Part shown: positions 1 to 64,000 of the stretch, one piece after another
How positions within the stretch are numbered: the stretch's first letter is position 1
Layout of the letters: every line of letters starts with the position of its first letter
Source of the DNA: an uncultured Candidatus Saccharibacteria bacterium
Lineage (GTDB): Bacteria; Patescibacteriota; Minisyncoccia; Phycocordibacterales; UBA6899
Assembly: GCA_964469335.1 (NCBI GenBank)
Contig: CAYXYK010000003.1
Span: 68,671-132,670 of the forward strand
Reading direction: 5' to 3'
Length of the DNA: 64,000 nt
Notes under the pieces: model-generated
What the model saw: the letters and a program-made list of their open reading frames with translations, nothing else
Database searches by the model: none
What the model was told of the DNA's origin: nothing
Translations under genes and position numbers: made by a program

Positions 1-2
1 AG

Positions 3-896
3 CTCGAAGTCGGAGATATCGCAGTCGCGACGCTTGTCGTCATGGTCCTCACGGCAGGTCTTATCTATTTCGTGAACATCCGCAACTGGGATGCGAACCT
101 CAGCCTGATCAACGCGATACGTCCGGACGGTGTGCTTGTCGACGACGGACACGGCAACAAGAAGATCGCGCTCGAAGAAGTGGTCAATCGCGGGCTATTT
201 GGAACTGGAGAAGCACGTGAGCAACTTGCACAGTTCGCAGTCCAGACACTCGACCCTCGTATCCCTGAATCACTCCGCAAGCAGTTCTTTGAGCTGACCG
301 CTGCTCAATTCGACCAGGAACTCAAAGACGATCCAGAGAACGTCCGTACGCAATCTTTCACCGCAACATTCTATGCCCGCTTCGGTCAGTATGATAAGGC
401 GCTTGAGCATTTCCAAGCAGCGATCAAGCTCTCGCCGAACCGCCAGTCGAACTATCTCGACCTTGGGATGATGTACATCTCAATGGGGCGATATGCAGAC
501 GCAGAGGCGGTCATCAAGAAAGCATATGATCTTGAGCCGGCGAATAATGATGCCGGGGTCGCATACGCAACGGCACTCATCTACAACAAGAAACCGGAGC
601 TTGCGCAGCCAGTCCTTGCTACGCTCGGGCAGTCGGCGTTCGACAGTCGCATCGTGAACGCCCTCGGGAACGCAGGGTACTTCGAGCAGGTGATCGCACT
701 TGTGAACGAGAAGATCGCTCAAGGGCTCGCGACCGGCCGTGATTACTTCTCGCTCGCGGGAGGCTATGCCTCAATCGGGCAGACGGCGAAAGCACTCGAA
801 GCAGTCGACAAGGCTGTATCAGTCGATGCCTCACTCAAGGACCAAGGTGAGCAACTGAAGACCCAGATCAGTGCTGGTCGTCCTGTAACGAAATAA
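3..896 (+). CDS. TPR-repeat protein, 5' partial (reading frame is open to the window start)
   Basis: Tetratricopeptide-like repeats (KALEHFQAAIKLSPNRQSNYLDLGMMYISMGRYADAEAVIKKAYDLEP); no stop codon upstream in frame to position 3. Confidence 0.6.
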   Translation, partial: LEVGDIAVATLVVMVLTAGLIYFVNIRNWDANLSLINAIRPDGVLVDDGHGNKKIALEEVVNRGLFGTGEAREQLAQFAVQTLDPRIPESLRKQFFELTAAQFDQELKDDPENVRTQSFTATFYARFGQYDKALEHFQAAIKLSPNRQSNYLDLGMMYISMGRYADAEAVIKKAYDLEPANNDAGVAYATALIYNKKPELAQPVLATLGQSAFDSRIVNALGNAGYFEQVIALVNEKIAQGLATGRDYFSLAGGYASIGQTAKALEAVDKAVSVDASLKDQGEQLKTQISAGRPVTK

Positions 897-914
897 AATT
901 CGTCGATCCGACAG

Positions 915-950
915 AAAAGAACACTCGTACATGCGAGTGTTCTTTTGTTT
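915..950 (+). terminator. Intrinsic terminator after the TPR gene
   Basis: Perfect 13-bp stem aaaagaacactcg / cgagtgttctttt with loop tacatg, then gttt. Confidence 0.6.
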
Positions 951-964
951 GGTACAATGTGTCG

Positions 965-1984
965 ATGGAGATACAGGAGCATGTTCCACTTGCACCCTAC
1001 ACGATGTTCCATATCGGCGGAGTAGCAAGATATTACTGCATAGCTAAGCATGATGAGGATGTGATCGAGGCGGTGAGATTCGCAGTAGCGCATCATGTGC
1101 CGTATTTCGTGCTCGGCGGCGGATCGAACATCCTCGTCTCGGATCGCGGATTCTCTGGTATCGTCATTCACATGAAAAGTGACAAGATGGTCTGGAACGA
1201 AGATGGTTCACTCGTCACCTCAGACGCGGGAGTGTCTTGGGACAAACTCGTCGAAGCAAGTGTCGAGCGGTCACTCTATGGGATCGAAAATCTTTCAGGT
1301 ATACCCGGTTCAGTCGGAGGAGCAGCGGGAGGAAACATCGGTGCATATGGAAGTGAAGTCAGCAGCACTCTCGAGTGGGTGGATGCTCTCGACATTAAAA
1401 CAGGTGGGATTCGAAGAATCACGAATAAAGAATGTGAACTCGGATATCGTGATTCGATCTTCAAATCGGAGAAAGGGAAGCATCTCATTATCCTCCGAGC
1501 TGCTTTTCGTCTCAGTCCCGAAGGCACGCTTGATCGAAAATACAAAGATGTCGCGGAGTACGAGAAGGACACCGGGGAGGTCGCAACACTGCGAGAGATG
1601 CGAAGCGCAATCCTTGCTATCCGCGCAAGAAAGTTTCCCGGAGATGGAAGTATCGGTACTGCTGGGTCATTCTTCAAGAATCCGGTAGTAACCGATGAAG
1701 AAGCGAACGCATTCCTCAAGAGGTTCCTTAGTGCTCCAAATTTTCCGCAGGATGACGGTCGAGTGAAACTTTCCGCGGCATGGATCATCGATCATGTGCT
1801 CAATTTGCGCGGTGTGCGTGAGAGAAATGTCGGAACATGGCCATCACAAGCACTTGTACTTGTGAACTACGGAGGTGCATCCGGAACAGAAATGAAAGAT
1901 TTTGCACGAATGATCATTGAAAGAGCAAAAAAAGAAACTGGTATCACTCTCGCTCCCGAAGTCATCTTCGTTGGTGATGAATGA
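965..1984 (+). CDS. murB: UDP-N-acetylenolpyruvoylglucosamine reductase
   Basis: FAD-binding MurB motifs (FVLGGGSNILVSD, GIENLSGIPGSVGGAAGGNIGAYG). ATG at 965 lies 7 nt after TACAAT (953-958); an in-frame GTG at 959 is the alternative start. Confidence 0.88.
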   Translation: MEIQEHVPLAPYTMFHIGGVARYYCIAKHDEDVIEAVRFAVAHHVPYFVLGGGSNILVSDRGFSGIVIHMKSDKMVWNEDGSLVTSDAGVSWDKLVEASVERSLYGIENLSGIPGSVGGAAGGNIGAYGSEVSSTLEWVDALDIKTGGIRRITNKECELGYRDSIFKSEKGKHLIILRAAFRLSPEGTLDRKYKDVAEYEKDTGEVATLREMRSAILAIRARKFPGDGSIGTAGSFFKNPVVTDEEANAFLKRFLSAPNFPQDDGRVKLSAAWIIDHVLNLRGVRERNVGTWPSQALVLVNYGGASGTEMKDFARMIIERAKKETGITLAPEVIFVGDE

Positions 1985-2242
1985 TATAAATAAGGCTTCG
2001 CTGCACATTCATTTGCGATATGCCTGATAAAAAAATTTTTTTGCATCGCGAACGAAAAAAAATTATACACGAGTTATCCACAACTTTTTGTTGTTGTGTA
2101 TTGAGCGTGTAAGATATGCGAGGGATAATAATGTGTAGGAGTGTTCGTTGGTGAACGTAAAATATTTTTCAAGGACACTCGCATCTTTTGATGCTTTATG
2201 GTCGAAGCATAAAATTTTATAAGCCTCTAAACCCTCACTACT

Positions 2243-2311
2243 ATGGCAGCAAAGAAGAAGGCAAAGAAAGCAGCAAAGAAGACTGCAGCAAAGAAGAAGA
2301 AGAAGGCATAA
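2243..2311 (+). CDS. 22-aa lysine/alanine-rich micro-protein (MAAKKKAKKAAKKTAAKKKKKA), hypothetical
   Basis: ATG..TAA read directly from the sequence; followed 10 nt later by a perfect 22-bp hairpin; no clear SD. Confidence 0.3.
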   Translation: MAAKKKAKKAAKKTAAKKKKKA

Positions 2312-2321
2312 GCCACATTTC

Positions 2322-2369
2322 TTCCACAAAGAAAAATTCCTGCGTAAGCAGGAATTTTTCTTTGTGGAA
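2322..2369 (+). terminator. Perfect 22-bp palindromic hairpin (A-tract/T-tract arms; bidirectional-terminator-like)
   Basis: ttccacaaagaaaaattcctgc gtaa gcaggaatttttctttgtggaa. Confidence 0.55.
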
Positions 2370-2597
2370 GAATAAAACAAGCGAACTTCTTCGTTGCGGG
2401 GCCCCAGCGACTCAGTCACCGTACTCCGAGTACGCCTCCTTCGCCGCAATCCCCGCGCCTTGAATTTCATCTTGTTTTATTCTTCCTGAATGCCCAGAAA
2501 ATTAACAAGACAAAGGTGTTCGACATGGGGGTTCGGCTACGTTATAGTAGGTGGACTTCAGGCCGTTTGCGCTTAGTTGACAGCTCTGGAAAACATC

Positions 2598-5093
2598 ATG
2601 AAATTACTGAACAAACTATTCAAAACAGAAGGAGAAAAAGAAGTGCAGCGACTTTGGCCGATCGTGGAGAAGATAAACGGATATGAAGCGGAGATCAAGA
2701 CACTTTCAGACGAAGCACTCACGGAGAAGACACACGAGTTTAAAAAAAGATTAGCAGAAGGAGAGACGCTCGATGATATTCTTCCCGAAGCATTCGCAGT
2801 TGTACGTGAAGGATCACTCCGCACGCTTGGGCAGCGTCACTACGATGTGCAGCTCCTTGGCGGCATCATCCTACACAAGGGAATGATTGCCGAGATGAAG
2901 ACCGGTGAGGGAAAGACGCTTGTCGCAACACTGCCGACCTACCTCAACGCACTGAGCGGTAAGGGCGTACATATTGTCACCGTCAACGACTACCTTTCTT
3001 CCCGCGATGCAGTGTCGATGGGACAGATCCATGCATTCCTCGGACTCACTGTCGGAGTGATCAATCATGACTCATCCTATCTCTATGATAAGACCCAGGT
3101 CGCTAGCGATGAGTCGCGTGATGAGACCGGTTCATTCCGCGTCTTCCACGAGTTCCTTCGTCCGTCAACAAGAAGAGAAGCATATGCAGCGGACATCACC
3201 TACGGAACGAATAACGAATTCGGGTTCGACTATCTGCGCGATAATATCTCATATGAAGCGAAAGATCTGCGGCAGAGAGAGTTCAACTTCGCTATCGTCG
3301 ACGAGATCGATTCCATCCTCATCGACGAAGCACGAACCCCACTCATCATCTCTGCTCCAGCACAGGATTCCGAGTCACTTTATGCTACATTCGCAGCTAT
3401 CGCGACGAAACTCTCTGCACCGGGGGATTTCACCGTCGACGAGAAGCTCAAGGCAGTCCAGATCACCGATGAGGGGATCACTAAAGCCGAACAACTTCTT
3501 GGTGTCGAGAATATCTATACAGAAAAAGGCATCAAATATGTCCATCATCTGGAAACCGCGGTACGTGCAAAGGCTCTTTTCCTCAAAGATAGAGAATATG
3601 TGATCAAGGGAGACGAGGTCATCATCGTCGACGAATTCACCGGGCGATTGCAGCCCGGCCGTCGTTGGTCAGAAGGGCTCCATCAGGCGATCGAGGCAAA
3701 AGAAGGGGTGAAAGTGCAGCAGGAGTCTCGTACCATGGCGTCGATCACTTTCCAGAACTACTTCAAACTGTACGGCAAGCTCTCCGGTATGACAGGTACA
3801 GCGCTCACTTCGAGCGAGGAATTCCTCAAGATCTATGGGCTCGACGTGATTCCGGTCCCCCCAAATCGTCCGTCTGTCCGTATCGACAACAATGACCTGA
3901 TCTTTCAGACCGAACAAGGGAAGTTCAAGGCGATCGCACGCAAGGTGAAGGAACTCCACGATAAAGGCCAACCGGTACTCATCGGTACCGTCTCGGTCGA
4001 GAAGAATGAACTTCTGTCCGCTTTTCTCACTCACGAAGGGGTACCTCATGAGCTTTTGAATGCAAAGAATCACGAACGGGAAGGTGAGATCATCGCACAA
4101 GCAGGTCGTGATGCATCGGTCGTCATCGCCACCAACATGGCGGGCCGTGGCGTCGACATCAAGCTCGGCGGTAATCCTGGAAGTCCTGAAGCATATACGA
4201 CAGTGAAGGAGCACGGCGGGCTTTTCGTCTTGGGTACCGAACGCCACGAAGCTCGTCGTATCGATAACCAGCTGCGCGGTCGCTCAGGACGCCAAGGTGA
4301 TCCCGGCGAGACACAGTTCTTCGTCTCACTCGAGGATTCGCTGATGCGTATCTTCGCATCTGACACCATCAAGAGCATGATGGGTCGTTTCGGTATCCCC
4401 GAGGATGAACCGATCGAGAACCGTATGATCACTCGAGCCTTGGAGAACGCACAGGAGAAGATAGAAGGATTCAATTTCGACGCCCGCAAGCACGTACTCC
4501 AGTACGACAACATCATCAATCTTCATCGTAAGACGATGTATGAGCGTCGCCGAAAACTCTTGCTCGGCACGAAGGAAGAAGTAAAAGGATATTTCGACAA
4601 TCTCATCGCCGAGGCAGGTGAGTTTGGTGAGGAGATTGAGAAGGCAAAGAACGAGAAGATCGCGATCATCGGCGAGGATTCTTTCTATGATGTGGTTCGC
4701 CGACTGGCATTACAGACAAATGACATGTTCTGGATCGACCACCTCGAGCTGATGGATTACGCTCGATCATCGGTCAATCTGCGCGCATACGGACAGCGTG
4801 ACCCTCTAGTTGAGTACAAGCATGAAGGACTTAGGCTTTACAAAGAGATGGAGGAGGGGATCAGACATCAGATACTTGAAATGATTCCACGTATCGAAGT
4901 TGGAGCATTCGTACAGCGCGAAGCAGAACTCAAGAAAGTCGAAGCACAGATGACACTCGCGGGAGGGGCGAATACCGGAGACGCAACCACTTCGCAAGCG
5001 AAAAAGACTGACGAGCATGCAATCGGGCGAAACGACCCCTGCTGGTGCGGTAGCGGGAAGAAATTCAAGAAGTGCCACGGTGCTGAAGCATAA
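2598..5093 (+). CDS. secA: Preprotein translocase ATPase SecA
   Basis: KTGEGKTLVATLPTYLNAL Walker A/DEAD motor; C-terminal zinc finger CWCGSGKKFKKCHG; start chosen at MKLLNKLF (the ORF also has an in-frame ATG at 2577). Confidence 0.93.
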   Translation: MKLLNKLFKTEGEKEVQRLWPIVEKINGYEAEIKTLSDEALTEKTHEFKKRLAEGETLDDILPEAFAVVREGSLRTLGQRHYDVQLLGGIILHKGMIAEMKTGEGKTLVATLPTYLNALSGKGVHIVTVNDYLSSRDAVSMGQIHAFLGLTVGVINHDSSYLYDKTQVASDESRDETGSFRVFHEFLRPSTRREAYAADITYGTNNEFGFDYLRDNISYEAKDLRQREFNFAIVDEIDSILIDEARTPLIISAPAQDSESLYATFAAIATKLSAPGDFTVDEKLKAVQITDEGITKAEQLLGVENIYTEKGIKYVHHLETAVRAKALFLKDREYVIKGDEVIIVDEFTGRLQPGRRWSEGLHQAIEAKEGVKVQQESRTMASITFQNYFKLYGKLSGMTGTALTSSEEFLKIYGLDVIPVPPNRPSVRIDNNDLIFQTEQGKFKAIARKVKELHDKGQPVLIGTVSVEKNELLSAFLTHEGVPHELLNAKNHEREGEIIAQAGRDASVVIATNMAGRGVDIKLGGNPGSPEAYTTVKEHGGLFVLGTERHEARRIDNQLRGRSGRQGDPGETQFFVSLEDSLMRIFASDTIKSMMGRFGIPEDEPIENRMITRALENAQEKIEGFNFDARKHVLQYDNIINLHRKTMYERRRKLLLGTKEEVKGYFDNLIAEAGEFGEEIEKAKNEKIAIIGEDSFYDVVRRLALQTNDMFWIDHLELMDYARSSVNLRAYGQRDPLVEYKHEGLRLYKEMEEGIRHQILEMIPRIEVGAFVQREAELKKVEAQMTLAGGANTGDATTSQAKKTDEHAIGRNDPCWCGSGKKFKKCHGAEA

Positions 5094-5109
5094 ACGCCAA
5101 CGATACAAT

Positions 5110-5511
5110 ATGAAAAATCTTGAAAAAAAGATATATTCACACCTCAAGGAACGTGGATGGCATGAGCTGCGACCGTCAGATGTCGCGAAATCGATCATGA
5201 TCGAAGGGGCGGAGCTGCTCGAGCTTTTCCAGTGGGAAAATCGTTCGCTCGCGGAGGTGAAAAAAGACAAGAAGAAAATCGAAGAAGTGAAAGAGGAGAT
5301 TGCCGATGTGCTGATCTATGCGATCGAACTTACCACGCTGCTTGGTATCGATACGGAAAAAGCGATACGAAAGAAACTGGCATATACCGCGAAAAAATAC
5401 CCTGCAGCGGTCATGAAGAAGAATGCAAAAGAAGGTTCCGGCTCCGGTAACGAATCCGAATATTGGCGGATCAAGAAAGCCTACCGTGCGAAGAAGAACT
5501 CAGCGAACTAA
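5110..5511 (+). CDS. MazG-like nucleotide pyrophosphohydrolase (dCTPase-like all-alpha NTP-PPase)
   Basis: EIADVLIYAIELTTLLGID motif typical of MazG/DCTPP1; start taken at the internal ATG (MKNLEKK) to avoid overlap with the secA 3' end. Confidence 0.6.
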   Translation: MKNLEKKIYSHLKERGWHELRPSDVAKSIMIEGAELLELFQWENRSLAEVKKDKKKIEEVKEEIADVLIYAIELTTLLGIDTEKAIRKKLAYTAKKYPAAVMKKNAKEGSGSGNESEYWRIKKAYRAKKNSAN

Positions 5512-5513
5512 CG

Positions 5514-5732
5514 ATGAAAAAAGGAGTCTACCGCCATTTCAAAGGAGGGAAGTATGAGGTGATCGATGTCGTCACTCACTCGGAAACACTCGAAGAGATG
5601 GTGCTGTATCGTCACTTTGATGGCGATAGAGGACTTTGGGTACGACCGAAAGAGATGTTTGAGGAAGTCATCGAACGAGACGGGAAAAGCATCCCGCGTT
5701 TTTCCTACATTGGAGAAACAGACCAGAAATAA
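5514..5732 (+). CDS. DUF1653 family protein
   Basis: YRHFKGGKYEV...VLYRH motif characteristic of DUF1653; start at MKKGVYRHF. Confidence 0.55.
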   Translation: MKKGVYRHFKGGKYEVIDVVTHSETLEEMVLYRHFDGDRGLWVRPKEMFEEVIERDGKSIPRFSYIGETDQK

Positions 5733-5747
5733 TGCTATACTCCGCTG

Positions 5748-6995
5748 ATGTCTAAAAAAGGAAGTCCGCTTTTCACGCTTTTCTTCACCATATTCCTCGA
5801 TATGGTCGGAGTGGGTATCCTCATCCCGGTCATGCCAGTCCTTCTCACTGAGCCGAGTTCCTCACACTTCATCCTCCCCGCAGGAACATCGGTCGAAACG
5901 GGGTACCTTCTGCTCGGACTCCTGTTCACGCTTTTCTCACTCGGACAGTTCCTTGCGGCACCCATCATCGGACAGTTTTCAGATAAGTGGGGAAGAAAGA
6001 AACTCCTTGCGCTCTCGGTATTCGGGACTTCGCTCGGTTTCTTCATGTTCGGTGTGGGAGTCATCTTGGGTAATGTCCCGCTACTGTTCTTCGCTCGGTT
6101 CTTTGCTGGAGTGATGGGAGGGAACATCGTCGTTGCACAAGCCGCCATCGCGGATATCACTACACCCGAGAACCGCGCAAAGAATTTCGGGATGATCGGC
6201 GCGGCGTTCGGACTTGGATTCATTCTTGGACCGTTCATCGGAGGTAAACTCACCGATACGACGCTCGTATCGTGGTTCTCTGCATCCACGCCATTCTTCT
6301 TTGCCGCGGCACTTTCGTTCATCAACGTCATTCAGGTCTTGTACTATCTCACTGAGACGAATCTTCATACGGCGAAGGACAAGAAAGTCGAATGGGGTAA
6401 ATCGTTGTCGAACATCCTCCATGCGCTCAAGATGCCGCGGGTGCGACCGCTGTTCATCACCAACTTCCTCTTCCAAGGTGGTTTTTCGTTCTATATCACG
6501 TTCATGGCGGTCTATCTTTTGGCGAAATTCAATTTCACTCAAGGTGAACTCGGTAACTATTTCGCGTTCGTTGGGATATGGATCGTCATTACTCAGGGGT
6601 TCATCACCAGGAAGGTCGCCCAATATGTAAATGAGACGAAAGTCGTGCAGAACTCGATCATCGCCGTCGGGCTTTGTATCCTCGCGATCGTCATGGTCCC
6701 GTCAAGGAGCCTTCTCTATATGGTAGTCCCGTTCTTTGCGATCGCGGTCGGGCTTTCACAGGCGAACATCACCGCGCTGATCTCACGCTCAGCGGGTGCC
6801 GGTGTGCAAGGGGAAGTCCTCGGAATAAACGGAAGCGTAATGGCACTCGCGCAGGCGATCCCTCCGATCCTTTCAGGAGTGGTAGCCGGACTCTTCGAAC
6901 CGGAAGCGTCACTTCTCATTGCGGCAGCACTCGCTGTCATTGCTGGGCTATATTTCAATAATCATCTCCGTAACCTCAAACTTGCTCACTCATAG
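5748..6995 (+). CDS. MFS transporter (drug:H+ antiporter / tetracycline-efflux-like)
   Basis: 12-TM profile; MFS signature GQFSDKWGRKK between TM2 and TM3. Confidence 0.82.
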   Translation: MSKKGSPLFTLFFTIFLDMVGVGILIPVMPVLLTEPSSSHFILPAGTSVETGYLLLGLLFTLFSLGQFLAAPIIGQFSDKWGRKKLLALSVFGTSLGFFMFGVGVILGNVPLLFFARFFAGVMGGNIVVAQAAIADITTPENRAKNFGMIGAAFGLGFILGPFIGGKLTDTTLVSWFSASTPFFFAAALSFINVIQVLYYLTETNLHTAKDKKVEWGKSLSNILHALKMPRVRPLFITNFLFQGGFSFYITFMAVYLLAKFNFTQGELGNYFAFVGIWIVITQGFITRKVAQYVNETKVVQNSIIAVGLCILAIVMVPSRSLLYMVVPFFAIAVGLSQANITALISRSAGAGVQGEVLGINGSVMALAQAIPPILSGVVAGLFEPEASLLIAAALAVIAGLYFNNHLRNLKLAHS

Positions 6996-7080
6996 AGATA
7001 AAGCAACTGTGGAGATTCTCTATCGGTTTTTCATGCAAAACGCAATATACTTAAGGTAATATAAGCCTAATATATCTCCC

Positions 7081-9435
7081 ATGGAAGTTCTTCTGTTCGG
7101 ATCGTTCCTGATCGCGATCATCTATTTCAATAATCGTATCGGAAAAGCAGAGTGGCGTATCAATGAACTCGAAGGTGCTCTGAAGAAAAACACATCGACC
7201 GCTGGCTCTGAGAAGCAAGCGACACCCACTGCCTCACCGGATGGGCTCGAAAAACTTCTCGCAGTAAGCGCCAAAGAGCCAGTGACGCCGTCCCCAGCAC
7301 CCGCACCACTATATGCAAGTGAGGCGAACAGCAAGACCTCGAGCGTCCCGACGGAAAGCAATGAAGAGACCAGTGCTAGGTGGCTCGGTCGTATCGGTGC
7401 GATCGCGGTGTTGCTTGGAGTAGTGTTCTTCCTCAAGTATGCTTTCGATAACAACTGGATCGGCCCGGTCGGGCGAGTCGCGATCGGAGTACTCTTTGGT
7501 ATCGTCACCGTAGGTATTGGACAGAAGCTTCGTTCGAAGTATCAAAACTATTCCGACATTCTTATCGCGTGCGGTGTCGGCGTACTCTATCTATCCATCT
7601 ACGCATCGTACGGCTTCTACCACATGGTGATGCCCGCAGTCGCACTCTTCCTTATGGCGCTGGTGACCGCAGTCGCACTCCTTATTGCGGTAGTAGACGG
7701 AAGTATCGGCCTTGCCGTCTTTGCCACGCTCGGCGGATTCGCGACTCCGGTAGCACTTTCGACCGGTGAGAACCATCTGGTCGGACTATCTCTCTACATG
7801 ATCATCCTTGATCTTGGTGTATTCGGTGCCGCATTCTATAAGAAATGGTTGAAACTCAATGTGATCGCATTCATCGGCACACTCTTTTTGTTCGAGGGCT
7901 GGATGAGCACGTATTACAGTGAGGCGCAGCTCGCAATGACCTTCTTATTCGGATCAATCTTCTTCGGACTCTTTCTTGCGACTTCCATACTTCATCATCT
8001 TTTGCGCAAAGAACCGACTACCGTTTCCGATCTCCTCCTCATCACCGCAAATGCGGCGTGGTATTTTTCCCTCGGGTATCGACTGTTCGATCCGCTGTAC
8101 CATGAGTATCTCGGTTTCTTCGCATTTCTTCTTTCGGCACTGTATTTGGCGATCGCATATGTCTCATTCAGTTCGAATCGTGCGGATCGCACACTCAATC
8201 TCTTCCTCCCGGGAATTGCCGTCGTGTTCCTCACTGTTGCGATACCGCTGCAGCTCACCGGTCTCTATATCTCCGTTGCTTGGCTTGTGGAGGCGGCTGT
8301 CCTCCTCGCAACATCACTCTACCTACGCGAGAGAGTGATGCAGGTGTTCGCATGGCTCGTGCTCGTACTCGGAATTGCTTCCGTCGGTGATGATGTCTCT
8401 GCGATCCGAAGCGGACTCCACACATGGATGCCGCAACCCGATGCGTGGCAAGTTCCCATTCCGACACTTGCACCGTTCTGGAATACCGGCTTCTTCCTGA
8501 TGATCACGGCAACACTCGTCATCTACTTGTTTGCCTATTTGTATCATCGCTTCCGCGATGCCGACCCTGAAGCATCGCACGCGATGCTCCTTTCGCTAGT
8601 GCTTGGCAGTATCGCTACGGCGATCACATTCACGGTCGAGCTCGATAACGGGCTCGATAACTGGGTGGCTCTCCCGTGGCTATTCGAAGGCCTACTCGTG
8701 CTGTTCATCGGTCTTCGTCTTCGCTCCAAGCTCACACAAGGTGTGGGGTGGCTGATCTCCGCGCTTGGCTTGATGGCGATGGGGGGAGCAGTAGGGAACA
8801 TCCACCAAGCACACGGAGTATCAGGGACAGATGCTCCCGCGTTCTTCAATCTTGGAACACTCCTGATGCTCTGCTCAGTCGGAGTTACCTATGTTTTCGC
8901 GTATCTCTACCGGCTTCATAAGGAAAGTATCCCTGACTGGAAGAAATATGCCGGAGTACTGGTGATCATCGCGAATCTCCTTACTGTTGCATGTTTCACC
9001 TGGGAGATCGGTTACAGCTATGATCTGCGCATTCGTACACTCTCCTACGAATCGGCACGTATCCAAGCTGATGCCCAGAATTATTATGGAGGGGCAGCAG
9101 ATCCTTCGTATGTTCCCAATCCTGACGTGAACTCCGTACCGTACTATGTGGAGGTGAAGGATATCAAGAGCTCGAAAGAGACAGCGATCACGATCTTCTG
9201 GGCGTTCTATGCGATACTCCTGCTCGTCGTCGGCTTTGCGAAGCGTCTGCGAGTTATTCGTTTGTTCGGGCTAGTGTTCTTCTTCGTCACCGCGATACGA
9301 GCGTTCCTCATCATCTGGCAGCTCAATGAGCTCACACGGATCATTTCATCAATCGCGTTCGGGGTCATTGCGCTCGCTGGATCGTTCTTGTATGCGAAGT
9401 ATAAGGGTCGTTTACAATCAATCATCCTCGATTAG
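7081..9435 (+). CDS. Large polytopic membrane protein, DUF2339-like
   Basis: N-terminal TM followed by a coiled-coil (AEWRINELEGALKK) and a low-complexity linker, then more than 15 predicted TM helices; the architecture matches DUF2339. Confidence 0.5.
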   Translation: MEVLLFGSFLIAIIYFNNRIGKAEWRINELEGALKKNTSTAGSEKQATPTASPDGLEKLLAVSAKEPVTPSPAPAPLYASEANSKTSSVPTESNEETSARWLGRIGAIAVLLGVVFFLKYAFDNNWIGPVGRVAIGVLFGIVTVGIGQKLRSKYQNYSDILIACGVGVLYLSIYASYGFYHMVMPAVALFLMALVTAVALLIAVVDGSIGLAVFATLGGFATPVALSTGENHLVGLSLYMIILDLGVFGAAFYKKWLKLNVIAFIGTLFLFEGWMSTYYSEAQLAMTFLFGSIFFGLFLATSILHHLLRKEPTTVSDLLLITANAAWYFSLGYRLFDPLYHEYLGFFAFLLSALYLAIAYVSFSSNRADRTLNLFLPGIAVVFLTVAIPLQLTGLYISVAWLVEAAVLLATSLYLRERVMQVFAWLVLVLGIASVGDDVSAIRSGLHTWMPQPDAWQVPIPTLAPFWNTGFFLMITATLVIYLFAYLYHRFRDADPEASHAMLLSLVLGSIATAITFTVELDNGLDNWVALPWLFEGLLVLFIGLRLRSKLTQGVGWLISALGLMAMGGAVGNIHQAHGVSGTDAPAFFNLGTLLMLCSVGVTYVFAYLYRLHKESIPDWKKYAGVLVIIANLLTVACFTWEIGYSYDLRIRTLSYESARIQADAQNYYGGAADPSYVPNPDVNSVPYYVEVKDIKSSKETAITIFWAFYAILLLVVGFAKRLRVIRLFGLVFFFVTAIRAFLIIWQLNELTRIISSIAFGVIALAGSFLYAKYKGRLQSIILD

Positions 9436-9436
9436 T

Positions 9437-9560
9437 GTGGTTTTCAATTCCGGCGAATTTCATCGTTGCCTGCGTCGTGAGTCGGCTCAACGTACGATGA
9501 GTACGTCTCGCCGGCATTACTTCATTTGCGCCTCGAACTTCATTAAGAATTGAAAACCAT
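9437..9560 (+). other. Nested long inverted-repeat structure in the intergenic region (candidate structured RNA or complex terminator)
   Basis: Outer arms gtggttttcaattc(9437-9450) / gaattgaaaaccat(9547-9560); inner ccggcga / tcgccgg; innermost cgtac-gatga-gtacg. Confidence 0.4.
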
Positions 9561-9578
9561 AAAAGAAAATTAATACTC

Positions 9579-10889
9579 ATGAACATGAAAAAAATATTAG
9601 TCACTTGCTCGATGCTTGGTTTTCTTCTTTCTGGGACTGCGTATGCGGATTTCGTTCCTGCAAAGTGGATGTGGAAGAAAGACGTCAGTGATATCGCACC
9701 CACGGAGAGCGGGTCATATGTGAAGGTGCATCTCGACAGGGAAGTGAGTTTCCATGCGAAGAACGATTTGAGCGACCTACGTGTCGCCGAAGAAGGAGTC
9801 GAGATACCATATCAACTCGTCACGCTTTCCGAGCAAGTCCGTGCCGACCACATGCCGAGCACCCTTCGTGACATTTCGACTCGTGATGGAGTATCAATGT
9901 TTGTCATCGACCTAGGTGTCTCCGGCGTCATGAATGATCATCTGAGGATCATTACTGATAGTAAGAATTTCAAACGACCGGTTGCGGTCTATGCATCGGA
10001 TCAGGGGCTTCCAGTCGACGATCCTGCATGGCGGCTGCTTACCGACACAGGATATATTTACAACTTCCATGATGAGAAATCGGGGTTTGATGCAGGTCAA
10101 GGTGAAGTGAGGTACCCGGATAATACCGCACGCTATCTTAAGGTGATAATCGATAACGGAGAAGGTGAGACTGTCTCAGTCAAGAGCGCAGAGGTGCTGC
10201 GTCTTTCGGCTCGCGAGAGCGTTGAAAATGTGATCCGCCCCTCTGCGACGATAGTTGATAATCCCGCGAAGAAGACAACAGAAATAACCGCGGACCTCGG
10301 TGGAACGGGAATCCCGACCCATCGAATCACACTTGCTACGCTCGATGCGAGAAATTTCAGTCGCCGTGCGCTCGTACTAGAAAGTAACGACGCAGTAAAT
10401 TGGAATTCCATCGGAGAAGGGTACCTGTTCGCGCTCGACACTGAGCTCTTTAGGGGGGATGCTCTCACGCTTTCTTACCGTGAAAGTCATTCGAGATACA
10501 TCCGAGTTCTGGTAATGAATCAGGACGACCTGCCTATATCGTGGAATCAAAGTGTTTCGATCGAAAGTACAGTTCGCGCGGTGGTATTTAGGGCGACTCT
10601 CGGTAAGCGCTATGCACTCTATTACGGAAACCCCTCCGCAGTTGCGCCGAACTATGATCTTTCTCGCTACTTCCAGTACATCGAAAGTGCCGGACTTGCT
10701 CGGGTAACACTCCTGTCCGAATCCGCGAACGAACAGTATGTTCAGCCTGCTCCTCCGGTCATCCCGTATTCAGAAAAGCACCCGAATTTGCTCTCGGCCG
10801 TTCTGGTGCTTCTGGTTGCCATGCTGTCATTCTTCCTTCTTTCGTACGTCAAAAAGCTGAAACATTCTCCGCGGGGTGAAAATGAATAA
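9579..10889 (+). CDS. Secreted protein with C-terminal TM anchor, possibly DUF3999 family
   Basis: Signal peptide (MNMKKILVTCSMLGFLLSGTAYA), C-terminal hydrophobic helix. The DUF3999 assignment is tentative: it is based on recalled co-occurrence with DUF2339 neighbours, not on a recognised sequence motif. Confidence 0.35.
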   Translation: MNMKKILVTCSMLGFLLSGTAYADFVPAKWMWKKDVSDIAPTESGSYVKVHLDREVSFHAKNDLSDLRVAEEGVEIPYQLVTLSEQVRADHMPSTLRDISTRDGVSMFVIDLGVSGVMNDHLRIITDSKNFKRPVAVYASDQGLPVDDPAWRLLTDTGYIYNFHDEKSGFDAGQGEVRYPDNTARYLKVIIDNGEGETVSVKSAEVLRLSARESVENVIRPSATIVDNPAKKTTEITADLGGTGIPTHRITLATLDARNFSRRALVLESNDAVNWNSIGEGYLFALDTELFRGDALTLSYRESHSRYIRVLVMNQDDLPISWNQSVSIESTVRAVVFRATLGKRYALYYGNPSAVAPNYDLSRYFQYIESAGLARVTLLSESANEQYVQPAPPVIPYSEKHPNLLSAVLVLLVAMLSFFLLSYVKKLKHSPRGENE

Positions 10890-10935
10890 TCCATGATTTC
10901 CATCCAGGAATGAAAATGCGCTATACTGTCTCCAT

Positions 10936-12006
10936 ATGACGAAACCAAACATCGGCGAGCTGGTATTCTTTTGGATCCTTTTCGGGGTGGCCGGGGTACT
11001 GTCATTCTTCGTGATGACGCCGTATCTCAGTGGGCTGTTCCTCTCTGTGGTCATGACAGTGCTGTTCCTTCCTGTTTTTCGGAAGATCCATGCGATGATC
11101 GGGAAAGGCCGTGCGTGGCCGGCACTTATCACTGTGCTTCTCGCGCTTGCGATCATACTGGTTCCAGTGATCTTCTTTGGCATACTCATGTTCCAGGAAG
11201 TCGTGAACATCTATGTCGCGTTGACGCAGCCAGGGTCTACCGTTGTCAGTGACATCAATGGTGCTACGACCAGTTTCGAGCGATTCATGCAGCACTACAT
11301 CCCACAGTTCGCTCTCAAGACGAATGTCACGAGTTATTTACAGTCGATACTGAGTTATGTAGCGACGAACCTCAATTCGTTCTTCTCCGGGATCATCGCT
11401 ATCGTCATCGATCTGTTCATCATTATCGGCGCGATGTTCTTCTTCTATCGTGACGGTGAGAAGCTTCACAATTTTGCGGTGAAGTGGAGCCCGCTTGCCG
11501 ACCGTTATGATGAAAGCTTGATCAAGAAGCTTGAGATCGCGATCAGCGCGGTCGTCTCCGGAGCTCTTTTCGTATCGGTCATCCAGGGATTCACCATCGG
11601 CATCGGCTTTGCGGTTTTCGGACTCCCGAATCCGGTCCTATGGGGGGCGGTCTCCGTCATCGCCGCGCTCATCCCCATCGTTGGTACTGCTATCATCACC
11701 ATACCGGCGGGTCTCTATCTGATCTTCCAAGGAAGCTATACTGAAGGAGTACTCATGCTCATCTACGGAGGGGTGATCGTCGGAACCATTGATAATCTCA
11801 TCCGCCCACTTTTCATCAAGCGGGGTGTTGATATCCATCCGTTCGTCATCCTCCTCTCTGTGCTCGGCGGTCTTGTCTATTTCGGGCCGATCGGGTTTCT
11901 TGCCGGTCCTATTACCATCGCCTTTTTCTACGCGCTCCTCGATATCTATCCGGCGATCGTATCCGGTAAGCAGCCGAAAGAAACAACCGACGTCGTATCG
12001 TCATGA
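10936..12006 (+). CDS. AI-2E family transporter (PerM/UPF0118-like)
   Basis: About 8 TM helices; size and topology fit the AI-2E family; TATACT 8 nt upstream of the ATG. Confidence 0.55.
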   Translation: MTKPNIGELVFFWILFGVAGVLSFFVMTPYLSGLFLSVVMTVLFLPVFRKIHAMIGKGRAWPALITVLLALAIILVPVIFFGILMFQEVVNIYVALTQPGSTVVSDINGATTSFERFMQHYIPQFALKTNVTSYLQSILSYVATNLNSFFSGIIAIVIDLFIIIGAMFFFYRDGEKLHNFAVKWSPLADRYDESLIKKLEIAISAVVSGALFVSVIQGFTIGIGFAVFGLPNPVLWGAVSVIAALIPIVGTAIITIPAGLYLIFQGSYTEGVLMLIYGGVIVGTIDNLIRPLFIKRGVDIHPFVILLSVLGGLVYFGPIGFLAGPITIAFFYALLDIYPAIVSGKQPKETTDVVSS

Positions 12007-14054
12007 TCGAATACGAAACAAAAGAAATAGAACACTCAGGGAAAAAGCTGCAGCTTTCTACGCCGAATTGGAGCACACTTGTGCTCGCGAGTGTCATACC
12101 TGAACTTACCAAGCTTCTTGATGAAGAGCGATTGCTCATCGAAGACGTCGCGAGCAAGAAGCCGGCACTGTTTAAAGAGCTCCACTCACGATTCAGCGAG
12201 CTTGGCGAACGAGTTCGAAGATTGTGGGGTCCGGTCAATCATCTGAATTCAGTGGGCGAGACCGAGGAATTGCATAGGATCATCGAAGAAGGAGAGCGAA
12301 TGATCGCTCTCTCGAATAGTCATGCGTTGATGCACGAAGGACTTTACCGTGCCTATGTCTCGTATCGTGAGCACTCCGATGAATACAAAGCGCTCGGGAA
12401 AGAAGAAAAGAAAATCATCGATGATCGGATCGTCGATTTCGAACTTGGTGGCGTAGCTCTCTCTCCGGAACACAAGATACGTATGACTGAGATCGCGACC
12501 AGGCTCTCTGCTATCTCCACTCAGATCGAATCGAATGTCAAAGGTGCGGTCGCTGATTGGAGTAAGTATATCGAGAGTGAAGTAGTGCTGAACGGAGTTC
12601 CGGAAGCTGCAAAGCAGGCGATGCAACGGGCCGCCACGGCAAAGGGGCACTCTGGCTGGCTGCTGACGCTTCATGCTCCGATATTCGGTCCTGTCATCGC
12701 ACACGCAACAGACAGAGGACTTCGCGAGGAGCTCTATCGTGCATTCGTTACCAGGGCATCCGATCAGGGTCCGCACGATAGGAAATACGATAATTCGCAG
12801 TTGATCAATGAGACACTCTCCCTCCGTGATGAGCAAGCGAAACTCCTTGGATTCACAGATTTCGCAGAGCTTGCGCTCAAGAAGAGAATGGCGCCATCGG
12901 CGGGTAAGGTGAAGGAATTCCTATCAGACCTCGCCACTAAAGCGAAACCGAAAGCAAAGGAAGAGTTTGCCGCACTCGAGGAATTCGCGCGAGGGAATCT
13001 AGGCATCGAACATGTAGAGGCGTGGGATTATCCGTACGTTGCCGAAAAGCTCGAGAAGGCGCGCTACGACCTTTCGCAAGAAGAGCTCAGACCGTATTTC
13101 GGTGGTGCAAAGGTCCTCGAAGGCGTGTTCGGTCTGGTCAATCGACTCTATGGAGCACGAGTGGAGGAAATGTCCGATGTGTCCACTTGGCGTCCTGATG
13201 TGAAGTTCTTTGCACTGTACGATCGCGAAGGCGAACTTCGCGGAGGATTCTATGCCGATCTCTTTGCGCGGGACGGGAAGAATCAGGGTGCTTGGATGGA
13301 CATCGTACTTGAGAGGGAAGAGCGGGACGGAGTCACGCAGGTTCCAGTCGCGTACCTTAACTGCAATTTCACTGAACCAAAAGAAGGCGAGGATTTCCAG
13401 CTCCTTCATGGCGAAGTCGAGACGATATTCCATGAATTCGGACACGTGCTGCATCATTTGTTCTCGCGCACAAAAAACCCGGATTCATCGATGAATGGTG
13501 TCGAGTGGGATGCGGTCGAGTGCCCGAGTCAGGTGAATGAGAACTGGGCATGGGAACGATCGATGCTTGTCTCACTTTCTCGTCACAAAGATACTCACGA
13601 GCCACTCCCAGCTACCCTGACAGAGAAGCTGATCGCCGCAAAACATCACCTCACTGCCGTTATGCTTCTTCGTCAGATCGAATTCGCACTCGTCGACCTC
13701 AGACTCCATACGGAGAAAGGGAAAGATCCGCTGGACGTCCTTCTTGAAGTGAGAAAGGACATTCGCGTGACGCCGACCATACCCGAAGACCGTTTCCTCT
13801 CTTCATTCACCCACATTTTCTCAGGTGGTTATGCTGCAGGATATTACAGTTATCTGTGGGCTGAAGTGCTCGCATCGGACCTATTCGAGGCGTTCACCGA
13901 GACAGGCGATCCTTTCAATAAGGAGGTCGGAGCACGTTTCCTCACTTCGGTGCTCGAAGTCGGATCATCGCGTCCGTTCATGGAGAGTTATAAAGAATTC
14001 AGAGAAAGAGAGCCGTCGCCGGATGCACTGCTACGCCTGCGTGGACTCGCATAG
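12003..14054 (+). CDS. M3 family zinc metallopeptidase (oligopeptidase A / Dcp-like)
   Basis: HEFGH zinc motif (FHEFGHVLHH) with a downstream E; the length fits the M3 family. Confidence 0.85.
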   Translation: MIEYETKEIEHSGKKLQLSTPNWSTLVLASVIPELTKLLDEERLLIEDVASKKPALFKELHSRFSELGERVRRLWGPVNHLNSVGETEELHRIIEEGERMIALSNSHALMHEGLYRAYVSYREHSDEYKALGKEEKKIIDDRIVDFELGGVALSPEHKIRMTEIATRLSAISTQIESNVKGAVADWSKYIESEVVLNGVPEAAKQAMQRAATAKGHSGWLLTLHAPIFGPVIAHATDRGLREELYRAFVTRASDQGPHDRKYDNSQLINETLSLRDEQAKLLGFTDFAELALKKRMAPSAGKVKEFLSDLATKAKPKAKEEFAALEEFARGNLGIEHVEAWDYPYVAEKLEKARYDLSQEELRPYFGGAKVLEGVFGLVNRLYGARVEEMSDVSTWRPDVKFFALYDREGELRGGFYADLFARDGKNQGAWMDIVLEREERDGVTQVPVAYLNCNFTEPKEGEDFQLLHGEVETIFHEFGHVLHHLFSRTKNPDSSMNGVEWDAVECPSQVNENWAWERSMLVSLSRHKDTHEPLPATLTEKLIAAKHHLTAVMLLRQIEFALVDLRLHTEKGKDPLDVLLEVRKDIRVTPTIPEDRFLSSFTHIFSGGYAAGYYSYLWAEVLASDLFEAFTETGDPFNKEVGARFLTSVLEVGSSRPFMESYKEFREREPSPDALLRLRGLA

Positions 14055-14057
14055 CAT

Positions 14058-14906
14058 ATGACACGCGTAACTGGCGCAGAATTCAATCGAGTGCTGTTCG
14101 CTTGGCACAAGAAGAATTATCGTGCGATGGCGTGGCGAGACACTCACGACCCATATCGCATTCTGGTATCGGAACTGATGCTCCAGCAGACCCAGGTCGC
14201 GAGAGTGAAAGAGAAATATGCATCATTCATCAAGAAATATCCAAAAGTAAAAGATCTTGCAGCGGCACCCCTCGGTGATGTACTGCGTATCTGGTCCGGA
14301 CTCGGCTATAATCGACGCGCGAAGTTTTTGCGAGAGTGTGCGAAGACTGTCACGGAAGAGTGTGGCGGCAAGTTTCCGAACGATTACGAAGGATTGGTGC
14401 AGCTGCCGGGTATTGGCAGATCCACAGCAGGAGCACTCCTTGCTTTTGCATTCGGACACGACACGCCGATGATCGACACGAACATACGCCGAATCCTTGT
14501 TCGTGTATTCTATAAGAACAAAACAATTCCGAGTGACAAAGAGCTGTATGAGTTCGCGCGTGCGCTCATCCCAAAAGGGGAGGGAAGGATGTGGAACTAT
14601 GCGATGCTCGATCTCGGGGCCACAAAATGCACTGCGCGTAATCATTCCGACTCGTGTCCGATGTGCTCACTTCATGGCAAGGTGGGAGACTTCACTTACA
14701 AAAAGCCGCAAAAGAAATTCGCCGGCTCAGCGCGTTACTACCGCGGCAAATTAATGAAATTGCTCTCACTTAAGGAGGCTGTGCGAATCACAGAAATCAA
14801 AAAAGAACTGAGTGAATACGAAGGAGATATAGCACTACTAGTCTCAACACTTGTGAAAGAGGGGTTGATAACCAAGAAAAATGCCCTGTTTAGCCTCCCT
14901 AAATAG
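14058..14906 (+). CDS. mutY: A/G-specific adenine DNA glycosylase (MutY-like HhH-GPD, N-terminal catalytic domain only)
   Basis: QQTQV...WSGLGYNRRAKFL, HhH GIGRSTAGA followed by DTN, and Cys cluster CTARNHSDSCPMC; no NUDIX-like C-terminal domain. Confidence 0.78.
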   Translation: MTRVTGAEFNRVLFAWHKKNYRAMAWRDTHDPYRILVSELMLQQTQVARVKEKYASFIKKYPKVKDLAAAPLGDVLRIWSGLGYNRRAKFLRECAKTVTEECGGKFPNDYEGLVQLPGIGRSTAGALLAFAFGHDTPMIDTNIRRILVRVFYKNKTIPSDKELYEFARALIPKGEGRMWNYAMLDLGATKCTARNHSDSCPMCSLHGKVGDFTYKKPQKKFAGSARYYRGKLMKLLSLKEAVRITEIKKELSEYEGDIALLVSTLVKEGLITKKNALFSLPK

Positions 14907-14943
14907 TGGGGATAAGTGGTTTGCAAGTATTCTATTTATTTTC

Positions 14944-14959
14944 TACTATATATCTAGTA
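14944..14959 (+). promoter_or_regulatory. Candidate LexA operator: near-palindrome TACTA-N6-TAGTA upstream of lexA
   Basis: tactatatatctagta located 70 nt upstream of the lexA ATG; LexA is normally autoregulated; the motif is not a known consensus. Confidence 0.3.
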
Positions 14960-15028
14960 ATTAGAAAATTAATAGTATCGTCTTTCGGATTCATCCCACA
15001 ATGAAAACCGGAACGAAGCCAAAGACAT

Positions 15029-15721
15029 ATGCTTACTAAGAAACAAAAAGAAGTCCTCGATTTCATCGAGAGCTATACCAAGAAGAATTCGTTCGCACCT
15101 TCCCTCGAGGAGATACGCAAACACTTCTCCCTCGCGTCAGTCTCTACTGCGCATCACTATGTAAAGAAGCTCGAAGAGGGTGGCTATGTCTCAAAGGCGG
15201 ACAATCAGCCACGTGGCGTTGCGATACTCGCCGCTGACTTCATGGGATCGTCGGTGTCAGGTAATATCTTCGGTTTCGACTATATTTCCATCCCACTCGT
15301 CGGTGCCGCGAATTGTGGTCCTGCGACCATCCTTGCCGAAGAGAACGTTGAAGGGTACCTCAGCATTCCGAAGACGTTGGTGTCGAAGAAAAGCGGTATC
15401 TTTGCGCTCCGTGCGATCGGAAACTCGATGAACCGCGCAAACGTGAAGGGGAAAAGTATCGATGAAGGTGACCTCGTGCTAATCGATTCTGAGGATCGCG
15501 ATGTGCGCGACGGTGACTACGTACTCTCGATCATCGACGGCGCTGCGAACCTCAAACGCTATTCGCTCGACAAGAAACTCGGGCAAGTGAAACTGCTCTC
15601 CGAGTCGAGTGAGTCGCACAAACCGATCTTCATCCTCCCTGGTGATGATTTTGCGATCAATGGGAAAATCATCGCTGTGATAAAGCAAGGCGAGTCGGTA
15701 AGTAAGAAAAGAATGCGTTAA
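15029..15721 (+). CDS. lexA: LexA repressor (S24 peptidase)
   Basis: N-terminal wHTH (LEEIRKHFSLASVSTAHHYVKKLEEGGY), cleavage region ALRAIGNSM (catalytic Ser), ANLKRY (catalytic Lys). Confidence 0.9.
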   Translation: MLTKKQKEVLDFIESYTKKNSFAPSLEEIRKHFSLASVSTAHHYVKKLEEGGYVSKADNQPRGVAILAADFMGSSVSGNIFGFDYISIPLVGAANCGPATILAEENVEGYLSIPKTLVSKKSGIFALRAIGNSMNRANVKGKSIDEGDLVLIDSEDRDVRDGDYVLSIIDGAANLKRYSLDKKLGQVKLLSESSESHKPIFILPGDDFAINGKIIAVIKQGESVSKKRMR

Positions 15722-15740
15722 CATCGTCATCGAGATAGAA

Positions 15741-15775
15741 GGGCGCCGCTCTATGAGCGGCGTTTCTGTCATTTC
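15741..15775 (+). terminator. Intrinsic terminator after lexA
   Basis: cgccgctc tatg gagcggcg followed by tttctgtcatttcttgttttct. Confidence 0.7.
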
Positions 15776-16056
15776 TTGTTTTCTGCAAGTTCTTGCTCTG
15801 CTTGAGCGCGCAGTAGCTTCATCGCAGTCGAGTACTTCCGCACATCGATGTCGCCTGTCGTGGCGTAGCCTTTTCGAAGTTGAATGGCGATCCGCTCCGC
15901 GTCAGCTTCTTCGTCGAACAGTTCGACTGCGACACGCAGTCCGCGGTCACGGTTGTCTCGCTTGCGGAGCATCTCCCACTTCGGGGTAGCTCCGTGCGAG
16001 CATGAAAGTACCTTGAGGTGTTTTCCGACCTGCCTGCAGATCACCCATTGTTCCAT
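15769..16056 (-). CDS. Hypothetical small protein
   Basis: 95-aa ORF convergent with lexA; Cys/His-containing N-terminus (CRQVGKHLKVLSCSHG); no recognisable family. Confidence 0.3.
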   Translation of the reverse strand: MEQWVICRQVGKHLKVLSCSHGATPKWEMLRKRDNRDRGLRVAVELFDEEADAERIAIQLRKGYATTGDIDVRKYSTAMKLLRAQAEQELAENKK

Positions 16057-16170
16057 ACACGCCTCCTTAGGGTTATGTCGTTCGGTTGGATTCTTCGCCA
16101 GTTATACCGCTCGTACGGATATAGTCAACCGACGATATTCCTCGGTTGGGATTTATGCTAGGATGGCAAT

Positions 16171-16542
16171 ATGGCAACACTACTCGTCAAATGGCTCATA
16201 TCGGCACTTGGCATCTTCATAGTCGGAAGCTACCTGCCGGGTATTCATGTTCCGGACTATAAGATCGCCCTTATCGTGGCACTGGTCCTGGCGGTCTTAA
16301 ATGTGACCTTGCGTCCGATCCTGAAATTGATATCTCTCCCTATCACCATTCTCACACTCGGGGTATTCGCCCTCGTAGTAAATGGATTCGTGTTCTGGCT
16401 GGTTCCATTCATCGTGAAAAGTTTTGTTATCGATACTTTCTGGTGGGCGGTTCTCGGAGCGATCATCGTGTCGATCATTACGGGCATACTCGATCGTGTC
16501 ATCCTTGGGAGCGATGGAAAGGTAGGTAATTCAGAAGACTAG
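16171..16542 (+). CDS. Phage-holin-4_2 / DUF360 family small membrane protein
   Basis: About 120 aa with 4 TM; WLISALGIFIVGSYLPGIHV resembles the PF04020 N-terminus. Confidence 0.55.
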   Translation: MATLLVKWLISALGIFIVGSYLPGIHVPDYKIALIVALVLAVLNVTLRPILKLISLPITILTLGVFALVVNGFVFWLVPFIVKSFVIDTFWWAVLGAIIVSIITGILDRVILGSDGKVGNSED

Positions 16543-16546
16543 CGAC

Positions 16547-17446
16547 ATGGAAGACAAGAAGATCCGGATCGTCACCCATAACGGTAATTTCCATGTCGAC
16601 GACCTGTTCGCGGTCGCAGCGCTTCAGCTCCTTCATGGAGTAGAACACACCGAAGTCATACGTTCTCGCGATCCAATGGTGTGGGAAAGCGGGGATTACG
16701 TGCTCGATGTCGGAAGTGTCTATGATCCAGCGACGAAACGCTATGACCACCATCAACATGGAGGTGCAGGTGCGCGCATGAACGGTGTCCCATACTCCGC
16801 GCTCGGACTCGTGTGGAAACATCACGGAGAAGCGCTCTGTGGATCGAAGGAGATCGCTGAGAAGATTGATAAGGAAATGGTCACACCGATCGACCTCGCA
16901 GATAATGGTATCGAGGTATATGCGCCGACACATGAAGGTGTCCATCCGTTCCTTATCCATCGTTTACTTGTTGTGATGCGTCCGACTTGGAAAGAAGGGG
17001 ACGGAGTCATGCATGATGAGCGATTCATGGAACTTTTGCCGATGGCCCGCCGAATCATCGAGCGTGAGATCGTCACTGCGCGCGACACCACGGAAGGTGA
17101 GAAATACGTCATCGAAGCATACAATGCCGCACCCGACAAAAGGCTGATCGTCATCGATAAGCCATACCCTTGGTCTGCGGTGTTGGCGCGGACACCCGAT
17201 GCGCTCTATATCGTGAAGCCGAAATCGGTCGGACCGAACTGGGAGGTGGAATGTGTCCGTGATGACGTACATAGCTTCATGAATCGTAAGTCACTCCCTG
17301 AGGCATGGAGGGGTTACCGAGACGAGGAACTCGTCGAGAGGACAGGAGTGTCGGATGCGATCTTCTGTCATAACAAGGGGTTCATCGCGGTCACCGGATC
17401 TAAAGAGGGCGCATTAAAACTTGCGCAAATGGCAGTTAACGCGTAG
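16547..17446 (+). CDS. MYG1/UPF0160 family metal-dependent hydrolase
   Basis: IVTHNGNFHVDDLFAVAAL N-terminal motif and HHQHGG region typical of MYG1. Confidence 0.7.
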   Translation: MEDKKIRIVTHNGNFHVDDLFAVAALQLLHGVEHTEVIRSRDPMVWESGDYVLDVGSVYDPATKRYDHHQHGGAGARMNGVPYSALGLVWKHHGEALCGSKEIAEKIDKEMVTPIDLADNGIEVYAPTHEGVHPFLIHRLLVVMRPTWKEGDGVMHDERFMELLPMARRIIEREIVTARDTTEGEKYVIEAYNAAPDKRLIVIDKPYPWSAVLARTPDALYIVKPKSVGPNWEVECVRDDVHSFMNRKSLPEAWRGYRDEELVERTGVSDAIFCHNKGFIAVTGSKEGALKLAQMAVNA

Positions 17447-17459
17447 AGTCACACAACTT

Positions 17460-18467
17460 ATGGCTTTTGTCGATGAACTTAAAATACACATAGCGGCTGG
17501 AAAAGGAGGCGACGGCGTCTACCGTATGCGCCACGAGAAGGGAAAGGAATTCGCAGGTCCCTCGGGCGGCGATGGCGGCAAGGGCGGCGATGTCTATGTG
17601 GTCGGATCGAGAGATCTTGGCCTTCTTTTCAAGTACCGCCATGAGAAGATCTTCAAGGCAGAAAATGGCGAAGACGGCAAGAAGGACAGCTACCACGGAG
17701 CGAACGGTGAAGACCTTACCATCAAGTTTCCGATCGGAAGCATCCTCAAGAATCTCAATACCGGAGAGATCACGCAGATCCTCACTGAGAACGAACCGAT
17801 ACTCCTTCTTAAGGGAGGCGACGGCGGCTTCGGGAACGAACATTTCAAAAGCTCGATCGTACAGGCTCCAACCCGCACTACCCCAGGCTATCCGTGTGAG
17901 GAAGCAGATTACTACATCGAGCTCCAGCTCGTCGTCGATGTCGGCTTCGCAGGATTCCCGAATGCCGGAAAATCGTCGCTCCTCAATGTGCTCACCAATG
18001 CAAGTGCAAAAGTCGGAGCATATCAATTCACTACGCTCGAGCCGAATCTGGGTGCATTCTATGGATACATCCTCGCGGACATCCCCGGACTCATCGAAGG
18101 AGCGTCGGACGGGAAGGGGCTTGGGCACAAGTTCCTCCGCCATATCGAGCGCACCAAGATGATCGCGCACCTTGTCTCACTTGAAAATGAAGATGTCGTA
18201 GAGGCGTACACCACCATCCGCAAAGAACTCGACGCATACAACAAGAGTTTCGCGACGAAGGATGAGATCATACTTCTCACCAAGACCGATATGGTCGACG
18301 AAAAGACAATCGAGGAAGCCAAGAAAAAGCTCGCGAAGTTCAAGAAACCCATCTACACAATTTCCGTCTATGACGATCCAGCGATCAAGAAATTCGCCGA
18401 TGAGTTTGTGAAGATCCTCCGCGCTAAAGATACGAAGATAGTCAAAGAAGAGGCTAAACCTGAATAG
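17460..18467 (+). CDS. obg: GTPase Obg
   Basis: Glycine-rich Obg fold (AAGKGGDGVYRMRHEKGKEFAGPSGGDGGKGGDVYVV); G-domain GFPNAGKSSLL, DIPGLIEGA; start at MAFVDELKIHI. Confidence 0.9.
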   Translation: MAFVDELKIHIAAGKGGDGVYRMRHEKGKEFAGPSGGDGGKGGDVYVVGSRDLGLLFKYRHEKIFKAENGEDGKKDSYHGANGEDLTIKFPIGSILKNLNTGEITQILTENEPILLLKGGDGGFGNEHFKSSIVQAPTRTTPGYPCEEADYYIELQLVVDVGFAGFPNAGKSSLLNVLTNASAKVGAYQFTTLEPNLGAFYGYILADIPGLIEGASDGKGLGHKFLRHIERTKMIAHLVSLENEDVVEAYTTIRKELDAYNKSFATKDEIILLTKTDMVDEKTIEEAKKKLAKFKKPIYTISVYDDPAIKKFADEFVKILRAKDTKIVKEEAKPE

Positions 18468-18483
18468 CCGTTTAGTGGTATGA

Positions 18484-19071
18484 TTGCCATATATGGCAAC
18501 CAAAAAAACCACGACAAAAAAGAAGGTAGCAAAGAAGACTACCAAGAAAGTTACGAAGAAAGCAGTGAAGAAGACCGCTCCTAAAAAAGCTGTGGCTAAG
18601 GTCATATCCCTGAAAGTGGGAGAGATTGCACCGGACTTCACCATGGCGTCGACCGATGGAGGAAATGTGAAACTCTCCACACTCCGTGGCAAACGCGTGG
18701 TCCTGTATTTCTACCCGAAAGATATGACGAGCGGCTGCACCATCGAGGCGCACGAGTTCTCCGCTGTTGCGAAGGAATTCGCCAAGAAGGGGACTCTCGT
18801 GTTCGGTGTAAGCCCGGACGACATCGAAAGTCATCATAAGTTCATCAAGAAGGATGCTCTCACTTTTCCGCTTCTTGCCGACATTGGACATACGGTCGCG
18901 GAGAAATACGGCATCTGGGTTGAGAAGAGTATGTATGGGAAGAGATATATGGGCATCGAGCGCTCAACATTCGTTGTTGGAAAGGATGGAAAACTCGAGC
19001 AGGTATATCGCAAGGTTTCACCTGAGGGCCACGCGGTATGTGTTCTTGAAGATATAGCACAGAGTAAGTAA
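18484..19071 (+). CDS. bcp: Peroxiredoxin Bcp (thiol peroxidase) with a Lys-rich N-terminal extension
   Basis: RVVLYFYPKDMTSGCTIEAHEF peroxidatic Cys motif; N-terminal about 40 aa is KK-rich (TKKTTTKKKVAKKTTKKVTKKAVKKTAPKKAVAKV). Confidence 0.85.
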   Translation: MPYMATKKTTTKKKVAKKTTKKVTKKAVKKTAPKKAVAKVISLKVGEIAPDFTMASTDGGNVKLSTLRGKRVVLYFYPKDMTSGCTIEAHEFSAVAKEFAKKGTLVFGVSPDDIESHHKFIKKDALTFPLLADIGHTVAEKYGIWVEKSMYGKRYMGIERSTFVVGKDGKLEQVYRKVSPEGHAVCVLEDIAQSK

Positions 19072-19163
19072 ATTTTGTACTCTGCTCGTCTTTCCCTCGA
19101 CAAGTCTGGTCACCATAGATGACTATGGCTCCCAGACATTATCTCAGTCCACGACTTCGTATT
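19070..19163 (+). repeat. Structured intergenic repeat, copy A (partner at 56930-57025)
   Basis: aattttg..ctcgtctttccctc..[gtctgg tcac catag atga ctatgg ctc ccagac]..ctcagtccacgacttcgtatt; shares its flanks and hairpin architecture with copy B. Confidence 0.6.
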
Positions 19164-19209
19164 TCATATAACTATGAAGGTCTGATGCAAGAAGTCATTT
19201 TGAAAAACC

Positions 19210-19947
19210 ATGCAAATAACAATCGCAACTTGGAACATCGCAGGAGGAAGGCCGATCCGTTCGGAAGGGCGTTTTGATTATGATGCTGAGGATGTTGAGT
19301 ACTTCACCAAGCAACTTAGACTGGTCAATCCAGATGTGGTGTGTTTACAAGAGACACATATAAATAGTGAGCGGTCAGTCGCAAAAGAAATAGCGCAATC
19401 TCTCGGATTACGTATTCACGAAACAGCAATGAGTCCTTCTCATATCGATAGTCGCTATTCACTTGGAAACGCATTGTTGCACAAAGTGTCTGAGACAAAA
19501 GAGCAAGACTACATCTTCCCATATCCGTCATTTTCGCTTGTGCTCCCAGATGGAAAACCGGCGGCACATCACGATAAAGGATTTCAGATAGACGACATCA
19601 GCACACTCTCCGTAGTCAATCTTCAGATGATGCCATTAAAATTCCTCGGTACGCCATACGACTCACATAATGGTGAAGTGTTCGCAAAAGAAATGGAAGA
19701 CATTCTCCTGAAGTACGTGAGGGACTCAGCTGTTATTTGTGGTGATTTCAACTTCGCGAATCCTAAACAGCTCTACTCGCGGTTGCTTTCAAATCGTAAT
19801 GATGTGCTTCCAGATGTTCCGACTCGTCCGGAGGGAAAGAAGACAGACTTCATTTTTGTTCCCGAAGGAATTGTTTGTATTGATTCTGGGGTCATCAAAA
19901 CAAACACCGACCATTTTCTCTGTTGGGTGACGCTAGAAATTGCTTAA
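19210..19947 (+). CDS. Endonuclease/exonuclease/phosphatase (EEP) family protein
   Basis: N-terminal TWNIAGG and C-terminal DH motifs of the EEP fold. Confidence 0.72.
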   Translation: MQITIATWNIAGGRPIRSEGRFDYDAEDVEYFTKQLRLVNPDVVCLQETHINSERSVAKEIAQSLGLRIHETAMSPSHIDSRYSLGNALLHKVSETKEQDYIFPYPSFSLVLPDGKPAAHHDKGFQIDDISTLSVVNLQMMPLKFLGTPYDSHNGEVFAKEMEDILLKYVRDSAVICGDFNFANPKQLYSRLLSNRNDVLPDVPTRPEGKKTDFIFVPEGIVCIDSGVIKTNTDHFLCWVTLEIA

Positions 19948-19995
19948 ACCCGCAAGCTTCACCTTTTTGGGTTGTGTGCTAGAATCGCTTAATAT

Positions 19996-21402
19996 ATGGC
20001 GTATAAAACCACTATCGGACTCGAGATACACGCGGAGCTGAAAACAGCGACCAAGATGTTCTGTCGCTGCAAAAATGACCCTGATGAAGACAAGCCAAAC
20101 CATAATATCTGCCCTGTCTGCACCGCGCAGCCCGGCTCTCTTCCGGTCATCAATCAGAAAGCCGTCGAGCATGTCCTTCGAGTGGGGAAAGCGGTCGGCT
20201 CGAATCTCGCTGACTTCACCGAGTGGGACCGCAAGAACTATTTCTATCCGGATATTCCGAAGGGTTATCAGATCAGTCAGTATAAATACCCACTGGTTCA
20301 GGGCGGATCGATCGCAGGAGTTGAGCTGACCCGTATCCACCTCGAAGAAGACACCGGCAGTTCGCGCCATGATGCAGGAGACTATTCGCTGGTCGATTAC
20401 AATCGCGCCGGAGTTCCACTCATGGAGCTTGTCACCGAACCTGTCATTCATGATGCGGAGACCGCGATGAAGTTCGCAAAGGAACTGCAGCTTCTCCTCC
20501 GCTACCTTGGTGCATCCGATGCGAACATGGAGAAAGGAGAGATGCGCGTCGAAGCGAACATCTCGATCTCGGAGACCGACACTTTCGGCACCAAGGTCGA
20601 AGTGAAGAATCTCAATTCATTCAAGTCGGTCGGCGATGCGATCGCATTCGAGATCAAACGACATGAGGAAGTCCTTTCACGCGGCGAGAAGGTGATACAG
20701 GAGACACGTGGTTGGGATGAGAATACCGGTAAGACCTTCAGTCAGCGCAAGAAGGAAAGTGCGAACGACTACCGCTATTTCCCAGATCCAGATCTCCCGA
20801 AGATGGTGACGACTGAAGTATTCGGTAAGAACTACGAGAAGCTTCCGGCACTCCCCGAACTCCCATGGGAGAAACGTGAACGATTGCAGAAAGAGTACGG
20901 ATTCGTGGAGCACGTGACTGAGATCTACGTGAGCGATTTCCTGCTCGGGAAATTCTTCGATGATGTTGTCGCCTTGCTTGGAAAGGACAAGGAGCTCATC
21001 ACACTCGCATCGAACTATATCTCCTCGGATGTCGCATCGCTCATGAAGCAAAGTGGTCATCTTGGAAAACTTACTGCAGAGCATTTTGTGGCATTAATCA
21101 GAATGACCAAAGCAGGTGATCTTTCCTCTCGAGGTGCGAAAGACACGCTCCTCCTCATCTACAAAGAAGGAGGTGAGCCGAAAGCCGTCGCAGAGAAAGC
21201 GGGGCTCATCCAGAAGAGTGATACTGGTGCTCTCAAAAAGATCGCCGAAGAAGTTATCGCAGCAAATGAAAAGGTGGTCGCAGAATACAAGGCAGGGAAG
21301 GAAGCCTCACTGATGTTCCTCGTCGGACAAGGGATGAAGCTCTCCAAGGGTTCAGCAAACCCGGGAGTGCTCACTGCGCTCTTCAAGGAATTACTCGGAT
21401 AG
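19996..21402 (+). CDS. gatB: Asp-tRNA(Asn)/Glu-tRNA(Gln) amidotransferase subunit B
   Basis: TIGLEIHAELKT, CRCKNDPDED...CPVC zinc motif, and GatB/YqeY C-terminal domain. Confidence 0.93.
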   Translation: MAYKTTIGLEIHAELKTATKMFCRCKNDPDEDKPNHNICPVCTAQPGSLPVINQKAVEHVLRVGKAVGSNLADFTEWDRKNYFYPDIPKGYQISQYKYPLVQGGSIAGVELTRIHLEEDTGSSRHDAGDYSLVDYNRAGVPLMELVTEPVIHDAETAMKFAKELQLLLRYLGASDANMEKGEMRVEANISISETDTFGTKVEVKNLNSFKSVGDAIAFEIKRHEEVLSRGEKVIQETRGWDENTGKTFSQRKKESANDYRYFPDPDLPKMVTTEVFGKNYEKLPALPELPWEKRERLQKEYGFVEHVTEIYVSDFLLGKFFDDVVALLGKDKELITLASNYISSDVASLMKQSGHLGKLTAEHFVALIRMTKAGDLSSRGAKDTLLLIYKEGGEPKAVAEKAGLIQKSDTGALKKIAEEVIAANEKVVAEYKAGKEASLMFLVGQGMKLSKGSANPGVLTALFKELLG

Positions 21403-21405
21403 CGT

Positions 21406-21966
21406 ATGCGCACCCTCGTCATCGACAATGAGACTCGACTCCTTTCCGAGCTCGAGGCCTTGCTGCCTGGACATGAAACCGTACGTCGCTGGAATGAGGA
21501 ATATGATGATCATGATGAATTTGATCTCGTCATTCTTTCTGGGGGCAGTACGTTCGGTGTGCTTGAGCAAAAATCACGACTATCGCATGAGTATGATCTC
21601 GTATTGAAACGAGAGAAACCGATTATCGGTATTTGTTTGGGGGCAGAGCTCATCGTAGACGCGTATGGTGGTACGATCACACAACTTACTGAAATAGAAC
21701 GAGGACAGTGTCAGATATATGTCCGTGAAGCGAGCCCGATATTCGGAGGTCTTGAGCAATTCACCGTGAACGAGAGACATCACTGGAAGACAGAGAAGCT
21801 CCCGACGAATTTCGAGATTCTCGCTGAGTCAGGTCATGGGGTTGAGGTATTCAAACACCGAACGAAGCCCATATTCGGTTTTCAGTTCCATCCTGAGTCC
21901 CAACTGAATCCGTCTGATGGAGGCACTATCCTTCTTGCACTCACACGACAATTCGGCCTTATATAG
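21406..21966 (+). CDS. Class I glutamine amidotransferase-like protein
   Basis: GICLGAEL nucleophile-Cys elbow and FGFQFHPE (His/Glu) motifs. Confidence 0.65.
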   Translation: MRTLVIDNETRLLSELEALLPGHETVRRWNEEYDDHDEFDLVILSGGSTFGVLEQKSRLSHEYDLVLKREKPIIGICLGAELIVDAYGGTITQLTEIERGQCQIYVREASPIFGGLEQFTVNERHHWKTEKLPTNFEILAESGHGVEVFKHRTKPIFGFQFHPESQLNPSDGGTILLALTRQFGLI

Positions 21967-21986
21967 ATTGCGATTTCGGCCTTTTA

Positions 21987-23558
21987 TTGTATGCTAATCA
22001 CATGGATACGGGTGTAAAAACACTTGCGCAGCTTTCTGAAGAAGGGAAGGAGACTAAATATGTCACACTCGAGACTGGAGCGAAGATTTCTGGCTATACC
22101 AAAGACTATCTTGAGCGTCTCTGTTTGCTGAATAAAGTCGAATACCGTCTCTGGTCAAACGGGAATTTTGTCATAGAGCTCGATTCTCTCCTCCGCGAGA
22201 CTCAGGCTATACTCCTTTCTTATGAAGGGATCACTTTTGTCGACAAAAATGAGCTTACCGACCCAGTCCCTCAGGTGGTAGGAAACATCCTCTCCTCGGT
22301 GTTAGGAGGAGCCTCGCTCGGAGCTGCTGTTCCACCACTGACTTCCTATGAGGACTCTCCCGCTTTTAAAAGCGGAATCGCACAGGCCGTGCCGACGTTT
22401 GGGAAAACGATATCTGAACATTCAACCCCCGTATCGTTCATTGGGCGGGCAGTCATTTCTGACGCACTGCACCCCGAAGAGAAGATCGAAAAGAAAAAAG
22501 AGTCTCTGAAAGGCTCGATTCCTGCCGTAGCAGCGGTGCCCGTTCCAGCTGCGACCGAACCATCGAAAAAAGAGGATGCACCAATCCATGTCCCGATCGC
22601 AAAATTCAACATGAATGCTATTCATCCGGAAGCACCGAGTTCAGCATCCGAGAGATCAGTGGCGGAGAAGGTGCATGAACGTGAGCATATTCCCGTGATT
22701 GCGGTGAATACTCACGATGATTGGGATGCACAACTTCTCGGATCACATTTACCCAAAAAAGAAGAGGCGCAACATATCCCGGTGACGAAAAGCGAAGACA
22801 TCGCTCCAAACATCCACTCGACCGAACATATCCCGATGCACCTCTCGATCGAAAAGGCACCAAGTACTCAGGCGGGTGATTTCGCTCCGCCGCAAGGCCA
22901 GAAAGTGATCGTCTTTTCAGATAGCGGAGTGACAGAACACGTTGCACCAGTAGCGGCGGAAAATCAGAACGTGCCTCCTCTCTCACCGTCGAACACCGCG
23001 GCACCCGTCAGTTTGATCGCCACTGCCCCGCATGTTTCGCTCCCTCTGCCCTCTGCGCTCCCGCTGCTTACAGCCACTCCTGAGCTGAATCTTCCTCCAG
23101 TCAAGACCGAGATTCCTGTCCGTGCAGCATCGGTGCTCCCAATGGCGACAGAAGAGCACCATCTTACTCCATATGAGACACATCCGCTGATGAAAAGCGC
23201 AGGGTTCAACATGGTTTTCGCCGCATTACTCATCGCTTCTTCTTTCGTCATGCTCGGTGGGAGAGTGCTTGAGAACATCGGGGGGAAACTCAACACAGCT
23301 GAATATGTCGCGGGTGTCGGTGCAGCAGGTGGGAACTTGCCAGAATCACAAGCTGGTGTGCCTAACGATGATCGTGCAGCCCTCCAAAACGGTGAACGAG
23401 CCATGCTTCCGTTCTCCAATGAAGTGACTGCAACCTCCGGCGAACGAGAGAACTCCATCATCATCCGCCCTGTTTTTGAAAATGGTCCCGGAAAGTCCTA
23501 TGAATACATCCTTGTTCCAGAAAGTGAGGTTGTCGGGACTACAACACCAGTTGAGTAG
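21987..23558 (+). CDS. Hypothetical bitopic membrane protein, low-complexity Pro/Ala/Ser/Glu-rich
   Basis: Repeated EHIPV-type motifs; a single TM helix (MVFAALLIASSFVMLGGRVL) near the C-terminus. Confidence 0.4.
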   Translation: MYANHMDTGVKTLAQLSEEGKETKYVTLETGAKISGYTKDYLERLCLLNKVEYRLWSNGNFVIELDSLLRETQAILLSYEGITFVDKNELTDPVPQVVGNILSSVLGGASLGAAVPPLTSYEDSPAFKSGIAQAVPTFGKTISEHSTPVSFIGRAVISDALHPEEKIEKKKESLKGSIPAVAAVPVPAATEPSKKEDAPIHVPIAKFNMNAIHPEAPSSASERSVAEKVHEREHIPVIAVNTHDDWDAQLLGSHLPKKEEAQHIPVTKSEDIAPNIHSTEHIPMHLSIEKAPSTQAGDFAPPQGQKVIVFSDSGVTEHVAPVAAENQNVPPLSPSNTAAPVSLIATAPHVSLPLPSALPLLTATPELNLPPVKTEIPVRAASVLPMATEEHHLTPYETHPLMKSAGFNMVFAALLIASSFVMLGGRVLENIGGKLNTAEYVAGVGAAGGNLPESQAGVPNDDRAALQNGERAMLPFSNEVTATSGERENSIIIRPVFENGPGKSYEYILVPESEVVGTTTPVE

Positions 23559-23654
23559 CGAGACCAGGGTCATAACAAATGCCCTGGAGGTAAGATAGGC
23601 CTGTCACAGTAAAAGGGGATAGCCGTAGTGCTGTTTTCCCAATATAATATAAGT

Positions 23655-24599
23655 ATGAGATATCATTTTGGCGCTTTCTTGGCAGCTTTGTTGTTTGTGT
23701 CTACTCCTTTTGCTCAGGCAGCAGTCATGCCGAGTGGTGCGTTCATTGTCTCTCCCGTCAAGCAAGAGCTCACGTTGAAGCCTGGGGAAGAAAAGGTGCT
23801 GAGTGTCACGCTCTCGAACGGCACTCCTTATCCGCTCTCGATCAGCGGTTCGTATGAGGATATCGCCGCAGCAGAGCAGACTGCTCCCGGTGACAATCCA
23901 GTGAAACTTCTTGGTGCGGGCGTATCAAAGGATTCACTTCGTGAGTCGATCAGTTTTCCAAAGACCTCATTCGATCTCCTCTCCGGGAAAGAGATATCCA
24001 TTCCGATCAGTATCAAACTCTCTTCATCGGTGACCCCCGGCGGGAGATATGGATCGGTGATATGGAGTTTCAAGGTGGCCAACAAGGCTGGTGAAGCCCA
24101 ACCCGCAAACGTTGCTCTTGAAAGCAGGATTGCATCGCTGTTCTTCGTGCGAGTCGAAGGAGAAACAAAAGAAGAAGGGCAGCTGGTGTCATTCGGAGTT
24201 TTCAACGACGAAAAGACGGTCTCCCAGCCCGCAAGCACTACACCACTCCGTTTCCAGTTGTCATTTGAGAACAAAGGGAACGCTCATCTTAACCCCTATG
24301 GACGTATCACCATTTCCGGAATGCTTACTGAACCGAAGGTACTAATCGTCGATCCATGGGCAGTGCTCCCTGGTGCGACTCGGATGCGTGAGGTCGATCT
24401 GCTTTCCTCGCTTCCTCCTGGCTACTACCGTGCGCACCTTGAACTGAATCGCGGCTACAAAGATATCGTTGATGAGCAAGAAGTAGTGTTCTGGGTGTTG
24501 CCGACTGCTCTTGAGTGGGTCATTGGGCTCACCATCTTGATACTCCTCGCGCTGCTTATCCGTCGTTCCTTGGCTCTGTCGAGGCATTCAATCTCTTGA
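23655..24599 (+). CDS. Secreted protein with C-terminal TM anchor (hypothetical surface protein)
   Basis: Signal peptide MRYHFGAFLAALLFVSTPFAQA; C-terminal helix EWVIGLTILILLALLIRR; TATAAT 7 nt upstream of the ATG (alternative GTG start at 23628). Confidence 0.45.
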   Translation: MRYHFGAFLAALLFVSTPFAQAAVMPSGAFIVSPVKQELTLKPGEEKVLSVTLSNGTPYPLSISGSYEDIAAAEQTAPGDNPVKLLGAGVSKDSLRESISFPKTSFDLLSGKEISIPISIKLSSSVTPGGRYGSVIWSFKVANKAGEAQPANVALESRIASLFFVRVEGETKEEGQLVSFGVFNDEKTVSQPASTTPLRFQLSFENKGNAHLNPYGRITISGMLTEPKVLIVDPWAVLPGATRMREVDLLSSLPPGYYRAHLELNRGYKDIVDEQEVVFWVLPTALEWVIGLTILILLALLIRRSLALSRHSIS

Positions 24600-24601
24600 A
24601 C

Positions 24602-25357
24602 ATGCGAACTTTTTTACCATATCTACTGACAACATTCGTGATATCGATGCTTTTCGGTACTCCATTCGCATTCGCATATGTCGCATCGAGTTCGAATTAT
24701 CGGATACAGACCGACAGTGTGAACATCGGCGGACTGTTCTCTAGTTCAACATCGTATCGCACGGAAGACACCCTCGGTGAGTCTGGTGTCGGCACATCAT
24801 CCTCTGTGACCTACTCGATAAAGGCGGGTTACCAGCAGATGCAAGGTGTGTATCTTGCGGTCGCTCCGTCCGGGGACATCACTCTCGCGCCGAACATCCC
24901 GGCAACTGGAGGAGGAGCGGCTGATGCACTTGCGACATTCATCGTGACGACCGATAACACTGCCGGATATACCATGAGCATAGTCTCAGCCCAGACACCG
25001 GCGCTCAATTCTGGTGCGAACAATTTCCCCGATTATGTTCTTGGTGGTGCGAATCCTGATTTCTCATTCACGACCCCAGCCGCGTCGTCTCGCTTCGGTT
25101 TCTCACCAGAAGGTGTCGATATTTTGCAACGCTTCAAGGATAACGGTGCAGCATGCAATATTGGCGCGCTCGACACCGCGAGCGCATGTTGGGATCCACT
25201 CTCTACTACACCTGCCTCGATAGCTGGTCGCAGTAGTGCGAACAATCCGTCGGGAACACAAACCGATATTCGCTTCCACGCAGCGTCCGGTGCGTCGAAC
25301 GTTCAGCCAGCAGGTGCGTATGTCGCAACTGCCACCGTCACCGTGCTTCCTTTGTAA
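24602..25357 (+). CDS. Secreted Ser/Thr/Gly-rich protein (hypothetical)
   Basis: Signal peptide MRTFLPYLLTTFVISMLFGTPFAFA; two Cys; no TM after the signal peptide; start codon lies 2 nt after the upstream stop. Confidence 0.45.
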   Translation: MRTFLPYLLTTFVISMLFGTPFAFAYVASSSNYRIQTDSVNIGGLFSSSTSYRTEDTLGESGVGTSSSVTYSIKAGYQQMQGVYLAVAPSGDITLAPNIPATGGGAADALATFIVTTDNTAGYTMSIVSAQTPALNSGANNFPDYVLGGANPDFSFTTPAASSRFGFSPEGVDILQRFKDNGAACNIGALDTASACWDPLSTTPASIAGRSSANNPSGTQTDIRFHAASGASNVQPAGAYVATATVTVLPL

Positions 25358-25360
25358 ACC

Positions 25361-28309
25361 ATGAAAACGAATCGTATCTGGAAACCTGTCACACTCGCGC
25401 TCATGCTGATCGCTGGGCTTTTCTTTGGCGCCTATAGTGCGCTCGCCGCATCGAGTCAGTTCACTATCGGGCTCTCTGTCATCTCTGACTCGATCCCTCC
25501 TTCGACCCCGATAGGGTTGACCGCCAATGCGGTGTCATCGGCACAGATCGATCTCTCGTGGACAGCATCGACTGACAATGTCGCCGTCGGGGGGTACGTC
25601 ATCCGTCGTGGTTTCATCGCGATCGCTACTACCTCTGGGATTACCTATTCGGACACAGGGCTCTCCGCGAGTACAGCTTATGACTATACAGTGCAGGCGT
25701 TCGACACGACATTTAATTACTCCGCACTTTCGAGCACGTCGACAGCGACAACCTCTGCACCTTCAGGTGGGGGAGGAGGCGGCGGGCCGGTCGCACCTAC
25801 CGTGACGGCATTTTCTCCGGTGAACGGAGCGGTCAATGTCTCTCCGACGACGACACTGTCGATCACGATGAGTCAGCTCGTCAATAAAGTTTCCGGGAAT
25901 ATTCTCGTGCGGCGCTACAGTGATAGTGTCGTCGTTGACACCATTGACGTGTCACAGGGGCAAGTGACCATGAACGGTACGATCGTAAACATCGCACTTA
26001 CCGGGGGACTTGCACAGAACACCCAGTATTATGTCGAGGTACCTGCGGGTTCATTCAGTACGCAATCCGGCGGTAACTTTGCGGGCTTCAGCGGGAATTC
26101 AACGTGGAGTTTCACGGTCGTAGATCAGGCCCCTCCGGTCATCTCAGGTGTCACTGCCTCATCAACCTATACAAGCAGTACGATCACGTTCTCCACTGAT
26201 AAAGCTGCAGTAGCGACCATAGACTACGGTACTTCGACACTATATGGACTCGGATCGGCAAGTGAGGTCGTATATGGCACCAACCATGTCCTCACCCTCA
26301 CTCCGCTCGCAAGCGGTACGCTTTATTATTTCCGTATCACCACTCACGACGCCGGAAACAATTACAGCGTTCCCTATACCGGTAATTTTTCCACACTGAC
26401 ACCCCCTCCACCTCCGGACACGACTCCTCCCGCGAATCCATCGAATTTCACTGGCAATCCAGGGCTGAATAACATTGCACTCACTTGGACCAATCCGAGC
26501 GATGTTGACTTCGCGGCAGTGCGTATCATGAGAAGGACATCAGGGTACCCGACTGATCCGTCCGATGGAATACTTGTCTATGACGGAGCACTTGAAGCAT
26601 TCGATAACACAGGGCTCGCGACGGGAACAAGATATTATTACACCGCATTCGCACGTGATAACGAGTTCCACTATTCTCCCGGTGCACTTTCCCCTGCGAT
26701 GACCGCTACGGGGATCATCCCACCCCCACCCCCGCCACCACCCCCACCACCACCTCCTCCACCACCACCTTCAGGGACGCCACCACCTCCTCCACCAGGA
26801 GGCACCGGAAATGGTGGTACTTCAACATCAACACCACCTCCACCTCCACCGACTCCGATAGTGATATTCCCTCCAATCACCTCCACGTCGTCGGGACCGT
26901 TCGTTGATCTCATCGGCACCGGGACTCCGAGTGCGGTCATCTCGAAACTGTCACTTTCGGATGCTCGCTTCATTCAACTTGGTGAGACGGAAACTCCGCT
27001 TTCGATTAAGAACGGAGTAGTGAGATCGAACGGCGATTTTCCGGTAAAAGTCGCCATCGACGTGTACAAGATCCCACAGTCTCTCACGACGATCGCGATA
27101 AGCATCGAGGATCCAAAAGGGAAAGGTGCCTCAGTCTCCTATCTTCTTCGTCTCAATCAAGACAAGACGGCTTTTGAGGGTGTTGTGCCGATGTTCGATG
27201 CACCGGGAAAGTACAGTTTCACGATCAGTATCCTCGACCATGAACGTCAGGCAATATCACGTTTTGCCGGAATCTTCGATGTGTTCATCCTTCCGAAAGT
27301 TCCGAGCATAGTTCCTGCTGAAGTAGCGAAAGTCGTCACGCAGGCGATGACTGCGATCGAAGAGCCAGTCTCGAATGTCGCGCCAATCGCCGCTCCGGTC
27401 GGAGTTGCCGCAGGTGCATCACAGGCAGTGTTGCTTGCGACCAATGTCGGATCAGGTTATGACCTCTATCTCTTGCTGCTGAAGTTCATCGGTCTTTTGA
27501 CTGGGCTCTTCCGTCGAAAACGCAACGAGCCGTGGGGTGTCGTCTATGACTCGGTGACGAAGCGTCCTCTCGATCCGGCATATGTCATTGCACAACTTCG
27601 TGAAAGCGCACAGTCGAAGGGGGAGGCGATCACCGATCTCGACGGACGTTTCGGATTCTTCCTTAACCCAGGTGAGTATACAATCGTTGCAAACAAGACC
27701 CACTACAAGTTCCCGTCAGATAAGCTCAAAGGACGTTCTCATGATGAGCTGTACGACAATCTCTATTTTGGAGATCCGTTCCAAGTTCGTGAGGGAGGAG
27801 TGGTGCAATACAATATTCCGCTTGACCCGGTCGAATTCGACTGGAACGAATATGCAAAGAATCAGGACAAAGTCTTCCAGATCTATTCGAAAAAGAAGAA
27901 TATCCGCTTATGGGTCTTCAACACGATCTTCTTCTTCGGTCTCATCTTCTCGTTGCTTTCCCTCATCCTGTCATATTCGCTGCTCAATCTTGTCGTGGTG
28001 CTCATTTATGGCCTCATTTTCACGTTCCAGGTATTCTGGAGAGTCGCACACCGGCCTACATATATCGTAAACAAGGCAACAGGAAAACGTTTGCCGTTCG
28101 CCATCATCAAGGTCTGGCTGCCTGGACTTAATACTGTCGTGAAGAAGACGGTCTCCGATGAGAGCGGAAGATATTATTTCCTTGTTCCTCCCGGGAAATA
28201 TTACCTTACCGTTGAAGAGAAACTTCCCGACGCAAGTTATAAAGAGATCATGCGCACCGAAGAGATGGATCTCAAGGGAGGCGTGGTGAAGGAAGATATA
28301 TTCGTGTAG
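25361..28309 (+). CDS. Large cell-surface protein: FN3-like repeats, 17-Pro linker, C-terminal TM segments and carboxypeptidase-regulatory-like (transthyretin-fold) domains
   Basis: Signal peptide; repeated 'IDLSWTAS/ALTWTNPS' FN3-like units; PPPPPPPPPPPPPPPPP; TM helices after aa 700; GRFGFFLNPGEYTIVANKTHYKF and ESGRYYFLVPPGKYYL motifs. Confidence 0.6.
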   Translation: MKTNRIWKPVTLALMLIAGLFFGAYSALAASSQFTIGLSVISDSIPPSTPIGLTANAVSSAQIDLSWTASTDNVAVGGYVIRRGFIAIATTSGITYSDTGLSASTAYDYTVQAFDTTFNYSALSSTSTATTSAPSGGGGGGGPVAPTVTAFSPVNGAVNVSPTTTLSITMSQLVNKVSGNILVRRYSDSVVVDTIDVSQGQVTMNGTIVNIALTGGLAQNTQYYVEVPAGSFSTQSGGNFAGFSGNSTWSFTVVDQAPPVISGVTASSTYTSSTITFSTDKAAVATIDYGTSTLYGLGSASEVVYGTNHVLTLTPLASGTLYYFRITTHDAGNNYSVPYTGNFSTLTPPPPPDTTPPANPSNFTGNPGLNNIALTWTNPSDVDFAAVRIMRRTSGYPTDPSDGILVYDGALEAFDNTGLATGTRYYYTAFARDNEFHYSPGALSPAMTATGIIPPPPPPPPPPPPPPPPPSGTPPPPPPGGTGNGGTSTSTPPPPPPTPIVIFPPITSTSSGPFVDLIGTGTPSAVISKLSLSDARFIQLGETETPLSIKNGVVRSNGDFPVKVAIDVYKIPQSLTTIAISIEDPKGKGASVSYLLRLNQDKTAFEGVVPMFDAPGKYSFTISILDHERQAISRFAGIFDVFILPKVPSIVPAEVAKVVTQAMTAIEEPVSNVAPIAAPVGVAAGASQAVLLATNVGSGYDLYLLLLKFIGLLTGLFRRKRNEPWGVVYDSVTKRPLDPAYVIAQLRESAQSKGEAITDLDGRFGFFLNPGEYTIVANKTHYKFPSDKLKGRSHDELYDNLYFGDPFQVREGGVVQYNIPLDPVEFDWNEYAKNQDKVFQIYSKKKNIRLWVFNTIFFFGLIFSLLSLILSYSLLNLVVVLIYGLIFTFQVFWRVAHRPTYIVNKATGKRLPFAIIKVWLPGLNTVVKKTVSDESGRYYFLVPPGKYYLTVEEKLPDASYKEIMRTEEMDLKGGVVKEDIFV

Positions 28310-28312
28310 TTC

Positions 28313-29701
28313 ATGAGGCGTCATGCGATCATCGTGGTCGACCTTGGGTTTGGCGATGCAGGGAAAGGCTCGGTCGTCGACGCACTCACAGCGCGGTACA
28401 AAGCGCACACGGTTGTACGCTACAACGGCGGCGCACAAGCGGCACATACTGTAGTTACCCCGACCGGGGCAGTCCATACTTTTTCGCAGTGGGGAAGCGG
28501 GACTTTCTCTCCCGGAGTCCGTACTTATCTTTCGGAGTATATGTTGGTCGATCCGTTCGCACTCCTCAATGAGGAATTACATCTTCAAAGCGTGGGTGTG
28601 TCCGACGGTTTCGCTCGTATGTACATCGATGAGCGTGCCCCCATTGTCACTCCGTTCGCCCGCTCACTCAATAGACTCCGCGAGTACGCAAGAGGTGAAG
28701 CGCGACACGGTAGCTGTGGTATGGGGATTGGAGAAACCATGGAAGAAAAATGCGAACTAGGTGAGCTCGTGCTGTACGCGGGAGATATGCGGAACGAAGA
28801 ACAGCTTCGTGAGAAACTTGATATGCAGCGGATCCGTATGCAAAAAGTCGCTACACAGTTGACCGAAGGACTTTCGCTCGAAGGTGAGATCCTCGATGAA
28901 TGGAAACTCCTAGCTGCTGAAGATGGTCAGGCGATGACGAATATCATTGCTGTGTGCAGAAGGGTCGCAGAACTGGTCACGATCGTTCCTCGTGCTCAGG
29001 TCCATGAGTTTTTCCGTCCAGAAGGTGTGGTCATCTTCGAGGGTGCACAAGGAGTGCTGATTGATCAGGATTTTGGTTTCACACCGTACACGACATGGAG
29101 TGATACGACATCGAAAAATGCAAAAAACATTCTCGGGGCATGTGGTTTCGAGGGAGAAGTGAAAGTGATCGGAGTGCTGCGTGGATATGCGGTGAGGCAC
29201 GGTCCTGGGCCATTCGTTTCGGAAGATCATGGACTCACTCGGAATCTCCCTGACACCCATAATGTGTGGAATGCTTGGCAGAAAGATTTTCGTGTCGGCG
29301 TCTTTGATGCGGTAAGCAGTAGATATGCGCTTGCAGTGACTGGTGGTATTGATGTCCTTGCGATCAATTGTCTTGATAGACTCTCAGAGATGACAGAGCT
29401 AGTGATTGTGACGCATTACCGAGCGGATGGGTCTATGAACACAGAAGAATTTCTTGAGGGGAGAGATGGAAAGGGATTTCTTCGAGATATCGTGCTGAGT
29501 CGCCCCGCGGATCAGAGTCACCAAGAACAGCTCACTTCGTTCCTCAGGCAAGTGGTGCCAGTCAAAACAACATTTGCAACAAGCATGATTGGGGAATTCG
29601 TTTCGGCAATTGAGCAGGAACTTGGGGTTTCAGTCGCACTTCTCGGGTACGGGGCATCGAGGGACAAGAAAGAATGGAAACATGAAATTATAGCCTTATA
29701 A
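28313..29701 (+). CDS. Adenylosuccinate synthetase family protein (divergent PurA-like)
   Basis: GDAGKGSVVD (P-loop, compare GDEGKGK), VVRYNGGAQAAHTVV (compare VVRYQGGHNAGHT), GSCGMGIGET (compare TTGRGIGPAY). Confidence 0.65.
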   Translation: MRRHAIIVVDLGFGDAGKGSVVDALTARYKAHTVVRYNGGAQAAHTVVTPTGAVHTFSQWGSGTFSPGVRTYLSEYMLVDPFALLNEELHLQSVGVSDGFARMYIDERAPIVTPFARSLNRLREYARGEARHGSCGMGIGETMEEKCELGELVLYAGDMRNEEQLREKLDMQRIRMQKVATQLTEGLSLEGEILDEWKLLAAEDGQAMTNIIAVCRRVAELVTIVPRAQVHEFFRPEGVVIFEGAQGVLIDQDFGFTPYTTWSDTTSKNAKNILGACGFEGEVKVIGVLRGYAVRHGPGPFVSEDHGLTRNLPDTHNVWNAWQKDFRVGVFDAVSSRYALAVTGGIDVLAINCLDRLSEMTELVIVTHYRADGSMNTEEFLEGRDGKGFLRDIVLSRPADQSHQEQLTSFLRQVVPVKTTFATSMIGEFVSAIEQELGVSVALLGYGASRDKKEWKHEIIAL

Positions 29702-29765
29702 CAGGCTCATTTTGGATATGGTATGATATTTCCATACAATTATCGTACATAATCCACTGATCACC

Positions 29766-30887
29766 ATGGGTAATAATCAATATGCAGCACCTGCTGCAAG
29801 TGTCGCTGCGGCTCCGGCATCCGCTCCTCTTGTGTCGACCGAAGGGAATAAGGTTCGCGTTGCGATAAACGGCTTCGGTCGTATCGGACGGGCGTTCTAC
29901 AAGCTTGCACGTACTCGTCCTGAGTTTGAGATCGTGGCAGTGAATGATCTCGGCGATCTTGAGAACATGGCATATCTTCTCAAATATGATACTGCGTATG
30001 GTAAGGCAGATTTCGATATCACGATCGTTCCAGTTGGAGGGGCGGAGGAACCAGGATTCGTCGATAATGGGCGCAAGGTTGTCCTAGTTCAAGAAAAGGA
30101 TGCCACCAAGCTTCCGTGGGGAAAGTACAACATAGACATTGTCGTCGAGTCGACCGGACTCTTCACTGCATTCGACAAAGCGAAGGTGCATCTCGATGCG
30201 GGTGCAAAACGTGTCGTCATCACCGCTCCAGTGAAAGGCGCAGAGGTTCCCGGCATTACCACTGCGACAGTGCTGATGGGAATCAATGATGACAAGCTCG
30301 CAACGTGCGTCATGTCATCGAATGCATCATGCACGACGAACGCTGCATCCCCATTGATCCACATTCTCCATGAGAAGATCGGTATCGAGAAAGCGCTCCT
30401 AAATACCACCCATGCGATGACTGGTACCCAGCGTGTCGTCGACAGTCCTGGAGGCAAGGATGCTCGCGGTGGTCGTGCTGCATCAGAGAACATGATCCCC
30501 GCATCGACCGGTGCGGCGATAGCGGTCACCGAAGCAGTTCCCGATCTCAGGGGTCTCTTCGATGGGATTTCCATTCGTGTTCCGGTCATTGCTGGAAGCA
30601 TCGCGGACATTACCTTCATTGCGAAGCGCGAGACCAGTACTGAGGAGGTCAATCAGATTCTTCGTGATGCCGCAAAGGACCCGCGCTGGGAGGGTGTCTT
30701 CACTGTCACCGAGGAAGATCTCGTCTCATCGGACATTGTCGGCAATCTCCATGGTGCGATCGCAGATCTTCAAATGACCCGAGTTGTCGGTGGCAATCTC
30801 GTGAAAGTGATGAGCTGGTATGATAATGAGATGGGTTACACCAATACACTGGTCAAGCATGTGGTCGAGGTTTCGAAACACGTCTAA
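29766..30887 (+). CDS. gap: Glyceraldehyde-3-phosphate dehydrogenase, type I
   Basis: INGFGRIGR Rossmann motif and active-site SNASCTTN; about 28-aa Ala-rich N-terminal extension. Confidence 0.93.
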   Translation: MGNNQYAAPAASVAAAPASAPLVSTEGNKVRVAINGFGRIGRAFYKLARTRPEFEIVAVNDLGDLENMAYLLKYDTAYGKADFDITIVPVGGAEEPGFVDNGRKVVLVQEKDATKLPWGKYNIDIVVESTGLFTAFDKAKVHLDAGAKRVVITAPVKGAEVPGITTATVLMGINDDKLATCVMSSNASCTTNAASPLIHILHEKIGIEKALLNTTHAMTGTQRVVDSPGGKDARGGRAASENMIPASTGAAIAVTEAVPDLRGLFDGISIRVPVIAGSIADITFIAKRETSTEEVNQILRDAAKDPRWEGVFTVTEEDLVSSDIVGNLHGAIADLQMTRVVGGNLVKVMSWYDNEMGYTNTLVKHVVEVSKHV

Positions 30888-30908
30888 TCTTACGCTGAGA
30901 AAAAGGAC

Positions 30909-31370
30909 ATGAAGATATATTTTGCAACAGACCACGCTGGATATGAACTCAAGGAAGCGCTCGCCTCGTATGTCGAGAAAGACCTTGGATATACTGTTGC
31001 GGACATGGGGGCTCACCAGAACGATCCGAACGATGACTATCCTGATTTCATCCAGCTTGCAGCTCAAGAAGTGTCTCATGATCCGTCCGGTTCACGCGGT
31101 ATCATCATGGGAGGCTCGGGGCAGGGTGAAGCCATCGTCGCGAATCGCTTCCCGAATGTTCGATGCGCGCTTTACTATGGAGGGCCACTCGACATCATTA
31201 AGCTTTCCCGTGAACACAACAATGCAAATATCCTTTCACTAGGCGCGCGCTTTGTCTCATTAGATGAGGCAAAAGCGGCTGTGAAGCTCTGGCTCGAGAC
31301 GGCATTCGTCGAAGAAGAGCGGCACATGCGCCGCATCAAGAAGGTTGAACAGATATGGCCCTATCGCTAA
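30909..31370 (+). CDS. rpiB: Ribose-5-phosphate isomerase B
   Basis: RpiB/LacAB fold (GIIMGGSGQGEAIVANRFPNVRCAL). Confidence 0.88.
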   Translation: MKIYFATDHAGYELKEALASYVEKDLGYTVADMGAHQNDPNDDYPDFIQLAAQEVSHDPSGSRGIIMGGSGQGEAIVANRFPNVRCALYYGGPLDIIKLSREHNNANILSLGARFVSLDEAKAAVKLWLETAFVEEERHMRRIKKVEQIWPYR

Positions 31371-32083
31371 ATATGGTAGAAATCATTCCCGCAATCATGC
31401 CGAAGAGTTTCGCCGATCTCGAGAATAAAGCCGAGCGAGTTCGCGGTCTGGTTCCGCTCGCGCAGATCGATGTGATGGACGGAAAATTCGTGAAATCGAA
31501 GAGTTGGCCATACATGGAGTCAGCATCGGCGAGTGGTGATCATTTTGACGAACTCAAGTCTCAGGAAGAACTACTTCCATTTTTCGACGAACTCGACTAT
31601 GAACTCGATCTGATGATCGACGAGCCCGAGAAACATATATACGAATGGTTGCCACTTGGAGCGAGTAGGCTGATCTTCCATATCGAAGCGATCAAAGATA
31701 TCGAGCTGTTCTTCGCTCACGATATATGGAAAGAGGGAGCACGTGAAATAGGAGGACAGAAGATCATTGAGGTCGGACTTGCGATCACTCCCGGAACTCC
31801 GATCGAGGAGATCCTCCCGCACCTCTCGAAGATCGACCTCGTGCAGTGCATGGGTATCGCGAAGATAGGATACCAAGGCGAACCATTCGATGAACGAGTG
31901 CTTGAGATGATCAATACCATCCGTGTTGCCGCCCCCAATATGCCGATTTCGGTAGACGGCAGCGTAAATATGGAGACTGTGCCACTTCTTAGAGCGGCAG
32001 GCGCGACACGACTCGTGTCCGGATCGGCAGTTTTCGGCGCAGAAGACATCGGGGAGGCGATCGAAGCACTCGGGCAAGCATAA
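31355..32083 (+). CDS. rpe: Ribulose-phosphate 3-epimerase-like
   Basis: IDVMDGKFV, LDLMIDEP, ISVDGSVN, and C-terminal Gly-rich phosphate-binding motifs; alternative start ATG 31373 would remove the overlap with rpiB. Confidence 0.72.
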   Translation: MALSLNMVEIIPAIMPKSFADLENKAERVRGLVPLAQIDVMDGKFVKSKSWPYMESASASGDHFDELKSQEELLPFFDELDYELDLMIDEPEKHIYEWLPLGASRLIFHIEAIKDIELFFAHDIWKEGAREIGGQKIIEVGLAITPGTPIEEILPHLSKIDLVQCMGIAKIGYQGEPFDERVLEMINTIRVAAPNMPISVDGSVNMETVPLLRAAGATRLVSGSAVFGAEDIGEAIEALGQA

Positions 32084-32136
32084 AAGGGCATAACTGGGGA
32101 TGCAATCTTGCTATATTCCTATAAAATAAGGGATAT

Positions 32137-33036
32137 ATGGAGCACCTCTACGATGCGCGGATAAAAGAACTTGAGCTGATTGCCAACGATATTCGTCAGA
32201 CTATCATCAAGATGCTTGTTGCAGCTGGGTCAGGGCATACGGCAGGCCCACTCGGGATGGCCGATATTTTTACCTTATTGTATTTCCATGCGCTCAGGCA
32301 CGATCCACAGAATCCTGATTGGCAGGATCGTGACCGTGTCATTCTTTCAAATGGACACATCGCTCCAGTCCTCTACGCGACGATGGCGCATCGTGGCTAT
32401 TTCGGTGTAAATGAAGCTGAGACGACACTTCGGAAATTCGGATCGCGTCTCCAGGGGCACCCGCACCGTGAATGGCTGCCCGGTATCGAAACATCCTCGG
32501 GCCCTTTGGGCTCTGGTCTCTCTCAGGCGGTGGGCATGGCACTGGCTGACAGAATGGATAGAGGCACGCAGTCCAATAGGTTCTACTACTGTCTCCTTGG
32601 GGACGGAGAGCTCGATGAAGGACAGAATTGGGAAGCAATTATGCTCGGAGCGAAAGAGAAACTTCACAACCTCATCGCTATCGTCGATCGAAATAATATT
32701 CAGATAGACGGCTTCACCGAGGATGTGATGCCGCTTGAACCGCTTCCTGAGAAATGGGCGGCGTTCGGCTGGCATGTGCAGGAGATTGACGGGCATGATA
32801 TGCAGGCGATCAATCAGGCGATCACCGAAGCGAAAGCGGTCTATAACCGTCCGTCAGCAATCATTGCGCATACGATACCAGGGCGCGGTGTCGAGTTCGC
32901 TGAACGTCGATTCGAGTGGCATGGCAATCCGCCAGGGAAGGGTCCTGCTGATGTGGTGCCGAAAGACAAGCAAGGAGAAGTAGCACTCGCAGAACTCAGG
33001 ACGTTACGAGGAATCATAAAAAGTGAACATCAATAA
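32137..33036 (+). CDS. Transketolase, N-terminal (TPP-binding) subunit
   Basis: LGDGELDEGQNWEA TPP motif; split-tkt arrangement. Confidence 0.9.
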   Translation: MEHLYDARIKELELIANDIRQTIIKMLVAAGSGHTAGPLGMADIFTLLYFHALRHDPQNPDWQDRDRVILSNGHIAPVLYATMAHRGYFGVNEAETTLRKFGSRLQGHPHREWLPGIETSSGPLGSGLSQAVGMALADRMDRGTQSNRFYYCLLGDGELDEGQNWEAIMLGAKEKLHNLIAIVDRNNIQIDGFTEDVMPLEPLPEKWAAFGWHVQEIDGHDMQAINQAITEAKAVYNRPSAIIAHTIPGRGVEFAERRFEWHGNPPGKGPADVVPKDKQGEVALAELRTLRGIIKSEHQ

Positions 33037-34024
33037 CATGAACCCCGTACCCATCAACCCAAAAGTCTTCGACACCGATGTCGAACAGGCGCCGATCCGC
33101 AAGGGATTCGGTGAAGGGCTACTTGAGGCTGGAGAGCGAGATCACAATGTTGTTGCACTCTGTGCCGATCTCACTGAGTCGACACAGATGCACCACTTCG
33201 CGAAGAAGTTCCCTGAGCGCTATACCCAGGCAGGTATCGCAGAGCAATCGATGGCGAGTGTCGCGAGCGGTATGGCGGCAATGGGTAAGGTGCCATTCTT
33301 CTCTTCTTATGCGATGTTCTCGCCAGGAAGAAACTGGGAACAGATCCGTACGACCATCGCATATAATGACAGTAATTGCAAAATAGTTGGAAGCCATGCT
33401 GGTATCTCGGTTGGCCCCGACGGAGGAACTCATCAGGCGGTTGAAGACCTCGCGTTGATGCGTATCATCCCACGCATGACGGTCATCGCTCCCTGCGATT
33501 CCATCGAGGCAAAGAAGGCGACACTCGCTGCGGCTGTCTGGCACGGTCCTGTCTATATCCGCCTTGCACGGGAAGCTACCCCAATAGTCACCACGCTTGA
33601 GACTCCATTTTCGATAGGGAAGGCAGAGCTATATTTCACACCAAAAGAGGGAATCGAAACGAAGGTAGCGATCCTTGCGACCGGCTCACTTGTTCACAAT
33701 GCGCTCAAGGCAGCAAAACTGCTCGAAGAGAAAGGAATAGGAGCGAAAGTTTGGAACTTCGCGACTGTGAAGCCGATGGACGAGGAAGCTGTCCTCGAGG
33801 CAGCCAAGATCGGCGCGATCGTCACCGTTGAAGAGCATCAGCAGAAAGGCGGATTCGGGAGTGCTGTCGCAGAGTATCTTGCACAGAACAAACCGACCAA
33901 GCAGGAATTCGTCGGTGTGAAAGATCTGTTCGGACAGTCAGGTACTCCCGCAGAACTTATCGAACATTATGAGATGGGAATTTCACATATCGCTCTTGCT
34001 GCAGAGCGTGTTATCAGTCGTTAG
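33023..34024 (+). CDS. Transketolase, C-terminal (pyrimidine-binding) subunit
   Basis: Pyr-binding and C-terminal transketolase domains (GPDGGTHQAVEDLALMR). Confidence 0.9.
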   Translation: MNINNMNPVPINPKVFDTDVEQAPIRKGFGEGLLEAGERDHNVVALCADLTESTQMHHFAKKFPERYTQAGIAEQSMASVASGMAAMGKVPFFSSYAMFSPGRNWEQIRTTIAYNDSNCKIVGSHAGISVGPDGGTHQAVEDLALMRIIPRMTVIAPCDSIEAKKATLAAAVWHGPVYIRLAREATPIVTTLETPFSIGKAELYFTPKEGIETKVAILATGSLVHNALKAAKLLEEKGIGAKVWNFATVKPMDEEAVLEAAKIGAIVTVEEHQQKGGFGSAVAEYLAQNKPTKQEFVGVKDLFGQSGTPAELIEHYEMGISHIALAAERVISR

Positions 34025-34027
34025 TTC

Positions 34028-36796
34028 ATGAGAAGAAGAGCGCACCAACATTTCCTTGCATACACTCTCGAGCATATTCTCGGTTCGTTCTTCGTTATCT
34101 CGGTCGCGATGTTTGTCGGATATGCCGCGTACGCCTCTGACACCGCATCAAGTTCTACTTCGACCGCTTCGACAATGGCGATGAACATTCTCACTCCTCC
34201 AGTACTCGGAGTGCCGGAAGTTTCAACGGGTAAAGTCGCGCTTTCATGGACGGGGGTGTCGACGACTGGGACCGTGGCGCAAGGCTTCGCGGTGTATCGA
34301 AACGATGTCGTCATCACAAAGGTCACCGTAGGGTCATATATTGATTCATCAGGATTGACTCCTGGACAAAGTTATACCTATTTCATAAAAACGATCGATA
34401 CGGCAGGGAATATGTCGCTTCCGAGTAACGTCATCACGATCACCATTCCGCTTGCTACGACAGGGGTGACCACAACGACCGGAACAACTTCTGCAGGTAC
34501 TACCCCTCCACCTGCTCAGGCGACAGTAAGTGCTACTCCTTCGGTGCCCGTGGCACTCAGCCCGGTGACCTTCAGTGTGACCGTTGCTCCCATTGTCGAC
34601 TGCACGAGCGGTAAACCAATGAACGAAGTCTTCTTCGTCACCTCGGATTTCACCGGCGGGTCATTCCGGGTATCTTCTGACGGTGGGATAAACAACGCTC
34701 CGCTTGAGTGGGGAAGATATCCGTTCCCGAACGGGAAATATTCATGGTCCGCCGTCGTGAAGGATGGGTATACGGTGGAGGGTACTGCATCCGGATCCTT
34801 CACTCTCGCAGGGGTCTGTGCCCCCGTGTCGTCAACAACAACCATAACGAACACCACTAATGCCTCGCCGTCAGTCTCAGTAACCGCTGACACTTTTCCT
34901 CTGAAGTATCCAGAAAGTGCGACCATCATTCCTACTGTTGCGATCGATAATGTCAGAGTCCTTGAAGAAGACACGATCTCCGGTGTCGTTACGTTCAACG
35001 TCATTGCTCGCGGGAGTACTCGGACCGTCTTCGTTCTCCAGAATGCTTCGGGGACGAAACAGTATATTGATAAACAGCTCGGTGTCGTGCACAAGGATGG
35101 TACCGATGAGTGGTCTACACTTTGGAATACGATGAATATGGAAAACGGCAACTATACGCTTGCCGCGTTGATGGATACGAGTGCCGGAACCATGATCTCA
35201 AAGAAGTTCACATTCAACGTCAAGAACGTCGGGATGCAAACAACTGGAGCCGTCGTGAGTAAAAAACCGACACTAAAAGTCTATTTGAACAATATTCCTG
35301 TTTCATCCGGAGCGACCCTCTCACCTGATGACACAATAGAGTTTAGAGTAGGAGTTCTCAATGCAAAGAAGGTCAGTTTCTACGCGATGCTTCCGACCGG
35401 AACAACGCCCCTCGAGCTCGGCAGCGGAGTGATCGACGATCTGTTATCGGGGAACACTCAGGATGTATGGACAACGACACTCGATGTGAAAAAAGTGAAG
35501 ACTGGTGCGTATAAGTTGTTCGCCCGAGTACTCTATCTTGACGGTACGGTGGCAGAATCCGCAGCGTTCCCGATCTCAGTCGGACAGATCGTGAGCGGCA
35601 ATGTCACTACCAGTGTCATTGTCGCAACCGATACAAAGCTGACGGACATCAACACCTTCGCGAGCAAAGAAGAAGTGTTGTCACGAGTGACAGAACCTGC
35701 CGCGTGTAACACACCCGAGGAATGCAAGATCTTCTGTGCGAGTGACGCGGCACTCACGAACAGTTGCGTCTCGTTCGCGCGGGTCTCGGTCGGTACAAAA
35801 GACACAGCATCCTCACTCGTCGGAGATATATCAGCTCAAAATCTCGACCGAGTACTCGCAGATGTGCGCAAACGTTCAGACATTCCGACGCTCGTCGAAG
35901 ATGCGGATGATCTGGTCAAGTTCTGTGCTGATCCGAGCCATGTCGATATCTGCGCTAAAATGCTCAGCAAGAACGATCTAGCTACCGAAGAGACCATCAA
36001 AGAGAAGAAGAAGTTGCTGCGTGAAGCGAAGGAGGAAGAGGCAAAACTACTCACTCAACGTACCGGTGCACGCGCCTTCCTCGACAGTGACGGGGACAAG
36101 CTCTCTGATTATGATGAAGTGAATATCTATCACACCGAACCCTCTGTCGCGGATACCGACCATGATGGCATCCCGGACGGTACCGAGATCGAAGACCATA
36201 CTAATCCGCACGGAAATAACGAAAATACAGCAAGGAGCTCGACGAGCTCGGTGAGTGGTGAAGAAGGAGTGACTTTCGAAGACCCGCTTTTGACCGGAGT
36301 CGAGAAGAAAGAACTGCTCACTGTCACCAATATCCAAGTGGCTGAAGTAGGCAGCGGAGAGAGCGGAACAAGTACCGCAAAGAAACTTTTCCTTGCCGGG
36401 CGGGCACTTCCGAATAGCTATGTCACACTCTATATCTTTTCGACGCCTATCATCGTTACCATCAAGGCTGATGCAAGAGGAGCATGGACATACACACTCG
36501 ATAAAGAACTTCCAGACGGTTCTCATCAGGCGGTCTCTGCGATAACTGATGAAGGAGGGCACATCCTCGCAAAATCCGAGCCGCTCCCGTTCGTGAAGGT
36601 AGCGGCAGCAGTCTCGGTCGGGTCGAACGCACTCTTACCGTCGAACGAAACCCCGGGATTCTTCACCGGCGCATCACTGTATGCTTTCATTGCCATCCTG
36701 GTCGGACTCATCGGAGTGGCATTCTCGATCATCGGTTTCATGGTAAAGGGGAAAGTGGAGCAAGATGCACCACTCTTTCCTCCGACACCGAAATAA
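34028..36796 (+). CDS. Large membrane-anchored surface protein with FN3-like domain, Thr-rich linker and thrombospondin-type-3-like Ca-binding repeats
   Basis: N-terminal TM/signal; ALSWTGVST FN3-like; TTTGTTSAGTTPPP; DSDGDKLSDYDEVNIYHTEPSVADTDHDGIPDGTE; C-terminal TM helix. Confidence 0.55.
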   Translation: MRRRAHQHFLAYTLEHILGSFFVISVAMFVGYAAYASDTASSSTSTASTMAMNILTPPVLGVPEVSTGKVALSWTGVSTTGTVAQGFAVYRNDVVITKVTVGSYIDSSGLTPGQSYTYFIKTIDTAGNMSLPSNVITITIPLATTGVTTTTGTTSAGTTPPPAQATVSATPSVPVALSPVTFSVTVAPIVDCTSGKPMNEVFFVTSDFTGGSFRVSSDGGINNAPLEWGRYPFPNGKYSWSAVVKDGYTVEGTASGSFTLAGVCAPVSSTTTITNTTNASPSVSVTADTFPLKYPESATIIPTVAIDNVRVLEEDTISGVVTFNVIARGSTRTVFVLQNASGTKQYIDKQLGVVHKDGTDEWSTLWNTMNMENGNYTLAALMDTSAGTMISKKFTFNVKNVGMQTTGAVVSKKPTLKVYLNNIPVSSGATLSPDDTIEFRVGVLNAKKVSFYAMLPTGTTPLELGSGVIDDLLSGNTQDVWTTTLDVKKVKTGAYKLFARVLYLDGTVAESAAFPISVGQIVSGNVTTSVIVATDTKLTDINTFASKEEVLSRVTEPAACNTPEECKIFCASDAALTNSCVSFARVSVGTKDTASSLVGDISAQNLDRVLADVRKRSDIPTLVEDADDLVKFCADPSHVDICAKMLSKNDLATEETIKEKKKLLREAKEEEAKLLTQRTGARAFLDSDGDKLSDYDEVNIYHTEPSVADTDHDGIPDGTEIEDHTNPHGNNENTARSSTSSVSGEEGVTFEDPLLTGVEKKELLTVTNIQVAEVGSGESGTSTAKKLFLAGRALPNSYVTLYIFSTPIIVTIKADARGAWTYTLDKELPDGSHQAVSAITDEGGHILAKSEPLPFVKVAAAVSVGSNALLPSNETPGFFTGASLYAFIAILVGLIGVAFSIIGFMVKGKVEQDAPLFPPTPK

Positions 36797-36805
36797 TCCC
36801 GAAGC

Positions 36806-38158
36806 ATGAAACGATTCACAGATCTCTTTTCGCGCGGCATCGATTTCGTGCGTAACAATCCGCAGATCATGTACACGCTTTTTCTCGTGTTCGCGATCCC
36901 GCTCGCATTCTTTTTTTCGAGCGATCAGTTCCTCCGGGTCGCGCGTGAGAATCAGGATCGCCTCGAGCAGTCACGGGTCGCGCTCTTGGAAGATGTTTTT
37001 GCTGCATTCATCCCTGGCGTAGCGAACGAGGATGACCTGCTTTCCAAGATCAAAAAAATCACGAAGGAAAACGAAACGATCAATTCGATCGATGTCATCG
37101 TAGCGGCGTCTTCAAGTGATGGATATCGATTATATGCTTCCCTTGAAAAGGGAACCTCGTCAGACGCGTATATCCCGGATCAAATCGCAATGAATCTGCT
37201 CCGCTTTGCGAAAGGTGATCAGGATCAGTCATTCGCCATGGCATATTCTGATGACCTCGGAAGGCACTGGCGGAGCGCACGGTCGCTCGGCAGTGTCGGC
37301 GGGAATGAGGGTTATGTGCTTGTCGATGTCTCGATGGCACAGTCAGATGCTGTGTCTCGGAAGAACATCCAGAAAGCATATGTCTTATTGGTGCTCATCA
37401 TTTTGATGATCATCGTGCTACTTGCCAGACAGGCTCGGATCATCGATTACTCTGTACTCTATCGAAGACTCAAGGAGGTCGATCAAATGAAGGACGACTT
37501 CGTCTCGATGGCCGCCCATGAACTCCGCTCACCGCTCACCGTGATTCGGGGTTATGTCGAGATGCTCGGTGAAGGAGAAGGACTCAAAGATGCTGGAAGG
37601 ATACATTTGCGCAACATCGACCAAGCTGCGGTGCGATTAAGTGGACTCATCGGTGATATCCTCGATGTTGCAAAGCTTCAGGAGGGGAGGATGTCGTTCA
37701 ATCCTACTTCTTTCGATCCCGACACGGTCGTCGCGAGTGTCGTAGATGGCTATCAGCAGCCTGCATCGGCAAAGGGCCTTACACTCACACTCGCGAATGA
37801 GGCGCAAACGATCATCTCTGTCGATCAAGACCGTTTTCGACAAGTTGTGACCAATCTGGTCGGAAACGCTGTGAAATATACCGGAGTGGGGTCGGTACGT
37901 GTCAGTACAAAGAAAGAAAACGGAAGATATATCCTCCGTGTATCAGATACCGGATTCGGTATCTCTGCCGAACATCAGAAGCATCTGTTCGAGAAATTCT
38001 ATCGGGTGAAGAGTGAGGAGACAGCCCGTATCGAAGGTACTGGTCTCGGACTATGGATCACGCTCACAATGGTGCATGCGATGAACGGGGATATCTCGGT
38101 CGAATCGATCGAAGGGAAAGGTTCTGATTTCATTGTCAGCTTCAAGGCGGAAGAGTAG
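36806..38158 (+). CDS. Sensor histidine kinase
   Basis: Two N-terminal TMs flanking an extracytoplasmic domain; H-box MAAHELRSPLT; HATPase N/G boxes (LVGNAVKYT, DTGFGI, GTGLGLWI); no cognate response regulator in the window. Confidence 0.85.
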   Translation: MKRFTDLFSRGIDFVRNNPQIMYTLFLVFAIPLAFFFSSDQFLRVARENQDRLEQSRVALLEDVFAAFIPGVANEDDLLSKIKKITKENETINSIDVIVAASSSDGYRLYASLEKGTSSDAYIPDQIAMNLLRFAKGDQDQSFAMAYSDDLGRHWRSARSLGSVGGNEGYVLVDVSMAQSDAVSRKNIQKAYVLLVLIILMIIVLLARQARIIDYSVLYRRLKEVDQMKDDFVSMAAHELRSPLTVIRGYVEMLGEGEGLKDAGRIHLRNIDQAAVRLSGLIGDILDVAKLQEGRMSFNPTSFDPDTVVASVVDGYQQPASAKGLTLTLANEAQTIISVDQDRFRQVVTNLVGNAVKYTGVGSVRVSTKKENGRYILRVSDTGFGISAEHQKHLFEKFYRVKSEETARIEGTGLGLWITLTMVHAMNGDISVESIEGKGSDFIVSFKAEE

Positions 38159-38167
38159 GATACGGGG

Positions 38168-38566
38168 ATGAAAGACATCGCACGCATCCCGCGTAGTTTC
38201 GTCTATGCCTGGAAGGGGTTACGGCACGCATATCGAGCAGATAAGAGTTTCCGGCTAGAGATCCGCATCGGGCTTCCGGTCTATATCCTACTCGGCTTTC
38301 TGCTCTACCCGCTCTCAGCGTCCGAGTTCATTTTCTTTGTGCTTTCGTACGCACTGATCCTCACTGTCGAACTCGTGAACACTGCGTTCGAGAAAATGCT
38401 CGACAAGGTACACCCAGAGGAGCATGAATTGATCGCGAAGAGCAAGGACATCGCTTCGGCCGCAGTACTCATCGCGTTCCTGTTTGCGGTGTTCGTGAAC
38501 GGAGTACTTTTTTACACACACTTCTTCGCACATTCATACTTCTTCCTTGGAGGGATGTTTGCATAA
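38168..38566 (+). CDS. dgkA: Diacylglycerol kinase / undecaprenol kinase (DgkA family)
   Basis: Prokaryotic DAGK topology (3 TM) with ELVNTAFE and ASAAVLIAF motifs. Confidence 0.7.
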   Translation: MKDIARIPRSFVYAWKGLRHAYRADKSFRLEIRIGLPVYILLGFLLYPLSASEFIFFVLSYALILTVELVNTAFEKMLDKVHPEEHELIAKSKDIASAAVLIAFLFAVFVNGVLFYTHFFAHSYFFLGGMFA

Positions 38567-38572
38567 GCATAT

Positions 38573-38601
38573 AAAAACACTCCGCAATGCGGAGTGTTTT
38601 T
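38573..38601 (+). terminator. Bidirectional terminator between dgkA and the pfkB gene
   Basis: aaaaacactccgc aat gcggagtgttttt. Confidence 0.75.
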
Positions 38602-38614
38602 ATGAGAGAGAACA

Positions 38615-39628
38615 CTAGACCGATAGTTCCGTGACGTGATAGTCAGCTGGGCCTTCCGCAAGGTACTTCTCGAGGGCATCTTTTGTGAGAAGACCTTCTT
38701 GTGCGCCGACATATTGTACGACGGACATAGAGTTGATCGGACCCCACTGGAGTGCGGTCTCGATCGGCAGTCCGAGTGCGAGAGCGACGGTGATCGTTGA
38801 TGCGCATGCATCACCCGCGCCGGTGCGCTCATACGGAGGTTTCGGGTCAGGGTACGGAGGCATGAAGAAACTCTTCCCGCTGTATGAATCGTACGCATAT
38901 GCTCCCTTCGGGCCGTCAGTGATGACGGAGATCTTCGGTCCGAGCGCGCTCATCATCTTGCCGAGTTGTTCTGAAGCGACCTTGTTCTCACCGAGAATAA
39001 GACGAGCTTCTTCGACATTGCAGAAAAAGATCTCTGTATGTGCGTAGAGATCCTTGAGCGCCTCCTTGCCAAGCTTGATCTGGAATGTACCGGGTTGGAA
39101 TGCAAGTTTCACCGTGGGGTGTGCCTTAAGGTATTCTGCTATCTCAAGATGATAGGGAAGTGAGTTGTCACCGACTGAACTGAAATACAGCCATTTCGGA
39201 TTCCCGACCCCAGGTAGTTTATAGTCATACGTCTCATGCTTGATGAGGATGGTGCGCTCGGCATTGTGCCAGAGAACATAATGAAAGTTGGTGAGTTTGT
39301 CAGAATGTGTCTTCACGAAGTTGGTCGAGACGTTATTCTTCTTGAGCTCATCCGTCACTGCGACCCCGCGGTCGTCGCCGCCAACATCCGCGACAAGTGC
39401 CGCCTTGAGTCCGAGGCGAGATGCAGAGACTGCCGCGTTCGCGGCATTCCCGACTCCAGCGAGAATGACATGGAAATCGTAGGGGATCTTCGCGCCGTTC
39501 ACAAAGCAGAGCTCTTCATCGACGACACCCTCGGCGCTTTCGGTTCGCATGACGCTTGCCTGACTGATACGGATGAAGTCGTCTATGACGGTGTCTCCGA
39601 TCGCAACAAAATCAAATTCTTGGTCCAT
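38615..39628 (-). CDS. PfkB-family carbohydrate kinase
   Basis: Ribokinase-like fold; C-terminal GAGDA anion-hole motif (RTGAGDACAS); N-terminal GG dipeptide region. Confidence 0.8.
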   Translation of the reverse strand: MDQEFDFVAIGDTVIDDFIRISQASVMRTESAEGVVDEELCFVNGAKIPYDFHVILAGVGNAANAAVSASRLGLKAALVADVGGDDRGVAVTDELKKNNVSTNFVKTHSDKLTNFHYVLWHNAERTILIKHETYDYKLPGVGNPKWLYFSSVGDNSLPYHLEIAEYLKAHPTVKLAFQPGTFQIKLGKEALKDLYAHTEIFFCNVEEARLILGENKVASEQLGKMMSALGPKISVITDGPKGAYAYDSYSGKSFFMPPYPDPKPPYERTGAGDACASTITVALALGLPIETALQWGPINSMSVVQYVGAQEGLLTKDALEKYLAEGPADYHVTELSV

Positions 39629-39744
39629 ATAATTGTGTATTTATAACTTGCAGCCATTATAGCATGGCGATGATCTCCAATAGTGATTTGTCCCCGCATG
39701 CGAGCGATACTATTTGTGCACGGATAATACCTTTTTGGTACAAT

Positions 39745-40797
39745 ATGCAGTATATGAACACTACATTACTTGAAACAACTGCTCGCGCCCTCGTCGCTCC
39801 GGGCAAAGGCATTCTTGCCGCTGATGAGTCGAACGCAAGCGCGAACAAGCGTTTCGTGCTTGTCGGAGTCGAAGAAACAGAAGAGAATCGTCGCATCTAT
39901 CGCCAACTCTTACTCACGACACCGAAGGCGAAAGAAGCCATTTCTGGAGTCATTTTCTACGACGAAACATTCTGGCAAGCGGGGGATGACGGCAAGCCGT
40001 TCCATCAGTACTGCAGTGAGAACGGCATCCTTCCTGGGATCAAGGTCGATGAAGGTCTGGTCGACCTTCCCGGTTTCCCGAACGAGAAACTCACCAAGGG
40101 ACTCGACGGACTTCCTCCTCGTATGGAGAAGTATCGTGATGCCGGCGCAAAATTCGCCAAGTGGCGTTCCGTCATCACTATCGGAGAAGGCATTCCGACC
40201 AATGAATGTATCAACGCCAATGTATTCGTACTCGCACGGTACGCACGGATCTGCCAGGACTACGATATCGTTCCGATCGTCGAGCCGGAAGTGTTATTCG
40301 ACGGAACACACACCAAAGAGCGATGCGAAGAAGTGACCGACAAGGTATATACCGCACTTTTCCTTGCGATGCGTGCATATCGTGTACACCTTCCGGGGGC
40401 GATCCTCAAGACCGGTATGGTGCTTCCCGGTAAGGATTCAGGGGTACTTTCGGAGCCGATGATTGTCGCGGAGCAGACGGTACGCGCGCTGCATACCTTC
40501 GTGCCGAAAGATCTCGGTGGTGTGGTGTTCCTTTCCGGCGGGCAGACTCCGTCCGCATCGTTCCTCAACCTCGACGCGATCGCGAAGAAAGGCCCGCATC
40601 CGTGGGGAGTGACCTTCTCGTATTCACGTGCACTGCAGGATCCCGTACTCAAGTATTGGGCAAGTCATCGCGACGATATCAAGGGGGCGCAGGAGATTTT
40701 CTCACACCAGCTTTCGATCGCGGTCGATTCGACCAAGGGGCAGCTTAATGCTGAATCACTTGGCGGTGACTTCGTATCGACAAGTCAGGACCTGTAG
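39745..40797 (+). CDS. fba: Fructose-bisphosphate aldolase, class I
   Basis: GKGILAADES, Schiff-base Lys region (GAKFAKWRSV), IVEPEVL; extended -10 TGGTACAAT abuts the start; alternative starts at 39664 or 39754. Confidence 0.88.
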   Translation: MQYMNTTLLETTARALVAPGKGILAADESNASANKRFVLVGVEETEENRRIYRQLLLTTPKAKEAISGVIFYDETFWQAGDDGKPFHQYCSENGILPGIKVDEGLVDLPGFPNEKLTKGLDGLPPRMEKYRDAGAKFAKWRSVITIGEGIPTNECINANVFVLARYARICQDYDIVPIVEPEVLFDGTHTKERCEEVTDKVYTALFLAMRAYRVHLPGAILKTGMVLPGKDSGVLSEPMIVAEQTVRALHTFVPKDLGGVVFLSGGQTPSASFLNLDAIAKKGPHPWGVTFSYSRALQDPVLKYWASHRDDIKGAQEIFSHQLSIAVDSTKGQLNAESLGGDFVSTSQDL

Positions 40798-41051
40798 AAC
40801 AAGCACTCTGCATCACCCTAAGCTCCCATCCAATTTCGCCAACATACTACAAGTACGTCTTTTGGGTTGGGTTCCGGACGCTCTCACACCCAAGCCTCTT
40901 CAGTAAATCGTACACATGCTGCATTCCAGATATTTCCGACCCAAAATCCAGAGAAATGCAGGAGGATTGGGGGAAGTTTCCTTGAGCAGGGGAAAGTGGT
41001 ATTCTCTACATATACAACAAGTCTTTTTGTTATTCGCTTAAATCTTAGACT

Positions 41052-42332
41052 ATGAAAAGAACAGGAACGATCATCGGCTTCGCACTTTTGCTCGGGCTTT
41101 CACTCCCGACCGGAGTGGTGTTTGCCGCAGCAACGGACTATACGAATTACTGGACAATGGACGAAGGCACCGGACGCAGCGTGAATGATAGTGTCGGAGG
41201 ACAGAACGGCGTCATGACTGGCTCGTCGACCGGCTTTGGTTGGGCAACTGGTAAGGTCGGCACTGCCATCGGTATGGACGGCACCATGGGCACCGGTGTT
41301 GCTCTCCCGAACGGATTTCTGCGGGGAAGTCAGGGAACGATATCCCTCTGGCTTGATGCACAGTCGCTCACCGATCAGAATGTCATCTTCTCTGGAAAGT
41401 CGACGTCAGACAACAACATCTACGCAGCACTGCTTGTCGACCACGATGGACGTGTGACGTTCCAACTGCGTGATACGACAAGCGGAAATGACCGCAAAGC
41501 ACAGGGGGCGAAACTGCTCAATAAGAACGAGTGGTACAATGTCGTCTTCACCGCGAATGGACAGACCTATCGTGTCTATGTGAACGGCGAGGAGGTGACG
41601 GTTGCAGGCGACAATCTCGGAAAATGGTACCCGGATATCACCAATCATACATTCTCGTATCGTATCGGTATGATCGATGCGAACCCCTTGTCCGGTTCAT
41701 GGAACGGATACCTCGATGACCTTCGCATTTACTCGCGTGCGCTTTCGCTCGATGAGGTGAAAGATCTCTACAGCACCACCAACGCACAGCGTCCGACCAA
41801 CCCTGCAGGAGTCGCACCTAAGGTCACACTCACTGTTTCAGAAGACCACATTCCGTTTGGCGGTTCAGTCGCATTGATGTGGAATTCAGTGAATACCGAC
41901 TCATGTACATTCAGCGGTGCATACAATGGTTCGGTCGCAACGACCGGCTCGATGGTGTTCACAAAGCTTGCCGCAGATTCGCGCTACAGTCTTTCTTGCG
42001 GGAATGCGAAATATGGGAATGATGTCGCGAACGTCAATGTATTCGTCGGCGCTACCGGCGTAGCAACGTCGTCCGTTGTTGTGGTACCGCTTCCTCCCGT
42101 CACTCCTTCAGAGGGAGGAACAGTGTATGCGCGCAACCTGACCGTCGGGTCTCGTGGTGCAGATGTTACCGCGCTCCAAAATCACCTTATCGCGAAAGGC
42201 TATCTTGCCTCGACAGCAACCGGGTATTTCGGCGGTCTCACCAAGTCAGCACTCGTGAAGCTGCAGAAAGAAATGGGTCTGCCCTCAACCGGATACTTCG
42301 GCCCGATGACCCGTGGCGCACTCAATAAGTAG
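41052..42332 (+). CDS. Secreted LamG (concanavalin-like) domain protein with C-terminal peptidoglycan-binding domain
   Basis: Signal peptide; LamG_3-like DDLRIYSRALSLDEVKDLY; PG_binding_1-like ...ALQNHLIAKGYL...GYFGPMTRGAL. Confidence 0.6.
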   Translation: MKRTGTIIGFALLLGLSLPTGVVFAAATDYTNYWTMDEGTGRSVNDSVGGQNGVMTGSSTGFGWATGKVGTAIGMDGTMGTGVALPNGFLRGSQGTISLWLDAQSLTDQNVIFSGKSTSDNNIYAALLVDHDGRVTFQLRDTTSGNDRKAQGAKLLNKNEWYNVVFTANGQTYRVYVNGEEVTVAGDNLGKWYPDITNHTFSYRIGMIDANPLSGSWNGYLDDLRIYSRALSLDEVKDLYSTTNAQRPTNPAGVAPKVTLTVSEDHIPFGGSVALMWNSVNTDSCTFSGAYNGSVATTGSMVFTKLAADSRYSLSCGNAKYGNDVANVNVFVGATGVATSSVVVVPLPPVTPSEGGTVYARNLTVGSRGADVTALQNHLIAKGYLASTATGYFGGLTKSALVKLQKEMGLPSTGYFGPMTRGALNK

Positions 42333-42362
42333 CTAAAAGATTGCGGGAATATTCCACGCGCT

Positions 42363-42396
42363 GAAATGCCCACAAGTTGCGACTTGAGGGCATTTC
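42363..42396 (+). terminator. Intrinsic terminator
   Basis: gaaatgccc acaagttgcgacttga gggcatttc then tgtt. Confidence 0.55.
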
Positions 42397-42434
42397 TGTT
42401 AGTCTGAGACCCATTAACTATTAATTTCAGGATT

Positions 42435-43079
42435 ATGATAACGCTCAAAGCAGTCAAACGAGACGTGAAAGTAAGTCCGAAATCGATCCGCAGAAACGGG
42501 GAAATCCCGGCGGTCTATTACGGATTCGGAAAAGCTTCAACGACGGTCACCGTCAATAAGCTTGAATTTAAAAAGGTATACGCTGAGGCAGGTGAGTCGA
42601 CCATCATCACCCTTGAGACACCGGAAGGGAAGCTCGAGGCGCTCATCCATGATGTCGCAAGAGACGTCGTGACAGGTGAGCCTGTGCACATCGACTTCTA
42701 TATCGCATCGAAGGATCACAAGATGCAGGTCTATGTACCGGTCGAGTTCATCGGCACTTCGCCGGCGGAGAAGCTCGGTGCAGTGGTCACAAAGATCATG
42801 CACGAAGTGCACATCGAAGCGCTTCCTGCGAAGCTCCCGAATCACATCACCGTCGACCTTGCAGCACTCGTTGAGGTGAACAGTCACATCACTGTTGGTG
42901 ATCTCAATCTTGGGGACGGCGTACATGTGCTCACCCCGCTCACTGAGGTCATCGCGCTCGTCGCTATCCCCGGTGCGCCGAAGGAGGATGAGACAGCTCC
43001 CGCTCCTGACCTCTCAGCCATCGAGGTAGAGAAGAAAGGCAAGAAAGAGGAGGAAGAAACAGAGGAAGCAGCGAAGTAA
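42435..43079 (+). CDS. rplY: 50S ribosomal protein L25 / general stress protein Ctc
   Basis: L25 N-terminal beta-barrel (RRNGEIPAVYYG...VHIDFY) plus C-terminal Ctc extension with acidic tail. Confidence 0.88.
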   Translation: MITLKAVKRDVKVSPKSIRRNGEIPAVYYGFGKASTTVTVNKLEFKKVYAEAGESTIITLETPEGKLEALIHDVARDVVTGEPVHIDFYIASKDHKMQVYVPVEFIGTSPAEKLGAVVTKIMHEVHIEALPAKLPNHITVDLAALVEVNSHITVGDLNLGDGVHVLTPLTEVIALVAIPGAPKEDETAPAPDLSAIEVEKKGKKEEEETEEAAK

Positions 43080-43089
43080 TCTGTCAGTC

Positions 43090-43131
43090 GCCATAAGAAA
43101 AATCACCCTGATGGGTGATTTTTCTTATGGC
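43090..43131 (+). terminator. Perfect 19-bp palindromic bidirectional terminator
   Basis: gccataagaaaaatcaccc tgat gggtgatttttcttatggc. Confidence 0.75.
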
Positions 43132-43185
43132 GGGGGGAAATCGCCTTTGGATGTCATATATATGCGGTATAATTGTTCTCATAGC

Positions 43186-44574
43186 ATGGGTACACTTACT
43201 TCGAAGAGCGCATGGCTTCGGCCAGCTACGATTTTCCTCACGTTCACAGTCCTTTTTTCCATAGGAGGGACGGTTTTGGCGCAAACGGCGTCGAGCACAC
43301 CGCCAGCTGCGCCAGTCGACAAGGAAGCGCTGCTCCAGCAGCAGCTCGATGATATCAACCTTGAGATCAAAGGACTCAATAACACCATCGGTGGGCTACA
43401 AGGACAAGGAAAGACACTCAATGGTGATATCAAGCTCCTCAACGCGAATATCGAAAAGGCAACACTCAATATTAAGGCGAAGAATCTGCAGATCTCACAG
43501 CTCTCTCAGGGGATCACTGAGAAATCACGTACCGTCCGTACGCTCTCACAGAAACTCGAGGCGGAGCGACAGTCGCTGGCACAGCTGATACGGAAGACCA
43601 ATGAGCTCGACCAGGCGTCACTTACCGAGATGCTCTTTTCGAACGAAGATCTCTCGAGTTTCTTCCTCGATCTCGATTCATTCGACGCACTACGTGCCGG
43701 ACTCAAGAATTCCTCTGATGCGCTCAAGAGTGCAAAATCAGAGACTGAGGCCGCTCAAGCTGCGCTCGAGGAGAAACAACAAAAAGAGATGGATGCAAAA
43801 GCAGAACTCCAACGCAATAAGCAGCTGGTGGAGTCCAATCAGGCCGAGAAGAAACGGCTCCTGTCGATCACAACGAACAAAGAACGGGAATATCAGAAGG
43901 TGCTTGCGGACCGAAAGAAGAAAGCCGCGGAGATCCGCGCTGCACTGTTCGCGCTTCGTGATTCGGGCGAGATCAATTTCGGAAAAGCGCTCGATTATGC
44001 GAATCTCGTCTCTGCGAAGACCGGCATCCGCCCGGCATTCCTCCTTGCCGTGTTCATGCAGGAATCGAGCTTCGGAAAGAATCAGGGTTCATGCTATCTC
44101 AAAGACAAATCGACCGGCTCAGGTATCGGTGTACGCTCCGGAAGCACGATCGCAAAAGTGATGAATCCTTCTCGTGATGTTCCACCATTCCTGAAGATCA
44201 CCGCTGCGCTCGGGAAGGATCCATACAACACGTTGGTGTCATGTCCTCAGGAAGTGGGGTGGGGAGGTGCGATGGGAGCAGCACAGTTCATTCCTTCAAC
44301 ATGGGAAATGATCTCGGGGCGTATCACGTCGGCGCTTGGCACCGATGCGGCAGACCCGTGGAGTGCCCGCGATGCGTTCATGGCGGCAGGGATTTATCTC
44401 ACTGATATCGGAGCGGTGTCCGGTAGCTATAGTGCGGAGCGCGACGCAGCATGTCGCTATTTCTCAGGCAGTAAATGCAGCAAGTCGAGCTGGGCGAGAA
44501 CGTATGGGGATCAGGTGATGGCGAAGGCTGCGAACATCCAGACCACCATGATCGACCCACTACAGAATACGTAA
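43186..44574 (+). CDS. Secreted coiled-coil protein with C-terminal lytic-transglycosylase-like (SLT/lysozyme-like) domain
   Basis: Signal peptide; long coiled coil; LLAVFMQESSFGKN (catalytic Glu-Ser) and GAMGAAQFIPSTW motifs; TATAAT (43169-43174) upstream; start at MGTLTSK. Confidence 0.62.
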   Translation: MGTLTSKSAWLRPATIFLTFTVLFSIGGTVLAQTASSTPPAAPVDKEALLQQQLDDINLEIKGLNNTIGGLQGQGKTLNGDIKLLNANIEKATLNIKAKNLQISQLSQGITEKSRTVRTLSQKLEAERQSLAQLIRKTNELDQASLTEMLFSNEDLSSFFLDLDSFDALRAGLKNSSDALKSAKSETEAAQAALEEKQQKEMDAKAELQRNKQLVESNQAEKKRLLSITTNKEREYQKVLADRKKKAAEIRAALFALRDSGEINFGKALDYANLVSAKTGIRPAFLLAVFMQESSFGKNQGSCYLKDKSTGSGIGVRSGSTIAKVMNPSRDVPPFLKITAALGKDPYNTLVSCPQEVGWGGAMGAAQFIPSTWEMISGRITSALGTDAADPWSARDAFMAAGIYLTDIGAVSGSYSAERDAACRYFSGSKCSKSSWARTYGDQVMAKAANIQTTMIDPLQNT

Positions 44575-44722
44575 TTTGAGCGCATCGCTCGGTTTTCCCT
44601 CGGCGGGTTTGGAGGCAGTACTATCAGTACAGCTTCGCAAACACCGCCTCAGTCCAAACCTTCGCACTGCATCTCAAATAACGTATTCTGGAATTTCAAT
44701 TTTGCAAAAATATTTTTGGTAA

Positions 44723-44750
44723 GAAAAAAGGCGGCCCGGGTGGGCCGCCT
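44723..44750 (-). terminator. Intrinsic terminator (minus strand) for the GC-rich gene
   Basis: On the minus strand: GGCGGCCC-ACCC-GGGCCGCC followed by TTTTTTCTT. Confidence 0.7.
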
Positions 44751-44770
44751 TGATGGCGCGCTGAAAAGGT

Positions 44771-45547
44771 TCAGCTGCGGAGATCGCGTCGGAAGTTGAT
44801 CAGGTCGGAGAAGAACCGGCCGATCTTGTACCAACGCGTCGCCTTGAGCGCGATGAGCTCCTTGAGCGCCGAGCGGGTGAAGACGATCTTGTCCTGCAGG
44901 TCGCGGTAGCGGTTGTCGGTCGAATTGCCTTGCCAGACATGCTCGGTGCGGCCTTCGAGGTACAACAGGATGCCGTCCATCACCGACTTCTGCTCGACAT
45001 TGAGTGACTCTGCGGTCACGAGCGCCTTGGTGAGGCGCTGCACTTCACCGCTGAGCATGCGGTTGGTGCCCTCGACTCCGGCCGCCGCGATCTCGGTCAG
45101 CTCCAGGATGGTCTGCTCTCGGCCGGCCGGGGTGATCTCGCCACGGCGGATCTTCCGGATCGTCTCTTTGATCTTCGCCAAGGTCGGAGCACGGACGGTC
45201 ATCTCACGGTGGAGCACCCGTTCGTGGTTCACGATCTTGCGGCTGACAACGAGACGGACCTCGGGATCGCCGACGTCGTAATTACCGGTCTGGAGGACCT
45301 CGTCACTGAACACAGCTGTGAACACTGGCATGTCGACCTCGATCTTGGCAGAAAACCACTCGATGTCATCCGCGAGGTCATCGCGAATGACGAGATCGGG
45401 CTCTTGGAACAGGTCATGTTCAATCCGGATGTAATTGCCACGCGCTTCGGTGCCAACGTCCAGGTCGGTCGGTGCGTGGACTCGACACGTGCCATTGAGG
45501 CTGAGTGTGATGCGCGCCTCTTTCTTGAGGAAGCAGAAAATGGACAT
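44771..45547 (-). CDS. Hypothetical protein in a GC-rich patch
   Basis: 258-aa ORF from an ATG preceded by AAGGAAA; the minus strand is chosen over overlapping ORFs because it has a terminator and an RBS; no recognisable family. Confidence 0.4.
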   Translation of the reverse strand: MSIFCFLKKEARITLSLNGTCRVHAPTDLDVGTEARGNYIRIEHDLFQEPDLVIRDDLADDIEWFSAKIEVDMPVFTAVFSDEVLQTGNYDVGDPEVRLVVSRKIVNHERVLHREMTVRAPTLAKIKETIRKIRRGEITPAGREQTILELTEIAAAGVEGTNRMLSGEVQRLTKALVTAESLNVEQKSVMDGILLYLEGRTEHVWQGNSTDNRYRDLQDKIVFTRSALKELIALKATRWYKIGRFFSDLINFRRDLRS

Positions 45548-45794
45548 GAGATTTCCTTCACAATATCGCCTTGTACGCCAACTCTTCGTTGGTCGCTCCG
45601 GTCGATCTGTTTCAAAGAACGGGCGAGGTGAGTCGCCCACGAGTGTCACCGTGCGTAGGCAAAGTAACATGAACATTATAGCACAAAATAGACTATATAG
45701 TCAAATATGGAGGAGAAGTCATTGAGCATCTTTGGAAAATAGGGAACTTCGCGTTCTGGGTATACAGCATCGAAATTGATATATAATTAACAAT

Positions 45795-46319
45795 ATGAAT
45801 ATTCATCCACTGTTCGTGCATTTTCCGCTGGCGTTACTCTCGCTCTACGCGCTTATGGTGCTCGTGCCCATTCGAGTTTCGTCGAAGTTCGCCTGGTGGG
45901 GAGGAGCAGCATCCTTCCTGTCGGTATTCGGTTGGCTTTCCACTCTTCCGACCGCAGTGGCAGGAGGTATCGCGGAAGAACTGGTCAAAGGGAAAGTCGA
46001 CCCTGCGCTGATCGAGATGCATGCGAGTTTCGCCGGAAGCGTCATCTTCATCTTCTTCATTTTCTTTTCCGCCAATGTGGTACGAAGCGCAAAAGAGCGC
46101 GGCTGGGGGGATCGCATCGTTTCGGGGAATGCACTCCTTCAAAAGATATGGGTCATGAAACAGAAGGGAGCGCGGCTTGTCCTCGACACATCCCTCAGCA
46201 AGTTGCTTGCACTAGCTGGGCTGATCGCGATCACTATTACCGGGGCACTCGGCGCGGCGATCGTGTACGGTCTAGGCTTCGATCCATTCGTGGACTTGGT
46301 TTACAAGACATTCATGTAA
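45795..46319 (+). CDS. DUF2231-like membrane protein
   Basis: N-terminal HPLFVHFPLALL motif and 4 TM helices; TATAAT 7 nt before the ATG. Confidence 0.45.
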   Translation: MNIHPLFVHFPLALLSLYALMVLVPIRVSSKFAWWGGAASFLSVFGWLSTLPTAVAGGIAEELVKGKVDPALIEMHASFAGSVIFIFFIFFSANVVRSAKERGWGDRIVSGNALLQKIWVMKQKGARLVLDTSLSKLLALAGLIAITITGALGAAIVYGLGFDPFVDLVYKTFM

Positions 46320-46400
46320 CACGTGTTTCTTGCAAAGTGAGGGAAGAGCGGGTAGGGTACAGCACGGAACGATTCTTCAACATCGAACAACGGAGGTGAA

Positions 46401-46700
46401 ATGACCATTACACAAGCGGTGATCGAGTTCATGACCAACACCCTCAAGCAGAGCGGCCTCATCGTGATGACGCCGCGTGAGTTCCTGCTCGCGCTACTTC
46501 GCCCCGGACACGACTGTCGCGACGGTTGGGTCAGTGCTGAGCGCATCGAAGCGGAATTCGTCCGCTACGGACTCTTGTCTGAACAGGCCAGGGTACTGCT
46601 CGAGACGCTGCAACAGGAAAGCGTGATCGATTTCTGCCTGATACAGAAAGATGGGGTGGGCACCCCGAGCTACCGCCGCAAGCTCAGGCCAGGCAGGTAA
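46401..46700 (+). CDS. Hypothetical protein
   Basis: 99 aa; strong SD GGAGGTGA 5 nt upstream; terminator follows. Confidence 0.45.
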   Translation: MTITQAVIEFMTNTLKQSGLIVMTPREFLLALLRPGHDCRDGWVSAERIEAEFVRYGLLSEQARVLLETLQQESVIDFCLIQKDGVGTPSYRRKLRPGR

Positions 46701-46711
46701 AGCCTCCAAGT

Positions 46712-46750
46712 AAGGCCGGTCCGATCGGACCGGCCTTTCATCGTTTTGGG
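46712..46750 (+). terminator. Intrinsic terminator
   Basis: aaggccggtccgatcggaccggcctt then tcatcgtttt. Confidence 0.7.
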
Positions 46751-46793
46751 GGAATCTTGCCAAAAATAGGGGTGTTTGGTAGAGTAGACCCCT

Positions 46794-47018
46794 ATGAAGA
46801 CAGCTATCCACCCAAAGTATCACCTTGTGCAGGCGACCTGTGAGTCGTGCGGCGCAGTAGCAACTGTCGGATCGACTATGGACACCGTTACCATGGAAAT
46901 CTGCTCACAGTGCCATCCGCTCTTCACCGGTCTCGAGAAGTCACTCGATCAAGGAGGACGCGTCGAGAAGTTCCGCGCACGCGCGGCTTCGGCAGCTCCC
47001 AAGAAAGCGAAGAAATAA
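46794..47018 (+). CDS. rpmE: 50S ribosomal protein L31
   Basis: MKTAIHPKY...CxxC...CSQCHPLFTG...GRVEKF. Confidence 0.9.
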   Translation: MKTAIHPKYHLVQATCESCGAVATVGSTMDTVTMEICSQCHPLFTGLEKSLDQGGRVEKFRARAASAAPKKAKK

Positions 47019-47024
47019 CGACCG

Positions 47025-47063
47025 CAACAAAAAACCGCTGGCAATGCCGCGCGGTTTTTTGTT
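47025..47063 (+). terminator. Bidirectional terminator
   Basis: caacaaaaaacc ... ggttttttgttg arms enclosing a GC-rich inner stem. Confidence 0.6.
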
Positions 47064-47200
47064 GCTAGACTTCTAGAACTCGCGCCCTGCTTGATCTTCC
47101 TTCGGCCAGCTCGACAATGTATAAGCATACATCCTACGAGTATGCCCTCAGAACAGATCTGCGCATTGCATCGAATTCTGTAAGTCTTCATAATACCTGT

Positions 47201-48184
<984 letters not shown>

Positions 48185-48287
48185 TCCTAAAAACCCATAA
48201 AAGCCTTGCCAAAAGCGCTATTTCTTGCCGAAGTGGGGCTTTTTTGCTAATATCACCGAGTTATATTAATAGTTTGAGGATAGAAAA

Positions 48288-48983
48288 ATGACTGAAAACA
48301 ATACCGTAATCGATGCAATGTTCAATGTCGGCGCTCACTTCGGGTATTCCCGAGCTCGCCGTCATGCCTCTGTGCGCTCACACCTGTTCGGTGCAAAGAA
48401 CGGGGTGGATATTATTAATCTTGAAGAGACCGCAAAGATGCTCGCCGCAGCAGAGGAGCGCATTCGCGAACTCGGAAAGCTCGGGAAGCCCGTCGTCTTC
48501 GTCGGCACCAAGATGGAGGTTCGCCCTCTCGTCGAGGCAGCAGCGAAGTCACTCAATCAGCCCTACGTCACAGAGCGTTGGGTCGGCGGCATGCTCACCA
48601 ACTGGCCGGAGATCAAGAAGCGCACCGCGCGTCTCAAGGAACTCTCGGACAAGTTCTCAAAGGGTGAGCTCGAGAAGTACACCAAGAAGGAACGCCTTTT
48701 GTTCGAGCGTGAAATGGCAAAGCTCCAGACCGAGTTCGGAGGTATCGCCGCTCTTGAAGGAACTCCCGCAGCACTCGTCATCGTCGACCCTCGCGAAGAG
48801 CACATCGCTGTGCTCGAGGCGATCAAGATGAAGGTGGAGATCATTGCGCTTCTCAACACCGACTGCAACAAGAACGAGATCACATATCCGATCCTTGCGA
48901 ATGATTCGGCACTCGAGAGTGTGAAGTATTTCCTCGCACAGCTTGGTGCAGCATTCACTCAGGGCGTGAAGTCTCGCGCATAA
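48288..48983 (+). CDS. rpsB: 30S ribosomal protein S2
   Basis: S2 signature (VGAHFGY, VVFVGTK, ERWVGGMLTNW). Confidence 0.95.
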   Translation: MTENNTVIDAMFNVGAHFGYSRARRHASVRSHLFGAKNGVDIINLEETAKMLAAAEERIRELGKLGKPVVFVGTKMEVRPLVEAAAKSLNQPYVTERWVGGMLTNWPEIKKRTARLKELSDKFSKGELEKYTKKERLLFEREMAKLQTEFGGIAALEGTPAALVIVDPREEHIAVLEAIKMKVEIIALLNTDCNKNEITYPILANDSALESVKYFLAQLGAAFTQGVKSRA

Positions 48984-49147
48984 ACTTGCCTGTTCGGCTA
49001 CCTCCTTCGTTGCCAGCGTCATGAATCTCCTCAACGTACTCGAAGTACGTCTCGGAGATATCATTCCTCGGCGCCTCGGATATCATCCGAACAACCAAGT
49101 TTAAAGATTCAAAATGGAATTCTTTGTAAGTTAATTGAAACAACAAT

Positions 49148-49750
49148 ATGGAAATCAGCATGGATCAGATCAAAGCACTTCGTGATGAGACCGGCGTTGC
49201 AGTAATGCAGTGCAAGAAGGCGCTCGAGGATGCAGGAGGAGACATGGAGAAGGCCCGCATGATGCTTCGCAAGAAGTCTGGTGAGATCGCCGCAAAGAAA
49301 GGCGACAGAACCTTGGCTGCCGGAGTCGTACAGGCATACATTCATGCCAACGGTAGTGTCGGTGCCATCGTCGAACTTTCCTGTGAGACCGATTTCGTCG
49401 CAAAGAACGAAGAGTTCAAGAAGCTCGCATATGAGATCGCGATGCATGTCGCCGCGATCAATCCGAAATTCCGCACTGTCGAGGATATTACGGAGGAGGA
49501 TAAAGAGAAGGCAAGGGCATTCTTTGCTGAGGAGGTAGAGAAGACCATGAAGGGTAAGCCGAAAGAGATCCAGGATAAGGCACTTCAGGGAAAACTCGAC
49601 ACATTCTTCGGCGAGCAGGTGCTGATGAAGCAGCCGTACGTGAAGGACCCGAACATCACCATCGAAGGACTCATCACGAATGCAGTCCAGAAATTCGGCG
49701 AAAAGACCGAAGTAACCCGTTTTTCCCGCCTCGCGGTAGGGAAGGCATAG
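49148..49750 (+). CDS. tsf: Elongation factor Ts
   Basis: UBA-like N-terminus (IKALRDETGVAVMQCKKALE) and EF-Ts dimerisation domain; classic rpsB-tsf pair. Confidence 0.95.
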   Translation: MEISMDQIKALRDETGVAVMQCKKALEDAGGDMEKARMMLRKKSGEIAAKKGDRTLAAGVVQAYIHANGSVGAIVELSCETDFVAKNEEFKKLAYEIAMHVAAINPKFRTVEDITEEDKEKARAFFAEEVEKTMKGKPKEIQDKALQGKLDTFFGEQVLMKQPYVKDPNITIEGLITNAVQKFGEKTEVTRFSRLAVGKA

Positions 49751-49783
49751 TTCCCAAAGGTCACGCGCGGTATAATTACCCTT

Positions 49784-50161
49784 ATGTCACTTCTCACTAT
49801 CACATGGCTTCTCTCGCTTGCGACACTCGTCGTGATCACGCTCTATGCGTTCCGTCGTGCACGCTCCGCTCCAGCCCCACGCTATGTTCCGCACGATCTC
49901 GGAGAATTCATCCATGAGGCTCTCACGCATATGGTCGGCGGGGTATCGAACACTCTCGGGACTGCGCAGCCGCATGCGAGGCGTGTCAGTGCATACGTCG
50001 TCTCGGTGAGTAAGTGGGGTCACGATGTGTTCATCGATCGTGTCTTCGGCAAGACTGCACTCGCGCCCGGCAAGACCGCATCGTTCTTCCTGAAATACAT
50101 CGCGGAGCATAAAGAGGAAGTGAAGGGTAGTCAGGAGCAGAAGGCGGGACTACAGAAGTAA
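49784..50161 (+). CDS. Hypothetical membrane-anchored protein
   Basis: N-terminal TM (LLTITWLLSLATLVVITLYAF); terminator follows. Confidence 0.4.
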   Translation: MSLLTITWLLSLATLVVITLYAFRRARSAPAPRYVPHDLGEFIHEALTHMVGGVSNTLGTAQPHARRVSAYVVSVSKWGHDVFIDRVFGKTALAPGKTASFFLKYIAEHKEEVKGSQEQKAGLQK

Positions 50162-50173
50162 ATGAGAGACAAG

Positions 50174-50205
50174 AAAAGCACCATATCGTGGTGCTTTTCG
50201 TTTAG
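50174..50205 (+). terminator. Intrinsic terminator
   Basis: aaaagcacca tatcg tggtgctttt cgttt. Confidence 0.7.
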
Positions 50206-50350
50206 GGTAGTGGGCTTGGTCAGGAGTCACTAAGTCTTTTGCGGACAAAAGCCTAAGTGCTCACGACCTTAGCTCGTCCGTTTCATCAGAATGAAACAGG
50301 ACTGCGCTTTTCAAGCCCGACCGCAAGGCAAGCAGTTGCCTTGCTCTTCC

Positions 50351-50391
50351 GGCTCCAAAGAAAAAATCCCCACGAGGGGATTTTTTCTTTG
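50351..50391 (-). terminator. Palindromic terminator immediately 3' of tRNA-Thr
   Basis: ccaaagaaaaaatcccc acga ggggattttttctttgg; overlaps the encoded CCA end. Confidence 0.6.
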
Positions 50392-50464
50392 GAGCCGGAA
50401 GTCGGGCTTGAACCGACGACCTACGGTTTACAAAACCGTTGCTCTACCAACTGAGCTATTCCGG
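50389..50464 (-). tRNA. tRNA-Thr (anticodon UGU), CCA encoded
   Basis: Minus strand reads GCCGGAAUAGCUCAGUUGGUAGAGCAACGGUUUUGUAAACCGUAGGUCGUCGGUUCAAGCCCGACUUCCGGCUCCA; cloverleaf checked by hand (7-bp acceptor, D and T arms, anticodon loop UUUGUAA). Confidence 0.9.
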
Positions 50465-50839
50465 CTTATCTCGACTGCAAAAACTTCTCGTTTCAGCAAT
50501 TCAAAGATAATACGTTATTTATGTCATAAAGCAAGGAATTGATTTGTGTAACAAGGAAGAACACATATAATTCACTTATTGTGAAAGAAAATAATGCAAA
50601 GAGTGTAGCGACATGTAAAGAGTGCAAATACATCTTTCTCGGGGCATTTGCGGTACTCATCGGATTCTTTGTCGTCACATTCCTTTTGCGAGATGAAAGT
50701 GTAACGAGTTCGCTCTCCGGGAATACGACAATCACCGTTCCGGCAGCGACTTCCAGTCCTTGAATTCCCAACATTTTTTCAAATAATGCAAGTCGTTCTG
50801 ATGCGTGCCTTTGGAGCGATATTCCCATATAATGGCAGA

Positions 50840-51613
50840 ATGCATATGAGAGAAAAACTCGGCATCGACGTCACCATGCCAGGGAGTGCCCCGGAGCGCG
50901 GACACCTGCACCCCGTCACAGTCATGATGCGCGCGATCGCCACAACATTCGGTGATATGGGCTTTACCATAGCAGACGGCCCGGAGATCGAGACTGAGCA
51001 TTACAATTTCGATTCACTCAACATCCCGAAAGACCACCCCGCACGCGATATGTGGGACACTTTCTGGCTGAAGGACAAGAAGGGTCTCGAACGACTACTC
51101 TTGCGTACGCACACCTCACCGGTGCAAATCAGGCACATGGAGAAGCATGCACCACCGATCGCGATCATCGCTCCCGGAAAAGTGTATCGCTACGAGGCCA
51201 CCGATGCGACTCATGAGACTCAGTTCTATCAGTTCGAAGGGCTCATGATCGGGAAGGATGTCTCGCTCGCGAACCTCAAAGGGGTACTCCTCGCATTTTG
51301 CGAAAAACTCTTCGATCGCAAGATGGAGATCCGTTTCCGTCCAAGCTATTTCCCGTTCACTGAACCCTCTGTTGAGATTGATATCGGTTGGACCGATGAG
51401 CATGGCAAGGTAGAGAAGTGGATCGAGGTAATGGGCGCAGGTATGGTCCATCCGAAGGTGCTCGAAGGTTGCGGTATCGATTCAAAGAAGTGGCAAGGTT
51501 TCGCGTTCGGCGGTGGCGTTGATCGTTTCGTGATGCTCAAATGGGGGATCCCTGATGTGCGCACGCTCTATACCGGTGACCTTCGTGTTATCAAACAATT
51601 CCCAACGATATGA
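50840..51613 (+). CDS. pheS: Phenylalanine--tRNA ligase alpha subunit (short form, catalytic core only)
   Basis: Class II motifs FPFTEPSVEIDIGW and GAGMVHP; TATAAT (50826-50831) 8 nt upstream of the ATG. Confidence 0.9.
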   Translation: MHMREKLGIDVTMPGSAPERGHLHPVTVMMRAIATTFGDMGFTIADGPEIETEHYNFDSLNIPKDHPARDMWDTFWLKDKKGLERLLLRTHTSPVQIRHMEKHAPPIAIIAPGKVYRYEATDATHETQFYQFEGLMIGKDVSLANLKGVLLAFCEKLFDRKMEIRFRPSYFPFTEPSVEIDIGWTDEHGKVEKWIEVMGAGMVHPKVLEGCGIDSKKWQGFAFGGGVDRFVMLKWGIPDVRTLYTGDLRVIKQFPTI

Positions 51614-53565
51614 TCGTTTCTTATAACCTCCTTCAGACCTACTTCTCGAAGAAACTTCCAAAGCCTGATGCACTTGCGGAAGCGCTTACGTTCCATGCGT
51701 TCGAGATCGAAGGGATCGAGAAGAAAAACAATGACCACGCGATCGATGTGAAGGTGCTTCCGAATCGCGCACATGACTGCCTCTCGCATCACGGTATCGC
51801 TCGTGAGGTGAGCGCGATACTGAACATTCCGCTTGAGAAACTTCCAAAGGCGAAATATCCAAAAAGCAATCCGAAGACGAAGAAGGTCACGATCGAGGTG
51901 AAGGATCCGCGCGCGCTCCGCTATGAGGCGCTAGTGATCGAGAACGTGAAGGTGGGGCCTTCGCCAATGTGGCTGCGTGCGCACCTTGAGAATCTCGGGC
52001 AGCGCTCTGTGAGTAACGTCGTCGATGCGACCAACTACGTAATGTTCCTTCTTGGTCAGCCGCTCCATGCATTCGACTATGACAAGCTTAAGCATGCGAA
52101 GATCATCGTTCGCCCAGGTAAGGCGGGAGAGAAGATGACGACTCTCGACGGGAAAGATGTCGTGCTTGATCCCGATGTGATGGTGATCGCAGACGCGAGC
52201 GGCGTCTTGGGTATCGCCGGAGTGAAGGGTGGCACAAGCGCGGAGATCGATGAGAAGACAACGAACATCGTACTCGAAGCAGCCAATTTTGACGCAGAGT
52301 CGATCCGACGTACTTCACAGCGACTCTCCATCAAGACCGATGCATCGAAACGGTTCGAGTCGGGTATCACCCCGGCACTTACCGAGGATGCACTGATGAT
52401 GGTTGCGCACCTCATTCTTGATGTCGCGAAGACAGAAGAGAGTCGCGTCGGAACACCACTCGATAAATATCCCAAGAAGCAGAAGAAGGTGAACGTCGGA
52501 GTGACGCTTCATGAGATCTGTCACATCCTCGGTGCTGATTTTTCCGAGAAAGAAGTCGAGGGGGTATGGAAGCGTCTTTCGCTTCCGTTCACAAAGAAAG
52601 GGAAGGGCGCGGATAGTCTCTATACCGTCACTATCCCAGATGCACGGCTCGACCTCCGTTTGCGCGAAGACCTTGTTGAAGAGGTCGGTCGACTTGCCGG
52701 TTATCATAAACTGGTCCCGAAGATGCCGGTCGAAACCATCTCGCTGCCGTCTCTCAACAAAGAATGGCATGCGCGCGATGTCGTTCGCGAAGTGATGCTC
52801 TCGGCTGGGTTCTCTGATGTATACACCTACGGGTTCAACAGCATCGGTGAGATCGAAGTTGCGAACCCTATCGCGGCGGACAAGCGATTCCTACGTAACA
52901 ACCTCATGGGAGGACTCAAGGTCGCTGCACTTGAGAACCTCAAGTATGAAAGTGAAGTGCGCCTTTTCGAATTCGGTCATGTGTTCGGTAAGACAGACGG
53001 CAAGATCCGCGAAGAGAGTTCGTTCGCGGCGATCATCGGGTTCCAGAAACGCAAGGAAGCGCAGATGAAAGCAGATTTCTATGCGCTGAAAGGAGTACTT
53101 GAGACCGTATTCGCGACACTCGGGATAAAAGATACTCGCTACGAAGAAGCGGGGGGAGAACTCATCGCCAGCGTGTATTCAGGAAATGACTTACTTGGGA
53201 CGATGAGCCTCACCGGATTCGAGCTTGATTTCGTGAAGATGGTCACCTTGTCAGACATAGAAGTGAGATACACCGTCCCATCACGTTATCCGTCCATCAT
53301 CCGTGATGTGTCGCTGTTCGTGCCGATGCATACCAAAGCGGGGGATGTCGAGGCGGTGATCCGAAGTGCGATGGGAGCGTTGGTCCGCTCGCTCTCGCTC
53401 ATCGATGTATTCGAGAAACCCGAAGAAGGGAAGAAGTCGCTCGCATTCCGCATGGTGCTGCAGTCATTCGAGAAGACCCTTTCTGATGACGAAGCGAATG
53501 CCGTCGGGGCGAACGTGATCTCTGCCCTGGAGGCAGCAAATGCTGACTGGCTCGTGAGAAAATAA
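51610..53565 (+). CDS. pheT: Phenylalanine--tRNA ligase beta subunit (short form)
   Basis: B3/B4 and B5 domains (LHAFDYDKL..., GIAGVKGG); overlaps the pheS stop by 4 nt. Confidence 0.88.
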   Translation: MIVSYNLLQTYFSKKLPKPDALAEALTFHAFEIEGIEKKNNDHAIDVKVLPNRAHDCLSHHGIAREVSAILNIPLEKLPKAKYPKSNPKTKKVTIEVKDPRALRYEALVIENVKVGPSPMWLRAHLENLGQRSVSNVVDATNYVMFLLGQPLHAFDYDKLKHAKIIVRPGKAGEKMTTLDGKDVVLDPDVMVIADASGVLGIAGVKGGTSAEIDEKTTNIVLEAANFDAESIRRTSQRLSIKTDASKRFESGITPALTEDALMMVAHLILDVAKTEESRVGTPLDKYPKKQKKVNVGVTLHEICHILGADFSEKEVEGVWKRLSLPFTKKGKGADSLYTVTIPDARLDLRLREDLVEEVGRLAGYHKLVPKMPVETISLPSLNKEWHARDVVREVMLSAGFSDVYTYGFNSIGEIEVANPIAADKRFLRNNLMGGLKVAALENLKYESEVRLFEFGHVFGKTDGKIREESSFAAIIGFQKRKEAQMKADFYALKGVLETVFATLGIKDTRYEEAGGELIASVYSGNDLLGTMSLTGFELDFVKMVTLSDIEVRYTVPSRYPSIIRDVSLFVPMHTKAGDVEAVIRSAMGALVRSLSLIDVFEKPEEGKKSLAFRMVLQSFEKTLSDDEANAVGANVISALEAANADWLVRK

Positions 53566-53587
53566 ACTGAAATATGAAAGGCCCCGC

Positions 53588-53613
53588 AGTGCGGGGCCTT
53601 TTTGGTCGGAGAG
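53588..53613 (+). terminator. Bidirectional terminator, copy 1 of a duplicated hairpin
   Basis: aaaggccccgcagtgcggggccttttt; an identical 23-nt core recurs at 54199-54221. Confidence 0.75.
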
Positions 53614-53616
53614 TTC

Positions 53617-54153
53617 TCAGTGAATTCGTTTTTCTGTCCTCACCACTGCCAAGCAAAACGGGAGCGAGTTCTCGAGTACACCGATCGATTCGATTGTCTT
53701 GACGAACATCTCGACGATGGCGAGCAGGTGCTTCTCGTAAGCATGAAGTTGGCCTGCAGAGAGCTCATGCGTAGGTTCGATGACGATCTGGTATCCGGGT
53801 TGCCTGACTGGGATGGACGTCGGATCGTAGTCGATGAATTTCACGCTCTTGCGTTCCTGGATGACCGTCGGCTTGTAGTCTTCCCAGCTTGGCTTCATGA
53901 TCCACGGATTGTGAGCGCACGCCACTGCAAACAGCAGCGCGAGACGCTCCAATGTTTCTGGGGCTGACAGCAGAGCTGTCTCCTTTGTCGCTTCCCATCG
54001 AAGTAGGGACACGTCGATGATCCCCGAAACTTTGTAGCACGCCTCACGTTTTGCAAAGAGGTCTACTACTTTGCGGGTCAATGATCGACTATCGAAATTG
54101 GGAGAGGGCACCATCGGTAGCTCCTTCAAAGTACATGCTGGGCACGTCGCCAC
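53617..54153 (-). CDS. Hypothetical protein
   Basis: 178-aa ORF with a GTG start; TTGACA promoter element just upstream on the minus strand; no recognisable motifs. Confidence 0.4.
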   Translation of the reverse strand: MATCPACTLKELPMVPSPNFDSRSLTRKVVDLFAKREACYKVSGIIDVSLLRWEATKETALLSAPETLERLALLFAVACAHNPWIMKPSWEDYKPTVIQERKSVKFIDYDPTSIPVRQPGYQIVIEPTHELSAGQLHAYEKHLLAIVEMFVKTIESIGVLENSLPFCLAVVRTEKRIH

Positions 54154-54196
54154 AGTGGATATATTTCTACACTTTTATTGTTGATTGTCAATCATA

Positions 54197-54222
54197 GAAA
54201 AGGCCCCGCAGTGCGGGGCCTT
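54197..54222 (-). terminator. Terminator, copy 2 of the duplicated hairpin (minus strand)
   Basis: The minus strand reads AAGGCCCCGCACTGCGGGGCCTTTTCTATG. Confidence 0.65.
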
Positions 54223-54251
54223 GAGACGAACTCTCGTCGATGTCGCCGAGT

Positions 54252-54605
54252 TCAGAACGGGTAGTCCGTCCTGTGTTCCGAAGGCGGGCAGTTGGCGGAA
54301 GGAGCGATGATGCTGCCGACCAGCCAGGCGATGACGACGAACGTCATGATGGCGATCATGATGCCGATCACCCCGTGCGCCATCGGCCAAGCTACACCGG
54401 AGAACACCGAAATCGCAGCACCGGCGATCCCGACGAACTCAACTGAGTCCTTGGGACAACCTCGCTTGCGCTCCCTGTACGCCAGGGCTGCGAAGCCGAG
54501 GAGTAGAACCAGGAAGGTGGCGACGCCCCAGTAGAGGTAATTGAGGTCGTAGTTCGGGTGGTACGGGTTGAAGTGGCCGAGGTAGGAGTGCAGGAAGTCG
54601 TTCAC
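54252..54605 (-). CDS. Hypothetical small membrane protein (2-3 TM)
   Basis: 117 aa; hydrophobic segments ATFLVLLLGFAALAY and GVIGIMIAIMTFVVIAWLVGSII. Confidence 0.4.
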   Translation of the reverse strand: MNDFLHSYLGHFNPYHPNYDLNYLYWGVATFLVLLLGFAALAYRERKRGCPKDSVEFVGIAGAAISVFSGVAWPMAHGVIGIMIAIMTFVVIAWLVGSIIAPSANCPPSEHRTDYPF

Positions 54606-54816
54606 GGTCTGCCTTTCGTGCAGTTAAGTCTATTGGTATTATATATTAAATATCAAAAATGTCAATAATTTGCTACCTGAAATCCCTAGTATAAACAGCC
54701 CGATTCTTGGTGAATTTTCGGACCACAAAATGCGTGAAAAATGCTTGGTGAATATGGCTTTTCTTGATAGAATTGTGATATGAAATTGCCCTCATTTTAG
54801 GGGGCAAATTGCGTGA

Positions 54817-56925
<2,109 letters not shown>

Positions 56926-56929
56926 TTGA

Positions 56930-57025
56930 AATTTTGGCGCATTACTCGTCTTTCCCTCAGGAATTCCAGTCACCGTAGAATAACTACGGCTCCTGGAAAT
57001 TCCCTCAGTCCAAGACTTCTGTATT
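56930..57025 (+). repeat. Structured intergenic repeat, copy B (partner at 19070-19163)
   Basis: aattttg..ctcgtctttccctc..[ttccag tcac cgtag aataa ctacgg ctc ctggaa]..ctcagtccaagacttctgtatt. Confidence 0.6.
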
Positions 57026-57117
57026 GGATTCAAAAAATACGTAAATATACAAAGTGTTCAATCCAGCACTTTGTATGACACTCAAAATTCGATGTCCAAT
57101 CGACTTCTCATGCATAT

Positions 57118-57153
57118 AAAAAGAAAAACGGAGCCAATGTTGACTCCGTTTCA
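57118..57153 (-). terminator. Intrinsic terminator (minus strand)
   Basis: On the minus strand: AAACGGAGTCAACATTGGCTCCGTTTTTCTTTTT. Confidence 0.7.
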
Positions 57154-57690
57154 ATTCATGCGCCCACGTTCGGGGAAGTGCTGTTTCATCAGCGTCTGGA
57201 AGAAGTCGCGCAGCGTTTCCGCCTGGATCAGGTTGCGGTTCAACTCTGCATTCACGCTCGGATGGAACAGTGGGTGTGCGAGGTCCAACGTGAATTCTTC
57301 ATCGGACAGGGCGCGCTTGTCAGCGACGTTCTTCTCGAGATGTGCAAGGTAGTCCACGAGCAGTTCGCGAGTAGACACCAGGTAGGGGAAGCGAACTTTC
57401 GCTTTCATGAGTGGTTCGCCACTTTGGATGAACGCTTCTAGCGCGTCCTGGTAGCGAGCCGGGGGGATCGAGCGTTCGTCAAAGAACACTTTGGGAAGTC
57501 TCGGGTTCTTTCGTCCGGCGCTCGTCCTCCAGTCCAAGATGAAGAAGATGATGTCCATCAGTTCGCTGCTGTCACTTTGGCTGTAAACGACCTCGACGTC
57601 GCCTACGGCGCAGAGCCGTGTGATTGCCGCTCCTGTCTCTGTCGAGTGTGGGATGCCTTTCGTTGTGGGAAGAACACTTATTTCGAGCAT
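57151..57690 (-). CDS. Hypothetical protein
   Basis: 179-aa ORF with its own terminator; no recognisable family. Confidence 0.4.
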   Translation of the reverse strand: MLEISVLPTTKGIPHSTETGAAITRLCAVGDVEVVYSQSDSSELMDIIFFILDWRTSAGRKNPRLPKVFFDERSIPPARYQDALEAFIQSGEPLMKAKVRFPYLVSTRELLVDYLAHLEKNVADKRALSDEEFTLDLAHPLFHPSVNAELNRNLIQAETLRDFFQTLMKQHFPERGRMN

Positions 57691-57798
57691 GATGCCTCCT
57701 ATTCCTGTCTCTCTAGAAGTATATGGATAATCGTCCAGTACGCCAGAGTAGATGATTTTTTGCTACAATAGAAAGCATATACTTAGAGCCGAAATATA

Positions 57799-57826
57799 TT
57801 GACAAAATGTATTTTTTGTGTATAAT
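57799..57826 (+). promoter_or_regulatory. Consensus sigma70-type promoter (TTGACA-N16-TATAAT)
   Basis: ttgacaaaatgtattttttgtgtataat; the ATG of the downstream gene lies 9 nt after the -10 box. Confidence 0.6.
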
Positions 57827-57835
57827 GCAGATACT

Positions 57836-58990
57836 ATGACATCACCAGATTCCGTTGATTTTGACCCGACAGTTCGCACCAAGGAGGAACCCTCTCCCGC
57901 AAGTGATGCGGAAGGATTGACCGAACAAGAGGCTGAGGCCTATGCCTCGGAAGTTATCGCTACCGTACAAGAAACGAGTCGCCCAGTGCCCTCATACGAG
58001 GCAGAAGCGGTCGCCGCCCTCTCGGAAGCGATCCAAGAGCAACTTGATGGCAGTGCGCGATTCGCGAATGACGCAGAATTCCAAGCTGCAAAGGACGGAC
58101 TTGCGAACGAAGTATATGGAAATTCTGGGCCGGAACGAATCGTGAACGGCCAGCAAGAGGTTTCTGACGCCGAATTCGCAGCCGCAAAAAGACAGCTTGA
58201 ACAAGAGGTGTACAGTCAGAGAGGAGGTGTCGTCGCTGCCGAGGAAATTCCCGCCGAAATTCCCGCTCCTTTGACCGAGACGTCCTCTGGCACTCTCGCG
58301 ACGAGAATGATCAATAACACTGATGCAGCGATCCGTAGTGTCCTGCCTCCTGCAGTAGGGAATCTCGCAGACCGTGCACAAGTAGCGATCGAAAAAGGAT
58401 GGAGTAGTCTTAAGGGAAAACTCAGCGGGATGTGGAAGCGCACAGATGCGCCTGCTCCAATTGCACAGACACAACCAGTGGTGACACCGAGAACCGAAAG
58501 TGCGCCTGCCAGCGCTCCCATGAGTGCGAGAGCCACTGAGGTCCCACGTCAACAGCAAAACAGGGAGACTCCTGCTCCGGATGGAGTGAGCGCTGCTCTT
58601 GATCGGATGTACAAGGAAATGAGTCCTGAGGCTCGTGCGCGAATGGATGCTTCGAGAGCAGAGACAGAAAGGATTCTTGCGCAAAAAAGCCCCGAGATGC
58701 TCGACCTCGAGAGTCAGATCGAAGAGTTAGAACAACGTATGGCCAAAAAGTCCGGAGGAACTACATACCAGCGCCATGACTATGGTATTCAGGGTGCCCA
58801 CTATACGCGGAAAGCAGGTACTGCGGCTCGCTCCGAGCGATTCATGGACGACGCGATTATCAATCAGGGAAATGCCGCCGAGAAGGAACAGCAAGAACTA
58901 GCGGCACTCCGCAACCGTCTCTTCGCCGAAGGCTTGAAGCAGGGGAAGAAGAACAGCGATGCCCTTGCAGCAATGCGAAAACAAAAGTAG
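57836..58990 (+). CDS. Acidic Ala/Glu-rich hypothetical protein with internal repeats
   Basis: Repeated DAEF(Q/A)AAK..L..EVY(G/S) units; no TM; a GTG at 57818 is the alternative in-frame start. Confidence 0.45.
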   Translation: MTSPDSVDFDPTVRTKEEPSPASDAEGLTEQEAEAYASEVIATVQETSRPVPSYEAEAVAALSEAIQEQLDGSARFANDAEFQAAKDGLANEVYGNSGPERIVNGQQEVSDAEFAAAKRQLEQEVYSQRGGVVAAEEIPAEIPAPLTETSSGTLATRMINNTDAAIRSVLPPAVGNLADRAQVAIEKGWSSLKGKLSGMWKRTDAPAPIAQTQPVVTPRTESAPASAPMSARATEVPRQQQNRETPAPDGVSAALDRMYKEMSPEARARMDASRAETERILAQKSPEMLDLESQIEELEQRMAKKSGGTTYQRHDYGIQGAHYTRKAGTAARSERFMDDAIINQGNAAEKEQQELAALRNRLFAEGLKQGKKNSDALAAMRKQK

Positions 58991-58994
58991 GCCT

Positions 58995-59038
58995 GATGAA
59001 ACACGCACGCACCCATATGGGTGCGTGCGTGTTTCATC
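58995..59038 (+). terminator. Perfect 20-bp bidirectional terminator
   Basis: gatgaaacacgcacgcaccc atat gggtgcgtgcgtgtttcatc. Confidence 0.75.
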
Positions 59039-59063
59039 ATGTGGATTTTTTCGAACGCGCGGT

Positions 59064-60803
59064 TCAGTTCTGTGTACGCTCCGACACTTCCTTCGCGAGC
59101 CGCTGGAGGAAATCCTCAGATGCAAGACCTTCGAGCTTCGCGCCGTCACGGCATTCGATGGTGAGCGTGTCGCTCTCGCTCTCTTTGTCGCCTATGACGA
59201 CGACATATGGCACCTTCATCTCTTTTTGGGCGCGTATACGCTTGCCGAGACTGTTGTCTGATGCATCGCACACTGTGCGGATACCTGCCTGTTTGAGTTT
59301 CTTCTCGAGGACCAAACAGTATTCGACGTGTTTCTCCATGACGGGAATAACGGCGACCTGTGTCGGTGCGAGCCAGACGGGAAAGTTGCCTGCAGTATGT
59401 TCGATAAGGATCGAAAGGAAGCGTTCGATCGAACCCATAATTGCAGCATGGATCATGACGATGCGCTCGTTCTCTCCCTTCTCGTTCCGACAAGTGAGGT
59501 CGAAGCGTTCCGGCATATTGAGGTCGAGTTGGATGGTTGCGACTTGCCAGTTCCTGCCGATCGCGTCCTTTGCCATGAAGTCGAGCTTCGGTCCGTAGAA
59601 AGCAGCCTCGCCGATCCCTTCGAATGAGTCAGCTCCTTTTTCGTTCGCGATCTCCGTCAGCATGTTTTCGGCAAATGCCCAACGCTCTTTGTCACCGAGG
59701 TATTTCTCTGGAGTCTTGGGGTCATGCTTGGAGATACGAACGCGCAGGGTGAATCCGAACTTGCCGTAGAATTCATGGACGATATCCCAAATCTTGAGGA
59801 ATTCCTCCTTCGCCTGTGACATGCGACAAAAGACATGGGCATCGTCCTGAGTGAATGCGCGAACACGTGAGAGTCCAGAGAGTTCGCCGGTCTGTTCGTC
59901 GCGGTAGCACATGGTCGAATTCGCATAGCGCTGAGGAAGATCACGATAGCTCCACAGCTTGCGGGCGTAAATCTGCGTGTGGTGGGGGCAGTTCATTGGT
60001 TTCATGGCGAATTCGTGGCCGTCACGCGTAATGACCCGGAAGAGGTCATCTTTGTATTTGTCCCAGTGTCCGCTCTTCTCGTAGAGCTCTTTCTTGGTGA
60101 TGTGCGGAATCTCCACCTTCTCATACTCCCGCATTGCACGCAGTTCCCATACGAAGTTATCGAGTGTGTTCCGCAAGAGTGTACCCTTTGGCGTCCAGAG
60201 AGGGAGTCCAGGTCCGACGAGCTCTGAGAACGTGAAGAGATCGAGCTCTACACCGAGTTTCTTGTGGTCGCGTTTTTTCGCTTCTTCGAGCTGGAGGAGA
60301 TGTGCCTTGAGCGCGTCCTTCGACTCGAAGGCCATGCCGTAGATGCGAGTGAGCATCGGGTTCTTCTCGTCGCCGCGCCAATATGCGCCTGCGATACGGG
60401 TAAGGGTAAATCCGTCACCAGCGATCTCCCCGGTGTTCGCAACGTGTCCGCCCTTGCACAGGTCGGTGAACTCGCCGACGGTGTATGCAGTGAGGGTCTT
60501 ACCTTCTGCGGCGTACTCGTTCAAGAGTTCAAGTTTGAACGGCTGATCAGCGAACAGCTTTGCGCCTTCCTTCTGGTCGATCTCCCGTCCCGTCATTGGC
60601 AGCTTCTTGTTCACCAGTTTTTGCATCGCGCGTTCAAGTGACTTGAAGTCGTCTTGGGTCGGAACTTTGGTGAATTGGAAGTCGTAGTAGAAACCATCAT
60701 CAGTGGTCGGTCCGATGCCAAGTTTCACTTCCGGATCGAATTCCTTCGCCGCAGTCGCAAGGAGGTGGGCGAGCGTATGTCGAATCTGTTCTATGTCAGC
60801 CAT
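59064..60803 (-). CDS. thrS: Threonine--tRNA ligase (short form lacking N-terminal TGS domains)
   Basis: N2/editing-like N-terminus, class II catalytic core (HRDLPQRYA..., FHAxxxE), and anticodon-binding domain. Confidence 0.93.
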   Translation of the reverse strand: MADIEQIRHTLAHLLATAAKEFDPEVKLGIGPTTDDGFYYDFQFTKVPTQDDFKSLERAMQKLVNKKLPMTGREIDQKEGAKLFADQPFKLELLNEYAAEGKTLTAYTVGEFTDLCKGGHVANTGEIAGDGFTLTRIAGAYWRGDEKNPMLTRIYGMAFESKDALKAHLLQLEEAKKRDHKKLGVELDLFTFSELVGPGLPLWTPKGTLLRNTLDNFVWELRAMREYEKVEIPHITKKELYEKSGHWDKYKDDLFRVITRDGHEFAMKPMNCPHHTQIYARKLWSYRDLPQRYANSTMCYRDEQTGELSGLSRVRAFTQDDAHVFCRMSQAKEEFLKIWDIVHEFYGKFGFTLRVRISKHDPKTPEKYLGDKERWAFAENMLTEIANEKGADSFEGIGEAAFYGPKLDFMAKDAIGRNWQVATIQLDLNMPERFDLTCRNEKGENERIVMIHAAIMGSIERFLSILIEHTAGNFPVWLAPTQVAVIPVMEKHVEYCLVLEKKLKQAGIRTVCDASDNSLGKRIRAQKEMKVPYVVVIGDKESESDTLTIECRDGAKLEGLASEDFLQRLAKEVSERTQN

Positions 60804-61065
60804 GTGTGATGATTTAATTATTAGTAGAAATGAAAACGCCCTCGTGAAGATACGGCAGTGTTAGCCATATACTCACGAGGACGATTGAATATCGCGGTTC
60901 CACCTCGATTCTCCGCAGTATTCCGCGAAGCACTCATTCCGCTCGATTAGGGGATTTCCCGCTGGGCCTTCGGTTGGTAGCCGAAGCAATCTCGAGTGTT
61001 TTGAGTATACCTAGGGGGTGGAGAGCGGTCAACTGAGATGAATTTCACGTGAATTGCGACAAAAC
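60804..61065 (-). promoter_or_regulatory. T-box riboswitch-like leader of thrS (Thr specifier)
   Basis: The minus strand reads AAUCGAGGUGGAACCGCGAU (T-box consensus GGGUGGNACCGCG) at 60891-60910. A terminator (CCUCGUGA...UCACGAGG + GCGUUUUCAUUUC) lies between it and the ATG. A hairpin cuucgg-CUACCAA-ccgaagg has ACC followed by A in its loop. Confidence 0.65.
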
Positions 61066-61112
61066 ACGAAAGTGTATAGTTAAGTTAGTAGGAATAGCTA
61101 ACATAAAACACC

Positions 61113-61523
61113 ATGAGTAATACGCCAACGAAAGGATTCATCGTCGATATCGAAAAAGTCACCGAAGAGAACACCGACTATCGCCGGGTGGTTTTCACTG
61201 CAAAGAACATCCAGTTGGTGCTGATGAGTCTTCGTCCAGGAGAGGAGATAGGAGAGGAGACGCACCACCTCGATCAATTCATCCGCGTTGAAGAAGGGGA
61301 TGCGACCGTGTATCTCAACGATGAGGCATTCCCGCTCGGAGACGACCATGCGGTCATCGTCCCTGCCGGAGTGAAACATAATGTCGTGAACACCGGCGAT
61401 GAGGAACTCAAACTCTACTCACTCTACGCACCGCCTGAGCATAAAGATGGAACAATCCATCCAACAAAAGCCGATGAGAAAGAGGAGCATTTCGACGGCA
61501 CACTTTCTCCCGCGGCCCGGTAG
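61113..61523 (+). CDS. Cupin domain protein
   Basis: Two-motif cupin signature (GEEIGEETHHLDQFIRVEEG ... AVIVPAGVKHNVVN). Confidence 0.7.
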   Translation: MSNTPTKGFIVDIEKVTEENTDYRRVVFTAKNIQLVLMSLRPGEEIGEETHHLDQFIRVEEGDATVYLNDEAFPLGDDHAVIVPAGVKHNVVNTGDEELKLYSLYAPPEHKDGTIHPTKADEKEEHFDGTLSPAAR

Positions 61524-61542
61524 TGACGGACTCACATTCGCT

Positions 61543-62202
61543 ATGGCACCGCACCTCCTCCTAAAGTTCCTTATTGTATCGATCATGATCGGACTTCTGC
61601 TGTTCACCGGAATGGTACTACTCGCATTCCTCGTCATTAAGATGGGATCGAGTCGATTTCTGTACACTATCGATGCAGTTCCGCCTGCGCACACGGCGAT
61701 CGTTCTTGGTGCTGCGATCATGAAAGATGGGACGCCGACGCAGATATTCAAGGATCGGATCGATACCGCCGCAGCGCTGTATCGCGATGGGAAAGTGAAG
61801 AGCATCCTGATCACTGGAGATGACGGCTCGCGCACGCATAATGAAGTGAACCCGGCACGAGACTACCTCCTCTCCTTAGGTGTGCCGAGTGAAGCGATCT
61901 TCCTCGACCATGCCGGATTCGATACGTATAGCAGCATGTATCGCGCAAAAGAGGTTTTCTATGTCGGCTCTGCGATCATCTGTACGCAGTCGTTCCACTT
62001 GCCGCGTGCGGTGTTCATTGCAAGGCGTCTCGGTCTCGACGTATACGGCGTGGCATCGGATCAGCACGGATATTTTCTACGCAACAACTTCCGTGAACTC
62101 CTCGCAGATGTGAAAGCGGTGTTCAATCTCATCACGATGCGCGAACCGAAGTATCTCGGAGAGCCTATCCCTATCACAGGGGACAGTTCCAAGTCGATCT
62201 AG
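61543..62202 (+). CDS. SanA/YdcF-like (DUF218) membrane-anchored protein
   Basis: N-terminal TM then ILITGDDGSRTHNEVNPARDYLLSLGVP and HLPRA motifs of DUF218; start at MAPHLLLKF. Confidence 0.65.
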   Translation: MAPHLLLKFLIVSIMIGLLLFTGMVLLAFLVIKMGSSRFLYTIDAVPPAHTAIVLGAAIMKDGTPTQIFKDRIDTAAALYRDGKVKSILITGDDGSRTHNEVNPARDYLLSLGVPSEAIFLDHAGFDTYSSMYRAKEVFYVGSAIICTQSFHLPRAVFIARRLGLDVYGVASDQHGYFLRNNFRELLADVKAVFNLITMREPKYLGEPIPITGDSSKSI

Positions 62203-62429
62203 ACCAATGTGAAGTTGTCGACGGGAGTCGCATCCCATTTCCGTCGCATCTCCTCGCCCCATTTCTTCGGGTCTTTCTTGTGCTCTTGCTCCATTTTGTT
62301 CGCAAGGAGTTGATGCGAGTCCGTGACGTGAGTCGTCATCGACGCAACCATATCTCCCCACGTCGTAGTCGTGAATTTCTCGTCACATTCTCCTCCAAGT
62401 TCTCTGCAGGTCATAGTTTTCGTTTTCAT
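62199..62429 (-). CDS. DUF1059 family small protein (predicted metal-binding)
   Basis: MKTKTMTCRELGGECDEKF...KDPKKWGEEMRRKWDATP matches the DUF1059 consensus; the long ORF in the track is an upstream read-through. Confidence 0.65.
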   Translation of the reverse strand: MKTKTMTCRELGGECDEKFTTTTWGDMVASMTTHVTDSHQLLANKMEQEHKKDPKKWGEEMRRKWDATPVDNFTLV

Positions 62430-62504
62430 ATCGGTTGAGGCTAATTTGTAATAGTCGCTTAGTATACAAAGTGATGGTGAGCGTGAGATGAGTGTGAATG
62501 AAGG

Positions 62505-62540
62505 TGAAATGAAACCGCCCACACGAAGGTGGGCGGGGTT
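62505..62540 (-). terminator. Intrinsic terminator (minus strand)
   Basis: On the minus strand: AACCCCGCCCACC-TTCGT-GTGGGCGG followed by TTTCATTTCA. Confidence 0.6.
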
Positions 62541-62559
62541 CGGCCGGGGGGCCAGTGGG

Positions 62560-62781
62560 TCAGCGCGGCGCGCGGCTGTGCGTGCGGCGTTCGCGATTGC
62601 GACGACGCTTGGCAGCGACTTCGCAGATGATCCCGAACAGGACCGCGATCGGCATCGCGTAGACGAAGTAGACGCCGCCGGCGATGTTGTTGTGAACGCA
62701 GTACAGGCTGCCGAACACCAGTGCGACGAACACCCAGATGGCGATGACTGCGCCGCGGGTGAGTTTGGAATCATTGTCCAT
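62560..62781 (-). CDS. Small two-TM protein with Arg-rich C-terminal tail (hypothetical)
   Basis: 73 aa (MDNDSKLTRGAVIAIWVFVALVFGSLY...MPIAVLFGIICEVAAKRRRNRERR); SD GGAG 6 nt upstream; own promoter. Confidence 0.45.
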   Translation of the reverse strand: MDNDSKLTRGAVIAIWVFVALVFGSLYCVHNNIAGGVYFVYAMPIAVLFGIICEVAAKRRRNRERRTHSRAPR

Positions 62782-62818
62782 CGAGGTCTCCTTCAAAGAG
62801 CGGTTGAACGATGGGTAA

Positions 62819-62848
62819 ATGATAGCATAAAAATATATATTTGTCAAA
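62819..62848 (-). promoter_or_regulatory. Sigma70-type promoter TTGACA-N18-TATCAT (minus strand) driving the small TM protein
   Basis: The minus strand reads TTGACAAATATATATTTTTATGCTATCAT. Confidence 0.55.
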
Positions 62849-62861
62849 CATATGGAGCAGT

Positions 62862-62905
62862 AAAAAACCGCTGCATTCGGCCATGGATTGGCGCTTCGGC
62901 AGCGG
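62862..62905 (-). terminator. Intrinsic terminator directly after the RT stop codon (minus strand)
   Basis: CCGCTGC ... GCAGCGG stem followed by TTTTTT on the minus strand. Confidence 0.6.
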
Positions 62906-64000
62906 TTAACGTTGTTTTCTTTTTTTCTTGTAGTCCTTGCGGTACGGTTCCGACACGCGTTCGAATTCCTTGCACAAGGCGAAGGTCTTCGCATCGGTGC
63001 GGGTAGGAGCGATCACTTGTTTGTAATAGTGAAGAAACTCTGCGATGATGCCGCGGATCACCTCGGGCGAATCGTTCCACAGCTCCTTGGTAAGGTAGCT
63101 TTGGATGATGCCATGGATGCGGCGACGTTTCTTCTGCGGGAAGACCAATACCGCTTGTCTCGCTTCGCTGCGTTCATCCGAGTCCTCACGCATTCCGACC
63201 TTGGTCACGAACACCGTTCCCATGTGACGAGAGCGAACCGTGCTCTTTCGGTGATTTACTGCGAATCCGGCATCAGCGATGAACTGGCGTATCTCTTGGC
63301 GCATGAAGAACGGGATCGGGATGCCGCGCGAGAATACCAGATCGTCGACATAGCGGGTGTATGTCACGGTGCGCTCGGGTGCCTTGCGGTCGAGCTTCTT
63401 GAAGAAGAACGTGCGTAGGCGCGAGTCGAGGAACACTTCACAGTACAGGTTCAGCAGCATCGGGGAGAGCGGCCCTCCGACCGCGAGTCCTTTGCCGTGC
63501 ATCCCGCCGAATGCGAATGCGACGAAACTTTGCATGCGTGGGAAAAGCGGGTCAGAGCGGAGCGCGAAGTGCGCAAGCTCATTGCGGGCAAACTGGTCTA
63601 CGGAATAGAAGACGCCGTACTCCTCATGGCGGAAGATGAAGGTGAGGAGGAGCGACAGCCGTTCAAGATCGACGGAAGGATACGCATGAGCGAAGTCGGT
63701 GGTGTAGAAGAATTCACCTTGCGTATGCTTCTCCGAGTTCTTCATCGGGTTCGACTTCTTCACACAGCCGGTCGCGGAGGGGAGGATGCGCAGCCACTTG
63801 CCGTCGTCTCCCATCGCTTCGAGCTGGTGACGCAGGAACGTTTCGAACAAGTGATGCAGTTTGCGCATCGCACCATTCGGGTGTCCTATCAATCTGCGCT
63901 TGCCGCGCAGTTTGTTGGGGGGCTTCACTCCCTTTTTCTCTTTCGGGTCACCCCATCTGAAATTGAAATCAGGCACACCGCTCACTTCCGAGAGCAGTGT
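62906..64000 (-). CDS. Reverse transcriptase, retron-type/standalone bacterial RT (N-terminus runs off the window)
   Basis: RT motif A (YTTDFAHAYPSVD), motif B' (GLAVGGPLSPMLLNLY), motif C (YTRYVDDLVFS); a retron-like NxxKS...FVTKVG region follows YVDD; the frame is open to the window edge. Confidence 0.78.
   Translation of the reverse strand, partial: TLLSEVSGVPDFNFRWGDPKEKKGVKPPNKLRGKRRLIGHPNGAMRKLHHLFETFLRHQLEAMGDDGKWLRILPSATGCVKKSNPMKNSEKHTQGEFFYTTDFAHAYPSVDLERLSLLLTFIFRHEEYGVFYSVDQFARNELAHFALRSDPLFPRMQSFVAFAFGGMHGKGLAVGGPLSPMLLNLYCEVFLDSRLRTFFFKKLDRKAPERTVTYTRYVDDLVFSRGIPIPFFMRQEIRQFIADAGFAVNHRKSTVRSRHMGTVFVTKVGMREDSDERSEARQAVLVFPQKKRRRIHGIIQSYLTKELWNDSPEVIRGIIAEFLHYYKQVIAPTRTDAKTFALCKEFERVSEPYRKDYKKKRKQR

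Follow-up and report, generated by a model that had tools for sequence, protein, structure and literature searches.

Can a leader RNA that presents its specifier in an apical loop and has no elbow platform act as a transcriptional T-box? This question is raised by the leader of thrS, the gene for threonyl-tRNA synthetase; the leader occupies approximately positions 60997-60804 of the minus strand in the window, i.e. in the complete 64-kb stretch of DNA analyzed here. T-boxes serve as a model for studying how one RNA recognizes another as a structured ligand. According to current models, which were derived from Firmicutes and Actinobacteria, transcriptional T-boxes need the stem I double T-loop gripping the tRNA elbow for speed, and a long stem I with the IDTM elbow platform is generally required (PMC7583486). 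Specifiers in apical loops are currently viewed as a trait of slow translational ileS switches, which are propped by stem II and a pseudoknot (PMC7583486; bioRxiv 10.1101/2023.02.28.530422). The leader studied here has no IDTM elbow platform, unlike transcriptional T-boxes in general (PMC7583486). Nevertheless, our analysis indicates that it is very probably a functional, transcription-attenuating T-box riboswitch, which couples the expression of thrS to the charging of tRNA-Thr. The elements on which this assignment is based are compiled in Table 1.

Table 1. Features of the thrS locus and the candidate tRNA ligand (positions refer to the window)
Feature	Positions	Strand	Remarks
Sigma-70-type promoter	61004..61032	(-)	TTGACC 61032-61027, 17-nt spacer, TATACT 61009-61004; 10/12 consensus matches
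P1, 5' strand CUCGA	60992..60996	(-)	pairs with UCGAG 60946-60942; closes the decoding junction
J1/2 junction strand GAUUG	60987..60991	(-)	conserved; no Watson-Crick pairing in the consensus model
P2 specifier hairpin	60968..60986	(-)	6-bp stem CUUCGG/CCGAAG; 7-nt apical loop CUACCAA 60980-60974
Proposed specifier ACC (Thr codon)	60976..60978	(-)	followed by conserved purine A at 60975; near-invariant in the family
P3, vestigial, GC-CCA-GC	60961..60967	(-)	weak in the window, 2 bp
P4, short hairpin GGG-AAAU-CCC	60951..60960	(-)	ends directly 5' of CUAA; moderate support
J4/1 junction strand CUAA	60947..60950	(-)	conserved; kept in L034, L038, L059
P1, 3' strand UCGAG	60942..60946	(-)	fold and covariation
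Stem III module	60909..60935	(-)	purine string GAGUG 60935-60931; 8-bp stem III with loop AAUA 60930-60911; AA 60910-60909
T-box/antiterminator	60876..60907	(-)	A1 5' CGAGG 60907-60903; bulge UGGAACC 60902-60896; A2 60895-60881; A1 3' CCUCG 60880-60876
Intrinsic terminator	60827..60882	(-)	hairpin 60882-60838, -30.7 kcal/mol; U-tract GUUUUCAUUUC 60837-60827
thrS, threonyl-tRNA synthetase	59064..60803	(-)	579 aa, without TGS domain; domains tRNA_SAD, tRNA-synt_2b, HGTP_anticodon; homologues in CPR MAGs
tRNA-Thr(UGU)	50390..50465	(-)	U73, encoded CCA; candidate, imperfect ligand

The ThrRS encoded downstream of the leader is at most 67% identical to sequences from Patescibacteria MAGs; this similarity and the hosts of the leader family described below suggest a CPR origin of the locus. 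The start of transcription is predicted at about 60997-61000, at the 5' end of P1, and promoters like that of the window are also located directly 5' of P1 in the leaders L006, L014, L016, and L021. A preceding sequence-only reading, which had proposed a T-box-like leader for thrS, had let it span positions 60804-61065. The part starting at about 60997 is indeed leader, whereas positions 60998-61065 are promoter and intergenic DNA. As a whole, the minus-strand leader folds with z=-5.1. At the pheST operon, which is located in the same 64-kb window, a T-box was looked for and none was found.

T-box motif definitions comprise a purine string RRRxG, stem III and AA, a 7-nt bulge, and a G-U wobble (PMC7583486). 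The discriminator of the thrS leader corresponds to them in all these elements: it has the RRRxG...AA context, the helices A1 and A2 with the 7-nt bulge 5'-UGGN-ACC-3', the G-U wobble, and a competing platform. As the sequence-only reading had stated, the segment AAUCGAGGUGGAACCGCGAU at 60911-60892 of the minus strand departs from the T-box consensus AANNNGGGUGGNACCGCG only in the first G. A2 reads GCGAU-AUUCA-AUCGU, and its closing wobble is formed by the G of GCGAU and the U of AUCGU. A G-U wobble at the base of A2 is the steric sensor of aminoacylation. Across the related leaders, this closing pair is G-C in 64 and G-U in 36 cases, and A1 covaries (CG 42, GC 33, and AU 26 in 112 leaders). 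The terminator hairpin with the arms CCUCGUGA/UCACGAGG and the U-tract in front of the thrS ATG, both reported earlier, are present on the minus strand, and the arms sit within a longer hairpin. Because the 5' arm of the terminator overlaps the 3' strands of both A2 and A1 (60882-60876), the two folds are mutually exclusive; folding thus reproduced the alternative pairing that had been postulated. The antiterminator has an energy of -9.0 kcal/mol and shares this strand with the terminator (-30.7 kcal/mol). If the 3' arm of the terminator is left out, as in a transcript that does not yet contain it, the MFE fold contains the antiterminator including the 7-nt bulge. The ATG follows 35 nt after the end of the hairpin and 24 nt after the end of the U-tract, and no SD-like sequence takes part. 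Of 104 family members, 102 show the same arrangement of terminator and U-tract; the median of the hairpin energies is -28.9 kcal/mol.

This family was collected by a scan of metagenomes with a leader pattern, in which the triplet of the loop was left free, and it was compared by means of nhmmer profiles and explicit pair counts. At least 120 metagenomic leaders and five genome loci share the architecture P1-GAUUG-P2 (6 bp, CUACCAA)-P3-P4-CUAA-P1'. A leave-one-out profile made from the 111 other leaders had its sole match in the 64-kb window at 60877-60994 of the minus strand (E=9.1e-18). Among the matches listed, a ThrRS is encoded downstream in all 109 leaders that are followed by enough sequence, and the free triplet is ACC in 124 of 126 cases; the other two are ACG, which also encodes Thr (L160), and a chance match. 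None of the at least 120 matches listed combined this scaffold with a codon for an amino acid other than Thr. The comparison with related thrS leaders, which the sequence-only reading had recommended, came out in favor of the proposal: in more than 110 distinct leaders, GGUGGAACCGCG is retained together with the alternative pairing and with CUACCAA on a covarying stem. Occurrence of the element is patchy: in L001-L004, the nearest relatives by ThrRS (61-66% identity), a regex scan detected no leader of this kind. A stem III hairpin with an R-A-G-x-G flank exists in all 61 long-linker leaders, 55 of which also have the AA; nearly half of the family members, among them L024 and L106, are devoid of stem III.

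The decoding part of the leader precedes these elements. The hairpin cuucgg/ccgaag with the Thr codon in its loop, to which attention had been drawn before, was found as P2, and the layout of this loop is that of an anticodon loop (C-U-NNN-A-A). All six pairs of P2 vary on both sides, with 97.5% of the cells paired. The outer three pairs of P1 vary on both sides across 106 leaders as well (e.g. AU 41, UA 30, GC 10 for one of them). Taken together, 9 of the 11 pairs of P1 and P2 vary on both sides, and 97.3% of the cells are paired, whereas shuffles gave 73.9% and slid registers no more than 44%; the observed score was reached by none of 500 shuffles. In most members P3 is a longer, variable hairpin, which is absent in a few; in the window it has only two base pairs, and consequently the junction is effectively a three-way one. 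P4, taken as a hairpin with two or more base pairs that ends exactly before CUAA, occurs in 108 of 112 leaders versus about 62 in shuffles, and the stems represent 38 distinct sequences. For the window, the MFE fold paired part of CUAA with an AG 5' of P4; this solution was dropped for the family-consistent P4. Similarly, the register AGAUU/AAUCU was rejected for P1, since column 38 covaries with column 5 and not with column 7. Moreover, the inner pairs of P1 differ in L034, L038, and L059, which swap GA/UC for CU/AG, GU/GC, and GC/GC, with no change in GAUUG and CUAA. GAUUG was preset in the search pattern, yet it is kept in these divergent leaders. The two strands presumably constitute a tertiary scaffold, and the roles assigned below to GAUUG, CUAA, P3, and P4 are putative.

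How the leader relates to the canonical T-boxes can be judged from the Rfam scores. At gathering thresholds, a scan of the whole window reported only tRNA, the T-box score being 36.8 bits compared with a gathering score of 93. The search with model RF00230, which had been suggested as a check, gave a significant local match under permissive filters (E=1.1e-6, 36.8 bits), which is however partial and below the gathering score: it covers model positions 156-216 of 219, i.e. stem III and antiterminator, and nothing in the window leader aligns with positions 1-155. Twenty relatives reached at most 45.7 bits. In contrast, the control L074, a canonical Clostridia thrS T-box from the same dataset with the same ACC and UGGA, scored 108.7 bits. 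As the whole class is missed at the Rfam threshold, T-box censuses undercount CPR.

A different reading of these scores assumes a class I T-box of the ordinary kind, with a long stem I that has diverged beyond the Rfam model and with the real specifier in an internal loop. We regard this as highly improbable, even though some members of the family give weak full-length Rfam alignments (29-46 bits) and most of them contain an AGAGA pentamer at the boundary of P1 and J1/2. The bases of this pentamer, which reads CGAGA in the window, belong to the covarying helix P1, and in the window only about 65 nt separate the transcription start from stem III, all of them taken up by P1, P2, and P4. The codon is located 5' of P3 and P4 in a hairpin loop of its own, a topology opposite to that of a canonical specifier loop. 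Nor are class I signatures enriched: AGAGA, UGxRA, and AGUA show no enrichment in the P3/P4 segment of the leaders, 3 of 112 leaders contain an F-box (CGUUA/CGUCA) compared with 4 expected by shuffling, and the 3' junction strand CUAA offers no GA for a K-turn. Sequence signatures of IDTM, K-turn, S-turn, and F-box were thus not detected as a feature of the leader family. Finally, the positive control L074 demonstrates that the Rfam model does find a conventional thrS T-box.

If the T-box nature of the discriminator is accepted, it may still be asked whether ACC is read by a tRNA. CUACCAA could be conserved for an intramolecular contact or as a protein site, with tRNA identity being read elsewhere or via the NCCA end. 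Within GGUGG, the GGU is complementary to ACC, an invariant loop means that covariation is unable to prove an intermolecular partner, and no member with the codon of another amino acid was found among the matches listed. Since no natural swap to the codon of another amino acid turned up among these matches, the case for ACC as the specifier leans on invariance, gene linkage, and precedent, and not on covariation with gene identity. We nonetheless judge this alternative to be very unlikely. The canonical thrS T-box L074 has precisely this specifier, ACC plus purine, and apical-loop specifiers have structural precedent (PMC7583486; bioRxiv 10.1101/2023.02.28.530422). The GG of GGUGG is already engaged in helix A1; the ACG variant of L160 is synonymous and would break the ACC:GGU self-pairing, but would still read a tRNA-Thr. 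In addition, the CUACCAA loop is kept in divergent CPR leaders that have other scaffolds.

The position of P2 upstream of thrS also calls to mind the translational operator of E. coli thrS, in which a mimic of the tRNA-Thr anticodon arm is bound by ThrRS. With its 7-nt C-U-NNN-A-A loop on a short stem, P2 resembles an anticodon stem-loop, and it might serve as such an operator on top of or instead of a T-box. However, the loop of the E. coli operator mimics the anticodon (NGU) near the ribosome-binding site, whereas that of the CPR leader contains the codon ACC and none of the anticodons GGU, UGU, or CGU. ThrRS recognizes G35 and U36 as identity elements; the corresponding positions of P2 would read C35 and C36. 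The distance of about 170 nt between P2 and the start codon makes ribosome occlusion impossible, and a complete T-box discriminator and terminator are present. An operator of this kind is therefore extremely improbable, and the readout we propose is antitermination mediated by tRNA, in contrast to the competition between protein and ribosome in E. coli. We assign a negligible probability to attenuation by a leader peptide and to a resemblance by chance. An ORF of 38 codons does begin at 60937 within the leader, but attenuation by its translation was rejected: it contains just three scattered Thr codons, is not preceded by a Shine-Dalgarno sequence, and starts with an ATG that is part of the conserved purine string. 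Chance is ruled out by the leave-one-out match, the covariation, and the more than 100 orthologous leaders.

Among the closest known systems are the translational T-boxes with an ultrashort stem I (US) from actinobacterial ileS leaders, reportedly described by Sherwood et al. in 2015. Structures of US T-boxes from M. tuberculosis, N. farcinica, and M. smegmatis are available. US T-boxes are all linked to ileS, sense tRNA-Ile, act on translation by SD sequestration, and rely on the S-turn of stem II, a K-turn, and the IIA/B pseudoknot (PMC7583486; bioRxiv 10.1101/2023.02.28.530422). They share with the CPR leader a short helix whose terminal loop holds the specifier, the lack of an IDTM, and a compact format. 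In contrast to these actinobacterial RNAs, the leaders of the CPR bacteria precede thrS, have the codon ACC, and possess a terminator and U-tract instead of an SD sequestrator; signatures of S-turn and F-box are missing, and P1 encloses P2-P4 together with the conserved GAUUG and CUAA. The similarity to ultrashort stem I T-boxes, which the sequence-only reading had noted, hence holds as an analogy based on the apical specifier, but not as class membership, given transcriptional control, the gene thrS, and another junction scaffold.

With the canonical class I thrS T-boxes of Bacillus and Clostridia, such as L074, the CPR leader has in common RRRxG-stem III-AA, A1/A2, the UGGNACC bulge with the G-U wobble, the competition between terminator and antiterminator, ACC plus purine, UGGA for a tRNA-Thr with U73, and the gene. 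It lacks their long stem I, K-turn, internal S-turn specifier loop, and AGAGA/UGxRA double T-loop; stem II and the IIA/B pseudoknot were not found either, which are optional and also missing in glyQS. Instead, the CPR leaders have a 3- to 4-way junction and an apical loop of 7 nt that contains the codon, and score 29-46 bits compared with 108.7 for the control. The glyQS-type T-boxes, considered the simplest functional ones (PMC7583486), are transcriptional as well and have no stem II domain (Bacillus, Oceanobacillus, Geobacillus), but retain the full long stem I, the K-turn, and the IDTM essential for function; the CPR class has neither.

In the searchable literature, no description of a T-box from the CPR superphylum was found, and a compact, transcriptional thrS T-box type of CPR/Patescibacteria with an apical-loop specifier is apparently undescribed. 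We give about an even chance to the more far-reaching claim that it is a distinct minimal class of transcriptional thrS T-boxes, in which a kissing hairpin is embedded in a 3- to 4-way junction and elbow platform, K-turn, S-turn, pseudoknot, and, in nearly half of the members, stem III are dispensed with. P3, P4, and GAUUG/CUAA could be functional stand-ins for stem II and the pseudoknot; alternatively, the parts missing in comparison with known T-boxes may be supplied by a protein cofactor. In the leader of the window and in its more than 100 relatives, a specifier in an apical loop occurs together with a terminator, in front of thrS, on a different scaffold, and in uncultured CPR bacteria. 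Should the claim be true and the RNA work unaided, two rules would fall, namely the need for a long stem I with IDTM and the indispensability of stem III, and this would be the smallest natural tRNA-sensing switch. For CPR bacteria, about whose regulation little is known, the leader indicates that tRNA-sensing control of an aminoacyl-tRNA synthetase has been retained. From P1 to the antiterminator the distance is about 120 nt, which makes the leader a compact natural scaffold for structural studies and for the design of tRNA-responsive switches.

The proposed mechanism is as follows. Of a transcript beginning at about 60997, the first 55 nt or so would fold into the junction, in which P1 surrounds P2, the vestigial P3, and the short P4, tied together by the GAUUG and CUAA strands. 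Like an anticodon loop, the P2 loop would offer ACC and its 3' purine for loop-loop pairing with the anticodon of tRNA-Thr, ideally GGU. If this tRNA is uncharged, its 3' UCCA end (U73) would pair with UGGA in the T-box bulge. A charged tRNA would be unable to dock, so that the far stronger terminator forms and transcription ends at the U-tract. The sequence and structure elements, their mutual exclusion, the covariation of P1, P2, and A1, the exclusive linkage to thrS among the leaders listed, and the constancy of the Thr codon are observed; tRNA binding, the isoacceptor used, and the way in which the tRNA would be captured rapidly enough with no elbow platform are inferred.

As for the ligand, the sequence-only reading had matched the leader to the tRNA-Thr encoded in the window. 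This is correct for the T-box bulge, as UGGA is complementary to the UCCA 3' end of this tRNA (U73), but not for the specifier, because ACC and the anticodon UGU have a C:U34 mismatch at the wobble position. Judged by sequence, the ideal ligand would be tRNA-Thr(GGU), and the tRNA-Thr(UGU) encoded in the window could at most serve as a ligand with a wobble mismatch. Among 201 sequences analyzed with ARAGORN, a single tRNA-Thr(GGU) was called (L182), which was treated as a false positive due to its poor cloverleaf. UGGA also fits U73 of the tRNA-Thr(UGU) genes on the leader-bearing contigs L112 and L170.

The 309-nt gap between thrS and the divergent cupin gene holds, on the minus strand, a sigma-70-type promoter (TTGACC-17 nt-TATACT) and the leader downstream of it. 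All strings on which the sequence-only reading had based a T-box riboswitch-like leader were found there. The whole leader folds with -69.6 kcal/mol (z=-5.1), an energy equalled by none of 200 shuffles. Further genes of the window encode SecA, GatB, GyrB, RF and PheST.

Features of the thrS locus and of other parts of the window
Feature	Position	Strand	Remark
Palindrome	~50347-50400		directly 3' of tRNA-Thr(UGU)
tRNA-Thr(UGU)	50390-50465	-	U73, encoded CCA
pheS/pheT	50786-53565	+	
390-aa ORF	57818-58990	+	adjoins thrS downstream, opposite strand
thrS	59064-60803	-	579 aa
Leader	~60997 to 60804	-	
Terminator hairpin	60882-60838		
Region aligned to RF00230	60938-60877		
Promoter	61032-61004	-	
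Cupin gene	61113-61523		divergent from thrS
Reverse-transcriptase-domain ORF	62906-63985	-	359 aa, 2 kb from thrS

At Rfam gathering thresholds, no RF00230 T-box was reported in the whole window. With permissive filters, model positions 156-216 of 219 align significantly to the leader (36.8 bits, E=1.1e-6), which upholds the T-box assignment for the 3' part only; nothing upstream of stem III was aligned. The alignment assigns the linker purines GAGUG, a stem III of 8 bp followed by AA, helix A1 (CGAGG/CCUCG), the 7-nt bulge UGGAACC, and helix A2 (GCGAU/AUCGU) with a G-U wobble as closing pair. A T-box discriminator is defined by 5'-RRRxG-stem III-AA-3', the T-box bulge and a G-U steric sensor (PMC7583486); the 3' half of the leader has these textbook features.

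The terminator hairpin (-30.7 kcal/mol), with GUUUUCAUUUC after it, takes up the 3' strands of both antiterminator helices (A2, A1), whereas the antiterminator by itself is weak (-9.0 kcal/mol). When the terminator 3' arm is omitted, the antiterminator with an open bulge is the MFE fold; the mutually exclusive pairing proposed earlier thus held up. Given this difference in strength, the default state is "off", and readthrough would need a stabilising ligand. Among related leaders with enough sequence, a hairpin using the A1 3' strand occurs in 104 of 104 (median -28.9 kcal/mol), with at least 5 U in the following 9 nt in 102, which indicates that the class is transcriptional. One pair of A1 covaries (CG 42, GC 33, AU 26).

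These related leaders were collected as follows. Among the best 80 genome matches to the window's ThrRS, MAGs of Patescibacteria/CPR (candidate phyla radiation) rank on top with at most 67% identity, and GGUGGAACCGCG lies upstream of thrS in several of the 80. The common layout is AGAGAUUG, a 6-bp stem arm, CUACCAA, the other arm, one or two hairpins, CUAAUCUG and the T-box. A metagenome scan with the pattern GATTG-N6-CTNNNAA-N6-gap-CTAATC-gap-GGTGGNACC, which leaves the loop triplet and both stems free, matched at least 120 stretches. The metagenomic stretches listed, the window and five genome loci constitute 126 matches with 112 distinct leaders; GAUUG, CU..AA, CUAAUC and GGUGGNACC are invariant in the metagenomic matches by construction, and independent support for their conservation comes from the divergent genome loci only. 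A ThrRS gene follows 109 of the 126 matches listed, and behind the 16 genuine leaders without a ThrRS match the contig ends within 315 nt. L198 (here and below, L-numbers denote compared thrS loci or metagenomic stretches), with the triplet TTA, an unpaired stem and no thrS, was rejected as a chance match. When the other 111 leaders were made into a profile, the window element was its sole match in 64 kb (E=9.1e-18). Comparison of orthologous leaders likewise agreed with the T-box reading: thrS leaders in CPR relatives keep the 6-bp stem, the CUACCAA loop and the T-box. No T-box-like leader was found upstream of thrS in the closest ThrRS relatives, L001-L004 (61-66% identity). The distribution is consequently patchy, and the element has been repeatedly gained or lost within CPR. 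The divergent member L038 (2216-2361; GGC-GAUUG-P2-UUACCAG-...-CUAA-GCC) precedes a GNAT-like ORF (MIGSILKGEKVILRP...) and then thrS; the T-box of this lineage seems to govern both genes as an operon.

The 5' half of the window's leader differs from a canonical stem I: a short closing helix (P1, CUCGA/UCGAG) encloses a 6-bp hairpin (P2) with CUACCAA as its loop, and a second, small hairpin. Covariation was evaluated in 106 distinct P1/P2 segments, aligned without gaps and restricted to columns not fixed by the scan pattern. Paired cells amounted to 97.3%; shuffles reached 73.9%, and slid registers no more than 44.2%. Both sides vary in nine of the 11 pairs, and all six pairs of P2 and the three outer ones of P1 covary. 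The covariation score was 0.698 versus 0.226 and was reached by 0 of 500 shuffles. The alternative P1 register AGAUU/AAUCU was rejected, as it fails the pair counts and as L034, L038 and L059, divergent members, vary the inner P1 pairs with GAUUG/CUAA constant. Most leaders contain a variable hairpin (P3) after P2, and in 108 of 112 (about 62 in shuffles) a short hairpin (P4) ends exactly at CUAA. The window has GGG-AAAU-CCC as P4 and only a vestige of P3 (GC-CCA-GC). This layout gives a consensus 3- to 4-way junction: P1/GAUUG/P2 (specifier)/P3/P4/CUAA/P1'. In L142 and L168, P3 has grown to a 36-nt near-perfect palindrome of a repeated unit (e.g. ACGUAAGGAUGGACGUCCUUACGGGCGUCCUUACGU), which looks like a small insertion.

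Signatures of conventional T-boxes were searched for in the P3/P4 segment and in the junction-to-T-box segment: neither the pentamers AGAGA and UGxRA of the tRNA-elbow platform (IDTM), nor the S-turn signature AGUA, nor the F-box of the IIA/B pseudoknot exceeded shuffles. An AGAGA at the P1 boundary falls within the covarying helix, and the window reads CGAGA there. A standard K-turn is impossible, as the 3' junction strand lacks GA. The positive control L074, which comes from a Clostridia MAG of the same dataset and is a thrS leader of conventional build, scored 108.7 bits over its full length and has all these motifs, with the specifier GAA-G-ACC-G in an internal loop; twenty CPR members scored at most 45.7 bits with RF00230. 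Direct tests contradicted three rival readings: a canonical stem I that has diverged, a ThrRS operator as in E. coli, and a leader peptide, for which the ORF of 38 codons contains 3 scattered Thr codons. The linker from CUAAUC to the T-box measures only 20-32 nt in 51 of the 112 distinct leaders (e.g. L024 2810-2900, L106, L089, L103), and in 49 of these 51 a linker of A-rich purines (such as AAAGAACAAAG) takes the place of a stable stem III hairpin. According to the literature, stem III is indispensable for binding the tRNA 3' end; the window's own leader has it.

In its layout, the P2 loop C-U-ACC-A-A resembles an anticodon loop, with a pyrimidine at 32, U33, the triplet, a purine at 37 and A38. 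We infer from it, as we infer the other steps involving tRNA, that the contact with tRNA would be a loop-loop, "anticodon-anticodon-like" one. The triplet is ACC in 124 of the 126 matches listed. Conservation of the loop might have a cause other than anticodon pairing, as no natural swap to another amino acid's codon occurs among the matches listed. However, three observations favour the specifier reading: the one variant, ACG (L160), is also a Thr codon; the canonical thrS T-box uses the identical ACC; and CUACCAA/CUAACCAA persists on other scaffolds. Those scaffolds (L011, L019, L033, L037; labelled Doudnabacteria, Saccharimonadia and Moraniibacteriota) carry, upstream of thrS, CUACCAA or the 8-nt CUAACCAA as apical loop of a plain hairpin followed by a UGGAACC T-box, with no GAUUG/CUAA junction; this suggests that several compact decoding scaffolds exist in CPR. 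The L160 leader lies at reverse-strand offset 2335-2430, and ACG would read tRNA-Thr(CGU).

The match to the window's tRNA-Thr, claimed from sequence, stood for the acceptor end only, where U73 fits the UGGA bulge: the perfect partner of ACC is anticodon GGU alone, and with UGU the third codon base faces U34. No credible tRNA-Thr(GGU) gene was found in the 1.45 Mb examined. U73 and an encoded CCA also occur in the tRNA-Thr(UGU) gene of L112 and in that of L170. The variable T-box base is A in 123 and G in two of the matches listed; the UGGG bulge of these two (L120, L153) implies that the tRNA has C73 or that U73 forms a G-U pair. The strong palindrome beside the window's tRNA gene, with weak sub-threshold matches to miRNA-precursor and CRISPR-repeat models, is probably its terminator hairpin. 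T-boxes are common at pheST in Firmicutes. Upstream of pheS/pheT (50466-50785) no T-box signal was found; within the window, T-box control is confined to thrS.

The CPR class shares the apical-loop specifier principle with the ultrashort stem I T-box (PMC7583486) but differs in gene (thrS), readout (terminator) and host; moreover, its P1 encloses the specifier hairpin, and stem II and pseudoknot signatures are absent. The TBDB short-stem model was built from Actinobacteria only, and the open-access literature yielded no relevant T-box paper for candidate phyla radiation, Patescibacteria, Saccharibacteria or Parcubacteria.

The window's ThrRS has an editing (SAD) domain, a class II core and an anticodon-binding domain; it lacks the N-terminal TGS domain and begins with the HxxxH motif of the editing domain (MADIEQIRHTLAHLL). 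Alignments with CPR homologues start at residues 1-9, hence these have the same truncation. The 390-aa ORF is Ala/Glu/Gln-rich, of low complexity and without a Pfam match. The reverse-transcriptase-domain ORF (RVT_1, E=7e-11; YVDD motif) could be part of a retron, a diversity-generating retroelement or a group II intron.

Follow-up and report, generated by a model that had tools for sequence, protein, structure and literature searches.

Does a 73-residue membrane protein encoded directly behind a reverse transcriptase (RT) act together with this enzyme, or is it only its neighbor? The question is raised by one end of a 64,000-nucleotide stretch of DNA from an uncultured Candidatus Saccharibacteria bacterium; the whole stretch is called the window here. 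The small open reading frame (ORF), with two predicted transmembrane (TM) helices, stands last in a block ordered as a DUF5680-like gene on the opposite strand, a structured non-coding RNA (ncRNA), a retron-like RT and the small two-TM gene. The features of this block that fall within the window are as follows.

62906..64000, minus strand: retron-like RT, of which the 3' 364 codons and the stop are in the window
62862..62905, minus strand: intrinsic terminator of the RT unit, CCGCTGC (62905-62899)...GCAGCGG (62874-62868), then TTTTTT
62819..62847, minus strand: promoter of the small gene, near-consensus sigma-70-type, TTGACA, 17 nt, TGcTATCAT (extended -10)
62782..62818, minus strand: conserved 5' leader of the small gene, TTTACCCATCGTTCAACCGCTCTTTGAAGGAGACCTCG, including the Shine-Dalgarno sequence
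62781..62560, minus strand: small two-TM ORF, 73 amino acids and stop
~62751-62695, minus strand: predicted TM1 of the small protein, from hydropathy and AlphaFold helices
~62694-62674, minus strand: predicted short outer loop of the small protein, between TM1 and TM2
~62673-62611, minus strand: predicted TM2 of the small protein, from hydropathy and AlphaFold helices
62610-62563, minus strand: Arg-rich tail of the small protein, predicted to be cytoplasmic by the positive-inside rule
62505..62536, minus strand: intrinsic terminator of the small gene, CCGCCCAC-loop-GTGGGCGG, then a T-rich tail

The RT gene runs past the end of the window (64000) by ~20 N-terminal codons, and the ncRNA is located beyond them; full-length relatives of the RT have 384-385 amino acids. 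The RT matches Pfam RVT_1 (7.6e-11). Its best PADLOC models are the retron RT_outgroup (6e-17) and RT_other, with RT_VI and RT_III-A also at the top, and its best NCBIfam match is retron_St85_RT, at 60.8 bits against a cutoff of 235. A profile of the RT family compared with the PDB retrieved the RTs of the retrons Ec78/St85, Ec86, Ec83 and Ec67 at 1e-11 to 1e-8 (Ec78/St85 at 1e-11), ahead of group II intron RTs. The catalytic YVDD and the N(A/S)xxH motif are present, and the retron 'VTG' reads VTK..G. Retron RTs are the best matches everywhere, all of them weak. A closest relationship to retron RTs is supported by these matches, by which the window RT is placed as a retron-like outgroup and not as a member of a typed clade.

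A second retron-like element is seen in the relatives, where the 300-550 nt located 5' of the RT are non-coding and highly conserved. They contain a structured ncRNA of 300-400 nt, closed by a covarying long-range helix. This ncRNA was observed in the relatives only, and its presence in the window genome is deduced from L002 (RT 92% identical) and others. The longest inverted repeat is found at the homologous place in 16 loci, at RT identities from 92% down to ~36% (L028), with arms 260-410 nt apart. The sequences of these arms differ, yet they stay complementary (GCCGGGAAGC, GCTGGGGAGC, GCCAGGAAG, GCCAAGGGGGC, CGCCAGGAAGGC). An anchored alignment of 15 of the 16 loci gave a core of 10 bp that is 100% paired and carries double compensatory changes at six positions, compared with only 29-51% pairing in slid controls. 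The 5' arm is surrounded by a 5-bp GGATY/RATCC pairing, and the ncRNA of L002 folds with a z of -7.9. A search of Rfam with the ncRNA returned no family. An upstream, same-strand structured ncRNA closed by inverted repeats (a1/a2), which is a retron feature, is thus found in the relatives. Judged by its covariation and position, the ncRNA-RT pair is retron-style, and the production of msDNA, which in retrons is branched and primed from the 2'-OH of a conserved guanosine, may at most be predicted from it.

The RT and the small gene are separated by 124 nt, counted from the RT stop (TAA, 62908-62906) to the ATG. The spacer has a shared architecture, made of a compensating RT terminator, a promoter of the pattern TTGACA-17-TGCTAyyAT and a near-invariant leader. 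Pairing of the terminator stem is held via double changes in L007, L037 and L012, the compensatory variants in relatives being CCGCTCTAC/GTAGAGCGG, CCGCTCCAC/GTGGAGCGG and CCGCTGACA/TGTCAGCGG. The promoter consists of TTGACA (62847-62842), a 17-nt spacer and TATCAT (62824-62819) with the TG of an extended -10, and 11 of 12 consensus positions are matched; transcription is predicted to start ~7 nt past TATCAT. Only one site of the form TTGACA-N(12-16)-TGnTAnnAT occurs in the 64-kb window, where 0.05 are expected, and it is this promoter. All ten aligned loci agree in the -35 element and in the TGCTA of the extended -10, while TATCAT is changed to TACCAT or TACTAT in three of them. The Shine-Dalgarno sequence AAGGAG is located at 62793-62788. 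Behind the ORF, the terminator hairpin (62536-62515) has eight pairs, seven of them G-C, followed by a T-rich run, and it is kept in all loci that extend that far. Because a conserved intrinsic terminator is followed by a separate near-consensus promoter, the small gene is not co-transcribed with the RT. Its transcriptional autonomy is supported by these signals, and it is expressed separately and probably strongly.

Most of this layout had been described in an initial annotation of the DNA, which placed the gene about 125 bp past the RT behind a terminator hairpin, saw a GGAG 6 nt from the ATG and assigned the gene its own terminator (62505-62540); all three points are borne out. Its promoter, TTGACA-N18-TATCAT, is right in both hexamers, but the spacer has 17 nt and not 18. 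The antisense sRNA that it proposed to look for on the plus strand found no counterpart: the region 62500-62900 holds no plus-strand promoter-like site overlapping the small gene, and therefore no antisense RNA is indicated.

The small protein (MDNDSKLTRGAVIAIWVFVALVFGSLYCVHNNIAGGVYFVYAMPIAVLFGIICEVAAKRRRNRERRTHSRAPR) shows the two hydrophobic helices and the basic tail that had been noticed from the letters. Kyte-Doolittle hydropathy gives two hydrophobic segments (residues ~5-31 and ~33-58), and AlphaFold, run with an alignment of seven sequences, predicts helices at 3-32 and 39-68 with low confidence (pLDDT 63). The last 17 residues (57-73) contain nine K/R versus one D/E, and the Arg-rich tail peptide reads KRRRNRERRTHSRAPR. 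Based on hydropathy, the AlphaFold helices and the positive-inside rule, the protein would form a helical hairpin in the inner membrane, with a short N-terminus and the Arg-rich C-terminal tail in the cytoplasm and a loop of 6-7 residues outside.

Relatives of this protein are rare. Six were found among ~5.8 billion protein clusters (68-95% identity), a seventh (P0127, 38% identity) when a profile was compared exhaustively with 1.84 billion representatives, and P0138 and P0139 in another profile search. Only about ten alleles are present in ~15 billion proteins, and all matches are these alleles. The ORF is 72-73 codons long in most of them, except in P0139, a database entry of 87 amino acids with an N-terminal extension ahead of an internal MDN start. 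Eight aligned alleles share the invariant residues R9, G10, S25-L26-Y27, E54 and E64-R65-R66; both hydrophobic blocks are shared by most alleles, and the hydrophobic pattern persists together with an RERRxxSR motif. Pairwise dN/dS among seven alleles is 0.12-0.7, and the third codon position is the most variable (31/20/43 variable columns at positions 1/2/3). By its dN/dS, the small gene is under purifying selection, and on the evidence of its conserved frame and pattern the ORF is a genuine orphan protein gene. Only noise was obtained when the protein and its divergent alleles were compared with Pfam, PHROG, PADLOC and NCBIfam models (for PHROG, E ~0.06), and no family can be assigned. Protein-pattern scans of viral_contigs and metagenome_contigs gave no relatives, and there is no paralogue within the window. 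GC3 is 82% in the small ORF and 71% in the RT, against 55-66% in the other genes.

The linkage to the RT is constant wherever it can be followed. The initial annotation had proposed to look for co-occurring pairs of RT and two-TM genes on related contigs, and within the clade the answer is positive: every contig that reaches far enough upstream (window, L002, L003, L005-L011, L036-L040 and L047) shows the RT 3' end ~127 nt off. This adjacency spans about ten alleles and at least three different downstream contexts, namely DUF1059 in the window, L002 and L047, then Peptidase_S51, DUF4332 and BacA in L006-L008, and DUF218 directly in L038. Past the DUF5680-like gene at the other end, Peptidase_S51 is found in L002 and DUF3135 in L006 and L008, and Peptidase_S51 lies left of the block in L002 and right of it in L006-L008. 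The outer flanks differ on both sides and the block is constant, so the DUF5680-like gene, ncRNA, RT and two-TM gene travel together. The RT can be found without the small gene, as in L012, which is nested in the clade; the small gene was never seen without the RT. Such an asymmetry is expected if the small protein were a toxin and the RT complex its antidote.

The RT family extends far beyond this clade. Over 150 clusters of relatives were found across Patescibacteria, under the annotations Patescibacteria, Saccharibacteria, Moraniibacteriota, Parcubacteria, Kaiserbacteria and Minisyncoccota, and the family of RT and ncRNA is ancient. Five loci with RT identities of 46-70% share the order RNase R (minus), ncRNA-RT (plus), SMC (minus), and in three of the five BacA is found further on. 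The ATPase beside the RT in distant relatives was considered as a Septu/PtuA-like retron effector; this was rejected, as NCBIfam SMC_prok_B identifies the ATPase at 477-488 bits as the chromosomal SMC. Eighteen other RT loci, these five included, were inspected for a small TM ORF that follows the RT and has a Shine-Dalgarno sequence, and neither a homologous nor an analogous cassette was found. The RT-ncRNA is present in these 18 loci without the small gene, so the RT works without the small protein. In L012, the RT terminator is kept, the small gene is absent and BacA follows directly; the RT of this locus is 85-86% identical to those of L006 and L007, closer than L007 is to the window (79%). 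By this distribution, the small gene is a lineage-specific addition that was lost at least once. As the RTs of its narrow clade share 78% identity or more, the null expectation is that the two genes are adjacent by descent. A full-text search of the literature found no description of this Patescibacteria RT-ncRNA. The surrounding result may matter more than the small gene itself: retron-like RTs accompanied by a conserved, covarying ncRNA occur widely in Patescibacteria, often between housekeeping genes.

This Patescibacteria-wide and usually effector-less RT-ncRNA in housekeeping synteny is one of the two more surprising results, and the sharp replacement of alleles in the small ORF is the other. 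L047 is a near-clone of the window genome, with a nucleotide identity of mostly 98-100% over 6.8 kb and a few short dips to 92-96%. The DUF1059 and cupin proteins are 100% identical, ThrRS 98.8% and the RT 95.8%, against 38% for the small protein. A valley of divergence extends from ~63200 to 62540 in a 99-100% identical background. Within it, identity is 79-83% at the RT 3' end, 94% over the promoter and leader and, in 100-nt windows, ~49-63% over the ORF, and from the small-gene terminator onward both sequences are 100% identical. The limits of the replaced allele are set by the start codon at one end and the terminator at the other. In ungapped register the two ORFs are 47% identical in nucleotides, with no base bias and equal divergence at all codon positions, which indicates that the L047 allele is old or fast-diverged and not a product of adenine-directed mutagenesis. 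Mosaics were also seen: L036 has the flanks and the ORF 3' end of L002, with which they are identical, and an L007-like 5' two-thirds, and P0138 joins the N-half of P0005 to a P0139-like C-half. In most other pairs of alleles, the small protein and the RT C-terminus diverge at similar rates. Given the replacement and the mosaics, the ORF acts as a cassette that recombines while its regulatory arms are conserved, and genes involved in conflict show such a pattern more typically than housekeeping peptides do.

What does the small protein do beside the RT? We tentatively favor, at somewhat less than even chances, a role as an accessory membrane effector or partner, added by one genus-level lineage of Patescibacteria to an older, otherwise effector-less RT-ncRNA module. 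The initial annotation had called the adjacency to the RT suggestive of an effector. That suggestion is strengthened by the retron-like RT, the covarying ncRNA in the relatives and the adjacency in all loci that reach the RT, with the block intact despite its changing outer flanks. The protein is found nowhere else, the valley in L047 covers the RT 3' end together with the ORF, the alleles are mosaic and GC3 is raised in both genes. Precedents for an RT with a two-TM protein exist in the type IV retron Ec48 and in UG17/DRT10 with SLATT. The same suggestion is weakened by the separate transcription, the 18 RT loci without a small TM gene, the loss in L012, the narrowness of the clade and the missing homology to any known effector, with no PADLOC, Pfam, PHROG or NCBIfam match. 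A strong constitutive promoter would also be an odd choice for a toxin. We only infer a physical or functional coupling to the RT, a toxicity of the small protein and a binding of nucleic acid by its tail.

If an effector, the small protein might work as follows. Its polybasic tail would be bound and held inactive by a ribonucleoprotein made of the RT with the ncRNA or cDNA. Once the RT complex is disturbed, for example by a phage, the hairpins would oligomerise and leak or depolarise the membrane, resulting in abortive infection, and the recurrent allele swapping would represent a conflict-driven diversification. Retron effectors are held in check by RT-msDNA (Millman et al.), and the neutralisation of the tail by an RT-made complex is modelled on this restraint, together with established knowledge. 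We consider it unlikely, if worth stating, that a vertically inherited and normally effector-less Patescibacteria RT-ncRNA captured the 73-residue hairpin protein in one lineage as a separately transcribed, rapidly allele-swapping effector with an Arg-rich tail sequestered by RT-made nucleic acid. Such an effector would be, to our knowledge, smaller than any described for retrons, and would give a first clue to the function of effector-less retron-like RTs in ultra-small bacterial symbionts. A real coupling would extend the theme of an RT with a two-TM effector, known from type IV retrons and DRT10, to a new RT lineage and a new host group, the candidate phyla radiation, with a minimal effector under its own promoter. 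The locus would then also be small enough for convenient experiments, with ~350 nt of ncRNA, 385 amino acids of RT and a 73-residue peptide, on the restraint of a membrane toxin by an RT-nucleic acid complex.

The closest of the known systems is the type IV retron Retron-Eco6/Ec48, composed of an ncRNA, an RT and a two-TM effector whose TM helices lie within residues 3-85 (Millman et al.). Both have a retron-type RT, an ncRNA 5' of it whose inverted repeats form a closing long-range helix, and a two-TM protein encoded directly 3' of the RT in the same orientation. Unlike in type IV retrons, the window RT does not have RT_IV (Mestre clade 3) among its best 25 PADLOC matches. The Ec48 effector is larger, whereas the window protein has 73 amino acids and no extra domain. 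The Ec48 effector gene abuts or overlaps the RT gene; in the window, 124 nt with a terminator and a promoter lie between. No match to the type IV effector (cluster 826_1) was obtained in PADLOC at E up to 1, the divergent alleles included, assuming that PADLOC has a model for it. Membership in the type IV retrons was rejected on RT clade, effector homology and gene abutment, and the likeness would be one of working only. UG17/DRT10 and other UG/Abi RTs are paired with SLATT two-TM proteins that are presumed to be toxic, and the window locus resembles these pairs in having an RT beside a small two-TM membrane protein. In contrast to them, the window RT is nearer to retron than to UG/Abi models, and four alleles scanned at E up to 10 gave no match to SLATT or any other Pfam family. 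The locus is best labelled a variant of the theme of an RT with a two-TM protein, with an unproven functional link.

Nearly as likely as an effector is an unrelated orphan, a small membrane protein with a structural or regulatory role independent of the RT, whose gene arose or was inserted after the RT terminator in the ancestor of the narrow lineage and was kept there by descent of the gene order. Promoter and terminator are the gene's own, none of the wider relatives of the RT is accompanied by it, L012 lost it and retained the RT, the RT resides in housekeeping synteny elsewhere, and most pairs of alleles keep pace with the RT C-terminus. Descent of the gene order accounts less well for an adjacency that survived rearrangements on both sides of the block, and for a gene that is never found elsewhere among ~15 billion proteins. 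Mosaics, and a swapped allele of 38% identity between strains that are otherwise 99-100% identical, would also be unusual for a housekeeping membrane peptide. Without a real coupling, the locus would hold an ordinary lineage-specific orphan membrane peptide with unusually mosaic alleles.

An autonomous toxic membrane peptide, similar to a type I toxin or a pinholin and controlled at the RNA level by its conserved leader with no involvement of the RT, is improbable. The initial annotation had brought up both type I toxins and holin-like proteins. Class II holins and pinholins, such as S21 of phage 21, are proteins of 65-95 amino acids with two TM helices, cytoplasmic N- and C-termini and a strongly basic tail at the C-terminus. 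The small protein resembles them in size, in its two TM helices, in its probable N-in/C-in topology and in its charged C-terminal tail, a resemblance of features and not of homology. The context is not that of a phage, however: the small gene is flanked by the RT and a DUF1059 gene, no endolysin, spanin or lysis cassette is nearby, the protein has no dual-start motif, and neither a PHROG family nor relatives on viral contigs were found, so holin or pinholin membership was rejected. Type I toxins such as Hok and TisB usually have one TM helix and fewer than 60 amino acids. The window protein is likewise a small hydrophobic peptide, and the conserved leader of its gene could cover the ribosome-binding site, but at 73 amino acids and with two TM helices it exceeds them. 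Minimum free energy folds do show a CUCUU-AAGGAG hairpin with a stem over the AUG in three of seven alleles and the anti-Shine-Dalgarno hairpin alone in a fourth, and the leader is conserved more than the ORF. Compared with shuffled sequences, these leaders fold no better (z -0.9 to +1.3), and a masking hairpin that is missing from about half of the alleles was rejected. Type I toxin-antitoxin membership was also rejected, as the defining antisense partner is missing, with no promoter-like site for it on the plus strand. A conserved internal antisense promoter is unlikely, because the alleles show no conservation of DNA sequence inside the ORF. Neither idea of the initial annotation is borne out.

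Still less credence is due to the notion that the small ORF is a target of RT-driven rewriting, in which the neighboring RT would copy the transcript of the ORF, or some other template, and the copy would return to the locus, giving a hypervariable cassette with the transcript ends as its borders. The variable tract does lie beside an RT with its limits at the start codon and the terminator, and diversity-generating retroelements (DGRs) make up ~80% of the RTs in the candidate phyla radiation according to a review. Against this, no template repeat is shared between the ncRNA or RT region and the ORF, the differences in L047 are free of adenine bias and equal at all codon positions, with 47% identity amounting to saturation, the RT is retron-like and not DGR-like, and the mosaics resemble ordinary homologous recombination between pre-existing alleles. 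A DGR target was rejected on all three counts of template/variable repeat pair, adenine-specific differences and DGR-clade RT.

That the ORF is incidental and the conserved element an RNA or regulatory region is scarcely credible: promoter and leader are conserved more than the ORF, but most alleles keep 72-73 codons, among them one of only 47% nucleotide identity. The dN/dS values stay under 1, the alleles retain the hydrophobic pattern and the RERRxxSR motif, and a strong Shine-Dalgarno sequence stands at the correct spacing. Within the leader, the core TTTACmCATCGTTCAACyGCTCTTT is near-invariant among alleles with 38-95% protein identity, and the Shine-Dalgarno and spacer bases ahead of the ATG vary between alleles. 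A 19-nt complementarity between the leader and an RT-internal segment was dropped, as it is not conserved in the window sequence. The leader 19-mer occurs once in the window. When metagenome_contigs were scanned with the conserved -10/leader 19-mer, 11 matches were obtained, all by chance; at one of them, L050, a similar promoter is located ahead of a different small ORF.

The reverse transcriptase (RT) of the window belongs to a widespread group: retron-like RTs with a conserved ncRNA of ~300-400 nt upstream are found widely among the Patescibacteria. The loci, including those on other contigs carrying relatives (L-numbers), are:
window 62906-64000, RT on the minus strand, the locus continuing beyond the window end
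L002:8322-8680, RT-ncRNA locus
L007:338-675, RT-ncRNA locus
L042:5511-5880, RT-ncRNA locus
L014:3538-3890, RT-ncRNA locus
L021:3560-3872, RT-ncRNA locus; others were also found

The ncRNA contains a covarying long-range helix as well as a GGATY/RATCC pairing, and its conserved 5' domain reads CATAGTAAGCC...GGTATGGTGGCAGGTAGGGAG...CATAGCGCAAGCTATG. No matching family is present in Rfam, and full-text literature searches returned no description of it.

In five distant loci (L013, L014, L015, L042 and L045; RT identity of 46-70%), the gene order RNase R(-), ncRNA-RT(+), short SMC(-) is conserved. The SMC protein is ~750 aa long, and BacA is encoded further along in three of them. No effector gene is evident at the RT-ncRNA locus in any of the five. 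This housekeeping synteny suggests that the RT-ncRNA has been inherited vertically there, rather than as part of a mobile defence island.

The small two-TM gene is carried by two sub-lineages, those of L002 and L006. Upstream of the ncRNA-RT, they encode:
L002:7677-8192, minus strand, DUF5680-like gene (171-175 aa)
L006:7660-8187, minus strand, DUF5680-like gene (171-175 aa)
L002:4447-6875, Peptidase_S24 region upstream of the block

The DUF5680-like gene, for which PADLOC gave no match, is divergently oriented in both sub-lineages despite their differing outer flanks, and may form part of the same block as the ncRNA-RT and the small gene. Both lineages also have a Peptidase_S24 gene (LexA or phage-repressor-like) upstream of the block, oriented towards a run of small unannotated ORFs, which may be the remnant of a mobile-element or SOS cassette near the RT locus.

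On the other side, the next gene downstream of the small gene encodes a DUF1059-like protein:
window 62429-62199, minus strand, DUF1059-like gene (76 aa; Pfam E = 5.6e-4, just under the cutoff)

The protein is 100% identical in the near-clone strain L047, and other genes take its place in the L007 lineage.

In the small gene, conservation is higher across the leader than across the ORF:
window 62782-62818, minus strand, leader
L050:60-170, reverse strand of Ga0315270_10241359, very similar promoter on an unrelated metagenome contig

One segment of the small gene's leader, AACCGCTCT, is similar in sequence to the terminator's 5' arm at the end of the RT gene (AACCGCTGC) and could thus, judging by sequence, pair with the 3' arm in a read-through RNA. 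A predicted leader fold masking the Shine-Dalgarno of the small gene was not significant. The promoter and early transcribed sequence of L050 are very similar (TTGACA...TGCTACTATTTACCCATCG...AAGGAGG-ATG) and precede a different short ORF, a hint that these bacteria may use part of the conserved leader as a generic signal for strong expression.

A candidate ORF runs antisense to the region that extends from the 3' end of the RT through the spacer into the small gene:
window 62488-63006, plus strand, antisense ORF (172 aa)

Over the small ORF, this frame is open in all seven alleles examined, probably due to GC-rich codon bias. Finally, two Logan contigs from different samples both break within the RT terminator:
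L001 start, corresponding to window about 62869
start of L004, 79 nt ahead of the small ORF

These breaks are compatible with strain-level sequence heterogeneity beginning at the RT 3' end.

Follow-up and report, generated by a model that had tools for sequence, protein, structure and literature searches.

Retrons (Ec86/Eco1, Ec78/Eco7, Eco8 and others) have been sorted into types I-XIII (Mestre et al., 2020). They combine a compact reverse transcriptase (RT) with a non-coding RNA (ncRNA) encoded immediately upstream, on the same strand and without an intervening terminator. The ends of this RNA form a covarying inverted-repeat helix, its 5′ part is conserved and its 3′ part is variable; the msr is expected to have one to three short hairpins and to be followed by an msd of one or two long hairpins. 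In retron RTs a "region X" with the motif NAxxH sits between RT2 and RT3 (Mestre et al., 2020; PMC7736814). A conserved branching G is expected at the inner end of the a2 arm of the RNA, and the msDNA of retrons is joined to the RNA by a 2′-5′ bond. An effector, as a neighboring gene or a fused domain, is part of about three in four retrons (PMC8632793). A sizeable structured ncRNA is also found 5′ of the ~400-aa RTs of UG2/DRT2 and UG28/DRT9, systems with no obligatory partner (PMC9226505).

Descriptions of RTs in CPR bacteria have so far dealt almost wholly with DGRs. In the literature on retrons or RT-ncRNA pairs in Patescibacteria or Parcubacteria we found only papers on DGRs and a remark on UG38, a small group within UG/Abi for which Parcubacteria, Nealsonbacteria and Atribacteria are the only reported sources (Mestre et al., 2022). 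Here we describe an RT gene at the edge of a 64,000-nt stretch of DNA (the window). On balance we favor the view that this open reading frame encodes the RT of a two-component retroelement, made up of the RT and its own structured ncRNA, that is retron-like, lies outside the described types and is confined to CPR bacteria. With this family, a second conserved RT system, one that brings a large RNA of its own, is described for CPR bacteria. More generally, genome-editing tools and the understanding of cDNA-based immunity both draw on retron-like RT-ncRNA pairs.

The reverse transcriptase and its nearest relatives

The RT gene occupies positions 62906 to 64000 of the minus strand (residues 22-385 of 385, with a TAA stop at 62906-62908). 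A sequence-only reading of the window had noted that the frame is open at 64000 and had placed the N-terminus outside; this was confirmed by a full-length homolog of 385 aa (P0001, 96% identical), and only the first 21 codons lie past the edge. The same reading had recognized an RT by its motifs A, B′ and C, and here too it proved right: the window protein matches Pfam RVT_1 (E=7.6e-11, 42.5 bits; cut-off 29.6), and the catalytic residues are invariant among 23 aligned family members. Motif A, FFYTTDFAHAYPSVD (63668-63712, minus strand), includes the catalytic aspartate D123; in motif B′, GGPLSPMLLNLY (63443-63478, minus strand), residues G196, S200, P201, N205, L206 and Y207 are invariant; and motif C, YTRYVDDLVFS (63329-63361, minus strand), contains the catalytic YVDD, of which D240 and D241 are invariant. 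With these motifs intact the enzyme looks active. Strong purifying selection acts on the gene, as indicated by a dN/dS of 0.11 against its 96%-identical relative on L001, a syntenic contig extending beyond position 64000.

Just upstream of motif A (RT3) the protein reads NSEKH (63725-63739, minus strand), which corresponds to the NAxxH motif of retron region X. N109 and H113 are invariant among the 23 members and the family consensus is NAxKH. A compact RT with this motif is common to retrons and the family. The RT6/RT7 stretch NHRKS...GTVFVTKVG (63194-63256, minus strand; NHRKS at 63242-63256, FVTKVG at 63194-63211) had been likened to the retron "NxxKT...VTG" region. Matched by eye it lines up with "NHSKT..HVTGI" of Ec78, an arrangement that differs from the HMMER alignment, which puts the stretch elsewhere. 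The likeness fails at the triplet: VTG, the glycine of which is the most conserved residue of retron RTs, is VTK in the window RT and V/I-T-K in the family, where T287 is invariant among the 23 members and is followed by lysine in most.

By sequence profile and predicted fold, the nearest known relatives of this RT are retron RTs. In PADLOC the best matches of the window protein (6e-17), like those of the 23 aligned members (1e-16 to 1e-24), were retron RT models without exception. A profile searched against PDB sequences had retron RTs in its first 13 places (1.6e-9 to 4e-6), with a group II intron RT at 5.7e-4. The AlphaFold2 model of the window RT (pLDDT 82.4, pTM 0.78) gave a similar picture in Foldseek, where the top 18 matches were retron RTs (1.5e-11; query TM-score 0.57). 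Query TM-scores were 0.50-0.57 for retron RTs, 0.48-0.50 for the GsI-IIC group II intron RT, 0.46 for DRT9 and 0.42 for DRT2.

The earlier assignment to retron-type RTs thus stands as regards the best-matching models, but not as regards a type: no retron family model of NCBIfam or PADLOC reached its cut-off for the window RT. The top NCBIfam match, retron_St85_RT, scored 61.6 bits (cut-off 235) and the retron Ec67 model 39.7 bits (cut-off 450). PADLOC retron models of every type scored alike and low (35-60 bits), and none was preferred. Because the best family model falls so far short, the types are nearly equidistant and VTG is replaced by VTK, we place the window RT in none of the 13 described retron types on the basis of its sequence.

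It is very improbable that the gene is a remnant of a group II intron RT or a DGR RT. The NCBIfam model for group II intron RT/maturase (TIGR04416) gave 29.4 bits against a cut-off of 300. Across the 5 kb that surround the RT (L001 8000-13000), Rfam at E<=1 returned only a chance ctRNA match on the opposite strand and no intron family; intron domains V/VI, which the earlier reading had named as evidence against its own assignment, were not found there. A DGR was considered and rejected: no TR/VR-type repeat was found near the RT, nor one matching the small variable ORF; repeats in L001 9480-11600 do not exceed 21 nt, and the small variable ORF is unmatched elsewhere in the window or L001. Motif B′, as read from the sequence, is without the SQ of DGRs. 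The gene had been described as a standalone RT without maturase, endonuclease or DGR features, and these results support that description.

A conserved RNA upstream of the RT gene

An upstream RNA with terminal inverted repeats had been suggested to lie past the window edge. It is present in L001, where a structured ncRNA of ~360 nt (MFE -163 kcal/mol, z = -4.7) is found directly upstream of the RT; the intergenic gap upstream of the RT is 521 bp long there and contains an inverted repeat of 15 nt with its arms 322 nt apart. Projected from L001 (9598-9957), the RNA gene of the window itself would lie ~107-466 nt past position 64000, and the RT start ~63 nt past it. The upstream RNA (290-430 nt) was present in 22 of 22 non-redundant family loci having upstream sequence, and blocks of its sequence are conserved even upstream of RTs with 44-50% identity. 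A covariance model of the core, R1, found exactly one match in each family locus with upstream sequence, always upstream of the RT (L007 and L091, which start at or inside the RT, fall outside this count), and none in ~140 other RT loci (~1.3 Mb).

This RNA is family-specific and covarying. Its ends form a long bipartite closing helix consisting of P1a, a 5′ bulge and P1b. P1a has 8-15 contiguous bp in all 22 loci, built from 17 distinct arm sequences; cognate arms pair over a mean of 11.1 bp versus 7.7 bp for non-cognate arms, and none of 5000 permutation shuffles reached the cognate mean. The same permutation test gave 0/5000 for P1b. In P3 and P4, helices of the core, paired cells make up 89% of the total, compared with 48-63% once the partners are slid; both sides change in 11 of the 14 pairs, and none of 500 shuffles attained the observed values. 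Two long-range pairings, one between the 5′ bulge and the 3′ tail and one between the A-tract and the conserved GUUCYUUYCA tail, were rejected, as cognate partners paired no better than non-cognate ones.

The helix is followed inward by a strongly conserved 5′ core (P3, P3′, P4) and then by a lineage-variable, GC-rich 3′ domain of ~130-250 nt, which folds as one to six hairpins depending on the locus, usually several. A fold of this domain into one long msd hairpin was considered and is not general across loci. The placement of the RNA, its covarying end helix and its division into a conserved 5′ and a variable 3′ part are all shared with retrons. The family differs from retrons in that its RTs are ~60-100 residues longer, its RNA has about double the length usual for retrons, the RNA core is distinctive and conserved with a possible pseudoknot (P2), and the variable domain is usually multi-branched.

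A conserved extended -10 promoter motif (TGnTAnnnT), ending 6-8 nt before GGAUC as read from the sequences, was identified in 21 of the 22 loci, and a GGAG ribosome-binding site stands ahead of every RT ATG. No terminator was found between the ncRNA and the RT start codon, so the RNA and the RT are probably co-transcribed, as in retrons. In most loci, though not all, a G is found 1-2 nt past the 5′ arm of P1a in a purine-rich context, as read from the alignment; a branching G next to P1a is plausible, although it does not form a conserved column.

In the mechanism that we propose, the extended -10 promoter would start the RNA at GGAUCAAGG, and the RT would probably be on the same transcript. 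The bipartite helix formed by the RNA ends (8-15 bp in P1a, then the 5′ bulge and P1b) would be the counterpart of the retron a2/a1 repeats and would enclose both the conserved core (P3, P3′, P4) and the variable GC-rich 3′ domain. We infer cDNA synthesis from the upstream RNA, along with its priming mode and biological role: the RT would bind the conserved core as a recognition module, like the retron msr, and copy part of the variable domain into cDNA, like the msd, while priming may come from the guanosine beside P1a. By analogy with its relatives, the most likely function of the RT-ncRNA module would be an anti-phage one.

Partner genes and the output of the module

The window RT lies among housekeeping genes, as had been stated, with a DUF218 protein, a cupin, ThrRS and GyrB as neighbors. 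It had been proposed that the flanking genes be inspected for effector domains; no effector or partner gene is conserved across ~25 family loci, the neighbors of which are unrelated housekeeping genes. Candidates were considered and rejected: an "SMC-like" neighbor, taken as a Septu/OLD-type ATPase effector, is the housekeeping chromosome-segregation SMC (TIGR02168, 493 bits), and a DUF5680 protein, an S51 peptidase and small ORFs had no PADLOC matches as defence proteins. As the module is accompanied by neither a toxin nor an effector gene, its output must be the RT-DNA or RNP itself, or must pass through an unlinked host factor. In this the family differs from the majority of retrons, as it does in being found only in Patescibacteria.

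The lack of an effector calls for a product-based output, and this is what DRT2 (UG2) and DRT9 (UG28), of class 2 UG/Abi, would offer. Their two-component design of RT and upstream ncRNA matches that of the family (PMC9226505). The RT and ncRNA could then be the whole system and the cDNA product its effector, with the retron look reflecting ancestry and not mechanism. Such a product might be DNA of a long, repetitive or concatemeric kind, which could act by sequestering a factor or by coding for something toxic. The conserved motif CAUAG(U)AAGC, which is repeated and flanks part of the RNA core, could, speculatively, serve template jumping. We consider this explanation unlikely. The NCBIfam Drt2 model gave only 15.7 bits on the window RT (cut-off 390), DRT/UG models are absent from the best 25 PADLOC families for every member, and fold similarity to DRT2 and DRT9 is below that to both retron RTs and GsI-IIC. 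The RNA of the family has no Rfam match, and its U-tract reads as paired with an A-tract in a local hairpin and not as an exposed template. By description, UG38 is also comparable: its standalone RTs are likewise rare, restricted to CPR bacteria, seen in metagenomic genomes and not known to have a partner, but the group is placed in UG/Abi, whereas the RTs described here score and fold nearest to retron RTs.

A conventional tripartite retron with an overlooked effector was also weighed. An ORF at 62560-62781, encoding 73 aa with two predicted transmembrane helices, lies on the RT strand 125 bp downstream of the RT, and about half of its residues differ between the window and L001, as read from the alignment, while the flanks are near-identical. 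Small effectors with two transmembrane helices reportedly adjoin retrons (type IV of Mestre et al., 2020). If this ORF were the effector, other lineages would have to carry theirs unlinked. It is, however, confined to the lineage of the window and L001 and absent from all other family loci examined, and it had no match in PADLOC, Pfam or NCBIfam. The two genes also appear to be transcribed apart. Just past the RT stop, a terminator-like hairpin (62862-62905, minus strand) has, as read from the sequence, the stem CCGCUGC/GCAGCGG followed by U6 and is near-identical in L001; owing to its long loop the automated terminator scan caught only partial versions of it. The ORF belongs to an adjoining unit (62515-62847, minus strand) with its own strong promoter at 62819-62847, which is of the sigma-70 type (11/12 positions plus an upstream TG), and its own terminator at 62515-62536. 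This downstream unit is probably unrelated to the RT, and an overlooked effector of this kind is improbable.

The preferred reading, a retron-like pair of RT and RNA, leaves a compact effector-free unit, and this raises the question of what role RT-DNA may have without a toxin. The conserved core and variable, template-like domain make this question approachable, and it is testable now, as the full cassette is only ~1.6 kb (L001 ~9560-11160). Tentatively, we put forward as possible a bolder version, in which the family is an undescribed CPR-specific retroelement class. A retron-derived RT and a ~300-400-nt, possibly pseudoknotted ncRNA would form a complete unit without an effector, retained vertically over long times while evolving fast; the product of the RT would be its output, either in a new anti-phage mechanism or in a cDNA function linked to episymbiosis.

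Distribution and evolution of the family

The named sources of the family are all Patescibacteria. The CPR-like character of the host, suspected earlier, was upheld by GyrB, the best named relatives of which are from Candidatus Lloydbacteria (80-83% identity) and mark the host as a CPR bacterium. The family is rare (~14 species-level genomes matched among 185,579; ~35 clusters at 50% identity), and so the gene is not a core CPR function. No family copies were found in IMG/VR viral contigs, and a phage-borne origin was rejected on this ground.

The stretch from 62500 to 64000 had been called a GC-richer island that suggested horizontal acquisition. The enrichment is real but modest (56.4% GC, where the window averages 51.6% with an sd of 2.0; among 1.5-kb windows only 0.8% reach this level). 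Recent acquisition was not borne out, as placement beside ThrRS or between RNase R and SMC is kept in diverged relatives. The RT adjoins ThrRS in the window, L001, L007 and L167, although the RTs of L167 and L007 are only 62-78% identical. In a second lineage, eight genomes have it between RNase R and SMC. The position of the RT is stable among housekeeping genes, and the neighborhoods are not typical defence islands.

These settled positions, the housekeeping flanks, the lack of copies in IMG/VR and the strong purifying selection are what would be expected of a domesticated RT-ncRNA module, passed on vertically, with some cellular role other than defence in reduced-genome episymbionts; DNA repair, recombination and cDNA-based regulation are among the candidates. 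The G2L4 RT has a role in DNA repair. This group II-like enzyme was among the Foldseek matches, and its structure entries show a DNA snapback substrate bound. We regard domestication as rather doubtful, somewhat more so than a DRT2/DRT9-style system. The gene is rare, and within the RNase R-SMC slot RT identity averages 46% against 80% for RNase R, with RT divergence barely following that of the hosts (r = 0.33 and -0.04), a pattern expected of conflict genes. Between the window and L001, RT nucleotide divergence is three times that of the adjoining ThrRS. The RT evolves much faster than its neighbors, which leaves room for exchange of alleles.

A sister clade (L092, L093) has RTs that are 33-35% identical to those of the family and keep NAxxH. 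They differ in retaining VTG/ITG and in being fused to a DnaG-type zinc ribbon of the CHC2 kind at the C-terminus (PF01807, E=9e-31); the family is without this domain. One member of this clade, L094, has the same ncRNA core upstream of its RT; this locus, on which R1 was not trained, gave the one extra match of the model.

The reverse transcriptase and its relatives

The reverse transcriptase (RT) frame at the right-hand edge of the window is open on the minus strand from 64000 to a TAA stop at 62906-62908, and its 364 translated residues match the Pfam family RVT_1 (E=7.6e-11). All motifs described in the sequence-only reading were found in place on the minus strand: motif A (63668-63712), GGPLSPMLLNLY (63443-63478), YTRYVDDLVFS (63329-63361), and NHRKS...FVTKVG (63194-63256). 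NSEKH (63725-63739) is present as well. The gene ends in a terminator, a hairpin followed by U6 (62862-62905, minus strand). The N-terminus lies beyond the window, as had been proposed; comparison with a full-length homologue (P0001, 385 aa, 96% identical) shows that only the first 21 codons are missing. Substitutions relative to this homologue (dS 0.235, dN 0.025, dN/dS 0.11) indicate that the gene is under selection and functional. The GC enrichment noted earlier is real, although small: 62500-64000 has 56.4% GC compared with 51.6% on average across the window (sd 2.0), within the top 1% of 1.5-kb windows. GyrB bears out the suggestion of a CPR-like host: it shares 80-83% identity with proteins of Candidatus Lloydbacteria, which places the host, judged from sequence, among the CPR bacteria.

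All lines of evidence make retron RTs the closest known relatives of the window RT, albeit at a distance. The best PADLOC matches of the protein were retron RT models only (~6e-17), and 23 of 23 aligned family members matched these models at 1e-16 to 1e-24, evenly across all retron types. NCBIfam gave 61.6 bits for retron_St85_RT (cut-off 235), 29.4 for group II RT/maturase (cut-off 300), and 15.7 for Drt2 (cut-off 390). The first 13 PDB sequences matched by the family profile were retron RTs (1.6e-9 to 4e-6), followed by a group II intron RT (5.7e-4). The family alignment was used for an AlphaFold2 model (pLDDT 82.4, pTM 0.78), and its best 18 Foldseek matches were again retron RTs (E down to 1.5e-11). 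The model comparison gave 20.4 for retron Ec86, 20.0 for Eco8, 19.8 for Eco7, 18.0 for DRT2, 17.6 for a DGR RT, and 15.2 for a group II intron RT. Descent from a group II intron or a DGR is hardly credible: intron RNA and a maturase-level match are both absent, so the RT is not from a group II intron, and no template/variable repeats were found, so it is not from a DGR. The earlier exclusion of both classes thus stands.

Two hallmarks of retron RTs, NAxxH and VTG, have been described (Mestre et al., 2020; PMC7736814). The family keeps NAxxH, but VTG reads V/I-T-K (alignment by eye to segment HVTGI of Ec78), and for this reason it is retron-like and outside every described retron type. The claim of a retron-type RT therefore holds for the closest relatives but not for any known type.

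A word-index search recovered 142 family clusters at 90% identity, the named ones being Patescibacteria, Minisyncoccota, and Kaiserbacteria. When 1.84 billion representatives were searched exhaustively with a profile, about 35 clusters (50% identity) reached 227 bits or more over the whole length; below this value scores grade continuously into other RTs. Pattern scans placed family loci in about 14 species-level genomes, all CPR metagenome-assembled (Parcubacteria, Moraniibacteriota, "Saccharibacteria," and a few apparently mislabelled), and six metagenome contigs with a family RT were also recovered. No family RT was found in viral contigs. The proteins are 340-425 aa long; D123, D240/D241, and the N and H of NAxxH are invariant.

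A conserved RNA upstream of the reverse transcriptase

The region past the window edge is represented in L001, a 36.8-kb JGI metagenome contig collinear with the window (98.4-98.5% identity over ThrRS, GyrB, and adjacent genes; 93.3% over the RT). Here 521 bp without genes precede the RT start. Inverted repeats of the a1/a2 type, proposed earlier as a feature to be sought beyond the edge, occur in this stretch as 15-nt arms separated by 322 nt, and the predicted folding energy is -163 kcal/mol (z = -4.7 compared with shuffled sequence). Intergenic blocks of L001 reappear 5' of RTs that are only 44-50% identical. They belong to a family-specific, covarying ncRNA of 290-430 nt located directly 5' of the RT on the same strand; this RNA is a conserved partner of the RT. 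No Rfam match was obtained for it.

A conserved extended -10 element, TGnTAnnnT, was found in 21 of 22 loci and, as read from the sequences, ends 6-8 nt ahead of the near-invariant GGAUCAAGG, which is likely the 5' end of the RNA. The ncRNA has its own promoter, with no terminator between it and the RT, and a GGAG ribosome-binding site precedes the ATG at every locus.

The RNA is closed by a bipartite helix, P1a/P1b. Each of the 22 non-redundant loci forms P1a with 8-15 contiguous pairs, despite 17 different arm sequences (e.g., GCCGGGAAGC/GCUUCCCGGC, GCCAAGGGGGC/GCCCCCUUGGC, and GCUGGGGAGC/GCUCCCCAGC). Cognate arms form 11.1 bp on average, compared with 7.7 bp for non-cognate and 6.4 bp for shuffled arms, and the cognate mean was reached by none of 5000 partner permutations. 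P1b comes after a 5' bulge of about 6-14 nt; its sequences are wholly different between loci, and the same test again gave 0/5000. The core is laid out as ..AAAAGUCUGUCAUAGUAAGCC-hairpin-GGGUAUGGUGGCAGGUAGGGAG-loop-CUCCC-CAUAGCGNAAGCU. In helices P3 and P4, 89% of cells are paired, a share that drops to 48-63% if the partners are shifted by 1-3 columns; 11 of 14 pairs vary on both sides, and shuffling reached the observed values in 0/500 trials on four of five measures and in 2/500 on the fifth. A covariance model of the core (R1) gave exactly one match per family locus with upstream sequence, always 5' of the RT (36-85 bits), leaving out L007 and L091, which start at or within the RT; no match was found in about 140 loci with other RTs (~1.3 Mb). 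The core is separated from the 3' strand of P1b by a variable GC-rich domain of about 130-250 nt, whose fold differs by lineage. In most family members, the P3'-P4 part of the core is bracketed by a conserved motif present twice, as CAUAGUAAGCC and CAUAGCGCAAGCU (L001 9676-9686 and 9731-9743).

There is limited support for a further pairing, P2, between the near-invariant GGAUC at the predicted RNA 5' end (L001 9599-9603) and GAUCC about 45 nt downstream (9646-9650). Equivalent positions are present in 20 other loci, and compensating variants occur in L168 (GGAUU/AAUCC) and L170 (GGGA/UCCC). P2 would enclose the 5' strands of P1, crossing it, and would therefore be a pseudoknot or an alternative conformation.

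Gene neighbourhoods and downstream ORFs

In eight genomes, RNase R (minus strand) is followed by a gap of some 500 bp with the ncRNA, then by the RT, SMC (minus strand), and finally PAP2/BacA and ATP synthase genes. The SMC-like neighbour proved to be a housekeeping SMC (TIGR02168, 493 bits). In L008, L009, L011, L086, L166, L168, L169, and L170, the SMC has about 745 aa compared with the 1,181-position TIGR02168 model, with both model ends matched; its identity among these loci is 39-78%, and that of RNase R opposite is 75-83%. The RT is near ThrRS and GyrB in the window, L001, L007, and L167; other sites are between CTP synthase and L27, before BipA, and beside Mur ligase genes.

Mean identity in the RNase R/SMC slot is 46% for the RT, 80% for RNase R, and 59% for SMC, and RT divergence hardly follows that of the host genes. 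The RT thus keeps its position yet evolves quickly. Horizontal acquisition had been suggested earlier; an island acquired recently is not indicated. Between the window and L001, nucleotide differences are about three times higher in the RT (62906-64000, 6.5%) than in the adjacent ThrRS (59064-60803, 2.2%), which suggests either that diverged alleles were exchanged locally or that the substitution rate is higher at this site. A conflict gene that is replaced or diversifies without leaving its place would fit the pattern. No PADLOC match was found among the RT neighbours tested. A role of the RT and its RNA outside defence carries a small probability.

No gene accompanies the RT across lineages, so inspection of the flanking genes yielded no conserved effector. 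The next gene after the RT in the window is an ORF of 73 aa with two transmembrane segments, which has a strong promoter and a terminator of its own (unit at 62515-62847, minus strand; L001 11217-11549). The promoter is near consensus (TTGACA-17-TATCAT with an upstream TG). The window and L001 have nearly the same promoter and terminator sequences, whereas about half of the coding residues differ, as read from the alignment. Two very different alleles exist: one in the window, the other identical in five of the loci L001-L006 (leaving out L004, which ends at the RT). No adenine-directed diversification of this ORF was found. That it is an overlooked effector is quite improbable: it is missing from all other family loci, and is therefore at most a lineage-specific add-on. 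Between it and a DUF218 gene is a 71-aa ORF (62199-62414, minus strand) whose match to DUF1059 is weak, at 17.9 bits against a cut-off of 21.1. In the window/L001 lineage, just one neighbour seen was suggestive of defence: a DUF2806/Abi_alpha-like gene in the strain variant L004 (843-1709), which together with a few extra genes is located some 8 kb upstream of the RT.

Possible mode of action and the sister clade

On present evidence the RT and its RNA belong with retron-like RT-ncRNA modules, a reading that we hold at slightly better than even confidence. They differ from the described modules in RT clade, in the large distinctive RNA, in having no effector, and in being confined to Patescibacteria. 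The catalytic residues of the RT are intact. By analogy with retrons, the conserved 5' core would be recognised by the RT, and part of the variable 3' domain would be reverse-transcribed from a start near the 3' strand of P1b/P1a, possibly primed from a guanosine in the bulge beside P1a. Lacking an attached effector, the module would have to act through its product or through an unlinked partner in the host. The products of DRT2 and DRT9 are long and repetitive; a mechanism of this style is unlikely here, if worth serious consideration, and the rival readings are not mutually exclusive. In the literature searched, no retron-like RT-ncRNA system is described from CPR bacteria. The only near mention there is UG38, a small UG/Abi group (PMC9226505), CPR-restricted like the window RT family when compared by description alone.

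Two sister RTs (L092, ~5950-7245; L093, 828-2072; 33-35% identical) keep both retron hallmarks, NAxxH and VTG/ITG. No ncRNA core was detectable in the gaps of about 400 nt upstream of them. In L094, R1 matched a core (634-726, 39 bits) 5' of a sister-group RT left out of model training. The hallmarks and this core strengthen the link of the entire clade with retron-type RTs. In L092, an RNase H gene lies directly after the RT, convergent with it. The RTs of L092 and L093 carry a CHC2 zinc ribbon of the DnaG type as a C-terminal fusion (PF01807, E ~1e-30). The primase zinc ribbon binds single-stranded DNA; by analogy, the fusion hints that a single-stranded DNA product may be involved.
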